The notes under the pieces were generated by a model, which did not search any database, had not been told where the DNA came from, and was given only the letters and a program-made list of their open reading frames with translations. Below are positions 1-64,000 of a stretch of DNA of 64,000 bases, in pieces (positions within the stretch are counted from its first letter, which is position 1; the number at the start of each line of letters is the position of its first letter). Source of the stretch: Psilocybe cubensis (taxonomy: Eukaryota). Position numbers and translations under genes: made by a program. Location: assembly GCA_017499595.2 (NCBI GenBank), contig CM039004.1, forward strand, positions 1,240,001 through 1,304,000. Direction: 5' to 3'.

Positions 1-666
1 CTTTACGTTGTCCATTGAGCGCAGGGTATTATTCCCACAAGCGGACTAGTTGACACTGGGGCACTAATAGAAATGGGTCAGGGACAATCTGGGGAAAGAC
101 AAGACAAGACAGTTGGTATTTAATCAACTCGGCCGGGGCTATAACCCCGCATCTGGACTCGAAAAGTAGTGGGCTGGCGGTTGGCAAGGGATGTAGATTG
201 CAGAACTGCGGGTGTGGAGTCACAGGGCGAGAGGGAGATACTGACGCCGCGCGGCTGGGCCCTGGAGTTTCACCGCTGAAGTGTATGCAGCAGAGGAACC
301 GCTCGGGCTTGAGGTGATGGCCGACAGTAGTGTAGTATAGGCGGAAGGATGAGTGATCCGCTTCGGCAGTGCGGGCCTGAATTGGAAATTGGATGTTGCA
401 AGGCTGGTGTGCTTGATGGGACGGGTTGCAATGGAGTGTCCACAGCGAACTCTGAGGGCGCTAGACGGCGCTGATTGGGCGATACGAGTGTCTAGCGTGT
501 GATAGTCGCCGGGCTGGGCCGAGCTGGGCGTGACAGTCAAAAGGAGACAGCGACGGACGGAACTGGAGTGCGTGACAAGCCGGTCGGTCCGATCGGATGG
601 TGACCGTGACGGAGTGTTGAGAGTATATCGGTGGGGTCTCTCTTTTTTTATCCTTCCTCATCGTCC

Positions 667-3600
667 ATGGCCAACTACCTCCCCGTCCTCATCACCTCCA
701 TATCCGCCAATGCCACCCCAGACGACTCCGCCCTCGTCACTCTACCCCGTGGCCAGGTAGACTATCTCTCCCACGAATGGCAGGAGGAGGATGTCTGGCG
801 CTCCTGGCGGAACATGACAAGACAGAAGAACGAGATCACCAACGGCGTCAGACTCGAGAATGCCTCTTGGAGAACTTGGTGGAAGCAGCGCAACAAACTC
901 AAGACTATCTCTCCAGAGACCCTCAACTGGTCTGTTTTTCTCTTCTTCTTCAGGATTCCTATTTATTTGTATCGCCAGGTTGAAGGACTCTGATGTTACT
1001 TGGCTCTATGGGCCTCTCCACACCGCCGTTGAGTGGACTCCACCCCCAAAGCCAACTCCAGTTCCAGACACCGTAGACGCCGCGAATCCTGCCTCAGCCC
1101 ACGACCGTCTCGACTTATCCTCTTCGTCGGCATCCCGCCGTGCACCACGACCCGCGCCCTACAAGCCTATTCTCAAGCATCGCAGCATCAGCGAGCTCCT
1201 TACCTCAGACCTCCCCCCCACCTCTCCAATATTCAGCCCCGTAGAATCGGAGGATGAACAGTCTGATACCACCAAGCAGAACACCCAGGCGAACAGGACC
1301 GATCCCACCACCCTCGTATCCCACTCCCAATTCTCCTCAAAACTAGCAGGCAAGCGCCCCACCCTCACACATACAAAGAGCGACACACATATTACCCGCT
1401 GGGGGCCCAGTAGAGCCTTCCGCAAAGATTCACCGCCCCGTATCGATCCCCCCGGGTTTGATTCATCGCAGGCCCACGGATACTTCCCACCGGTCTCATC
1501 ATCATCAAATTCCCCGTCGTCCCTATCACAACCCTCGACAAATGGCTCTATCCGTGCATCGCTATCACAGGACTCCAACTCGAGTGAAAGCGGCGGTAAC
1601 GGTGGTGGCGTAACTAGCAGTGGCGGCGACACCCGCGGCGGTCACCATTCACATTCACATGGCACTACTACGCACAAGAAAAAGCATATTAGCTTCAACA
1701 CCTTTGTTGAGCAGTGCATAGCCATCGAAAAGCCAAAAAAGAACGCCTCCGGCTACTTTGGTGCCAGCGCAGGTGCACAGATAGGGTGGCCTGCTGGAAG
1801 AGTCAATTATGCTGATGACGATGGGTGCGTCTTTTATATCTAACCACTTTATTTTAGGTTTCTAATCTAACGGCGACTTAATCTAGTTACGACGAAGACG
1901 AGGAAGACTCGGAGGATGAAGAAGATGAGATATATGCTGCCGGTGGGTCACAATGGCATACTCCACGGCAGTCGGGTGCTCGTGCCGTGCGCAACGACTC
2001 GGATTCTCCTATCGAGGAGGAAGACGATGACGATGAGGAAGATGACGGGATTATCGAGATGCGTTCCTCTTCAAGCTCTTACCGCGCACGGACACCCAAA
2101 CCGACGCCGAAGAAATTCCCGCGTTCTCAGTCGAAAGTGTCTACAGCATCGTCATCATCTTCTACCTCAAACTCTTCTTACGGCAGCGGCAGCAACAGCA
2201 ACAGCACCCTTGATACCACCAATTCCTCTCCCTCAGGGTCGTTATCTCCCTCACGGCGCACGCCTTCCAATAACAGTTATAACCGCAAATCTCCCAATAC
2301 CTCTTCCTCATCCACCCCGAATACCAACGACATCCGCACACTCAACCGACGCGCGAGCAATGGGTCGACGTCGACATACCGTCCTTCAAGTACGCGGCGT
2401 GGCCCGCCACCCCTTATCCGGACGACGTCCGATTCGCACTCCCACAGCCATCAACAGCATCGCGTGAACGTAACGATTGCACCAATCGCCCCAACAATCC
2501 TGAAGACTACTGGCGTGTGGGCAGAGAATTTTGGCGACGACGGGGCGAGTGATGATGGGTTTGGATTTGCCAGCGGGTTTCCGTGGACAGAAAACCGGCA
2601 GCATGGCTATGGAAGGAATGGGTACCATTCTGATTCAGGGAACTATGGCTCCTTTGGAATCGGAAGAGGTAGCTCGCGCGGGTTCTATGGAGGAGCGGAG
2701 GATGAAACACAGGAATCCGATGGAACGCCTGTGGAACTCGTTTACGTTCCGCCGCTGGGAAGCAACTATTTGTTGAGCTTGGGTGTGGGCGACGAGAGCC
2801 CGGAGTATGATCACCACCATGTTCAGTACGGAGGATTCAGGGGAGGAAAGAGAGGAGGATACTTTGAAGAAGACGAAGACAGCGGCCACGTGGAGCAGGT
2901 GGAAGACGTAAATGCTGTATACCACCATCCGCCCAACGCCGGTATGGCCAGCGTCGGTTTCAGTGTAGGAGGGCCGTCAAGCTCACAGAGACCCGTGAAC
3001 GGGGCAACGGCAGGGGCAGGGTCGGCGCCGATACCCATTCATCATAGCCACAGCTCGAGCGCGCTGAATGCGCACGCGCACGGCGGCGTGCCGAATGTGG
3101 TCGTCAACCCAGGAGGACCCCTATCGAGCTCGGTACCCAATATCGTGTACCGTGGTGCACGCGCAATCCCGCGTCAGCAACCGGAAGTGGAAGAGGAAGA
3201 TGCATATGATTTCTTCGAGGGCCCGGATCTGGGCGAAGATTACTACTACGCGCGGAGAGGTGGGCGAGGGTATGAGCGAGAGCGGGAGAGCGACAAGGCG
3301 TATGCAGCTGCGGCAGCCGCAGCGGCGAGCACGAAGAGTCCGACGTTGACAGTACCCTCCAATGCTGGGTATGGCTCCTCGAAGAGCGAGCGCGATCGCG
3401 ATCGGGGGTCGGATCGAAGGCACTCGCGAAGCCATCACGGGAGTGGATTTGGTGGTGGTGGTGCGGGTGAAGAGAGGCAGTCGAGGAGCAGAAGTCGGAG
3501 CCAGAGCCGCACGCCGTCACCTGCATTCACGGTGTCGCCTACTGTCGGAGGCACCGCAACCCCGGCCCCAGCACCAGCCTCGGCATCGAGCAGCAGTAGC

Positions 3601-5124
3601 AATCCTCTTCTAGGCGTTGGTACGGGCGTTGTGGTGGTTGGGCGAAGGCGCAGTTCATCGGCGTCTTCGCCTTCCGGTCCCAACACATGGATCACCGGCG
3701 GCGGCGCGCCAGCTTCTAACAGCGCGGAACAGCGGCTCTCGCCTCCTGCGCGCGGGCGTCAGCAGGACCTAGCGTCTTCAACAACCAACCGATCTTCAGC
3801 GACATCAGGACAACCGGCGCGTGGAAGATCTAGCACGCGCACATCGTCCTCGTCGTCCTGGGAGCGCGAGCGCGGGAGCTCGGCGGCTGGCTCTTTGACG
3901 GGCAGCCCGATTGGCAGTTTGAGTCCCGGACCGGATGGTTTGGGACGAGCAGGGTCCGGCGTGGGCATCGGAGCAGTACTGGGAGGCGCAGCGGTGCTGG
4001 CTGGTGGCGGGCGTGCGGATCGAGAGCGTGAGAGGGAAAAAGACAAAGATCGCGAGCGTGAAAGGGGCAGGGAGAGGCGGGGTAGGGATCGGACAAGCGG
4101 GAAGGTGTTGACGGCCAGTGAGACGGAGAGTATGGCTAGTGGGAGCGGTTCGTTGGGCAGGGATGATACCGCAAGTGTGGACTCATCGTCGGTGTCCGCC
4201 TCGTTCACTGGCTCAGTGTCGGGTGTAGGCACGGAGTCGGGGTCGAGTGGAAGCAGGACCGTCGCCCCTACAGCCCATATGGAATCGAGCTTCTACAGTA
4301 CGACCTCTTCGTCGTCGTCCAGCACAAATACGAGCAACAGCACAATTATGGCGGCGCCGGCAACTGTTGTCCCTTCCCCTTCCCCCGCTGGCGATGATGA
4401 GGGTGTTGACGTGGAGATGCAGTTTTTCCGCCGCGCGGAGGAGGAAATGCGCAGAAGGTCGGTTCCAACGCCTTCCAACTCGCCCGTCGTGGAGATGCGC
4501 AGGATGGCGCCAAATGGCGTTGGCGATCCTCCCAAGAGCGCGAGTACGAGCACGAGCAATAGCAACAGTAGCGGCGGGACGACGCCCACGGGAGCAACGA
4601 CACCCTCTCCTCCTCTCTCCACCTCCAACGCTGAGGCGCCGCTCTTCGCGCCTGTTCCCTCGACGGCGGCTGCATTGGCGATGAAGAGAGCCGGCTCACC
4701 TGGGCTAAACTATGGGCGATCGTCGGCGTCACCTGTAGGCGGAATTAGTGCCTCGCAGCCTCTTTCTGCTTCTGTCGGCTCGAACTCCAATCCCAACTCG
4801 CCTTCAAATAAATTGCGGCCGCCACCGTTGATCCCCCCGCCTGCGGGTGTTGCGAAGCCCAGCACATCGTTCACTGCTGTCTCTTCTCCGCGCTCCGCTG
4901 GTGCTGTTGCTGGCTTGTCCTCACCTGCTTCTGCGTCTGCCGTTGTCTCTGCTCCTGTTTCGGCACCTACTGCTGCTGCTGTCGCGCGCGCTCGTAGCCC
5001 TCCTGTTTCGGAGAAAGAGAGTAGCGGGACTATTGTTGGCAAGGCTGTGGATATGGTTTCTAGTGCAGGGGCGTTTTTGGGGTGGTGGAGTCGCGATACG
5101 ACGACAGCTACAGAAGGGCAATAA
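667..5124 (+). CDS. REG1: Reg1-like PP1 (Glc7) regulatory subunit with DUF1752 domain and very long Ser/Gly/Arg-rich disordered C-terminus
   Basis: QVDYLSHEWQEEDVWRSWRNM...RLENASWRTWWK...LNW/LKDSDVTWLYGPL (DUF1752). KHISFNTFVEQCIAI resembles the Reg1 RVxF-type PP1 docking motif. Introns at 930-978 and 1825-1886 join the three ORFs in frame; ATG 667, TAA 5124. Confidence 0.8.
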
Positions 5125-6890
5125 GGACAGGTCTTCCTTTTGCTTGATATACACAGTACTCCCCTTCGCCCTCATACACATGCCACGGCCATTCTCCTAG
5201 ATTCGACTCGACCTTTGGATAATCTGGATGGATCGGAACACCGATATCATTTTCTCTTGTTTTATGTCACTGTTCTCTCTGGATCTCATTCCTTGCTTAA
5301 TGCAAGTTTAATGCCTCCTCTTCTCTTCTCTTTTTACCCACTCCTCTTAGTCTTTTTTTACTTCCATGCTCCTTTCCTATCTGCCGTTCGCTCCCTTTTC
5401 ACGTTCTATACTTTTCTCTCCTTTCCCTTACGGCTTGCCACCCCCGTTACTTTTTAATTTCGGTGGCTTTATCACGATATACCATTCATGTACTGACGAT
5501 CGCATCCACCTCCGCCGACTCCATGCCATCCTTCAAACCTACCGCAATTCACCGTCAACCTACCACAACATTTGCATCATCCTTCACTCATCCTACAACA
5601 CCCCCAGCATCTTTTTTTCTTTTTCTGTTTTCCTTGCATCGGTTTTGTTATTCATGCGCATACGTTCCTACGTATCAATGGTTAATTCTGGGTTGGTTAA
5701 TCTATGGTCTCCTCTTTTCCTTTTGGTTCCTCTCTCTTTTCTTTTTTATTGGACCCTCAAGCATGCATGTTGTGTTTCTGCCTTTTTTATTCCACATTGC
5801 TATAATCCAGTGTATGTATTAATTTGAATCCAATGTTTATACAATCAAATTTTGTGTGAGGTTTTATGTTTTTTTCACAAAAGTGAGTGGGGTCCTTTGT
5901 AATCTTTGGAAACGGTGGACCAATGAGAAACGCATCATCTGCTCTTCTGCCATACAAATTTAGGCCGCGGGTGAAGATGCGATGGTCATTGCAGCAGTTT
6001 GGAAGCCGCATTACTCACCCATTCCATGTCTTTGGTCGGTCATATTGACAATACAGTCACCTCACTCATTCCAAATAACCTGCAATCTGCGTGCTAGAAA
6101 TCGAGAGAAACCAGGGGAAGGTAACACGCCGATAGCAGCCTTTTCCACAATTCCTTTTGGTTTGAATGGTTCTTATCAGAGTAACCTCACTGGACAAACG
6201 AACGGATAACGGGAATATATAGGTAGTCTACCCCTGATACCTCCGGCCGATGTGCCTCGGCTGAGTCAATGCAGTTCTAATTTTGAATACGGCTATATGA
6301 AGGCAAGGTTATCTGACGGGGATGGGGTGTGAGCTATGTGTGACTTGCCCGCTACATGTTTTGCATATTCCAGAAGATCGCGATAAGCAGATAGTCATGG
6401 ACCCATGGACTCAACTCAGGAACTCAGGCCTTCAGGAGTGATCTACGACCAATCGTTGGGAAGGGTGTGATAGGCTAAACTTGATCGATTGCGCGATCTG
6501 CTGAAGAATGTTTGGTTCGGGGTAACGGATGGCAAAAGCTAAAGGATAGCTTGAGCGAGAGCCTGATTGGAGGTTGATAGGAAATACTTTCAACACCCTT
6601 GGTATGCCTTGGTTCCTCTGGGTGTCTTAGTCAACAGTGGCGAGGCTGGCCTTTTGGCGAGCTCGGTATTGAGAGAAAATGTTCCCTGGATGGACAAAAT
6701 CGCGGCTCTTAGTTTTGCGGCGTAATGGGTATCGAATACTTTTGTACAAGTCCGGGTATTTTCATCGTAATGTCTGTAGGGCTTTGGATTTGTATGATTT
6801 GTATCATAAAGATTTTACACCAACAACACATGGATCACAGCGTTGACCAGTATAATGTCAACTCTAAGGCAACTTCGCTGTTGCCAACCC

Positions 6891-7481
6891 CTAGTTATTC
6901 ACTGTATGAGATAATTGAACATTGTCACCATCATCATTGAAAAGTGCCAAACGGTCTATCTCTCGTCGTGGTAATTCATCGATATCCAGTGATGACGAAC
7001 CAAACAATGCCACTTCCAGGTCCTTTAGTTGGTTTAAAAAGCCGGGGTTTGGAGAGACTTGCGGTCGAGCGCGAACAATAAGACCCAACGCATTTTTCAA
7101 AGACATATTATGCTCTTTCATAAGATATCCACAAACGATTGTCGGTGATCGTGATACTCCTGCAGAGCAATGTACCAGGATCCTTCCGCGCCCTTTATTC
7201 GATTGTAACGCGGCTTTGATAATTTCTGTAGCGGCATCGATCGTGTTTGAGATGGAAGATGTAGTAGAATCTGAAAGAGATAGTCTATGGTAGACAACGC
7301 CCTCCACTTTGGGTGAAGGTGTGCTGCCTACACTCAAGACCTGGGTTATTGACTTGGTACTCAAAAAGGATTCGGAGGAAGCAGCTGAACAAGGCCCAAG
7401 ATACAGTGCACTAGAAAGAACGACCGATACTGTGTCGGAAGGATGTCGTAGAGATGTGGCAGCTTTATGTCTTTTCACCAT
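6891..7481 (-). CDS. Small atypical dual-specificity protein phosphatase (intronless)
   Basis: LYLG motif, ILVHCSAGVSRSPTIVCGYLM (HCX5R catalytic loop) and RPQVSPNPGFLNQL; 196-aa single ORF. Confidence 0.92.
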   Translation of the reverse strand: MVKRHKAATSLRHPSDTVSVVLSSALYLGPCSAASSESFLSTKSITQVLSVGSTPSPKVEGVVYHRLSLSDSTTSSISNTIDAATEIIKAALQSNKGRGRILVHCSAGVSRSPTIVCGYLMKEHNMSLKNALGLIVRARPQVSPNPGFLNQLKDLEVALFGSSSLDIDELPRREIDRLALFNDDGDNVQLSHTVNN

Positions 7482-7789
7482 GGTTGTCTGTAGTGAGCGA
7501 CGCGCAGCGACGGAATCATTGAACTTCCCGCAATTCCGTTTGTCGCATTTGGCAGAAATTCACATGACCCGTCCTGCGCTGTGGGCGCTTAATCGAGAAC
7601 TGTTTGACTCTCAGTACCTTTATCCAGATTTTTTCTGGCGTGGAAGAATAGTTTTAATATGGTATATAAAGTAAAGTAAGGCTGCATTTTGTTGTGAATG
7701 AGAGCTTGGATCCGGAAAACAGGACGTCTACTATGGCATAATAATAATAATAGAAAGGATATAACAAAAGTTGAGGCTGAGGCCAAGGA

Positions 7790-9689
7790 TCAAAACACAT
7801 CGCTCATTTCAGATTTGTCAACCTTTTTTCTCGTCATGGCTTTTCTTCGTTTGCCCCGACTTTGGAAAGGGCTGTCGTCTTGATAACGGAGATAGTACGC
7901 CCAGTCAGCAGTACTATCCATCTCCGTCTGCGAATACCCATTACCCAGCCATGCGAACCGGTTGCCGGTGTACTGGATGTCCCAATCTTCATATCGAGGC
8001 TCAGCCATAGCCTCTAGATACTGCAAGGTGCTTCCAGGCCATATTACGGTCACCTTTCCAGTGACACTGTTATTCTTGTACCACGAACGGCAGTCTTGAC
8101 TCCAGACCATCCTTTCCATGAATTTGTTTTTATGTTCGTTAAATTCTCGAACAGCCTCCAGCTTTGGTTGAACATGGTGAATGTTTTCTGTTTGCCAGCG
8201 ATCGATCATCTTCAAAGCATAGTCGATCTGTGCCTCTATTAAGAGATCAAGGGTTAGAAAAATAGAATATTTCACCTTACACGAATCTTACCTAGAGCGA
8301 TGAGCACAGGTCCGTTCGCAACAGGAGTACTGGGTCCCCCGACCATGAAATAGTTGGGGAAACCATGAGTCGCGATCCCCCAATATGATTCCGACTCCTT
8401 TGCCCATATGTCGTTCAGGTCTTTACCTTCGATGCCAATAACGGGAAATTGAGGTCGATTGGAGGTATCAAATCCAGTAGCGCAAATCAACACATCAAGC
8501 GGGTGCTCTACACCGTCGCCACCAATACAACCTGTTTCGGTGATTTTGGAAACTTCTCCAAAGACGACCTCGACTTTATCGGAACTTAGGGCTTCCAGAT
8601 AGCCCGTTCCTGGCGTTATTCTTCTGCACCCTACAGCCCATGTTGGTATGAGAAGCTCCCTTAGTTTTTCATCTCGTAACTTCTCCTTCATCTCCGTTAC
8701 TACAGCTGCAAAGATTCCCTTTTGACTATCGGAGTCGGCATAGAACAAAGGCCAGATGGAGCTAAAAGCTGTCTCCAGTTCTTTCCGGTATTTGAGAAGT
8801 GTCTCTGGGTCTTCAAAAGCACGACGCTCCTCTTCGGTATATATATGTTGTTCGACGTTCATAGGTGTGATCCATGTTGGCCTACGAATGAAATTGATGA
8901 TTTTGTCCACTTGCGGGGCAATGGCTGGTACAACCTGGATGGCAGACGACCTGACGGGGTATGAGTCATTTAAATCTCAATTGAAAAAAAGAAAAGCTTA
9001 CCCATTTCCTATTATCCCGACGCGTTTACCTTCGAGGTCGACAGAGGTATCCCAATGAGCCGTATGAAGCAGAGGACCCTTGAAGTCGTTGATGCCCTCG
9101 ATGTCCGGGAGTTTCCATGTGTTTAAAAGACCGCCAGCGTTGATGATCATGTCACATGAATCCTGAATTATTGTCCCATCTACCAAGTTTTGAACTTCGA
9201 CCTCCCAGCGGCCCTTCTCCACATTCCAGACTGCCTTTTGAACACGATGGCTTAGTTTGCAGTATTTCTCCAAGTCATACTTCTTGGCAATTCCTTTGAA
9301 ATATTCGTAGATTTCTTTCGAGCCAGCGTATACAGATGACCAGTTGGGGTTAGGTTCGAAGCTCCAGGTGTAGGTGTGTGCAGCGACATCGCAGGAACAA
9401 CTAACGTCGGCTTCAGTATATGTGCGCCGCTTAGTATTCTCGGAAAGGAGATAACGTACCCTGGATATTTGTTTTCGTACCACGTTCCACCGATGTCGTC
9501 GTTCTTGTCGTACACGATGAGTTCATAATTTTCGAAGGACCTTTGAAGCTTATACGCCACTAGCAGACCCGAAGCTGCTGCTCCGATGCATATGACTTTC
9601 AAGGGCCTCTCTTCGTGAATCGGTTTACTGAGACGCTCGTGATCGAGATGTGGAGCAGTTGGTACCGGAGGAGCGTTCCCGTTGGGCAT
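7790..9689 (-). CDS. FAD/NADPH-dependent Baeyer-Villiger-type monooxygenase (StcW-like family), copy 1
   Basis: VICIGAAASG Rossmann motif, GGTWYENKYPG/CSCD, FKGPLLHTAHWD (FxGxxxHxxxW fingerprint), GIIGNG/SS, GCRRITPG, ICATGFD; four exons. Confidence 0.92.
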
Positions 9690-11063
9690 GTTGCAGGATG
9701 CCGGAGAAGAGAAAGAGAGCAGAAACAGCGATAGAGATTGGGCTGTACATATCGGCAGCGTATTTATGGTGAGCGTTCATTCACAATGTACGGACTGATA
9801 CCATCTTCGACCACTTGATGATGTGAGTTCCCCTTTCACATATGGTAATTAGCCGAGAGCACATGGGAGGATCCGAGTTTGAGGAGGAGCAGTTCAACAA
9901 GAGCAGATGGACAAGTTCATACTTCATTGCCTCAATTTCAAAGTCATTTTCTTGCTGTTCCAGACTGTCATCTAAACGTCGGATTATTATCCGCAGGCTC
10001 AATGACTTGATGACTCGCCTGACGCTCAGCAAATCCTTCAAAACCCATTGCCTCTAGAACAAGAATTTGCTGCAATTGAGATAATAACGTCCGTTTCAAA
10101 GCGCAAATAGCACGTATGATACTTCTATGGTACTTACGGTCTAGCAGATAGGTCTTATACACCAACCTAAAATCAAAATCAACGAGTATATTACAGCGCT
10201 TTTGCTGACAAAATCGCGCCGACATCATGCTTCATAGCTGTGTGATGAACAATTGATGCGCCTTGAACATGGCTAGACTAGAAATCATAGTATCAGGTAT
10301 ATTTAGCCTGAGTAACTATGGAACTTACACACGGACAGTTGCCATTTTCCAACGTTCCAACTCTCAACGCTCACTGTTAAACAGCAGTCACTGGACGTCC
10401 GATGAAGCAATCCCGATGATAAATTCACAACTTAAGAATATTGGCCAATCAATCAATCAACCTCGAGGTTTACTTTTGTGACTATCCCTGCTTGTTTGTT
10501 AAGTATCCTCTCAACGATCCGATGCAACGAAAGAAGCAAACCACTGTCGGGATTTCTTTTAATTATTCGACGGGAATATTGGTTCATGCCCGAGATGTCA
10601 TTCTGTCTGTGTCGACGGCTCTCTCTAGTAGCATTTGATGACATATTGTTGAAGGCATATCTCACAAGAGGAGTCTTGAGAACTGCGCAGTAGTCATCGC
10701 TGCGTCAACGTTCAAAATTTCAAACTCGAAACTGATGACTCTGGATGACTCTGTAGGAGAGGGATGTACATTTTGACCCAAATATTTGGTTATCACTGTG
10801 ACTGTATCACTTTAGACCCAAAATATTCAAGAATAGTCTGTATCAGTAAATGGCATGATCCGAGTCTCCTCGTATTATCCTGTATGAACTTTTTTCGATC
10901 CAAAGGCGTAGAGCTATCACGTGGTACGGGCGCTAATTTAAGCATTTTTTCGCGGTCAGTCCGAATCCTGCATTTATCTTTCTCCCAAAAACATCGTTAC
11001 TGTGTCAATAAAACAAACTTCGAAAATTCCAAATTCCGGTCATAAATTCGTTGAAATATCAGT

Positions 11064-11610
11064 ATGAAATGCACCGTTGCTAAATATCCCTTTGACGACT
11101 CTGATCCAGAGCTGGCTGACATCATTTTATGCAACACACCAGATGGGACTCAATTCTTCACCAACAAGCAGATACTTTCCATTGTCTCCCAGTTCTTTAA
11201 TGACTTATTTCCAGTTGCACAATCAACGGTGGTAGATCTGCCAATCTCTTTAGAAACACGACCTTGCATTCCTGTGCAGGACGATGGCGAAGAGGTCTAC
11301 CAACTTCTCAGTTGTTGCGATCCTTTAGCGGAAAGCTCTCCAACAAATATGCCACGGACAAAATTACCTGCCGTGTTGGGAAGGCATTCAAGCAAAATTC
11401 GGTCACGCTGATCAAAGGAGATTGTATCAAAGTATATACCACTGCTATTAAATACCGCATTCATAATGTTTCCAGGATATCAACCAAATAATCCCTCAGG
11501 ATGAGACTTGACGAGATACCCGCCGTAGAGAAACTTACACACGTTTCTGCTTTGGCACTCCACAGATCATATTCATACTATTTTGTTTGTAGTAAAGCTG
11601 TCAGGTTGTT
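11064..11610 (+). pseudogene. Degenerate BTB/POZ-domain protein gene (agaricomycete expanded family)
   Basis: YPFDDSDPELADIILCNTPDGTQFFTNKQILSIVSQFFNDLF resembles the fungal BTB N-terminus (PFDD..ADIIL...F.VHK.ILS..S.FF..MF). It continues in another frame (IKVYTTAIKYRI...) with a frameshift and an in-frame TAA at 11489-11491. Confidence 0.65.
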
Positions 11611-12135
11611 TCTAGAGAGATGCTCTGCATCTGGTAAAAATCAGATAAACATTGCTGATTGACCAGAGGCCTCTCCCATGTTCTTCAACTTGTATCTTGC
11701 CAAAATTACTCCTGGAACCTCTTTGCTTTTCCAAAATCGTGAGAAAAAGAGATGACGAGAGGAGTAGTCAAGTGAGAATGTATGCCTTTAATACACAATT
11801 CACCTCTATTAACGCGAATTTTTTTCCAGATAAGTGTCAAGCTAAGTGACGATGGCTGTCACTTTACAAACTGAAGCCCCCTTCAATCCATAATAAGGCA
11901 TACGATATTACGTGTAAGAGATAGTATATATATATATAATATTTTGAAGTTGGCTGATAGAGGCTGATAGATGCATGCTTGGATAGACCCAGAGTCTAAT
12001 AGGCGTGAACGCGTGGCCCCTAAGAAAGCTGTCAACACGATCACGTGACTATCGCGTTGAATTTTGGCGTGGCCAAGTATGGCGTCTCTTTCTTTACATC
12101 GCCGAACAACACCCTTCATTCTGGCATCTGGCAAC

Positions 12136-15100
12136 ATGGCCACCATGCTGGAGACACCCTCGCGCATTTGGCGGCGCATTGAAGCGATTGAAGATGAAGA
12201 CATGCCCTCTCTTCCCTCCCTCCCGCCGTTTGAACACTCTGGTATAATTGAGGAAACTACCAGAGAACCCTCGGACCAACCAGACTCCGATGACCAGTTT
12301 GACGAAGACTTTGAGAGCGAGACATCTCCCCTGCAGTCAACACCCGCATCTACCCAACATACAATAACGTCGGCTTTGCGCGCTCCATCCAGTACATCTA
12401 GTACTGCAAGATTCGCGCACTCGATTGCCTCGAGGTCAAATCGATCCGTAAACAACATGACTGCATCGCGCGGTATGTCAAGTCGACGAAGTCACCATGA
12501 TAGCTTTGATATTCCATCGCTACCGCGAATACAGCCCAACTCGGCACCCACAACCCGTCAAGACGAGTCGGATGGAGGGGAGGAGGAGAGCAAGTCAAGC
12601 GTGCCAGAAGTTTATCTCCCCCCGGAAGGGGACGCGGACGATCATGAGCAAGAATACTCACTCACCGATGCACTCCAATCGATCAGCAGATCTAGTACGC
12701 CTCCAATTTCTGCCCAGGTCGGTCGCGAGAACACACCTAAGAAGAATTATGATTACTCTGTTAGTCTAAAGTCAGAACCAAAGGTAATGCCACTAATTTG
12801 CATATATATTGATACCTAACCTATTTCTAGGCCTCCCCTTTTGAGAAATATCGGAATGTAGCTTTACGCAGAACAAATCCGACCAGTGCTCGTATACGAA
12901 CGCCTTCCCTTTCTAGGACATCATCTTCTCAAACAACTTCACCCGCCAACTCTACTCCACAAAGTAACAGATCTGGTCAATTGCCTCGCTCACAGACTGC
13001 TTCTCCTATTTCAGCAAGAGGCATTCCTTTGCCACGTTCTACAACCGCTTCACCGGCGACACATATACGGTCCCCAGAAGGTGATGAAGACCAGTCTATC
13101 GAAGCACCCAACTTCAGCAACGACACCAATGACAATAGTGCTCGGTCAATGGATATAACAGATGTGCACGTGTCTCCACCTCGAGTAGATGGTGAAGATG
13201 GTCAGACTACTGAGGAATCAGAATCTCAGCAAGAAAGCCATCAGGATCTTGGCACATACACTGAGGGATCTCATGATGGACACGAACCTACTTTTTCATC
13301 TGAAGGAGAACCTACACCACATGCAAACAACAGTGCCACGGCACAAAATAAAAGTGCATTTTCATCCCCCTCACAGTCTGTTGCATTTACACCGACTCCT
13401 GCATTTCCCCGACCGAGGGCAAGGTTCGATCTTCCTCCACCGCCCAGCGACCTTTTGACAACTCCTGCGTCTCGAAACCCTGAAGAGGATGAAGACTATG
13501 AACCGCACGGTGATCTTCTAACACCACATACCAGACGCCGTTCGTTCCTGCTCTCTGTCATCAACTCTACAGCGCGCCCTCGGATGAAAGTCCCAACTCC
13601 ACACCCAAAGAGGTTCGGTTCACCTCTAGCCTCTGCCGAGGAATCTACACCCGGTCCTAGTTCTAGCGCTTCCCCTGGGACAAGTTTGCAATCAGCTTTT
13701 GCGGGGGTTACTCCTCGTCCACGCATGGCAGTAGTTAGACGAATGTCGCATCCCTTGTCGCAGGCGGTTACCGCATCTTCGGGATCGTCAGACGGTGCGC
13801 GCAACCCAGCGTCATGGACTACTCCAGCCCAAGCCTCACCCTACGATGGGGTAGCGGACCGCGCATCGTTCATATCTACAGCGTCATCGCATGACTTGAC
13901 AACCCACCAAAGGGCGAACACATCCTTCGACCCGGCTATGGGTTTCGGATCGGGTGCACCTGGACATGGTGTTGGCAGGTTTAATGCTGGGAAGCTGAAC
14001 ACCTACTTACATGGCTTGAACAGGCGGTTACAAGAGGAGAATGAAATTCTCATTGAGAAGATGCGGAAGATGGAAGAGGAAAAGAAGACCGAGCCGTCGT
14101 CTAGTTCCGCTCCGGGTGACACTAGCAGACGATTGAGTGCTGCTAGCCGTAGAGCGAGCGGTGTTGGGACTTCATTGGCCAATGTACAGGATGTACCGGA
14201 GGAAGGGTGGTTAGAGGAGAAGGCAGAGCTGGAGGATATGGTAGAGGCCTTTAAAATCGAAGTAACGAACTGCATGGCGGAGAAGGAGGAGGTCGAGCAG
14301 GCGCTTGAGAGAGAGAAGGCTGAACGTGAGCGAGATATAGTCAGGTGGAAAGAAAGGATGTCAGAAGTTGAACAGGGTGTTTCGGGTATCGTTCAGGGCT
14401 TGGAGCAGAAAGTTATAGAGGCTGAAGAACGGGTAAAGACCGTGGAGCAAGAGGCTGAGCGGCGTATCAAGGATGTAGAGAAGGCTCTTGCGGAGGCACA
14501 AGGAGAAAGAGATGTCGCCACTGAGCGGGCGTCCAAAGCGGAGAGGGTCCTCGAGAGTGGCAAGGAGCTTGGAGGTGCATTGAAGGAGGCAAATGACCGT
14601 GTTGCTCAAGTCATGGGAGACCTCAGAAATGCTAACGCGCAGATCAAAGAGCTCGAAGATGAAGTCATGCATTCTGATGCTAGGATTGACGAGCTGGAGA
14701 AAGAAGCCAAGGAGGACAAGGAAATCATCTCCGGTCTTGAAACTGAACTGACTTCGACGTCTGACGCGTTAGCCGCCGAACGTGCGAAGAGCAAACAACT
14801 TGAAGACACAATCCGTCGATTGGACGAGGAACTCAGGTCCACCAAGGCATACGTTGATGAACTCGAAGAAGGCGCTGGCGATGCCATGCAAAAGATCGAA
14901 CAGCTCGAGGGAGAACTTGAACTGGCGAAGGAGAACATGAAGGTTATGGCTACTTCAGAAGAGCAAGCTTCGCAGGATGTCAAGTCACTTCAAAACGAGC
15001 TCATCAAAGCACAGGAGACAGCGCGACAGATGGAAGATGCCCTTGAAGATGCAGAGCAGAAGATGATGAAAGATGAAGAAGCCCTGGCCGAGCTTCGTTC

Positions 15101-17769
15101 TAAAGTCGCAACACTGGAGAGGGAGCGCCAACGTGAAGCTAGCAACACTTCTCGAGATGTCTCTCGTGGCCCTGTTGAAGCAGGACCTACGGAGGAAGAG
15201 TATCAGGAACTGGAGAAAGAGCTGGATGATGCCGAGAGGGAGATCGCTAGACTGAACGCCCTCCTGAATCAATCACCCGCTCGCAAGGCCATGGACAAAG
15301 CCAAGGATACTAAAATCGAGTTGCTTGAAAGGGAAAAGGAGGAATTGCTAGAGAGAAACAGAGCGTTGAGGATGACATTTAATGAAATGCACACACCCAA
15401 CAAACTCATTAACGCAAGCGGAATTTCACCTATTCATCGACAGGTTCTTTCAATGTCAATTAGGGCTCCGAGGACGCCTGGTGGTCCATTGAGAGACGTA
15501 TGCCAACTTTTACAGTTTAATGTGCAATGACTAACGTGTATTGTAGATGTCGTGGCTGCACACTGCGAATAGCGAGACTTCTGTAACTCCTCTGGTTTCG
15601 GAGATCAACCGTCTTCAAGGCGAACTCGATCGCGCCAATGAAAGTATAGACGACAAGCTTGACAAACTCGAAGATGCAGGGATGGGTGTCGTTGGGCTCA
15701 CCAAAAAGCTTGAGGACGCTCGGGCGAAGATCGTTACCCTGGAAGATGAAATTGCAAGGTTGAGCAGGAAAGAAGACCGACGAGTGCGCAGCCTGGCTCG
15801 AGTAAGATGCCAAAACTGCGACGTCAAAGTCGACCTTCGTCATCTAACTAAGGACAACGACAAGTACGTTTTTTTGTTTTTGCATATCATTCTCAAAGTC
15901 TGAGTGGACGCAACATTTCAGTTCCCTTGATGTACATGAAGATCAACTTCTTGCACAGCCTCCAACGAAGACCAGTGAAGCGCTGAAAGCCAATCTAGAA
16001 TCCGTTAACAAGCATCTCGAAGAGCTCAAGAGCCAATGGGAAGCGGAAAAGAGGGTGCTTTTGGGCGAGAAAGCTGTGTTGGAAGACGCAGCAAACCGTC
16101 TCAATAGCCAAGTCAAGAACACTAAAGAGGAGGCTAGGAAAATTGCCGAGCAAACCAGGGCAGGAGAAAAACTGCGGGCGAATGTTGAGAATGTAAGTGT
16201 TTAAATCTTTTCAAAAAATTGAAGCGCGGTATCAACCAGTTCGTCTCAGGAACTTGAGAGGGCAAAGAGAACCATCTCAGTTTTGGAGAATGAGCTTGGT
16301 TCGGAACGTGCTCGTCTGCGAAGTATGGTTACAGAGCAGGAGCGCATACAAAGGGAGAAAAAACAAATCCTGACGGACCTGACCAGAACAGAATCCGTAA
16401 GTTTTCTCTCTTTCACTTATCACCAAACGTGATAACCTGATGGCACTCTAGGATATGGAAGAGGTCAAACAGCAGCTGCAACGTTTCAAGAAAGAGAATC
16501 ACGAGCTTGAAAAGGAGCTTCGAGGTGGGCTCGACACGCATATATTTTCTCGAGTCGCAACTGCTAATCTGCTAATGTAGAAAATGCTAATATTGAGCAA
16601 AAGGCTCGTCTATTGGAGACTCGTGTTGTCGAGAATGCCGAGACGATTGAGCAGTTGCGACAAGAGCGCGCTCTTTTAGCCGCTGATCATAAAGAACTCC
16701 AGCGCCGCTTCGCTGAAGCTTCTGAGGTTTGTAACCGGTTTATCGTCCAAACCCATCATCTCATTTTTTTGCTCCAGACCGCCAATAATCTCCGCAACGA
16801 ATACGTCGCACATTCTACCTCTCATGACAACCGCCGCCATGAACTCGATCTGCACAGATTGGAAATTGAAGATCTCCGTCGAGCACTTGATGAACGTGTC
16901 ACCGACCTTCATCGAGTGGAGAAGGAGAAAGAGAAGATTGCCTCAGAGAAGAGCGATGTAGCGCGAACGGTTGCCTCCCTTGAAGCTGACCTTAGACGAG
17001 TCAGGAAGGACGCAGAAGCGTTTGGACATGATTTGAGACAGCTTCGTGGGGAGAAGGAGAGGCTGGAGGTCAAGAGCAAAGAGGAGTTGTCCAAAGCGGA
17101 GAGGGCGAAGAAGCAAATGCAAACACAGATTAGGTTGTTAACTGAGCAGTTGGATGGACAAAAAGAGAAAACCCTCCACGCACTGGACCAACTGAAGAGT
17201 CATGTTTGCTCTGCGTGCGTGATATTTTTTTACCTTTTACTGTCGACTATACTGATGACATCTAACAGGGATGCTACTCAGCTTTCCGAATTGAAGCTTC
17301 GGCACAACAAAGAGTGTAAAGGTCTGATGGTGCAGATACGATATTTGAAGGCGAAGTGCACCCGCGAGTCTTCCTTCCGCGATGGCCTGACCTATCAAAA
17401 GAAATATCTGTTGGAGCTCCTTGCTGCATTTGAGAAGAGGTGAATTCAATTCCTTGAGTTACCGGTAGCGAAATACTCACTTTTTGTTGCAGTGAGCGGA
17501 CAATCTTTGCCTCAATAGCCAGGATAGGCTTCCCTGTAGCCAACCCTCCCCCGAAGAGGAAGGTCCATAAGCTCAAGAGTGTGGCACGAATGGTGATATT
17601 CCTGTCGCGCATTAGGTAAATCTTTCGACCTATATTTGATTTCGTCTGTTGATACGAATCATCCTCCAGACAATCAAGTGAGTTGTGGCGACGAGAATGT
17701 GCTTCCAAGAAGGCAATCGCTGCAGCCCTTGATGATGTTCGACGCAGAAGATTAGCAGACTCGCGATGA
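12136..17769 (+). CDS. Pericentrin/AKAP450-like (Pcp1/Spc110-type) spindle pole body coiled-coil protein with C-terminal PACT domain
   Basis: Long Ser/Pro-rich N-terminus and extensive Glu/Lys coiled coil. C-terminal HNKECKGLMVQIRYLKAKCTRESSFRDGLTYQKKYLL...KLKSVARMVIFLSRI is PACT-like. Multiple GT-AG introns; stop TGA at 17767-17769. The start may be 12145. Confidence 0.8.
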
Positions 17770-17974
17770 GTTTTCCAGGTTTCTTGCTGTGATATTTGTT
17801 TTCGTGATTATTATTTCGCTTTGCTCTAACTTGGACGGTGTGTATTCATAGAACCATAATACTATGTACCTCAGTTTATATTCGACTTTGCATTCACTCA
17901 CATACTCCCAATATATTTGCATTGATTATCTTGGACTTCAACTTTGTAACGTAGATGTAAGTATGGATAAATTA

Positions 17975-19084
17975 TCATGGCGAATTGGGTGTTTTATTTT
18001 TGGTTTGCGATACCACTCGAAAAGCGTTTTTAGTGACCAGATATGAGAAACCGCTCCAGATTGTCGTAGTTGCCACAATATATCTATGATGAAAATTAGT
18101 CGAGCGATGTGGAACCGATAGTCAGACCGTGTACGCACTGCAGTCCTTGGAGAGCAAGACCCAGATCGAATGGAAGAATAGGGTTGACGGTGGTGACGCC
18201 CATCAAAACCAGTTGAAGTGTTGTGTTGACCTAATCAAAGGTTATAAAACTCGGGCGAACAGGAAGCAGAAAAAAGGTTGCTAACCTTGCTGATATAAGT
18301 CGGGCGAACTTCAGCTGACGGTAGAGAAACATCCCAGTAACGGACCCATGTTTTCTATCCAATAAAGTATTATGCCATATGCCGAATATTGAGCCGTGAT
18401 GACGTACCGGTGGGGGTAGGGTTGAATATCGGATGTAGAACGCTGAAAGACTAAGAAGTACATCTCTGCCCAGAATTATAACAGCAAGTGGTACTGAGAG
18501 GTTGATGACGCGTAAAATGAGGTTGTCAGCACTTGAAAAAAAGGCATGGCATACCGGGAATAAGATCCTGGTGTGTTAAAGACAGCACCAAGGTTGTCAT
18601 GAGTATTTTGTCGGCAGCAGGATCCAATACAGTTCCAAGGACAGACGACATATTATAACGACGAGCTAGATAGCCGTCTACCTTCAAGACGGGTAAATGC
18701 ACAGGAAAAGGAGGTGGTACTTGATGAGCGTACCGCGTCTGTCAACCCCGCATAGGCCAGCAAACCAGTCGCCAAGTAATAGTTTCCGTCAACTATGGAC
18801 CATGCGAGTATTGGACATGAGCATATACGCGACAGTGTAAGTAAGTTTGGGAGGGTATAAATATTTTCTCGGATTCCGGACTTCTTAGGAGCGTCTGGTA
18901 TTGGTGCATTGTGTTGGAGACGCGTGGATGAAAAGGATCGGGTTGTAGCGGATATTCCGAGGTATTTTATGGTGAAGCAAGACCGTGCAAATGCCTGGCG
19001 GATACATGGTTGGCGTTTGTAGCAGGATGAAGAACGAAAAAGCTGGGATATACGGATAGATTGAATGGAGGTTCTTTGCAGCAT
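17975..19084 (-). CDS. CRD1: Cardiolipin synthase (CDP-alcohol phosphatidyltransferase)
   Basis: Arg/Ser-rich mitochondrial presequence, RENIYTLPNLLTLSR, GLTDA/DG.LAR...GTVLDPAADK motif and KVNTTLQL. The last exon ends ...KTPNSP* at 17975. Confidence 0.88.
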
Positions 19085-20322
19085 CTTCGGAATGCAGCGT
19101 GGGAACTTCAATAATTCGTGCCTTGGTTTAGCCTTGCCAAGCCTTGGTTTGTTCCTTATTTGCCTCCATTGGTCCATGATGACTGCTTTTTCAATTCCGA
19201 ATGGAGCTTTAACAACAACTTAGAAACAGTCCACCTCACTGTACTACCCACTCAAGATATATTGATAAACTTGACTCTGTTGGAATCATAGTCGGCGAGC
19301 GACTTCGTCGCTAAGTCATTATCTTTCTCTTGTAGTTATCTTATCACGTTTTTCTAGATTGTTCTACTATAGGTTCCGTAGTTACTGTAGGTACAACCGT
19401 GTAGCTACGTTGTGAATCTACACCTTTTACCACCACTGCGCACTATACTAACAACAGACTCGAGCTAAAATCTCATCAATAGGATCATCTTCTCAAATGA
19501 ACAATTTTCCTACAACTCTACCTGGCACACCTTTTTCAAACTTTTCAAAAGTCTGTTTCACGAGTCTTCAGTTCCTCTTCGATGATGCGGCAAAGATGTA
19601 TTCGCCTTGAAGAGTAGGGGCTCTCAGATCTTGTCTTACAGAATGCTTCTTGAAGACCCCGCAAAAGCGGCTTACGGGCCTCAAACCTTCAGCATCATAT
19701 AAATCTCATGTTAACATCTTGCAGCGTCAATGTAATGTAATCGTGGTCAGGGGAAACGCATAACGTTCTGCACATGAAAAACAGGTATTTTGAATCCGAA
19801 ATAGAACCGAAGACATGGCAACGAAAACGAGTCTTTGCAAGTCATAAATGTGACGGCCTAACATTCCCTCCGCCCACTGGTCGGGGTTTACTCTTTCCCA
19901 TAGAGTCTCGTTTGTAATCTTGTGCAAAGCTTGTCGGCGGTCGATTCAACAGACAAGATTCATGAATTCGACAACAAATGACTGTAGCATTTGCTGACGG
20001 TAGAAATCGCTATGTCGAGTAATGATTCATTTCACGTCAGTCGCTCACGAGTTTAGGTTTTAGGAAAGTCAAGTTTATTTCGCTCTCATAGCCCTATCAC
20101 ACACCCTTGTGCTTCCGAAGGTACCTGAAATGAATGAGCCTTACACTTCCTGGTTTTCGGCGAGGTTCGCAGAAAGGATCAGAGCATTGAAAACACTACA
20201 TTGTTGCCAACCGTTGTTATTATTTCAAAGTTTGAGACCTACCTGGCGCGTTAAATAGCGTGAAATTGAATACACAGGCATTTTAGGCTATAAGCGACCT
20301 TGCCAATATGATTAGACACAAG

Positions 20323-21286
20323 TTAACGCGACTTTGGTTTGCTCGTCTTCTTTTGAGCTTCCCACTCCCTTCTCCATCTCACCCATTCACCTTCTCGCCC
20401 ACCATCTGCCCATATAGCCCAGCCATCGCGAATTTGTAGCCATACAACAATGGGGTTGTCGAGGATTGACGCTTTTAACCTTCCTAACCAGGAGTTTGGA
20501 TAACGTGTAGGAATGGCCTCGGACAAGATATATACAGTTGAGCCTAGAACGAAACCTATGGCCAGTCCCCAGATTATCTGGTGGGCACTGTGATACCCAA
20601 GGTAGTAGCTGATTCTGCAATTCAGAAAACCTTTCGGTCAAAAGTAAACAAATGCACGAACCGTGAATATGCAACGAGTCCTGCCCATCCCAGCAAAGCA
20701 GCGTACACGACCATCCGCCATATAAAGTCAACTATTTTTGATCCGGTAGAGGAAAATCGATGTCTAGAATAGAGATGTGCAATCAAAAAGGACGCGAAGT
20801 AAGCCATATATTGGCTGTGAGATGAAGGAAATCCGTATCCATTCCCAATGCTTTCTACAAGTAAATCAATGAAAAATGAACATCATGTCCAACGGTATAC
20901 TATTGCGCACCTATTGGTCTTTCCTGTTTAATAATACGTTTAATGATCCAGTTCAGGAGCTCGCCTGCAAACTGGCCTGCCCACATAACGATTATGATGA
21001 ATTCGCGTGTTTGTACAGCTAATGCAGCATACGATGCCTAGTAAGAGAAGGGTGAGGTGATTTCGAACATCGTATACCCTGAATACGCACCATCAGAAGT
21101 ATTGGACTCAGGGTCACAAGTGCCAGAGCAAGTGAGAAGTAGGACGAGTCATCATCTAGTATTGAAGTCAAGCAATAGTAAATGTACTCAGGCCTAGTAA
21201 ACATGGGGAAACGCAGTCAGACAGACTAGCGAGAACATACATAATACATGAGTAAGATCCAAAGATGTTCGTGGACCGTCGCGCAT
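20323..21286 (-). CDS. CAX4: Dolichyl pyrophosphate phosphatase (PAP2 family, Cax4/DOLPP1-like)
   Basis: Spliced MRDGPRTSLDLTHVLY/DDSSYFSLALALVTLSPILLM..., GYGFPSSHSQYMAYF, LVAYSR/...GYHSAHQIIWG (PAP2 C2/C3 motifs). Confidence 0.85.
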
Positions 21287-22587
21287 GCTGGATAGTAAAG
21301 GATACAGTGGTCCCTGGATGTCACCAAATGCGGAGCGTCACCGATTTATTACCACGTGATACAGTTTCTAAAATGGCTGTGTTATATTTCCCACGAACTC
21401 CGCGACTGAGCGCTTTACAGTCGCCAAACGAAGAATGGAACGCTCCTTCGCACTGTATCGCCTTGTATCGCACATACGAACAAATTGGCTTCTTCTACTT
21501 CTCCTTTTACGTAATCAGCGTTCTCGTTGAGGTTTCCCTACTACTTAGTACGGCTTTGAGAGGCATTTTCAGTTGGAAACGCGCAGGATGCGCAGGTCAT
21601 TGTCAACGTGTAAGATCCAATTTGATCGTTCCACAACGGCCCTTCATATTGCAGAACCCAAAGCTGCATTGTGTGGCATGCAATCTATAGACACAGAATA
21701 CGGTTATTTCTCATCCATAACCGCCCTACAAGTGTTGTATTAGTTAGTAGTTACAATGCTGTGTTGGGTACCATGATAGCAAGTGCCCTCAAATGAACTG
21801 TCGCGTTGCACGATAATAAACAGATTCAACAACAAATGAACTGTCGCTCGCTGGTTACGATAAGGTAAGCCAGAGTTATCTAAGCGCCGCTCAACCAATC
21901 GCGATGTATTGCGAATGTGACAAGTATTTGTGACGTATCACAAGCTATACAGTGGCTATGTGTAGTCGCCCCGTTCAAAGGTCCGTCGTATTGTCGCAAA
22001 CTCCAGTTATCATAATGTCATCGATTGTGACTTTGGTTTCCCTTTGATCGAGTCACCAATGTCTGATAAACTTGAAGAGGCTGTGTAACTGATCAAAGGT
22101 GACTATTCCAGTGTACCCTGTGAGTCAAATTTTTAGATTCTTTCAGAAAGCTTCGAGTCTCTAATTGTGAACGTGTTGTAGATCCGGGGATATCATTTTT
22201 GAAGGTTTTGGCCTGCAGGCCACTCAAAACCCAATGCAACCTCCTCCAATCCACCTCCAATGCTCCTAAGCTTGTGCATATTAAACAAGAAAAAAGATGG
22301 CACCAAAGAAAAAAGACAGTTCAATCTCTAGACGGATCGAGGCTTCAAAACTGCGGACAACTAGGCGGTCAAAGGTAAAGTGTAAGAATGACTCGGGGCG
22401 CCTCGCACGCGGCGCTCATATTATCAATTCTTCCGGAACCGCCTTGCTACTCTCGATCGTGCATAAGATTCCTCCTTATGGTCGCCAAAAATACAATTAT
22501 TGAAAAGAATTGAACACTACTTAAAGATGGCCTTGCTCCTCGTGTCACTTACACATTCTCCCCGCCTTCAGTTGCGTAGCGGCTCAT

Positions 22588-24663
22588 ATGGCTTCCCCAC
22601 TTCTCCTTGCCCAGCAATTTTTGTCTGCGGTCACCACCAGTGGCATCTCTGACCAGTACTCAGGATGCATTAACTCTACGGGGTCAAACTCCACACTCTC
22701 GTCAGATGCTACTCAAACGCCTGGGATCCCTACAGATATTTCTTCTTTGATCGGCTTTCTGGTTTCCTTCTCGGCCCTGCGCGATTGGCTGAAACTCATT
22801 GTCTTTGGAAGTGCCTTGGAGAGTTGCAGGCGCCTGTGTTTATATCTCTACACCAAACTCTATAATTCATTCTTCATCACTGCGAGATTCGAGGAAGATG
22901 ATTCTAGTTATGGTGAGCATCAGTTCTATGATACACAAAGTAAATTGACCTATAACATAAATATTGTTTAGACTGGATGATGGTTTGGCTCTCTAAGCAA
23001 CCCTCGTGGAGTGAGTTTTATGTTCTAATTAACGATTTTAATTGCTAACTGAATTTGATGTATAGAAACCGCCCGTGATGTTCAGATTAGCACACGAACT
23101 TTCAACCTCAGTTCAAATGCTGTTATGATTGAAGGAGAAGACGAAGATCCCAATTCCATCGCCCATGGCAATCGTCCATTGGCCTACCTCCCTTCAGAGT
23201 CCACAGTTCACTCTTTTTGGTACAAGCGACGCTGGGTGCGTGTGACCAGGGTGATAAGACAGGGTTACTATAACCGTCGCGAAGAAGTTATCGAACTCTG
23301 GTACGTTTTCGTTGTTACTGTTGCTCGTTCTCTATGTACTTATCATACCTTTTTTCTTGAAAAGCATAATGTCTACCACTCATAAAGTACTCAACGAGCT
23401 TTTGATCGAGGCAAAGAAAACATACCAGGAGGCTCAGCAAAATACTATATCCATCTATAGTTCTGATTGCAACAATAACTGGAATCACATTGCATCTCGT
23501 CCTAAACGCCCCTTGACCTCTATTGTCTTGGACCCAGGTGTCAAGGACCTACTCATCGACGATGCTCGAGACTTCATGGCCAGCAAATCGTGGTATTCTG
23601 CTAGAGGCATTCCTTTCCGCAGGGGTTATCTTCTTGTATGTTGTTTTCGCGCTACGTATCCCATGGGTTTCGACTGAATTTCTTCCTTTGACAGTATGGG
23701 GCTCCCGGATCTGGAAAGACGAGTATCATCCACAGCTTGGCTGGTGAACTCGGTTTGGATGTTTATATCATCTCCCTTTCTCGTTCTCTATTGGACGATA
23801 CTGCCCTCAGTGACCTAATTTCAAATCTACCTGGTATGCTTTATCGTTTTCATTTTGGGGCGACATGACTTAGAATATTTTTTCTAGAGAAATGCATTGC
23901 CCTAATGGAGGATATTGATGCTGCCTTCAACCAGACCTTACATCGCGATTTGGATCCCGAAGATGATAAAGAAAACCCGGAAGAGGATGATGAAAAGAAG
24001 AGCCAGGCGTCGACTCCATTTGCCCCCACAACGAGCAGGGTTACTCTCAGCGGTCTTCTAAACGCACTTGATGGCGTTGGCGCACAGGAAGGACGTATTC
24101 TATTTGCAACTACGAACAAGTACTCTGCTCTTGACCCTGCTCTCTGCCGGCCTGGACGCATGGATATCCATATTCACTTCAAATTGGCGAGCAAATTTCA
24201 AGCCCGGGAACTTTACCGTTGTTTCTACCTTCCTGACTCTGAAAAAGAAGAACGCGAAGAAAATGAGAAGAAGGCGATCGATATAAAGGCAAAGCCGGCT
24301 GATGATTCCGGATACACATCTGTCGACGAAAAGACCACCCTCCTATCATCATCCTCGTCGTCAGATGCTGGTTCTACCGTATCTTCTGACCCCGAGCCTG
24401 TCATTTTCAACGGCAGCTCACACCGTGCTCGTGGACCTCAGCTGTCAGCGGCCGAAGTCGCGGCTCTCGCTATGCAGTTTGCCGAGATCATTCCAGAACG
24501 CGAGTTCTCGATGGCAGCTCTTCAAGGATACCTTATGGCATACAAAGTTCGTCCTTTTGAAGCCATTAAGGATGCACCTGCTTGGATAGAAAAAGAGCGA
24601 CATGAAGCTGCGAAGAAGGCTGCGAAGGCCAGCAAAAAGACAACCCCTTCCGATAATGTTTAG
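22588..24663 (+). CDS. BCS1-like AAA+ ATPase
   Basis: RPKRPLTSIVLDPG, WYSARGIPFRRGYLL/YGAPGSGKTS (Walker A), MEDID (Walker B), VTLSGLLNALDGV and DPALCRPGRMD. Confidence 0.92.
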
Positions 24664-27600
24664 TGGCTCTGCTCGAGCTATTGTCCTATCCTGCCCTCAT
24701 CACGGCTCATACGCCTTGGTTCAGAAACGACAGAGGAAAAACCAGATCAATCAATCAATCGACTACTCGAGGTGATTACGATATTCCGACGTCTGTGGAT
24801 TTAGAGGAGAAACAGCGTTACGAGCCTTTGGTCTCTTTATCTCTACTTGAAATTACCAGAACCACTCCTGGCTCAGCAAACATGATACCACCATTATTTT
24901 ACTTGATTCACTTGAAGATAGAAATGTACACGATATTAATGACGATATTTTAGTTTTATTGTAACAACACTGGCTTCAATAAATAACATTTCATAGCAGA
25001 TACAAATAACTTTTGTAATTGGTCATGATTTTCAAATGATGTTTATATCTTGAATATGACATAAACTTCGAGAAAGGGAGACGACAGTCATACTTAAGAA
25101 GTCTGTTTGTCCCAGTTGGATTCCTGCCACCTGGTGTACTGTATGTTGGAGACGTAGTCAGATATGTTCCAGTTTTGTGCCATGACAGATTGCGCTGACT
25201 AATGAAGGCATGGTCTCAAACTAGCTCTACTCGAATGAACATGCTCTCGTTAAGATTACAGAAAATACAAAAGCTTTCCTATTGCACTAACGGTGCTCAT
25301 CAAGCGAATATAAGTTTATGACTGTCGTGAACGGTAACTGAAGTACTGACGTCACCAAACGGTCATCAGATGCGTGGGAATCTGTTTAATTCATGTGTGA
25401 CCCAAACTTCGCGATGTTTCTAACTTTCTTCTTCGAAAAAACTTGCAGCGGTCGATTGGTCTTGAGGAAATCATTATAACCTCCCAAATTTTAGCTTCTT
25501 CGTCTCTCCCAGTGCTGGGTGCTTTATAGCAGGGAAAGCAAGTCTAGGTGCGACTTTTTCCATAACCATATGGGACTTTACTACTGCCCGACTTACCGAA
25601 CATCAGGTCACTAGCAAGGTTAGGCTTCAGGATTTGTTCAAATCATTGATGGAGGTGTCATCAAAGCTATTAACAAGTTTTTCGGCGTAGACCTAATCAA
25701 CTTCTCCACAATTATTACCAAGTTTCCTGGTATAAGTTGATGTTTTACAAACTGTCTTAGTAAGGTAACAGTGGCTTACATATTTTGCCAGATAACTACA
25801 TGCTTGAGCGATTCTGACAGGCCGAGAGCTTAGTATTGATGATGCCCTAAACACGGAGGGATTGCAAATGATATCGTGAATTTCTCCTGGCACCATTACA
25901 TGCAGTCAGCCCCATCCACCCCGCTACTAATAGGCCCAAATTTACCCATTGATGCATTCAGCGATTGCATTCTTAGCATTGGTAAAGCCCTGGGTACTCA
26001 TTTCCGGAGGAAGGATACTTCTTCACTCTGGCCTCCGGTTCATCAGTGCAACCTCCCGTGTGTTGATACTCATCTTGGTTATCTTTGTACATTGGGTTCT
26101 TACATCCGTTTAGAGAGGCCATGATTAACCCAACTATCTGACGGCCTTGTGAACGTTGTTCAAGAACCTGCCTACGAGGGCCCCTGTATGATCTTCCCAT
26201 ATAAATCTTGCCTAAGTTCCCGATGATAACTCTTATCACAGATATTAATCATCTATACCTTAGTTTTCGGACAGACCTTAATGGGAGGGGAAATCATACT
26301 AAGAATAATCCGCCCCGGCACCAAAGTTACAAGGTGTCTATGGTGTACGGGTTCAAAATCATGCGTCGGTACTCGTCCCGTCTCGCCTTGAATGTAGGAG
26401 CAAATGTGATTCACTCTTCGTAGCATTTATATATCATGAGACAAGTGTCGTGTGTACGTCTTGCGGGATGAGCGTTTGTTTGATGTGATTGATTTCACCT
26501 TTTGAACTTGAATCATCATCATACATAATATCGATGAAATATATTTTACTTACAATTTCAACGGAACAATGGATTATGAAGTATCTGATTTAACTAAAAT
26601 TATCATTCTGCACTAAGGAGGAGCAGTGGGCACCCGGGTATAATTCCACTCTTCATCTATGCCTCCTAGTAGAACGCAGATCCCCCGGCGTCTCGTACTG
26701 TGATACAGAATTGGATGAAAACACTTCGATTGCTTAAGTGAGAGATATTAAGTAGCGCCAAATCAACTGATTGCTAACTCCAAACAGCATGCATGGTATT
26801 GCCTATACTAGTATACATGTAATACACTTTAGACGCCCAATTTAATGTCCGCGATACTTACTATCATATTGTTGGTCTAAAATTGGTTTGATCATGAGAC
26901 TGTCATTGTATCTTAATTATCGTAGTAGTAGTTAGTTAGTAGGCAGTGAATGATGTCCCGTCAAATGGATAATTTTTCGCCATCCTCACGGATGCCCATT
27001 AGCCTGCGGATGACACACTCACAAGCTGTCAGCCTGTTTCTCTCGTCCTCGTTCATCCATCATTTATAATAATGTTTCAACCCATGCATATTTTTTCCTT
27101 GAAAGTTGTTTCTAAGATTTGCGCAAAATGTGGATTCAGTTGTGACAGCTTGTCAATGGGCAATACTGAACCCAGAGTTCAAAAGTTTAATTATTGTGAT
27201 CAAAACAACGCTGAATCGAGGAAACTTTTGTGGAGTAAATCCTGGAATAGATAGTAGGAAGATACATTATCAGACAGACTCGGGTCAAAACCCGATTCTC
27301 CGCAATTTTACGCTATTTCTATCTCCGCAGACTACGTCGGTATTGTGGTCGATGGTATCAGAAGGACTAGCTATCATCAGTCCATGAGAAGATACAAGAT
27401 ACCGCTTGGCACTATCGGTTCGTCGGCTGTACGACCGATTGACTGCGTAACTGTACCTTGAAAATACGGTCTACTATGAGCTGTCCTACCGTAGTTTGGT
27501 TTTTTTAAAACATGCCTCTCTCCCGTAGAAAACTATGGTTCAAGTCAACATCGCAAAGATTACATTACTTAATTTGAAGCATTGCATTTCATGAAGGCCG

Positions 27601-28814
27601 AGATTTTGAAACATGATCCTAATCTTATGTCGGAATCAAGACCCTCGGCTTACTACTAAAGCAAGTTGAACTCTCATCTTTTAGACCAGATGTTGGTATA
27701 ACATCCTCAGAGGGTAATATAATACCAAGGAGCACCGGCGTTTTAACACTGAACTCGGGGTCAAAGAGATGGACAAAGTGAGGTCCTCAGGCTCCGTTTT
27801 CCACACGCCGTCAATAGCTGAATTGTCATGGTATCTTGTTCGGGATGCCAACACTCGCTGAAAAGCCATGGCAAAATGACGAAGAATGGCATCACTCCGA
27901 GTAAAGCACATAACACTCCAGTATGATGTGCAATTCTTGTGGAAAGGATACTACTACGAAGCCTAAACATAGGCCCAACAAACTGTTTCATTTCAAGGGG
28001 TACGACGTCTTTAGCGGAATGTTATAATTCCTCAATCGTTGTAATTCAAAGGAGTTACAATGAGAGGCCTATGTTTAGTGCCGCTATCGCTCATGAGAGA
28101 AGAGTGAAGATCGTTGAAGTCGGCATACTCCATAGGTAGAAATCGGTGTGTATGATTCCGTAAGGATGCCAACAGAGAGCACTTACATGATCTATCGTAT
28201 ACTAGATCATTTTCAGGGACGTAAGATTATGACCCATATTCGGCACTTTTCGATGTCACCGTGAGCGTCTATTGCCATGGCGGGAAATCGCAGTTTACCC
28301 GATTCAGAAAGTTGCGTCAATTTACAATTTACAAACACAAGGTCAGACAAAAAATGAGATGTATCCCTACAGAATGCCCACAGAAATATCCTACCGAATA
28401 CTTGGTATTAAAATCAGATTCCACTACGACAATTAATGACTCCACTTGCCAGGGCGGCCTTACCTGGTATAATCATTGGCCAGACAGGGTCTCCCTCAAT
28501 TCATTTCTACAGGATTGGCGATTGCCCTCCTACGATGCTACCAGTGATAAACGACATACCCACTTAGTTCTTAGTCCGTTATGATAAAAATTTTTGGCTA
28601 AAGTTCCTGGTTCGAAGGATGTAATTCCAGTTACCTCGTTAGATACCGCCGAAGATTTCGGCCCGATGCAGACTTCCTCCTTGATAGTATTTTGTGGTGA
28701 ACCACTGCAAATGTTACAACTCAGAAATAACCGAGTCAATCGGCGACTTCCTCAGCTATATAATCTGCAATAATTCAGTCTGAGTATTAGCATCAGCCCA
28801 CACATATCAGTAAC

Positions 28815-30727
28815 ATGGCCAACGACAGCATTCCTCTTTCTTCTACACCAACTCCTCTCAGCGCACACCACAGACACGACAAACCGATACACTATGAACG
28901 TCCTGTCAAAGTGATATGTATCGGAGCAGGCGCATCCGGGCTTCTACTCGCATACAAGCTGCAGCGCTCCTTTGAGAATTTTGATTTGGTTTTGTACGAG
29001 AAGAACGACGGGGTCTCCGGCACTTGGTACGAGAATAGATATCCAGGGTACGTTTCATTCCCATTGCCGTAACCCTGCTAACAGTTAAACGTTCTAGGTG
29101 TGCATGCGATATTGCAGCCCACGTCTATACTTGGAGCTTTGAACCCAACCCCAGCTGGTCGTCAGTATATGCTGGTGCAGAAGAGGTCTACCATTACTTC
29201 CGTCATTTTTCTGAGAAGTACGACCTTGGGAAATATATAGAACTGAGGCACAAAGTCACCAAAGCCGTATGGGACGCGAAGAAAGGAAGGTGGACTGTTG
29301 AAATCACCAATTTGGCTGACGGCAGCATTATCCGCGACACCTGCGACATTCTTGTAAATGCGGGCGGAGTTCTCAATGCATGGAAGTGGCCCGAAATATC
29401 TGGTATCGAAACATACAAAGGCAAACTTGTGCACACCGCCAATTGGGACGCTTCGATCGACCTTCGTGGAAAACACGTTGGCGTGATTGGGAATGGGTAA
29501 GCTAGTCAATATTTTTGGGCTAATGACGCTTCACACTCACATTTGGGTGATGCAGATCTTCCGGAATTCAAGTCCTTCCAGCTATTAGCTCTCAGGCGAG
29601 CAAGATTACTGCGTTTTTGCGTGGTCCTGCTTGGGTCTTTCCAGCTCAGAGCATAGACCAACGCGTTTACTCCGATGAAGAACGCCGCGTTTTTGAGACC
29701 GACCCAAATGCCCTATTACAATACCGCAAGGAGATGGAATCCACTTTGAATTCGTTCTTCACCATGTTCATCGCAGATTCTGACGTCCAGAAGGCCACAT
29801 TTGAAGCCACTGTTGGAATGATGAAGGAAAAGGTCCCTGACGAGAATCTACAAAAATTGATCATTCCCAGTTGGTCTGTTGGATGTCGCAGAATAACTCC
29901 GGGCATCAACTATCTCGAGACCCTCACATCAGAGAAGGTAGACCTTGTTTTCGGGACCATCAAAGAGATAACCGAAAAGGGATGCATCGGCCAGGATGGT
30001 CAAGAGCATCCTGTTGACGTGTTGATTTGCGCGACGGGTTTCGACACCTCCTATGTCCCTCGGTTTCCTATTATTGGCTCAAACGGAATCGACCTTCGCG
30101 AAGCTTGGTCGAAAGAGTCCAAATCGTACCTCGGAATGGCCGCACATGGATTCCCGAACTATCTCATGTTTGTGGGTCCCAACAGTCCTGTCGGAAATGG
30201 TCCAGTTCTAGTTGCGATAGGTGAGTCCCTTTAATAAATTATGAGAAGGAAGATTGACTCAATTTTTTTCAGAGGCACAGGCAGATTACATTTGCAAGTT
30301 AATTGACCGATGGCAAACGGAGAACATCCACAGCTTCGCTCCAAAGCTCGAGGCTGTGGAAGACTTCGTCGATTATAAGGACGAGTTCATGAAGAGCACG
30401 GTCTGGCATCAAGAATGTAGGTCCTGGTATAAGGCCGACAGCGCTACTGGCAAAGTCACTGCACTGTGGCCAGGAAGCAGCATGCACTTCCAAGAAGCTA
30501 TCGCCGAACCAAGATACGACGATTGGGACATCAAGTACACAGGAAACCGGTTCGCCTTTTTGGGAAATGGGTATTCTCGCACAGAGACGGACACTACAGC
30601 CGACTGGTCTTACTACATCAAGAATGAAGACGACAGCCCTTACCTGAGTCGAGGAAAGCGCAGAAAGGTATACTCGAAGTCGGGCACAGTAAATCGTGAA
30701 GCAGCTGCTGAGGCACTGATGCTCTGA
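28815..30727 (+). CDS. Baeyer-Villiger-type monooxygenase (StcW-like family), copy 2
   Basis: VICIGAGASG, SGTWYENRYPG/CACD, YKGKLVHTANWD, GVIGNG/SSG, GCRRITPG, ICATGFD; same three intron positions as copies 1 and 3. Confidence 0.92.
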
Positions 30728-31196
30728 TCGATCCGCAATTTGTTGTTGGCTTGAGGTAGAGAGTTGGTAGAAATTGAGGCGAATATTTATCTCGTGTTTA
30801 TGTAATGTTATTCGTGTAGGAATCGATGTTTGACAATCGTCATATTAATGTAGGATGGAACAAATGACGATGCGTTGGCCATGCTGCCCTTCATTTCGGA
30901 TGGTCTTGAAAGCTTGATGTTGTTCACGAGCCTGAGTAAAGTCTGCTGCCTGACATAGTTTCTACCTTGCAGCGTAGCCAAAAATGTCGCATTCTTGAGT
31001 CATTATAGAAGAAGTTTGATCCTTTGTTTCTGGCGTCATTGATGGAGATTTTAGAAGATATGACCTGTATGAATTTAAGAATAAAATTTAAACCCGAAGG
31101 CATTGAAGATGCTTGAAAAGAAAAAAAGATGCAATTAAGATCCTTCGAACGTTAAATAGAAAACAGTGTAAGTACGAGTGCCGGGAAGAATAGGTC

Positions 31197-32427
31197 TCAC
31201 TCGAAACCTAGTCGAAGTCGTTCTGCCTTTTCACGTTCCTTGACGGCGAGCTTATCTTCCGCCTCAGTCAGGGTGTCATCCCAAGCAACAAACAGTTCGG
31301 ACAGAGTGTCGACCTGTGTAGAGATGTAATGTCAGTAAATACAGCAAGCCAAAAGAAATTGAATTACATATGTTGTGTGGCGTTCGACCAAGGATGATAT
31401 TCGCATCTCGAGAGATGCTGCAAGCTTCGCGTCTTCCTCATAGGCCTCTAGCAACGATTTTAGGCGGGGTTCCAGTCGTTCGTATTCTGTAATAATTGTT
31501 TTCACGGACTTGTTTAAAATCAATAACACGATAAGTTTACCTGGAAGACTTCCTGCGCCAGTTACGCCTTTCTTTTCCAGTGCATCTATCTCAAGCATGT
31601 CTCTGTCAGCTGAGCGTATATCGGGCTCCATCTCGACCAAAAGGGCGTTTAATTCTTCGGCTGTCATGTCATCGTATGTTGGGGGATCGGGCAGTATGCC
31701 GGACAGCGCGAAAGAAGGGGTTAAGAGGTGGGCATTTTGGTCATCTGGTAATGTTTGCGTTGTTTATGTTAAGTTCATCATTGTTAAAATACCGCAAGAA
31801 GAGGGAACCGTAAAAAGGACACAAAAAAGCGGGCAAAAGAGATTCTGAACCAAAGTGTTGAATGAGAAACGTACAATTGCTCATGAACTTTCTTAAACCA
31901 TCGTTGCCCTCTACAACTTTCCCTAGCCCGCTTTCGACGTTCTTTGTAAGTCGCATCAACGTTTCCCCATTTTTTAAGTTTGCAGTGCCAGCGAATTCTT
32001 CTCTAGCCTTGCCTTTTCGGCCCAACGATGCAACACTATCTTGATGTTTCATGCCCAGTATCAACGCCTCTAGCCACCGCAAACGGAGCTCTAGCGCCAA
32101 CACAGGGTCCACTTTGCCCGGTTTTATGTGCTCTATTCCAGAATGCGCAGAGCCATCTGATACACCCTGTCGTTGAGCAGGTGGTGCTGCGTTCTTGTTT
32201 CCATCGAACTCCATGTCAATGTTGTCAATCTCCTCAGCTGCAGTAGCCAACTGCTGATGCTGGGGCTGATGAAATGAGAAAACTCCTGCAATGGTGTTGC
32301 CGCTGCTGCCTCCTGCACTCGTGGGTGGTGGAGAGGAAGGCGGGCTGTTACTGTGCGTCGAAGAGGAGAGATGCCGATGGCGTTGGAAGTCGCCTAGAAA
32401 CACGCTGCCGACTCTGTTCGATCCCAT
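31197..32427 (-). CDS. Nuclear distribution protein RO10-like / dynactin p24 (DCTN3) subunit
   Basis: LELRLRWLEALILG near the N-terminus and helical C-terminus ...VDTLSELFVAWDDTLTEAEDKL...GFE*, assembled across three introns. Family assignment is from recall of fungal RO10 proteins. Confidence 0.65.
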
Positions 32428-32891
32428 TAGGTTACAAACAAAGCACGGCTCCTGTTAACTTCCTTCAACAAATCTGAAGATCAGTTGTGCGAAGGCGTGC
32501 GTTAGATTTATCAGGATATCGGACAACAGGTTTGATTTACGGAGGTTGTATGAGGCCCGTTGGGGTCCGGCAAAGCAAAGTGGGTGGGATTGGGCGGATC
32601 CGAAGAAAGGGGTGACGCACACATGTACCCGCGCTCTACTTGTACGTACATCAACATATGGCAATTTCAGGCAGCTCCCAATGGTCAAGTCAATTTCTTG
32701 GGAAGTCCTTTTTATTGAAATATTACACGAAGACCCATGAAACAAAGGAGTATAAATACTACTGCTACTGGTCCTAACAATTCCAAAAGATTAATAAACA
32801 ACAGCAATGAGATTAATGAACGAAATGGACAATCTAAAGAACGAAACGAACCACCAGATAATCTTACAACTTACTTAGACAATACTCAAAA

Positions 32892-35800
32892 TTAAACCGG
32901 ACTTCTGTCGAGTCCAGTCTGACCCTGGTTGCGCGTCTGCTCCATTTCCACAGGTAGCTGGCTATATCCATATGCCTCAGGTTGCCTCACACCGGCGCTG
33001 AACAGGTTTCCGAACGCCCTCACCCTAGCCGTATCCAGAACGCTTGCTGCGCTATCCATGAACATGCCCGTCCACCCGGCGCCACTATCTGCTGTGGCAA
33101 GGCCTGCAGTGGGCGTAGCAGCGAGTGCAACGCCTCCGCGAGAGCCGAACCTTGCAAGCCTTTCCTCCGGCATAACACTGTCCATGGGGCGGGTCCACCA
33201 CTTGAGTGTAAGGGATGAACATACAACGCTTACAGATGAAAATGCCATCGCAGCGCCTGCTAACATCGGGTGCATGTATAATCCGAAAGGCAGGAAGAAG
33301 CCCATTGCCAGAGGAATGCCGAGTACATTATATATGCATGCCCAAATGAGGTTCCGTCGGATGACGGAAAAGATTTTGCGAGACAGGTGGAGGGCAGCTA
33401 CAACGTCGAGAAGATCAGAGCGCATAAGTACAATGTCGGCGGCTTCGATGGCTACAGATGTCCCAGAAGAAAGTGCAATGCCAACGGTAGCAGCAACAAG
33501 GGCAGGGGAATCGTTGATTCCATCTCCGACCTATTTGAAAGAGACAGTAAGAGTTGCGGTACGGTTTCAGAGGAAATGTTGATACTAACCATCGCAATAC
33601 CACCCCCGTATCTTTCCATCATCTCCGTCACAATCGACGCCTTCCCTTTTGGACTCATGCCAGCAGTTACATTTTCCGGACGAATGCCCACTTGCTTGGC
33701 GATAGCAATAGCGGTGGATTTTCCGTCACCAGTCAACATACCCACTTCAATGCCCATTTTCTCGAGAGCCATGATTGCATGCCGGCTTGAGGGCTTTGGT
33801 GCGTCCGCCAGCGATACCGCAAGTAATGGCTGTGGGTGAACGGCCTTGCCAGAGTTTGGGACCAAGGACACAAAGATGATTGTGCGTCCCACAGAAGTTT
33901 CCTGTTCTTCATAGGCTAGAAGTGACGACGGGATATATTGGTGCGCATAATCTCTGTTTGCGTCAAGAAGGCTTCCTTCGCCACTCATAGTCACAAACGC
34001 CGCACTGCCAACTAACAGTGTAGCGCTCTTGCCCTGACAAGTGATTTTAGCCCGTACGCCTTGGCCAGTGACACTCTCGAAACCTTGTACATCAGCTTGA
34101 GGACCCGATGTACCGAGAAGCTCTTTGCCATAGGTAGCAATAGCCTTCGCGAGTGGGTGCTCGGACCTAGCTTCAGTGGCACTGACCATAGCAATGATTT
34201 GTTTGCGACTCGTGACTCCATCAGCACAGAATCCTTCCAGGTCAGTGTCTCCAGCATACAACTCCGTGTTCGAGATCAAACCCGGAGCGGGTACCCAGTG
34301 CATACCCACGACAGTGAGTTTGCCAACTGTCACAGTGCCTGTCTTGTCGACCAAGACGTGTTTAATGCTTTTACTTGCCTCGAGTGCTCGACCGCCTTTG
34401 ATGAGAATCCCGTTCTTCGCGCCTATACCGGTACCAACCATAATAGCAGTAGGCGTAGCTAAACCAAGCGCACATGGGCACGCAACGACAATTACACTGA
34501 TGCACATCTGCAAGCATACCGCCAGTTTACTGGTACCGTGCATGTGGAACATCTTCGGCAGATGATCATCATCGACAAAGTAGCTAAGGAGTAACCATGC
34601 AAGTAGCGTTAGAGCTGAGAGGCTAATAACTGTAGGAACGAAATGGCCTGCAACTTTGTCTGCAAAAGCTTGTATAGGTGCCTTTGATGTTTGTGCTTCC
34701 TCGACCAGGCGGACAATTTGTGATAGAGCAGTGTCCTTGCCTGCACGGGTGACAACCATATCGAAAGTGCCCAAACCATTGACGGTACCTCCGATTACTG
34801 AATCTCCAACAAGTTTGGTGACAGGAAGAGCTTCACCAGTGATCGCACTTTCGTCAACACTGGATGACCCACGAATAACATTGCCGTCCGCTGGTATTTT
34901 GTCTCCGGGTACTAGCTTGACGGTATCGCCGACTTCGACAAGTTCCGTTGGGATTCTCTTTTCCTGTGTGCAAGCCGGGGCGTCGGTATAAATGGTGGCC
35001 ATAGATGGAGCAAGGGACATCAAATCCGTAAGAGCCGCACTTGTCCTGCCCTTGGCTTTGTTTTCCAGGTACCGGCCCAGAGAAACGAACATAAAGAGCA
35101 TAGTACTTGTTTCGAAGAAAAGATGTGGGCGATAGTCAGGTGTTGTGTTGAACATGGCCGCGAGCATGGAGAAAACAGAATAGAAATACGCAGCTGATGT
35201 TCCTAGAACAATTAGCACGTCCATAGTAGCTGACCCGTGCTTGAGGGATTTATATGCATTCCTGTAAAATCTGGCACCAATCCAAAATTGGGAGGGTGTG
35301 GTGATAATGAATGCCAGAACATCCCCCAAATAGATGGCACTGAAAAGGCGATATGCAAGAACATCCCTAACACCAGGGATCCTAGGACCGATCATATGTA
35401 GGAAGAAGACGGGAACGGCGAAAGCTAAGCTCCATATGAAACGTGAACGCCATTCTAAAACTTCTTTCATCCTAGTCAAAGACTGAAGTTGAGTGGCATC
35501 CTGTTGGTCTGAGAGAATGGCATCGAAGCCCATGTCCTCAATATGCCCAACCATTTCTCGAGGTGTGATAATTGCACGATCAAAATTGACGACGCAGGTT
35601 TCCGTGGCAAGGGAAACAGCAACACCCGTGATACCTGGTAAAGCGGAAAGGCCTGTTTCGATAGAATTGGTACACGCTGCACAGGTCATCCCATATATTT
35701 TGAGTTGGACAGTGTCGGCTCGTGCGGGTGGTATTAATGTAGCATCGAACCCAATATCAGAAATTTCCTGCACAGAAAAATGGGTTTTGAGATTTGCATA

Positions 35801-36179
35801 AAATATGAAGTTTGGCTTACATTTACGAGTTTCACTACTGTCCAGTGCAGAGGATCGTACTCAATAACCGCCCGCTCTGCAAGAAGAGCCACTTTGACTG
35901 AATGGATGCCCTTCTGGTCCCTAAGCATGCCTTCGATTGCCTGGAGTGGAGATTGGAATCTGCAAGAACAGAATAAGATAGACGCACCTCAACACACGCC
36001 CCACATGTCATCCCCTCGACCCTCAACTCGCACTTTTCTGATTCAGGCATCGCGGATGTCAGCTTCTTGGCGTATTCGTCATCCATGAGAGGTTTGGAGG
36101 AAGGAGATGGGGAATCGGACTGAGGGAAGGAAGCAGAAAGCGGGGATCGAGCCAATATGTTGTTTAGGAAGGAGGACAT
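32892..36179 (-). CDS. CCC2: Copper-transporting P1B-type ATPase
   Basis: Two heavy-metal-binding motifs (GMTCGAC, GMTCAAC), [33 protein letters not shown] and MAFSS transmembrane ligands typical of Cu(I) pumps. Confidence 0.95.
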
Positions 36180-38039
36180 GGTGTCCCAGTATTACGAGTC
36201 CGATGCGGTGTGAGAACGGTGTCCAGTGTTGTCGGATTAGTCAGGGCTTGAATTAGGCCTTGAACGTCAGGGCAATTAGAAATGTGATCCGAAGCAAGCC
36301 CACAGAAAGTTGAAGTAGAAGGAGGGTATAGACGTAGTGTGAGTATTAGTAGCTCTGTATTCCCGTATGCGCCTGCGCGGAATATTTACAGCAGATTGTC
36401 CACTATTCAGTAGTCGCTGTGAGAGTACAAAGAACGCTTGCTACTGACGTCACGCCTAACAATGGCCTGTGTCACAGATGATCATGTGTCACGGATCTAT
36501 TTTTGCTCTTCCGTGTTAGCCGACAGGCCTGCCGACCATGTTCCGAACTGTCATCATGAACGACTAGCGTAGTACCTACTCCCACTTGTCAGGTAGAATC
36601 GTCAAGTTGAGCATTCGAAAGTTACTTTACACCCTTCAAATCCTTACTGAATACAATGGCTATAATAATGTCTTATCTGATTGTTGAAGAAAACAAGTAC
36701 GTCGCCATATTGCCTCAACCACCCATTTATGCCTCGAATTTGCCTCAAAATGTCCCGTTGCCAAATTTCAAACGCTTGGATTATTACAAAAAAAAACATC
36801 CTAGAAGAATAGCCGAGCAACCTCGGTCTACGAACCTTTAGGTCAGGTAGTGTCATTAACAGCCATTGTTCTCTGGGTTTGAGACAGGGTTTGAGCCGCG
36901 CGCGACCTTTGTATGTGCCAAAAACGCATCACAGGACGTTGAGCTGCAGAGGAACAATGTGAGTAGCCAGAGAACTATTTGTCTTTGGTTTGTAGTCGGA
37001 CAAACTTCGCGCATCTTCTTACACTTTCCGCTTTTTAAGGTTACGACAAGCACAAGGCAAGCGCCTCTAAACCTCTGCCGCTTGGCGTTTCCAAATTGAT
37101 CAAATTGATCTTTCGGGATACCTTTGGTCAGGGATGTTGGTCTCCAGAGTACAGATTACGACTTCTATAACGTCTCTTCGAGCTTCATATTGTACTGATG
37201 GTCATCTAGTACCCCGAGGTTTGCCATCTAATGGAGACACACAATCACAGGAAAGTCTGTCGCACCTTGTTGATATTTCCACCCTCATCGATCTACCTAA
37301 GACATCTTTGAAATCAGTGGCTAAGGTGAATCCTTGAGCTTCGTTTTCTTTACTTCCTCGCCCATTAATGCAGTTAGCTACCGACCTTATCTCTTCTAGT
37401 CTGATTTATAACTACGACTGTACCAATGCATAAACCGCGACTGTCATTTGATCCTTAACCAGATATGGTTCCCGATCCATAAAATGTTATCCGTTGTCCT
37501 GCATCGATAGACCGTACATCTGTGCGGCGCAAGATCTTCTAGTGACGCCTTCTTACCGAAATCCTTCTGTCATACTTTGGCACGAGGACCGCAAAGTTAT
37601 GCGAGATTAACTTCCGGGCAGCACTTGCCTTAAACGCGCTTGGCGGACGACGATGCTCCTAGCGTGTCATTGTGGCAATGACTTCCAAGTTTCTGTATGC
37701 TCTAGACATAATATGCTTCAAGTTGTTCCCCACAACGGTATTGATATTACTCATATACAAGATAGGCGGAATTAATTCACTGAGACTTCCAACAATTACA
37801 AGGGTTTAGCTCTCGGTGCTTGAGCGAGCCATCGATAAGTAAATAGTAGGGGACTAGTGGCTGTTGTTGACAATCCCAACAAGTGTACTGTTACGCTTCG
37901 CCTCGAACGCAAGCTTGAATAGATGTTCGCAATGTCTCCGGAATGAAATAAAGACACGCCTTTGGTAAAATAAAAGTGTGTTTTGGCATATGTCGACATA
38001 CGTTGAGTATAGGAAAGTGCGAGCAAAAGTGATGCCATG

Positions 38040-39750
38040 CCTGACTTGTTTTGGCGCACAAATTTGTATACACCTCATACAATGCCAATGCTGAACAATA
38101 CTGAAACGCAACCAGTGATGGAATAAAAAATAATCCTGGAAGACATCGGTGTTCATCAAATGAGATACGCAAATCAGAATGATTGAATACACGAACACGA
38201 CAAGGATATTATTGGGAGGGTTGTTGTCCATACCTGCGCTAGTAGCATTGCTAGGGGTGTTTCCAGGGCTGGAAATATTATCTATAGCGTTGTACGGATG
38301 CAGGACGGTCAACAGATATCCAGGAGAAACTGGAACACCCTCATCGATGAACCACAAAATGTTGTTCACAGAGTTATTCAACATTGCAGAGTTGTAGTTG
38401 AGAAGACTTTTATTTGCGCTCACTTGACCAAATTGATGTTGTATGAGATGAGACTCAACTGATGGAGCTTTGAGTTGAGAATATATTGAGCACTGGACAA
38501 AAGCAGCTGGATTAGAGTATTCACTGTTTATACTACATGCCGTTGAATACAAAGAGAACAGAAACTTAAAAAAAATATCGAGATGTTAAAATTCCAAGTG
38601 AACAGCACTTACTGCCGAAACAGCACCTTTAGCTCGAACCAAAGTATAAATATCCACTTCCACCGAAGAATTGGTGACATTCCTGTCGCAGAAAATCAGG
38701 GCAATTCAAGGAATTAAGGCTTTCTACATCAGACAATGATATCAAAACAGCGAAATGGCCGAAAGGTAAACTTGGAGCGGTAAAGTTGTCCGCCATTTCC
38801 TCAGAATAATGGACTAGAGCGCCCTTGAAAGATATGAGCAAGCTAAAGAAATGGGGAGATGTAAACCTTACTCTGGAAATACCCTTGATCGAAATAGGAC
38901 CTGCAAGTCGTAAAAGTTAAAACTAAGTCGCTGAAGAGACGTACACAATGACTGAACGCCGTTCGCCCACCCGATTTTCCAGATCACGTGGGTGTTTAGC
39001 TCGCGGCAGATGGCGGCTGGTTCAACATCCTCTTGGCATCCACCAAGACACCTCGTCAGGTTTACTTATGTCTCTGAGATGGGCATGTAGTTACTGTAAA
39101 GCGCCATATACTCACGGCACTTAGAACGCGATTCTAACCAAACGGAGTCATCATCAAACATCCCTAAACATGTGTTGTGGTTGACCGCGTGAATCGAAGT
39201 GGACTTGGACATGATTGTTCAAATTGGCATCGTTTCTAGGTAATTCAAACATTATACTATTGACACACTCAGTTGCATTAGCACTAGAAATGAAATTAAG
39301 GACAGAATATAGTCATACTATTCATATTGTAGAGTGTTTAAAAGGAAATCTTGTGTAATCATTAAGAAGAACTTAAAGACTATTTCAACTGATCACTTCC
39401 GTTCTCCAACAAGAGGTTGGTAACAATCGCGTTCTAAGTGCCGTGAGTATATGGCGCTTTACAGTAACTACATGTCCATCTCAGAGACATAAGTAAACCT
39501 GACGAGGTGTCTTGGTGGATGCCAAGAGGATGTTGAACCAGCCACCATCTGCCGCGAGCTAAACACCCACGTGATCTGGAAAATCGGGTGGGCGAACGGC
39601 GTTCAGTGTACACAATGCGTATGCCATCATGAGTCAAATTCGTGGGAAATGATGGAATATAGGCTAGTAGGACAGGTTGCGACAGAAAGGAGAGCCCCAG
39701 ACCGGTAGGAACAACGTGTCCAAGGATGAACAGGTCGGGAGAGAGAAAAT
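38040..39750 (-). pseudogene. Disrupted gene for a secretory-pathway type I membrane protein (resembles the N-terminal/TM part of an agaricomycete RING-type E3 ligase family)
   Basis: Exon pieces in order: LLAYIPSFPTNLTHDGI / KGISR / GALVHYSEE / P*IALIFCDRNVTNSSVEVDIYTLVRAKGAVSA / YSTACSINSEYSNP...HLIQHQFGQ...GVPVSPGYLLTVLHPYNA / IIFYSITGCVSVLFSIGIV*G. Premature TGA at 38706-38708 and 38075-38077. Interrupted by the TIR element; no RING domain is visible. Confidence 0.65.
38951..39607. mobile_element. Non-autonomous DNA transposon / MITE with long TIRs (Mutator-like architecture)
   Basis: 183-bp terminal inverted repeats at 38951-39133 and 39425-39607 (2 mismatches by eye) around a 291-bp AT-rich noncoding core. 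Flanked by a perfect 10-bp direct repeat GTACACAATG at 38941-38950 and 39608-39617. Confidence 0.92.
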
Positions 39751-41791
39751 GACCTGAGAGAGTAAGAGGTCGCTCTTGCCTGGTGTTCCGGAAGGCATAT
39801 TCAAGCAAAATGTCGACCGTGGAAGACTCTTGAGTCTCAACACACGGACTCAAAATTGAAGTACCCTACACGTGATCTCTCATGTTCTTCGCCCAATTCT
39901 ACTCACAGAACTACATCAGTTATGCGAAACCAATCACATTTAGGGCCTACAACATGGGAAATCTCGAAAACGCAACTCGATACTAATCGATAATGTCATC
40001 TAAAGCATTCAGATATGAATGTTATCCGGGTCCTGCACTAGCGATGTTCGATTCGTGGCAATTCGACTCGGAGGTACTGGTTCCTTGCTGAACGCTGCAT
40101 GGTTCCGCATATATTTGACCAATGATTAGCTGCCATCTAATGCAAACCGGGTGTATGATACTTACAGCAATTCGTAACGTGCGAGTTCCTTTTTCATAAC
40201 TTGGTTCTCCAGATGCTGTTTTACAATTTCTTTCTTTTTAGTAGGCGTAAAGTCAGTGAAACGTCAAACTTCAGAGGAGGCTTTCTTCAATAAGGCTGAC
40301 TACAACCTCGATGTGTTCAATTTGCATTCAACTGGCAAAACTATTCTCCCCACTTCAAAGCCTTGCTACTTAGAAAATTGCTTTGTTCGGGCATGCTGCG
40401 ACTTCTTTACAAATGCCGACATGTACCTTCGAAGTTTTGTTCACAAAGTCAATTTGGTTCAACTGCGCGCATGGAAACCATACACACGCAATAGTTGCAT
40501 GGTTGGATTCCAATATCCAGAAGTTTTGCTGACTGGTGGTGTTTTGTATAGAGCTAGTAGGTTATCTGCATAATGTGCTAAATCAAAGATCACTGATTCT
40601 GGAAAGTGAAAGCGTCCGATTTTTTTCTCAAGACTCGATGAAGTGGAGGACGAATTTATGAGAAGCCTCATTTCAAAACAAGAATGTAACTCTTGGTAAT
40701 CAAGTAACATGCCAGGAGCCACTGCAGATGTATTGCAGGTATGTTGGGAATTTTTTTGCCACACTCGATTCCAATTGAACGGCGGTTATGTTCGTTACAT
40801 GTAATACGATCATCTTGCGATAATCTATGACTTTTTGGTCTTCAGAATTGCAAATGCCTACCAAAACGATCGTTACAATGACTGTCTAACTTAACGAGAA
40901 TTACCTGACGCCGTCTGGTAATTCTCCTTACTACCCTATTTTTGGTTTAGGCTTTTGCCCTGGTTAGTTTATAATAAGTAAACCCCTAACTTAACTGCGT
41001 TATCAACCCCTGATGTGACTTTTTTCTCTCTATTTTCTACTTTGTTCAATGATGTTGACACTCAACCATATTCATCAAGATGTCCTTCTCTTGCATAATT
41101 CTTCAACGCAACTCTTCGAGAAAATCTGATCACCAGTCTCCTACTGAACGCCGCTAGACCCCTTCTCAGACTATAACAAATATGATACATTTCCCAGGTC
41201 AAAATGCCCCTGCCGAATGTATGCAATTTCATTATGCCATGGTCTCTCGTCCACTGATAAAACATTCGAAACTCTTTATGAAAATCTACAGGGATTTCAT
41301 TTGCTAGGTTTCATCACGTTAACCTATTGACCAACGGAAGCCGTGGTCCCTCGTTGGTACTTTGAGTCCCAGCTTCTTTTCCGCACACTGTCCGGATACA
41401 GATTCCATTACGATGATGCAGCCTTCTTTGTGTGCTTTTTTTCAGACGCCTGAGATATAGAGCAGTAAGCCGGCCGATATTAAAACTGCTGTAGCCTAGA
41501 ATAAATTGATGACTACATTACAGATTACTATCGAGCTCCAATGATCAATCACCTGTGAATCATGGGTTCCCAGTCTAATCCAAGACCTGCTGCAGTATTC
41601 CATAACCACGACGACAGTGATTCCACCCTCTATCTAAGGTATAGACATCCAATCCAGCATATGATCATGGTCATTCACACCATTTGACGTCTCTGAGATT
41701 CACTGCCGGACTCTCCTTTCCCATTTTGCATATAATGGCGAAAGATTCATTAAGTTTTAGCAACACATCTGAACGACGTCCTCAAATCGTA

Positions 41792-43699
41792 ATGGCAAAC
41801 GACGGTACTCCCGCTCTTCCACAAGGCTCTGCATCCGACACACAGTACCGATACAGCCAACCGATTCATCATGAACGTCGCCTCAAAGTAATATGCATCG
41901 GCGCAGGCGCTTCTGGACTCCTATTGGCGTACAAGTTGCAGCGTTCCTTCCGAAACTTTGAACTTGTGATTTACGAGAAGAATGACGATATCTCTGGAAC
42001 ATGGCACGAAAACAAATATCCTGGGTAAGCAGTCGGTAGTCTTTTGAGATCCAGTCATTCATTGGCCTGTAGGTGTGCTTGTGACGTTGCAGCCCATATT
42101 TATACATGGAGTTTTGAACCCAATCCACATTGGTCTTCGGTATATTCCGGATCCGAAGAAATTCAGCGCTATTTTCAAAACTTTTCCAAGAAGTACGAAC
42201 TCGAAAAATACATCAAACTGAAGCATCAAGTCTCAAAGGCGACATGGGATGACAAGAAAGGTGGCTGGGATGTAGAAATCGCCAATTTATCAAATGGAAA
42301 TGTGATCCAAGATTCCTGTGACATTCTTGTCAATGCAGCCGGAGTTTTGAATGCCTGGAAATGGCCCGACATACCGGGACTCCACAAGTACAAAGGCGAA
42401 CTGCTTCATACCGCCCGATGGGATACTACGGTAGACCTTAACGGAAAGCACGTTGGGTTAATTGGTAATGGGTAAACGTTTTCTACCTTCACCTTTGTCG
42501 CCCTTGCTTACATATGAGATGATATAGATCCTCTGCAATCCAAGTCCTTCCAGCTATTAGCTCACAGGCGAGCAAAATAACGACTTTCATACGCGGACCT
42601 ACATGGGTTTTTCCATCTCAAAGTATAGAACAACGTGCTTATTCCCAAGAAGAGCTTACCACCTTTGAGACCAACCCTGACGCTCACATAGAGTATCGAA
42701 AAGAGCTGGAATCTTCTTTAAATGCCCTATTTCCCATGTTCATTGCCGATTCCGATGTCCAAAAGGCGACATTCTCCGCGACCGTGGCGACTATGAAGGA
42801 GAAACTCCAGAATGACGCATTGGAGAAAATAGTCATTCCTAGCTGGGCAGTAGGCTGTCGTCGAATGACCCCAGGCATCAACTACCTGGAGACTCTTGTT
42901 TCCAAGAAGGTGGATGTAGTGCACGGTAACATCACGGAGATCACAGAAAAAGGATGTGTCGGCGAAAACGGTCAAGAGCATGCAATTGATGTCTTAATTT
43001 GCGCAACAGGCTTTGACACTTCATATGTGCCTCGGTTTCCTATTATTGGTACTCAAGGGGATCTTCGTGAGGCATGGGCAAAAGAGTCTAAATCGTACCT
43101 TGGACTCGCTGCCAGTGGATTCCCTAATTATTTCATGTTCATTGGTCCAAACAGTCCCATTGGAAACGGTCCGGTTCTGATTTCGATAGGTGAGAAGATC
43201 TCAGTATGGGAAAATGATATTTCTCATTATCTTTGGTCTTGCAGAAGCGCAAGCAGATTACATCTGCAAATTAATGGACCGATGGCAGACCGAAAATATC
43301 CACAGTTTTTCCCCCAAACTCGAGGCTGTGGAAGACTTCATCGAACACAAGGATAACTTCATGAAAGACACGGTCTGGCAACAAGAATGTCGCTCGTGGT
43401 ATAAGGCTAACAGCGTCACAGGGAAAGTGACTGCTCTGTGGCCAGGAAGCACTATGCATTACCTCGAAGCTATCGCCGAGCCGCGATACGACGATTGGGA
43501 TGTCAAGTACAACGGAAATCGTTTCGCTTTTCTAGGCAATGGCTACTCACGCACCGAGGTTGACACCACTGCGGATTGGGCTTATTACATTAGGAACCAC
43601 GATGATAGCCCTCACCTGAGCCGAAGCAAACGTAGGGAGTTATATTCTAAATCAGGGACTATCGAACGTGCTGTTGAACGTGGTGCTATTTTGCTTTAA
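41792..43699 (+). CDS. Baeyer-Villiger-type monooxygenase (StcW-like family), copy 3
   Basis: VICIGAGASG, SGTWHENKYPG/CACD, YKGELLHTARWD, GLIGNG/SSA, GCRRMTPG, ICATGFD; closely similar to copy 2. Confidence 0.92.
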
Positions 43700-43977
43700 C
43701 TTGATTTACTTTCTTTGTGTCTTTGACAGCCGCTTGGTTACTGTTACATATGTAGTTTACTTTAAGCCAGAAAATCATTTCCCACTATATCCATAGTAAA
43801 TTCAGAAGTTGGACCACTTTGTCTGGTTTCACGATGCCTCTAGTTAAGAGAGAATGAGACAAACCGCGCTGCCGCCATAATTTCATGTAATTGGGGAAAG
43901 GAGCCTCGGAACAATTGGCCGGATTCAGACCCACTCTGTTACTACTTTCATCAGTGCTCACGCTCACGCTCACTATA

Positions 43978-45070
43978 ATGACCTCCATCCTTAGGAGAAC
44001 ACGAAATGCATCAAAATGGACATCGTCTCTACGTTTCAATCATCATTCACAGGGAGTTCGCACCATCCATTCTGCTAGCGCCTCCACCACCGGGACTAAT
44101 TCAGTCAACACTGATGAAATTGCTCACTTTTCAAAACTTTCCTCAGAATGGTGGGACGAGAAAGGAGAATTCAATTTTCTGCACAAGATGAACCCCGTAC
44201 GAATTCAATTCATCCGCGAAAAGATGCTTGAGGTGGCTCAGGCAGAAAATCCGGACCTGGATAGTGGTGACATGTTAACCGGGTTGGATGTATTGGACGT
44301 TGGCTGTGGTGGAGGATTGCTCTCGGAGGTTAGAGTTATTTCTTTATAAACATCTCTTTTATATGATGTTTTTGCTTCTAGAGTCTGGCGCGGTTGGGAG
44401 CCAAAACTACAGGTATAGACGCGTCCGAGTCTAACATTGCAATCGCGTCTTTGCATGCTGCCGCAGACCCCAAGCTATCTCCTGAAGGAACAACGCCAAA
44501 TCTTTCCTACCTCCACACTTCTGCCGAGAACTTGCTTCCCAATCCCAAACGATATGATGTCGTATGCTCCATGGAAGTCCTAGAACATGTCGATAATCCA
44601 GCCACTTTTCTTGCTACTTGTGCTGAGCTTTTGAAGGTATAGCTAATGTGCCGGATCTAGATTTTTATATTAACCATCGGTTTTCAAAGCCTGGAGGTCA
44701 TCTCTTTTTGTCCACAATATCAAGGACGCCTCTTGCCTATGCACTTACCATCTTCATGGCGGAGGATGTTCTACGACAAGTTTCCCAGGGGACGCACACC
44801 TACTCGAAATATATCAAACCCTCCGAACTCGTCCAGTTTTTCCGCGACTACCCTCAGCAAGACAAATCTAACCCACTATCAGGTTCATCATCATCGAGGC
44901 CATGGATATCCACGCCTTCTGGTAGCAATTATTTGCCTCGAATGGAGGCAGAACTACGTGGCTTGATATACAATCCTTTTCAAGCTCGCTGGCACCTTGC
45001 GCCAAAAGATGCTTGGGGTGCTTTGGAATGCAATTACATATTTTGGGTACGCAAACCCATGGAATCATAG
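43978..45070 (+). CDS. COQ3: Ubiquinone biosynthesis O-methyltransferase
   Basis: Mitochondrial presequence, EIAHFSKLSSEWWDEKGEFNFLHKMNPVR, VLDVGCGGGLLSE (SAM motif I), EVLEHVDNP, KPGGHLFLSTI and GTHTYSKYIKPSEL. Confidence 0.95.
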
Positions 45071-45221
45071 CAACAATGCATCCAATCCGAAGAGAGAGTT
45101 CTATTATACTTTTTGCTGTAGCCCTGGGAACCTTGCCTTATAGGTTCGTTGGTACAGATATATCCCCACTGAAAACAAAACAGAATACAAAAATATAACA
45201 AAAGGAGCAGCACAATGTCTT

Positions 45222-48200
45222 TTATTGCTTTGACTTCTTCATGCTTCGCCTGTTCTTCTTCTCCTTCGGTCCTCCAGCATTCGAAGCAGGTGCTCCCTCT
45301 TCAGCTTTTCTCTTTTGGCCGACAGTCACAGTAGACTTGACGCTCACAGTTGTCGACTTCCCGGGGTTCGCGATCTGTGCCTCGGCGAGACTCCAATCAG
45401 CTCCGCTATCATTAATAGCATACCTGAATGGCCAAGATGTCAATAAAGATAGTCCATGTAGCTATACGAGTAATCATAAAAAAGTTGCTTACTTCTTAAG
45501 GTCTAGAGCGTTAATCATCTCTCTCTGTCTCTCTTTCAACGCAGTGGTCACCTCATTACCAGCTTCGTCTAACTCGTCTAGCATCGTCGTCGCAACGCCT
45601 TCCATATCTTCAAGACGAGTTGAATCACCAAGCGGAGTTACTTTCGCCTGAGGGAGCTCTGCGCTGATGGCAGCTTTACGGATATCAATGAGACGTTTGC
45701 TAATCTTGCGGATCATTTTTGCGAAGAGTGCCAATGTTTGGGCGGCAGGGAGTTGAAGCTCAACCTAGATGACGACGAGTTAACTTTATGGATAAAATGG
45801 TCAGAACCTTAAATAAAGATAGCCTACCTCAAGATCTTCTATAGTCTTTCTTTGTAGACCAATAGCAAGCAAGATACTGCTCTGGACGGCGGTTAATCTC
45901 ACAGGTCCTTCCGTAGTTTGAGCCTCGTCAGCAGTGGCAGGGGCACCTAATCGCTTTTGGAAGTACAGATCGGCGATGGATGGCATAAGGTCAAGAATAA
46001 CATGGTAATCGAGCATATTGTTAGCATATGACTCAAGACGCTTGAGATCGAAAGGTGTAAACCGAATAGCAAGCTCCTGAGGTGTTAAAACTGAGAAGAT
46101 AATTAGCAATGGGTCTTCATTCGCGAGGAGTAGTTTTTACCAGTATCGTTGGCATCGTCTTTGATTCCAGCGTTCGCAGCCTCCAAAATGCTTAATGAAG
46201 TCACGCTTCCAAATTCACGGAATTTGTATGAAAGTAATGTCAGGAAACGCCTTCTGAAATCTAACCTTTGGTTAGAACCTAGCTCGAGGAATAAAAATGG
46301 GTAACGAGACCTTTCGCAAACTCGTGTAGCCAGGCCATTTCACTTTCAACCGAGCTATTTAGTCCTCGGACCATGACGCAAGTGTGTTCACCAGTCAACT
46401 CGCTGGCCGTCTGACGCACATATAAAGGCACATAGCCAGCGCGTTTCCAGAATCTACAAGAACATCAGCCTATCTACACCAGAAAGGTTCAAACCACACA
46501 CATACCTGAGCAATTGAGGCGTCAAGCCATACGACACGCCGAGATAATCAAGATTTTCGGGTTTACGCTCAGTAAGACGTTGGAGGAGGGGAGGCATCGC
46601 TGATGGGGCACGGACAGTAGGATTTTCTGTAAGAAGATCGACACCCTAAGGTTTGGAATTTTTGTAAGATACAAAGTCACTTGCGTCCAAATCGCAACAA
46701 CTTACAGGTTCAACTGCTGAAGGGTCTGGGTAATGGGTCTCTGGCTTGGCTGATTCGTCCAGGTTGAAATATTCGCCACTATAAAAGGAATTCAAGGCTT
46801 TGAGGGCCCTTGATCCATAACCCATCTATGTGGAGAAGTGTTTAGTAACAAATGAGTATACAAGAACGGCATAACTCACATTAGCATAGTCTGGATGACA
46901 AGCGACTCTGACCACTCTGGCTCCACTCAATTTTGCAAAGGCATTCTCTTGGAACTGCTGGGAGATCAACCAAGGAATCATGTCACCGCCTGCTCTCATG
47001 CCTCTTCCGAGTCCTTCCATGATGGCCTCTTTGCTAATTTGGCCTTCCAGGGCGACTTGTAGCACAACAAGGGGTTCTGGTAAATGTGTTTCATCATCCT
47101 TAATGGGGGGCAAAAGAACGAACAAATGATGGGCTGGGGCGTCAGACAGGAGTTGTAGGTCATTTGGCTGATTCTTGTAATGCGAAGCTACATAGAGGGC
47201 CATCATTCGTTGCAAAAACAGCTCAGATGCAGGATGGTAGCTGAACAATGTGTCGCGGCTCACGTAGAATAGCTCGCATTGTGATGGATGGGGACACCCT
47301 TGGGCACTGGAGCGTGGAAGGATTGTTGCGTCGAGACACAGCAAACCATTTAACCACTTTTCAATTTGATCACCCGCAGAGTAACGTATGGGAGTCTCCA
47401 GTTTGATCTCGCGGAGTGTGCGTGATTTAGGAGCTGCCTTGATAGTAGGTTTCTTGCTCGAAGAAGCAGTCGCTGACTCTTCTTTGTCGTTATGGCCAGC
47501 GTCTTTGGTCAGGGAAGGTCTGGTGCTCTCGCGGAGTTGTTGAATAAGTTTTAGAGAAAGTGATCTTCCAGTACCCTCGTAACCATTGATCGTGGAAGCC
47601 ATAAATACCAGGTAAGGGCCGATGAGATTGCGGACTAAGGGTAGAGGAATGGCAGCAGCTTCGTCGATGATCACCAGTTCCGCTTGTCCTAGAACATGAG
47701 CATCTTGGGGTTGGATATACTTCATGACGTGGTATATTGAGCGCGCAGAAAACGATGAGCAAGAATAAAAACTCACTTGAATTGTTTGTCTGTGATCCCT
47801 GAATACATTCACTCTTACTACTGATTTGCTCGACTCCTCCTTGTTTTCGCCCAGATTTTGTGCAACTGCGATGTCATAGTCGAGATGTTCTTCATAGCCA
47901 AGCGCATCCAAACCCTTAAATACAAACTCAAAGAGTGTCTTCAGATTCTCAGGGCTAGGACTTGTGACAAAGATGTTGGCATATCCATGAGCCAAAGCGG
48001 CCGCAATGGCCAGGCCGAGGGCCGCACTTTTACCACGACCGCGAGCAGCGGTGAGAGTAACAGTGGACGAGAGGGTCTTTTCAGCAATAGCGTCGATGAA
48101 TGTGAGAATGGCCTGTGCCTGATCAATAGTTTTTGCGAGCTTGGCGAGCTCCCCAGCAGGTTTGACATCGGCAAGCGATTCCCTCAGCTCCACAAGTTGG

Positions 48201-49130
48201 GTTTCCGCGGAATCCGATTCTTTGTTCTTTCCAGGAGTGTCCTCGATGGGTTTAATGTCCTTTCCGCGAGATATGGGGAGGACGTTGAGTTCGTCGTCCA
48301 GTACCAGACAATCAGGACATGATCCAAGAGAAAGGATAAAGCGTTCGTTGAATCTGGCTACCACGGAATCGTGTGATGAAGTTCTGTACCGCGAATGCAC
48401 GTCCTGATATGCCATGAGTTCAGATATTAAGCAATAGGCAACACAACCACGGCTTACCATGGTCATTGTATACAACTGTCTCAACGAAGTCATGGTCTTG
48501 AGCAGCAAAACAACCAAACCACCACCTTCCACCGTTTCAATTGTTCGGGCGAGCAGGTTGGGCGTGATAGCCTCAAAGTCTTGAAGGACACACATGCCGT
48601 ATGTATTTCCGAGAATTTTGTGCGATTCTTTGTAGTACCTGTGCAAGGTGTAGACGAAAGATTGTCCAAAATGGAGGGTTTGTACAAGAGAGCAAACAAT
48701 TGAGCCGGACACAGAGATCAGACAAGTCGACCATGAATTTGGGGTGCTGCAAACAACTCACGTATAACGAATGTCGGTAACGGTAACAAAAATCTCGAAA
48801 GGATCCTGTTCATTCGCCTCACGGATACCTCTTTTCACATCGCGCTTGATTTTAGCTTCTCTCTTTTTGCGGTGACTGGTGAACCCAAGTTCTTTCTTAT
48901 AGCACCATAATACGGATGGTCGAGCAGAAACACGCGCTTGTGAAAGCAGGAAGTGAAGATTTACGATCTAATGAAGGATTTTCAATTTTAGCAGGTAATA
49001 ATACTGTATTGTTATTTGTACAAACCTGGTCTCGTCCTTTGTCACCAACAAGGACAATGAAAGATCTATGGTTCTTCTTAACATTATTGTTGATGAGGAT
49101 AGGAATTCGAGGGTCGAGTTGTTTGCGCAT
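45222..49130 (-). CDS. NAT10: RNA cytidine acetyltransferase (18S rRNA/tRNA ac4C)
   Basis: MRKQLDPRIPILINNNVKKNHRS, VLQDFEAITPNLLARTIETVEGGG, TAARGRGKSAALG, IIDEAAAIPLP, SHYKNQPNDLQ, GARVVRVACHPDY...GYGSRAL and basic C-terminal NLS; equivalent to KRE33. Confidence 0.97.
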
Positions 49131-51701
49131 TCGGAACGTATCCTTGAGACAAAGCCCAAATTATCTATGTCACTGAAAGCCACTGACCTTAGCAAGAAGG
49201 TAAATTTTTGATCGGAATTCCCACGGTCGAATATGGAAGTGGATTAAACTCCGTGTGGCTGTGTTATTGCCAAGGGCATAAACTGAACTCATTTCGTTTG
49301 TTTGAATGACCGTGAATATATAAATACAGTACTCTGCAAGACATAATGATGTGAATAGTTATAAAGATATTAATTAACTTCCAGAAACCAACAAAAATCG
49401 ACTTTCAAACCTCTCACTCAGACACGTAGTACCATGACCATGCCATGACCAATAGGATCAATGAAGAAGGAAAGGCTCGTCAAAAGGGACATAGACACAT
49501 ATCTCTGCCCAAAATTCTCAGTCAGAAACTTTTACAGGAATGGACCTCAAGGCAAAATCGGAGCCATATGGCGAGCCTGGTGCCACTCTTTGCGCCTAAT
49601 GGGACTCAATGTTATACTAGAGGTCTATCAGCCAGCAACGAAGGGCACAGTTATGAATGCCTCCTAAAAGATGTCCGCCAGTATGTCTGTAAGATGGGGA
49701 TCAGTAACATCCATGCAGAAACATAACTCATTGGCGGATCGGGGGGGCAGGCGAGGCAGCGTCAATCATTTTTGCAGGTATCAAAACGCCGGTATGATCA
49801 TAATTGAAGGTTAGTTAGGAATGTATAGAAGTTTTTTTCGGTGACTATATTCCTACTTCTCTCAAGGATGAAAGAAGCGAAGCGCGCCCCTGTGTCAAAG
49901 GCGTGTTAAATGAATTATATCATGTGATCGCGAGTCCTGGCACTTCCTGGCAATGGCACCGCCACCATAATCAGACGGGTCTCACAAATTTGTTTCGTCC
50001 CCCATGTTCTTTTTTTTGGAATCTGTTTATTATCATGCAACAAGCAATCGGAGTGCTAAGGCGCACGGGTGAGTGATGCTTACCTCTCTACGCTGATCTA
50101 TGTACTGTGTATCAGTCTTCGGCAGCGTTTGTATATTTCTCCCAAGTTCAGGTGCACCGTTAAACCCCTTTCTCACATACTTATGTCCATTCTCCTGCAC
50201 CTGGAAATAATTTCGTTCTGAATGTCTCTAGACAACCACTTCCAGTGTTCTGGTATTCATATCATGATGTTGGCGTCGGGTTTGGGCTTTTGACTGGAGG
50301 CTGCGAGATTGGTCAATCCAGTTTATCTGGGACAACTCTGGGAACGATCCGAACGTCAAGGCAAGCTTCCAACTACGTGACTTTGTAGGAATATTCAGCT
50401 CTCTATTATTATCCTTCAACACGCTGAGCTTATCTGAATTCCTTATTTTGCTGAGGATACCGACCGGAGTGGATGGATCAATCGTCATACGTATAGTGAA
50501 ATGTCGCATTTACTGCCGCGGGGAAGGGCGCAGGTTCCTCTACCGTTAGCCTAAACAATAGCATTGATTTTTGGCCCAAATAATGCTTGAAGTTTCCTAA
50601 ACTTGATATTTGTTTACTGCTTATGACACATTCATGGTGGTGCGTCATCTATCCTCTAGCTAAATGACATTAGTGACCCTACATAGTGTCAGACTAGTTG
50701 GAGATATCTTCAGCGGATGATAGCGGACAATACTGAGGCTGACACAATTGTTAAACCGCTGCAATGATTGACCTTTGGCATGCCTAAGTGCGGGTATTTG
50801 TCAAAGGATTCAAAGCCACGACTTGCTTGCAATTTTTCTCGTCCTTCTTAATTTCTACCATCTTCAGTCTCAGTTACTAATCTTTGGGACTTGCAATATC
50901 TATGTGAGTTTGGTTTTTCCAAGTCTCTTATTCTAATTTTCGTTGAATTGATGTTCATATATTTCAATTTTAGGTTGTTGAAGTCGTTATCGACCTTAAA
51001 TTAAGTTTGCACAGTATCCTCGATGCGAGTCTGCCGATGGGCCAACACGTGGATTTATAGTATCACACGAACCTGAGGATTTAGAAGGGCGGTGAAGGTA
51101 CGATACGCTTTTATTTAGCACTGGGATGTCTGCAAAAAGGCGTCAATGTGCTCTGTATGATGCACCTTCCAACTTATGTAATTCTGAGCAAGCCAAAATG
51201 CCGAGAAAAGTGCGGAATTCCGTCTGGGAATCGTTTTAAACGACGAAGATCATGAGTTGCATCTCATCCGCGTTTAGCATTTATTTCCCAACTCGGTTAT
51301 TGTCTTTATGGATCCAACACATGGCAGTCATTTTTCTGCAGAATAGCTGAGTGAAATGTGCTACTTTGTTGGGGGTGTAAAGCATCTCTTTCTTCGCCCT
51401 ACCCGCTACTGAAGCTAATTTCAACTTTATCGCAGTGTTCACGACTTAGGCATCCTAAATATTATTCACATAATAGTGTTATATAACACTATTTTAGGAT
51501 GCAATTGTTTCTTTCTCCACATCATCCTGATGAATGTCCCACTTTGCGGCCCGTATCACCACCAACCGAGACGAATCTATGGTGCGGGAATATGACTTGA
51601 CCGAAAAGATACCTGAGTGGGATTAGCTGTGACATATATGGCTAAAAGAGTAGCACACTCTACGGATAGGCCCCAGAAAGTGTACTCAGGTTTCTTCCGT
51701 T

Positions 51702-54038
<2,337 letters not shown>

Positions 54039-54619
54039 TGGATACAAGAAAACCCGAAAAGTTTTGATCTACGCGTTTCCGCTAGGCTGTAACTTGCACA
54101 TTGATATGACAATAATTAAGATTCAAGCTCTTGCCGCCGCCTTTTCCAACTTCTAGAATGCTAGCGTCAGCCTCTCCTTAAACAACGCCGTGTATGCACC
54201 CTCGTATGTTTTGCGTTAACGTGGTTATTTAGGAGGACATTTCCCCATTTATCATGCGAAAATTCACGCTGAGCATAACCGTGGGTCTCGTGAAATTTAT
54301 TCGAAGTGATGGAGAGCTTTGGTACATGAGATGAAAAAAATGAGAATGCTACATTTTTAACATTCCTGTAAGTTTTCAGTCAATTTTTAGTTCTGTTCGT
54401 TGATTACAACCACGTGGAATCCATGTGCGAGAAGTTGAAGAACTTAGCAGTGGATAGGCGTGGATGCAACTCCCACGAAGCAGACTATCATTAGCAACGG
54501 TGACAAATTCTTCAATTGACCTCACGCTCAATTCCTGCCCCTTTCACCTTTCGAAAGCTGGCCAAAATAAAATCCTTTCAGTAAAGGGACATCAAGGCCC
54601 ACTTGGCAACGGTACTCAT

Positions 54620-56440
54620 CTTTTTCTTACAGCTGACCTTTTCTATATGTGTAGAGTAATGCTTGCGATAACGTGGAAGGAAATCAAGATCCAAATCAAC
54701 CAATGAAAGAAATGTACTTACGAGGGCCGCATACCCGGAGCGAACACCTGTAATTGGATCATCAATGGATGGTCAAGTAAGTAGTAGATGATAAACGAAC
54801 TCGCCGCCGTTGCCCATTCAGCATCGTTAAACCACCTGTGGAGTTTCATTAAGGATATAGCACAAACTCACAAAATAATTCCGGGAAGATGCCCGACCAA
54901 GGAAGATGAGCTGCAGCGAACCGAGATGATAAATTGAACGGTATCCCAAGAAGATCAGAAGAGCAAATAAGAAGAGTTCACGAAAAATAAGGACACGATG
55001 ATGCCATCGTAGACAAGAAAAAATCAGAGCCCGTCACAAGCCCTAGAACCTGAGATCAGACACCGAGAAATGATTTCATAACCAGACTGCAGGCGATCGC
55101 AGACTTATACCCAAGATCAAGAGTTGCCAGAGTTTAAAGCATGGTTCAGAACATGATTTCTTGTTAGCATAGCATTTCCGAAAATTGACACTCACGACCC
55201 ATGCGGCAGGCAAGAAAAACCAAATTCTTGAAGATTTCAATCGCTGAATGAGTAGACATCTCGCCTGAACTGGAATTTGTACACGCATAGAAGCATCGAG
55301 AACAGAAAGGCTCCACATCCGGGTACACTCGTCTTAGGCGCAGAGCGATTTAGCAACATGATTTCCAGTTTGCATACACTCACTTCATCTGGTCAAGGTG
55401 GCTGCATGAAGTGCAAATCACATGCACGACGAACTGAGAAAGGGAAGGTTCACCTCACAGGTTAGTCTTGCATGAAACTGATTCTCAAGAGAAATTCTTG
55501 CGCAGATTTCACTCGTCACTCAACTCTAAATAGAAAACTCGGTCAACTAAGCAAGTACGGTGGAATGATTGACATACAAGATTATGCACTGCTTTGTCAT
55601 GGACATGCACACAAAGTAGCTTTGGCTGAAGAAACTACGCTGATGATTTGTTTGTGCAAGACCGTTCAAGAGAGCGAGACTGGTTCAATGCTGGATAAAC
55701 CCTGACGAACAACTTCGCGCCAACATATCTCAAGAGAACCTTTGCATGATAATGATTAGGCACGTCCTAATGTCGGGTACGACTGTCACTCACCACATGC
55801 TCAACCAGCATAGAAACTCATCTCAAGTCGTTCAGCAAGCACATAACGCCGGCAACACTGAACGAGAAAGGCACACATGCAATGAACTCAACTTGAACTC
55901 AACGTCCCGCTGGCCACGCTGCAATCAATGAAACGCTCTGCCAACGGTCAGCATGAGGTAACAACGAGTCAAGGAAGGGACACACCAAAGCCTAAAGGAA
56001 GGTCCAGCTTAGGATGTTCTAGGTCAGAAACGTTGGCAGGAGTGGGCACTCAGAAGGCATGGACATCTCAACGGAATATAACCCGGTACGGATAGACGGG
56101 CCGGGTGCCACTCAGCGCGCTTAACGGAAGCTCTGGATTACGATCAGCGAACAGCAGGAGAAGTGGTGGCAGAGCACGCACCACGCACAAACACGCAGTC
56201 AGAGGGCCAGCTGCAAGTCAGTGGGATCTACACAGGTGAAACTTGGTGAAAGCAACTCATCGCGGGCAGTGGTTGGTGGGGTTGAGCGCGCTCAGCTCTG
56301 CTAGAAGTTCCACAGCGGTCTGAACCTGTAAAATCGTCAGTCACTCAACGTAGAAGCAGATCTCATACCTGTTGAGCCAATTAGTAGAAGAGCGAGAAGG
56401 CGAAAGTAGTGGTGGCGGAGAGAGAGGATCGATGAGGGGC
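54620..56440 (-). ncRNA. Candidate multi-exon spliced long non-coding (or micropeptide) transcript
   Basis: TATATAA at 56463-56469 and CT-rich leader. Six canonical-looking introns with branch sites: 56326-56368, 56133-56181, 55938-55985, 55740-55793, 55526-55577, 55333-55383. Further donors at 55195, 54871 and 54721. No long AUG-initiated ORF across the spliced exons. Ends are approximate. Confidence 0.6.
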
Positions 56441-56462
56441 TGTGGTCAGTGAAAGGGCATGG

Positions 56463-56483
56463 TTATATAGATCAGATCACGTG
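56463..56483 (-). promoter_or_regulatory. TATA box with adjacent CACGTG E-box upstream of the candidate spliced ncRNA
   Basis: Minus-strand TATATAA (56463-56469), palindromic CACGTG (56478-56483), followed by a pyrimidine-rich initiator region. Confidence 0.45.
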
Positions 56484-56756
56484 GTCGCGAGTGCCCATCC
56501 TCATTGCCACTCGGTGGCAGTATCACCGTGGCCAGTCCTTTCAAAAAGGATAGAAAGGGCAACAGGCCATGGCCGCCCATCAGTGACAATGCGTTTATTT
56601 GGGACACGAGGTAGACTTGACCCAATAACTCCGGAAGGCGATGAAAGCAAGCATCAGAAACAGACTGGGGGCACATTCAGTTTTGAAAGTAGTGGGATTC
56701 GGATCGTCATAAAAGTTCATTACTACGCATAAATGCAACATTGTCCATTTTGCAGC

Positions 56757-59366
56757 TCATTCAAAGGGCATACTCTCAACGGCTTCAGAGAGAGACTCCC
56801 AATTATTCGCAACGTTTTCTGCATATTCGTGTTCTTCATGGGCAAATTCTTTTACGGCTTGCGTCAAAAGAGCATTTTCCCGATTGTGAAGCACAACGCG
56901 CAGTTCATGCCACATGCTACAAAAAGTAACACTCATTAATAAAGAGATAACGTCAACAGGAGGTAACCGCACCATGCTCGAATAAAAACACGGCGACTGA
57001 GCTGTGCAGCAATCGTGGCTTGGTCCTTTTCGATCATGGCTGTCAGCTTCTCCGCTTCTTCTTGCCAGTTTTCTTTTTGTGCTGCTCGAATACCGTCAAG
57101 CTTTACGGAGGTAGTTTCAATCCGTTTTTTGAGACGTTCTACTTGATCCAGCGAAAGTCTATCGTGACGAATGAATAAATCTCGGGTGGCAAGATAGAGA
57201 TCTCTCTGAGCCTGCACAAAGATAAGTCTCTATATTGCAAGGAAGTTCCTAACCAATTTACCTTGAGCGACTCCAATGTGGTGTCCTGAAGGCTTCGCGA
57301 CTGGAGGATAGATAAGACCATGGATATACTCAATTGAAGATGGGTTACTTACTCGCAATTCCGAAATTTCTGAATGGCGTTGTGTATGTGCAGCTAATTG
57401 GCTCAAGCCAGAGCGCACGCCATTCGACAATTCACAATCATCCCCTCGCCAACACGTTTCGTTGACTTCGACGACAACTCGAAGTGTGTTTGTTAATCTG
57501 GCAAGGTCCCCCTGATTATCCGAAGAAAGGACATTGGGATTGGTATTGAAGCCCAAGAATGATTGTGAGAGGGAAGCGGTCATCGATCGAGGGGAGCCAG
57601 GAGGAAGAGATGAAGATGTGGAGGAGGGAGAAAGTTCAGGCAAAGTGAGGTGAGTCCGGATAAAGGCTCGACGCAGGGCGGGTGTTCGTACCGCAGCTGC
57701 TTCGCGTCGTTTGATTATACGCTCAGCAAGAATGCAAATTCTCTGCCACTGTTCGATTAGAGGACTAATCTTTCCTCGTACAACACTGTTAATAAAGCTT
57801 TGAGTTATAGAAAGGGAGGGTATGTTGTCAAACATCATACGCAAGTTTGTCTTCCAAATCACTGGGAATTGTCATCTCTTCAATCCGGTCTACTCGTCGG
57901 GATGCTGACTCTTCTTCCAAAGATATTGCTGACTGCTTGCGCCATGTTTCAAAAGAAGGTTCACTTAAAAACACTGCTAATACTCCATCCTCTTTAATGA
58001 TGGGGTGATTACTAGGCGTCAATGAATGTAAGTTTCGTCCCAAGATATCTTGGAAAGTATTCTTACACAACAAAGTTGAGGGCTCTGGTTAAGCCACGCC
58101 TAACACATTAGAGTGAGTAACAGAGAAACACGTCGTAAACGATCTAAATGTCGTATATCTTACCGTCTTTGTTCCAAAAACTGTTCATCGGCTACAATAG
58201 GTTCAGTCAATAGCAAGGATATCACGGCCACGACTGCGCTCACCTCCAACTCTTTTCGGGGGCAATGCTGGAAAGAGGCGGAAGGGATATCGACGAACGA
58301 GCACATCCCACAAGAACGTAAACTCGGAATATCGACGAGCGACAGCAGTTTGCCTTCGCTACGCAAGGTTTAGACATAAATAACAGATGTAATTTAGAAA
58401 ACCTTACGTCTGATTGGATTTCATACACGGTATATCTATTCAAGATGAACCCTTGCTGGCCCAGAATAGTGATCTTGATGTTCTCTTCCTTTCTCCACCA
58501 TTCACTAGGTAGCCCAGTACCAGCCAATCCAGAAGGTTGCCCAGTAGGCAGTCCATCAATGGCGCCACCAAAAGAGGTGTTACCAGTATTGGCAGGGAAT
58601 CGGGGGTTTGAGTTCCACGGATCGTCGGAAGAGTAAGCTGGAAGAGTGGCACGTATAGTCTGATTAGTATTTCTCCGGGGTATAGATGCTGGCGATGTTA
58701 TGGTGGATAAAGCTTGGAGGTCGAGAGTCGGCTCTGGAAGGGTATTCTGGGACGATAGAGCAGCAACTTGCTCAATGCTAACGTCTACGAAACCTCTGAG
58801 GACATAAAAGGGCTGATGCGAACGTGGTAGCGTACCTTTCCCTGATTGTGCTAGCGCAACCAACGCTAACGCGACAAAGAATTCGAGCCTCGACACTCTA
58901 GGACGTGAACTGACAAGGTTGACGATCTATAGAAACAGTAAACATGGGTGTTGAGAATGCAGTTGACTGGCAAAACTCACCCGGTCGATCGTGCTAGCTG
59001 GCAACGATGACGTACTCAGAACCCGGGATAAAGCATTGACGGAGGTTTCTCCTGTGTTGGCAGGGTCGACAGAAGCATAAGCGCGATGGTATATAGATGG
59101 TACAGTTGCGTCGGCTGTATAGTTTATGAATGAGTATTGGGCCCGGAAACGCTCGGTGCAATAGGCTATTCACCTATGACTGCATTAAATACAGAAGATG
59201 GCGCTTGTGGTATCGGTGTTGGGCTAGGGCTTGGTGCGGCACTCCATGGGTCAAGTCCGTCGTCATAAACAGAACTTGAGAGAGGGTTCTCATCGACAAA
59301 GCTGCCCCCAAACCCATTGGAGGTGCTTCCTGTATATCGTTGGGCAGGCCGTGGAGCGTTAAACAT
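56757..59366 (-). CDS. MVP1: Sorting nexin Mvp1/SNX8 (PX-BAR)
   Basis: PX domain (GFILNRYTVY...RRYSEFTFLWDVLVRRYPFRLFPALPPKRV...FLEQRR/RGLTRALNFVV/NHPIIKED) followed by BAR helices; ends ...VESMPFE*. Confidence 0.88.
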
Positions 59367-59675
59367 GATGGTCGGGAGGAGGATATAGCACTATGATTTC
59401 ACTGCGGCTCAGCACCTCTTCGGTACATGGGCGGCTAGAACCAGTAAGTCCTTTGCCGTGTTCCCTCTTCGGACTCTTTAGTGTGTGGTCTTGTTGTCTA
59501 TTTCTCATCAATGTTCACACTGTCCCCATCTCATCCTCGTAGACTTTCTCAATATCCCTCATTATACTCGCGCATAGGAAATAATATTTATATACAGGAG
59601 TCCATAAGGGGTATCTAAAACGCTGTCTCGTGCCCCTCCCGACTGGTCAACTCAAAAAAGTTTTGCTCAATATGT

Positions 59676-62524
59676 TTACGAGTCTCCTGTCACTTTGGCC
59701 GCAAAGTGCAGTGTCCAAGTCGAAAGCAGTCTCTTGCTGTTGACTTGCTCGCCAGTCAAGCTATAGGAAGGTAGAATTAGTAACAAGTAAGATTCATAAA
59801 TCATAATCAACTTACCCTGGCGTTCCGTAAGTTAGAGGAGCAATGAAGACGAACATCAAGAACATGATGAAACTGAAGATAACAAAGATAACGGGTCCTT
59901 TGAGACCAATATCAGCGTATTGCGAAGGTCGTGCTCTCGTCTTGTTGCCCATCACAGAGATGGGATAGTTGATGGTTTCACTCAAGACAAAGTTGAGGAC
60001 AGCACCAGCGATAAGGGCGGAAGCAAGGTGGGACGGGAGGTAATGATGAATGAAGAGTTGACGATTCATCAAGAAGAAGGGAACGTAGTGGACGGCCCAG
60101 ACGAGGAGGAAGAACCCAGTGTTGTTCCAAAGACGATTTCGAACAGCTAATAACGGTCAATTAGCAAATTACACGTCTGATACAAGCATATGAAACTCAC
60201 AATCAGGAATTGGGTCCATTCCGCGGCGTCTAGCAAGAAGGTCTGCGCCCAGAATACCAACGTAGATTGAAAGAGCCACAGTGCACGTCCACCAGCCGAT
60301 AATGTTACCGATGAGGTAGATTTGCTTCTTAGCATCGTTGTCTGTCCAGAAACTGATACCGCTGAGAAGGAATGGCCAGTTGATAGGGTTGCTGGCATAA
60401 GGATGAGAAGCCGTCAACCCGGCATTGTGTTGCATCATGAGGAGCTGAAGTTCGCCGAATTTCCTGAAGAAGTTCATGGACTTGGGAACCTTGACTGGTT
60501 GTTTCTCCTCTTCACGATCATCCTCGAGTGCTGAAAAGTAGTCAACTCGAGAGAACATTTATCAAAGTAAATTTATTCACCTTCAGTAACAATTTCGTCA
60601 ACATACCATGTCGCAGTCTTCTCAACAGGGTTCTTGTTTCCGTTAATTTCTTGCTGTTTGAAGGCCCAGTCAGGGAGTTGCTCAGGGTGAGTCCACATCG
60701 AAACTTTGGTGGGAATATGGATAAGTCTGAAATGTCCTGACTTCGTCTTCCATGCCTCATTAGGGCTACCACTGGTCAAAATGATTTGGAAAAGGGTATC
60801 GTTGTGCCTGCTGTGGTCGTCCTTGGGCCAGGTGGTGAATTCCTGATTCGTGGGCATCAATGGAGAGGCGACATCGTGAGTGAGCAAATGGCTTTGGGTG
60901 TTGACATGGAGGAGCTGAACAACGTCCTCATTTCGCACAATTCGCCCACGTCCGGTCTCTGGGAGAGCTTTGGTAGGGATAATCTTCCAGTGATTGTTGG
61001 TATCATTGTGACCATAACCAGTAACCTGCTGGCCTTGACTGCTAATACGCCCGTCAGCGTAGGTCAATGGGTATCGCTCAATATGTGAATGCAGATAGAC
61101 TTTGGTGTCCTTGTGCCTCATAACGATGGTATCATAGTAATGAATTTCTGTTATACAAGTTTAAGTAAGAAAACAAATTCTATCAACAAAATTATATAAT
61201 AACTGACCTTTGCTGTTCAGCAGCATCTCATTACCAGCCAGGGTTTCCTGGAAAGCGGGGCTCATGAAATTGTCTCCAGTACCCGACTGAGTGAGAACAG
61301 CGAAGTGGATATAGAAGAACGACAAGTAAATGACGAATGGAACGACAATGAGGCCAGTAGCTCTAGCGGAGAAGTGTCTCCAGAAATATTCCTTCGAAAG
61401 ATGTCAAAAAAAGTTCTCGGACTAAAAATAAATGAAAAGTGAATTACCATGGTATGTCCCTCCTTCTTGTAGTCAAGAATGTCCCACAGGTCAACCAGAA
61501 CAGCGAGACCGATGGCGAACACTGTGAGAATACCGTTAACCTTGGAACCCCAGGTGCAAGCCATGAACACGCCAGTGAGGACGAGCCACGTCCACCATTC
61601 GGTTGTGAATTCTCTGAGAACATGTTCAACCAATGGCCTCAGAACGAGATACTTGAACAACATACCTGTAGCGAAGCTTGCGGAAGCGAATATAGGCGTA
61701 AATTGTAAGTGACATAAAGAAAATAAGAGTAGCGTCCAACAGAATCAGACGAGACTGTGCGATATGTGCGTTGTCTACAATTGTTGGAGTACATTAGCGG
61801 TCAACCTAATTAGGTCAGGATAGAAAGCGTACGCACCGAATAGAATAATAGCTGCGGAGAAAGCTGCGATGATAGTGGGATATCCACTAGTTTTCATAAT
61901 AGCATATACGACGGGGACAGTAAGACTGCCGAGGATAGCAGGGAGAGCGCGCATGCCGACGAAGGGGACGTGGTGGGTGGTATAGCTGTCACCGATGTTG
62001 TCGAAAGTGAATTGTCCATCGAAGCCCACAAACCAGCCAGCCAGTCCGAAGAGCAATTTCGCGAAGGGAGGGTGCACGTCGAAATAGTATTGACGCATGA
62101 TATAGTGTGACGCGAACTTGCCAAAGTGGACTTCATCGAAGCTGCAGAGGTAGGGATATGTGAGCGGCGAGGCGACAAGCTACGTAGGGAAGTTTAATGT
62201 ACTTACACGACCTGGTCTGGGTGGTTGATCTTGTAGAAGCGCAGCGCAAACGCGAGGGCTGTCAAGACGCCCACGACAATCGCGCTCCCCTGTTTAGTTT
62301 CTAACAACAACTCAAGTTGATTTCTGTTCTTCTAAACTCCACCAAAAGCAGATGAGCAACCCGTAATTCACACGACCAGTAGAGCACAGTTCAAAAACAC
62401 GTACAGGGTTCTGGTAAATGACATCGACATGCTCATCATCCTGCGTATGTTCGTGTTCCAAGTCAGACGGCCCCGAATGAGCTGTCTGCCTCTGCCGGAG
62501 GGTGCTTTTGCCTTTGCCTGCCAT
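59676..62524 (-). CDS. PMT4: Dolichyl-phosphate-mannose:protein O-mannosyltransferase, PMT4 subfamily
   Basis: HPDQVV/FDEVHFGKFASHYIMRQYYFDVHPPFAKLL, MIR domains (YLHSH..RYPL.Y.DGRISSQGQQVTGY, LLTHDVASPL), HPYASNP and RQLFIHHYLP. Confidence 0.93.
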
Positions 62525-62880
62525 GACTGGGAGGGGAAGGAGGGCCGAGATTTTAAAGTAACAAAATTGCTACAGGAAAAAGAAAAGAACCAGAAAGGAG
62601 AGAAAAGTAAGTTGAGGTTTGTTGAAAGTTGAACAATTATGAGCGGCGTGCGTGCTTCGTTCGCTGCCACGAATGACCTTACGTAATCTCTCTCAGGATT
62701 GGCAGCTACATGAGCTGGCATCACGACTTGTTATGCTTTGGTTTGGTTTTCTAGGTCGTCTCAAACTCGACCATTATCCGAATTTTCCCCTCATTCCATA
62801 AATTTGAAACTTTTCTCAAGGTGTAAATGCACCTGATTATTCTTTAAAATTTGGAAGCAATCCAAAATTTTGCATTATGC

Positions 62881-63180
62881 ATGAATAGAGGGTATAAAAG
62901 AAAGTGCCATTGAAGTGAGTCATGTTGAACGGATCGACAAAAGTCTAAAGTGTCTAAGTCCACTGAGAAGAATCAGAGGATTATACATATTGTTACAGAA
63001 TAGGTATTGTTAGAAAGCATACTGGTACAGACATAAGGTATTCGACTTTGAGATATGACCCTCCTTCTCTAGAGTCGAGAGGAAATAGCATCCCAAGTAA
63101 AAAGAGTGAAAGTAGAGTTAGGGTGCGGGTTATTATATATGAATAGAGGGTATCAAAAGTCTAGAGAGTCTAAGTCCACT
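62881..63180 (+). repeat. Short imperfect direct duplication in the 3' flank of the last gene
   Basis: ATGAATAGAGGGTAT at 62881 and 63139; CAAAAGTCTA(A/G)AG(T/A)GTCTAAGTCCACT at about 62938 and 63154. Confidence 0.7.
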
Positions 63181-63197
63181 CAAAACATGGACATGGT

Positions 63198-64000
63198 CTA
63201 TACTTCGCAAATATCAACTTCCAAAAGACCCTTCGTTCGCAAATTACGCAGCTGTTTTATAAATTCTAGGGACACGGATTTTACCGACTCGTCACCAATA
63301 GGTCCGTCGAGCGCAAAATCTAGTCGGAAGCGCTTCATAGCATCGAACGTCGGTTGGGTAAGCAAATTGTCGAGATTATGCCAACCTGCTAATACGCTGT
63401 CGAATGCCTGTACTGTCAGAGACGGCGGTGGTTTATCGACTGTGCATGTGAGCGCAAAATCTACGAGTTGACTTGGAGCCGGTCCGGCTGTAGAAAACAT
63501 GGCGAGCAGCCAGGAAACCGGCTCCATGCGGCCGAGCAGGATGTGGGTATGCAATGAGAGATACTTGAGAGCCGGAAGATACGTCAGGCTAAGGGTATCC
63601 TTATGTGCGAGATGTGCGTCATAGTCGACTGGCGGAGAAAAGGGAATTGAATTCAGTACCGTGTGCGTGCATCGGTGTGAAATATGCTTACAATCGTGAT
63701 CAATATCTAATTCTAGATGCTGCAGGTTTGGTATAATTTCGAGGAGCTCCAGGATATTAGTATAGCTGTCAGGAGTGACGTTCATTATAAGGTGTTGTAG
63801 ACTTGACAAATTTAGGAAAGAATTGGTGCGCAGAAGAACCGGAATGATTAGCGCTAAGCTGTTTGACCGCAAAATCAAAGTCTCGAGGACAGTATTAGTT
63901 TCGGCTGTATGGGAGATGGAATCTGGCAAGTTGAGGTTGAGGACATGATCTAAGGCTGATGGAGAAAGGTGTGTCGCGGTGGCGATGTCGACATGGTCGA
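63198..64000 (-). CDS. C-terminal part of a hypothetical Leu-rich (F-box/LRR-like) agaricomycete protein; 5' end lies outside the window
   Basis: LxxLxL repeats (LETLILRS, LSSLQHLIM, PNLQHLELDI, LPALKYLSL), W..LD..L and LPxLxxKGxL-like terminus; one probable intron near 63640-63690. Confidence 0.55.
   Translation of the reverse strand, partial: DHVDIATATHLSPSALDHVLNLNLPDSISHTAETNTVLETLILRSNSLALIIPVLLRTNSFLNLSSLQHLIMNVTPDSYTNILELLEIIPNLQHLELDIDHDCKHISHRCTHTVLNSIPFSPPVDYDAHLAHKDTLSLTYLPALKYLSLHTHILLGRMEPVSWLLAMFSTAGPAPSQLVDFALTCTVDKPPPSLTVQAFDSVLAGWHNLDNLLTQPTFDAMKRFRLDFALDGPIGDESVKSVSLEFIKQLRNLRTKGLLEVDICEV

Follow-up and report, generated by a model that had tools for sequence, protein, structure and literature searches.

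What is encoded in the gap between the GMC oxidoreductase and MVP1 genes of Psilocybe cubensis, where a series of well-formed candidate introns interrupts predicted exons with no long ORF? The window, a 64,000-nucleotide stretch of contig CM039004.1, contains an intergenic gap of 2.72 kb between the stop codon of the GMC oxidoreductase gene at 54038 and that of the Snx8/Mvp1 gene (MVP1) at 56757. The original prediction described a 2.7-kb gap holding a minus-strand TATA box with a pyrimidine leader, six introns of 43 to 54 nt with named donors, branch sites, and AG acceptors, and exons 2 to 7 of 144, 147, 144, 162, 142, and 137 nt. We recovered both stop codons, the TATA box followed by a CT-rich leader, all six introns with their signals, and every exon length. 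The predicted unit shares its strand with MVP1 and would start about 320 nt past the MVP1 stop codon. We see an even chance that it is a positionally conserved, fast-evolving, putative spliced lncRNA gene that forms a separate Pol II transcription unit. Its candidate features, and those of a second copy in the window, are as follows.

56452 to 56515, minus strand: conserved promoter, with AGTGGCA at 56511-56505, CGCGACCACGTGA at 56489-56477, and TATATAA at 56469-56463.
56369 to 56433, minus strand: inferred start and CT-rich exon 1, beginning at the A of CAT at 56433, 36 nt past the TATA box.
56368 to 56326, minus strand: predicted intron 1 (I1), 43 nt; GTATGA donor, CTGAC branch site, CAG acceptor.
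56182 to 56325, minus strand: predicted exon 2, 144 nt; contains the first AUG (10-codon ORF).
56181 to 56133, minus strand: predicted intron 2 (I2), 49 nt; GTGCGT, CTGAT, CAG.
55986 to 56132, minus strand: predicted exon 3, 147 nt; with a homologue at 49607-49515 in the paralogue.
55985 to 55938, minus strand: predicted intron 3 (I3), 48 nt; GTGTGT, CTGAC, CAG.
55794 to 55937, minus strand: predicted exon 4, 144 nt.
55793 to 55740, minus strand: predicted intron 4 (I4), 54 nt; GTGAGT, CTAAT, AAG.
55578 to 55739, minus strand: predicted exon 5, 162 nt.
55577 to 55526, minus strand: predicted intron 5 (I5), 52 nt; GTATGT, TTGAC, TAG.
55384 to 55525, minus strand: predicted exon 6, 142 nt.
55383 to 55333, minus strand: predicted intron 6 (I6), 51 nt; GTGAGT, CTAAA, AAG.
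55196 to 55332, minus strand: predicted exon 7, 137 nt.
55104 to 55195, minus strand: probable intron 7 (I7), 92 nt; GTGAGT donor at 55195, TTGAT, AAG; the acceptor at 55104 is the most plausible one.
54239 to 55103, minus strand: possible 3' part with weaker, irregular intron candidates; both its strand and its connection with the exons upstream are putative.
49450 to 49935, minus strand: copy B, a decayed paralogue; the start codon of NAT10, at 49128, follows about 800 nt downstream.

Donors of the U2 type (GTRNGT-like) are found at all six introns and at the seventh donor site. Each of I1 to I6 ends in an AG acceptor, with a CTRAY-like branch motif 10 to 17 nt before it, and their lengths of 43 to 54 nt compare with 49 to 69 nt for 13 RNA-confirmed introns of neighboring genes. 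A loose intron pattern applied to 55150-56450 gave seven sites on the minus strand and none on the plus strand; in 2,000 dinucleotide shuffles the mean was 1.72 sites, and none of the shuffles reached seven. One intron pattern fits all six or seven introns of the unit but only 4 of the 13 RNA-confirmed neighbors. The intron signals of the unit exceed chance and are stronger than those of introns known to be used next door.

The exons are regular in length (coefficient of variation, 0.053; P = 2.5e-6 under random partition), and the exon-plus-intron period is about 195 nt. A 28-nt block is common to I6 and I7 (22 of 28 positions identical). Comparison of the units along the array with one another gave z of 4.5 for units 6 and 7 and a mean z of 0.97 over pairs; TRF detected no tandem repeats in the predicted transcription unit, and the units of the array were dissimilar to each other by BLAST. 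Within the 64-kb window, no other near-identical intron copy of the introner-like kind was found, I6 and I7 being the only introns that share a block. Of the within-species variants listed for the multi-intron part, I6 holds three, and I1, the acceptor edge of I2, and the CT-rich exon 1 leader hold one each; none of those listed falls in exons 2 to 7, and a further 42 variants lie outside the listing. The variant at the edge of I2, a 7-nt insertion in one DNA run, still leaves an AG.

RNA coverage of the interval was assessed by comparing assemblies of two RNA-like runs (X1 and X2), in which contigs of neighboring genes are spliced, with those of two DNA runs. Over about 55538-56240 (exons 2 to 5, approximately 700 nt), depth was about 4 in X1 and nil in X2, and the bin depths in X1 fit spliced and unspliced readings equally. 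Both RNA-like runs had zero cover over 56406-56622 and 54670-55537. Further downstream, an RNA-like contig spans 54239-54654 at a depth of 31 in X1 and 54310-54464 at a depth of 15 in X2, and an AATAAA lies on the minus strand at about 54296.

In the direction of transcription, the promoter reads AGTGGCA, CGCG-NN-CACGTGA, TATA, a CAT initiator at about 56433, and then the CT-rich leader; we take the CACGTGA to be a bHLH-type E-box. A 41-nt block (56492-56452) aligns with positions 2762-2802 of locus L003 at 85% identity (E = 3e-8), and both against L003 and in alignment A1 the promoter is the only conserved block of the interval. The CAT is invariant across the six sequences of alignment A1, and a CT-rich leader follows it in all six. 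The exact CGCG-NN-CACGTGA motif (11 specified bases) occurs once in the window. Among 29 loci (about 222 kb in all), it was present once each in L003, L010, L016, and L020, accompanied by a TATA box, on the MVP1 strand and always 500 to 640 nt past the MVP1 exon match; the exact motif was not found in the other 25, although L008 carries a one-base variant. The promoter motif was missing in 14 of the 20 loci having at least 650 nt downstream of MVP1. The TATA box of the original prediction belongs to a promoter block that three other fungal lineages, known from metagenomes, carry at the equivalent position downstream of MVP1, and this position is conserved in several agaricomycete-like lineages. 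We infer that the unit has a promoter of its own, with a start near 56433 deduced from the sequence.

The second copy in the window offers an internal comparison. Copy B contains CGCGATCACATGA and ATATAAT, homologues of the exon 2 and exon 3 blocks, and relics of I2 and I3. Exon 3 aligned to 49607-49515 with a local score of 54, against 27.8 ± 3.4 for shuffled sequences (maximum, 39; n = 200). An element of the form ATGAGTT...CTGAY...YAG is present in both copies; in exon 2 of the intact copy (copy A), it reads ATGAGTT...CTGAC...CAG at 56261-56211. Copy B yields no pattern introns. Because I2 and I3 survive there as relics only, we judge the splice signals of copy A to have been maintained: the predicted signals are kept in copy A and lost in copy B. 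NAT10, a ribosome-biogenesis gene, is on the same strand as the unit in the window, and in L016 and L008 the unit is flanked by MVP1 and NAT10. The ancestral place of the unit was thus probably between these two genes, on the strand of both. Locus L002 was considered as a further carrier and rejected; its CACGTGA upstream of NAT10 adjoins an unrelated small membrane-protein gene, no trace of which was found in the window.

Past the promoter, little is shared among the related loci. The body that would be transcribed is not conserved there and evolves too fast to align; it holds lineage-specific repeats. L003 has two or three candidate introns and L016 has one, and the multi-intron layout with exons of about 140 nt is missing from both, so that the periodic arrangement is probably lineage specific. 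L003 and L016 do share a G-rich hairpin with a 5' splice site directly after it, about 1,020 nt past the TATA box.

The conservation of the promoter could instead reflect a DNA regulatory element that serves the neighboring genes. On this account, the block would be an enhancer or upstream activating sequence, or a former distal promoter of NAT10, the RNA would be noise, and the introns would be a neutral leftover of tandem duplication. Conservation confined to the promoter block, the very low abundance of RNA, and the lineage-specific repeats in the related bodies all suit it, and the I6/I7 block and the similarity of units 6 and 7 fit tandem duplication. Neutral introns should decay, however, as those of the paralogue have done, and copy A carries six or seven that are better than typical. 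Most pairs of units have no residual similarity, so any duplications must be old, and the signals are nonetheless intact. Moreover, it is the copy detached from NAT10 that retains the better promoter. We regard this alternative as unlikely, though it deserves to be taken seriously.

Another way to account for intact introns around noncoding exons is a decayed protein-coding gene, for example one for a repeat protein with one repeat of about 48 residues per exon. The lengths of exons 2 to 5 (144, 147, 144, and 162 nt) are multiples of three, and genes with one repeat per exon have exons of uniform size. The coding content argues the other way. Each of exons 2 to 6 has stops in all three frames, and the 38 stops over the 18 frames of exons 2 to 7 are close to the random expectation. 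The longest ORF in a permissive spliced search was 112 amino acids (aa); the opposite strand gave 117 aa, and MVP1, as a control, 316 aa. Pfam returned no significant match for any of 20 stop-free fragments, and a 43-aa ORF at 55638-55766 had no homologue in a search of 5.8 billion clusters (proteins of 23 to 76 residues). Neither residual protein similarity nor a stop-poor frame was found when the unit was examined as a pseudogene. The units are also dissimilar to one another, and intact consensus splice sites would be unexpected in so old a wreck. The original prediction held that this is not a decayed gene; every test that we ran (stop density, Pfam, and homologue search) bore that out, and we consider such an origin improbable. 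In having no credible ORF and no protein homology, the unit matches an intergenic lncRNA gene.

It was also proposed that the transcript lacks a long AUG-initiated ORF, and indeed, in the spliced model, the ORF that begins at the first AUG has only 10 codons. Five or six predicted junctions follow it, an arrangement that, together with the low steady-state RNA, would suit a small-ORF (micropeptide) gene whose mRNA is a target of nonsense-mediated decay through its many downstream junctions. By eye, however, no small ORF is common to L003, L016, or L020, and with the originally proposed introns the longest ORFs reach at most 73 aa and look random. Where the original prediction allowed either an lncRNA or a micropeptide gene, the lack of a shared small ORF leaves the latter unsupported, and a micropeptide gene now seems a slim prospect.

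Could the unit instead be the precursor of a known class of RNA: a snoRNA host, telomerase RNA, or an snRNA-like RNA ended by spliceosomal cleavage? A TATA-type promoter, a rapidly evolving body of at least about 1 kb, the hairpin followed by a 5' splice site in L003 and L016, and the ATGAGTT...CTGAY...YAG element of both window copies are compatible with this idea. Rfam was searched across the window at the gathering threshold, over 53500-57500 at E up to 10, and in L003, L016, L008, and L020 at E up to 1; only chance-level matches were returned in all three scopes, in agreement with the earlier remark that no known fungal ncRNA was recognizable. A snoRNA host was rejected: no Rfam match to E of 10 was obtained, introns of 43 to 54 nt are too short for snoRNAs, and the exons are unstructured. 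For telomerase RNA, a TTAGGG telomere repeat, which we assumed for agaricomycetes, would call for a template; no (CCCTAA)n-derived word of at least 7 nt was found in the window unit, L016, or L008, and the CCCTAA-type 7-mers in L003 and L020 are far from the 5' part of the unit. A role as guide for 18S acetylation by NAT10 was rejected, since antisense matches to a 19-nt stretch at the 3' end of 18S did not exceed 8 nt. By eye, exon 2 has CTGA boxes and a GCGATGA that resembles a C box, which suggested a box C/D or H/ACA identity; no terminal stem accompanies them, and neither folding nor Rfam supported that identity. Membership in any of these classes is very improbable. No exon folded significantly better than shuffled sequences (z of -0.8 to +0.6), no strong inverted repeats were found, and no exon k-mer survived correction for multiple testing. 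Nothing points to a trans-acting RNA, since there is neither a significant exon fold nor an enriched motif.

A read-through product or long 3' UTR isoform of MVP1, named at the outset as a possible refutation, shares strand with the unit and would have only 320 nt to cross, but is scarcely credible: in each of the two RNA-like runs, the contigs of MVP1 mRNA stop at 56678, which leaves 245 nt to the proposed start and means that no assembled read-through is seen, and a stretch of zero depth in both runs (56406-56622) and a conserved TATA promoter lie in between.

Returning to the spliced lncRNA gene as the preferred reading, we propose that the unit was duplicated in the P. cubensis genome. Copy A, whose promoter is intact and whose six or seven predicted introns fit the consensus, would now run toward the 3' end of the convergent GMC oxidoreductase gene, and copy B, beside NAT10, would have decayed. 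The target of selection may be regulated transcription and efficient splicing rather than a conserved RNA sequence. In basidiomycetes, transcript accumulation depends on introns, according to passages in PMC3744415 and PMC4935854; because introns raise accumulation in this way, strong introns might let an RNA without an ORF persist. The RNA, or the act of transcription, would then work in cis on its neighbors, ancestrally NAT10 and here the 3' end of the convergent GMC oxidoreductase gene. The period of about 195 nt would probably stem from old internal tandem duplications.

A more ambitious version, which we hold to be doubtful, makes the array itself functional: the RNA would be selected for being spliced repeatedly, and a bHLH-controlled promoter would act on the neighbors through splicing. 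Such a function might account for hyper-consensus introns at a nucleosome-scale period that were long kept in one paralogue and decayed in the other, and it might operate through loading of the spliceosome or exon junction complex or through splicing-coupled chromatin marking. Bolder still, the ATGAGT...CTGAY...YAG element could be a first-step-only splice site that excises a small RNA of about 130 nt.

Outside yeasts, evolutionary support exists for very few fungal lncRNAs, and among the entries read, literature searches on terms other than MVP1 or NAT10 gave no report of an lncRNA beside either gene. This locus offers three handles: a lineage-conserved promoter whose position is fixed, a natural control in the form of the decayed paralogue that the genome also carries, and an unusually clean and regular set of predicted introns in an RNA with no coding content. 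Should the RNA exist and be spliced, it would be a compact system for asking why basidiomycete transcripts need introns and whether selection can act on splicing itself in noncoding RNA; if it is unspliced, it would warn that perfect-looking intron arrays can persist unused.

Several known systems bear comparison with the unit. Fungal telomerase RNA, whose 3' end is made by the spliceosome (as passages in PMC4299874 and PMC9564094 describe), is likewise long, fast-evolving, transcribed by Pol II, and found by synteny, and the related loci carry a splice-site element after a hairpin; unlike it, the unit has no telomere-repeat template and has many complete predicted introns. Noncoding snoRNA host genes of the GAS5/UHG type, as portrayed in parts of PMC6789762 and PMC7154078, produce multi-exon, ORF-poor Pol II transcripts whose exons are not the product. 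The same would hold here, where splicing is predicted, but introns of 43 to 54 nt leave no room for a snoRNA and Rfam finds none.

In budding yeast, SRG1 is an lncRNA transcribed upstream of and in tandem with SER3, which it represses by transcriptional interference. Fission-yeast nc-tgp1, also an upstream tandem lncRNA, represses the next gene by the same means, as set out in passages of PMC4255232. The ancestral unit, with a nutrient-type E-box promoter in tandem directly upstream of NAT10, would have resembled both. The nc-tgp1 and SRG1 RNAs are unspliced, however, in contrast to the introns predicted here, and the intact copy is now convergent with another gene and no longer upstream of NAT10.

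Intergenic lncRNAs that keep their synteny and their promoter, but not the sequence of their body, are described for animals and yeasts in parts of PMC12694859 and PMC8677757. The unit differs from these in its six or seven predicted hyper-consensus short introns with a period of about 195 nt, and its expression is barely documented; it resembles them in that there is no ORF and its exons are not conserved, whereas its promoter and its position beside a protein-coding neighbor are.

All features of the candidate lncRNA gene are given on the minus strand, the sense strand of MVP1; the gene lies in a 2.72-kb interval between a GMC oxidoreductase and a Snx8/Mvp1-type sorting nexin. The genes that frame the analysis are as follows.

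54038, plus strand: stop codon of the GMC oxidoreductase (Pfam GMC_oxred_N and GMC_oxred_C)
56759-56757, minus strand: stop codon of MVP1, the Snx8/Mvp1-type sorting nexin (Snx8_BAR_dom, E 2e-15)
49128, minus strand: start codon of NAT10 (TmcA_N)

Reading of the sequence and scripted checks recovered the predicted TATA box and pyrimidine leader (TATATAA at 56469-56463, minus strand, then a CT-rich leader), together with six short introns of 43, 49, 48, 54, 52, and 51 nt. The predicted donors (GTATGA, GTGCGT, GTGTGT, GTGAGT, GTATGT, and GTGAGT) were all reproduced, a branch motif of the CTGAC/CTGAT/CTAAT/TTGAC/CTAAA set lies 10 to 17 nt upstream of the AG in every intron, and exons 2 to 7 measure 144, 147, 144, 162, 142, and 137 nt, as claimed. 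A seventh GTGAGT donor is found at 55195, with its likeliest acceptor at 55104. The sequence observation is correct, and clearly non-random: a loose intron pattern applied to 55150-56450 gave seven minus-strand sites and no plus-strand site, compared with a mean of 1.72 in 2,000 dinucleotide-preserving shuffles, none of which reached seven. All introns of the unit fit this pattern, whereas only 4 of 13 introns from the two neighboring genes, confirmed by RNA contigs, do so; the splice signals of the unit thus surpass what is typical of real introns in this region. Exon lengths are unusually even (coefficient of variation, 0.053; P = 2.5e-6 under random partition), and none of 12 RNA-confirmed internal exons of the neighbors falls within 137 to 162 nt. 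Pairwise comparison gave no indication that the exon-plus-intron units are copies of each other (mean z, 0.97), except for the last two (z, 4.5): a 28-nt block common to their introns has 22 identical positions.

No telomere-template word of at least 7 nt occurs within the unit, which speaks against a telomerase RNA, and its introns are too short to host snoRNAs. An Rfam scan of the whole window returned nothing at the gathering threshold, in line with the original remark that it was not recognized as any known fungal ncRNA, and with E up to 10 the interval 53500-57500 gave only chance-level matches. The exons fold no better than shuffled sequences (z, -0.8 to +0.6), and the unit contains no strong inverted repeats. 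A decayed protein gene was also considered. Exons 2 to 6 have stops in all three frames, so that the predicted lack of a long ORF holds, and the 38 stops across the 18 frames of exons 2 to 7 are at the level of random sequence of equal length. A permissive search, in which any good donor could be joined to any plausible acceptor, gave longest ORFs of 112 amino acids on the unit strand and 117 on the opposite strand, against 316 for the MVP1 control. For twenty stop-free fragments from both strands, Pfam gave nothing below E 0.16, and a 43-amino-acid ORF of the unit found no candidate in a large protein collection (proteins of 23 to 76 residues). Taken with the lack of similarity between most units, these results reveal no detectable protein relic, in agreement with the original prediction that this is not a decayed gene.

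Read-through from MVP1 was assessed with two runs, X1 and X2, which behave as RNA: GT..AG introns of both neighbor genes are missing from their contigs. The MVP1 contig stops at 56678 in both, 79 nt past the stop codon, and depth is zero over 56406-56622, so assembled read-through was not seen in either run. The multi-intron part is covered in X1 only, at a depth of about 4 over approximately 55538-56240 (exons 5 to 2), compared with 143 to 290 for MVP1; these bin depths are compatible with spliced and with unspliced RNA alike. Nearer the oxidoreductase, an RNA-like contig spans 54239-54654 at depth 31 in X1, and 54310-54464 has depth 15 in X2, values exceeding those of the adjacent GMC oxidoreductase mRNA (16.8 and 11.3, respectively). 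Neither an ORF nor an Rfam match nor a significant fold was found in this stretch. Given a minus-strand candidate acceptor at 54662 and an AATAAA near 54296, it may, if transcribed from the minus strand, be the last exon of the unit. Separately, one X1 contig (depth 48) omits 180 nt within the large MVP1 exon (57510-57691, ends CT..AC), which may be an alternative intron inside the coding sequence.

X3 and X4 are DNA runs of this organism, and in them the multi-intron part varied little. The variants listed comprise three in intron 6 and one each in intron 1, at the intron 2 acceptor edge, and in the CT-rich exon 1 leader; exons 2 to 7 contain none of those listed. The acceptor-edge variant, on one haplotype of X4, is a 7-nt insertion at 56133, exactly at the intron 2 acceptor, which replaces the AG and creates alternative AGs 5 to 7 nt away; in a coding exon it would be a frameshift. 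In X3 the 3' interval is far more polymorphic than the multi-intron part (0 to 2 differences per 550 to 820 nt), with 7 differences between two alleles in 180 nt (55069-55248) and 8 in 369 nt (54500-54868).

Relatives of the locus were sought by scanning metagenome contigs with the 78-residue MVP1 exon adjoining the unit, which yielded 29 loci. Their protein matches are 65 to 96% identical to the window and their DNA only about 66 to 75%, so the loci belong to different genera or families. None of them aligned with the body of the unit. The sole aligning block, 41 nt at 56492-56452, matched locus L003 (2762-2802) with 85% identity (E 3e-8) and consists of CGCG-NN-CACGTGA and, after a spacer of about 9 nt, TATATAA. 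L016, L010, and L020 share this layout, as does L008 with CATGTG; in every case it lies 500 to 640 nt past the MVP1 exon match, on the MVP1 strand. In its exact form, CGCGNNCACGTGA is present a single time in the 64-kb window and in each of L003, L010, L016, and L020, and nowhere else in the 29 loci (∼222 kb). Past the MVP1 match, 20 loci extend for 650 nt or more; 4 of them carry the motif exactly, and L008 has a one-base variant, probably shared by L013, whose 519 nt in common with L008 are 99.8% identical. The motif-bearing loci represent three lineages besides the window, and the remaining 14 of the 20 are without the motif and have different downstream neighbors. In a six-sequence alignment, a CAT is invariant about 30 to 36 nt past the TATA and is followed by a CT-rich stretch, which points to 56433 as the likely transcription start. 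The window, L003, and L016 also have AGTGGCA, 25 to 50 nt ahead of the E-box.

Behind this promoter the lineages differ. Two or three candidate introns were recognized in L003, and a single one in L016. Both loci have a G-rich hairpin (GGGGGGCG...CCCC) about 1,020 nt past the TATA that runs straight into GGTGAGT; in the L008 version the base preceding the donor differs, and the element was not found in the window. The hairpin, with the consensus donor and the complete short intron that it precedes, is located at:

L003, 3800-3876
L016, 2251-2331
L008, about 9028-9100

Within 1350-1600 and 1963-2030, L016 also has three copies of a small hairpin with a GGATGnTTGTATC loop, whose stems differ compensatorily (CCGC/GCGG versus CACC/GGTG), and a 15-bp perfect hairpin with a chance-level Rfam miRNA match. 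Downstream of the same promoter, L020 carries an irregular GGTTTGCGATTCTC-type repeat array of more than 2 kb (11400-13400), with motifs GGTTTGCGATTCTCACAAGG and TTCAACAT..CCAG..CTTGTT spaced about 70 to 140 nt apart; Tandem Repeats Finder did not detect it. These lineage-specific repeats and hairpins suggest that the locus tends to grow by internal duplication, which is our preferred explanation for the ∼195-nt period in the window, although traces of such duplication are now visible only in units 6 and 7. In L002, a small multi-exon gene (13037-13915) between MVP1 and NAT10 encodes a hydrophobic protein with an N-terminal motif that we take to be EXPERA/TMEM97-like; no trace of it is found in the window.

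NAT10/KRE33 is the gene that follows on this strand in L016 and L008; in the window, the unit is separated from NAT10 by the GMC oxidoreductase plus a further 1.7 kb or so. A second, decayed copy of the unit, copy B (49450-49935, minus strand), lies in front of NAT10, with a weaker promoter:

49935-49905, minus strand: CGCGATCACATGA then ATATAAT, about 800 nt before the start codon of NAT10

Positions 49607-49515 of copy B align to exon 3 of the intact unit, copy A (56133-56017), with a local score of 54 (shuffles, 27.8 ± 3.4; maximum, 39 in 200), and in a gapped alignment collinear blocks of similarity run from the promoter as far as intron 3. Copy B has no pattern intron. Its intron 2 relic keeps the branch motif and has lost the donor; its intron 3 relic keeps a GTGTCT start and TTGAT and has lost the AG. 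The homology and these relics indicate that the unit was duplicated and that introns 2 and 3 are older than the duplication. Splice signals have decayed in copy B but are still consensus in copy A, and this contrast, from one pair, is the best argument that copy A splicing may be under selection. Among the best-conserved blocks between the copies is an intron-shaped element (minus strand; 56261-56211, 51 nt, in copy A; 49731-49676, 56 nt, in copy B) reading ATGAGTT ... ACTGAC/ACTGAT ... CAG, with A in place of G at the first donor position.

What the sequence shows is a TATA-type promoter conserved in sequence and position, consensus introns in a body that does not code for protein, and a decayed paralogue. 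The original prediction of a functional spliced lncRNA is supported in part, as regards promoter, non-coding body, and intron signals; splicing in the RNA and function we only infer. We rate the chances of a real, independent, spliced lncRNA gene as even, and those of any particular function as far lower. Transcription would begin near 56433, with the E-box as control, and the RNA would be spliced, which may favor its accumulation, as introns do for transcripts in basidiomycetes (PMC3744415, PMC4935854). Action would be local, as an ancestrally tandem upstream transcript ahead of NAT10; in the window, the transcript would meet the GMC oxidoreductase gene at its 3' end, in convergent orientation.

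SRG1 is a yeast interference lncRNA of tandem upstream layout. The ancestral tandem arrangement before NAT10 is the layout of the yeast interference lncRNAs (PMC4255232). The unit is best placed among the positionally conserved lncRNAs, a known class, within which its regular, very clean intron array and built-in paralogue control are unusual.
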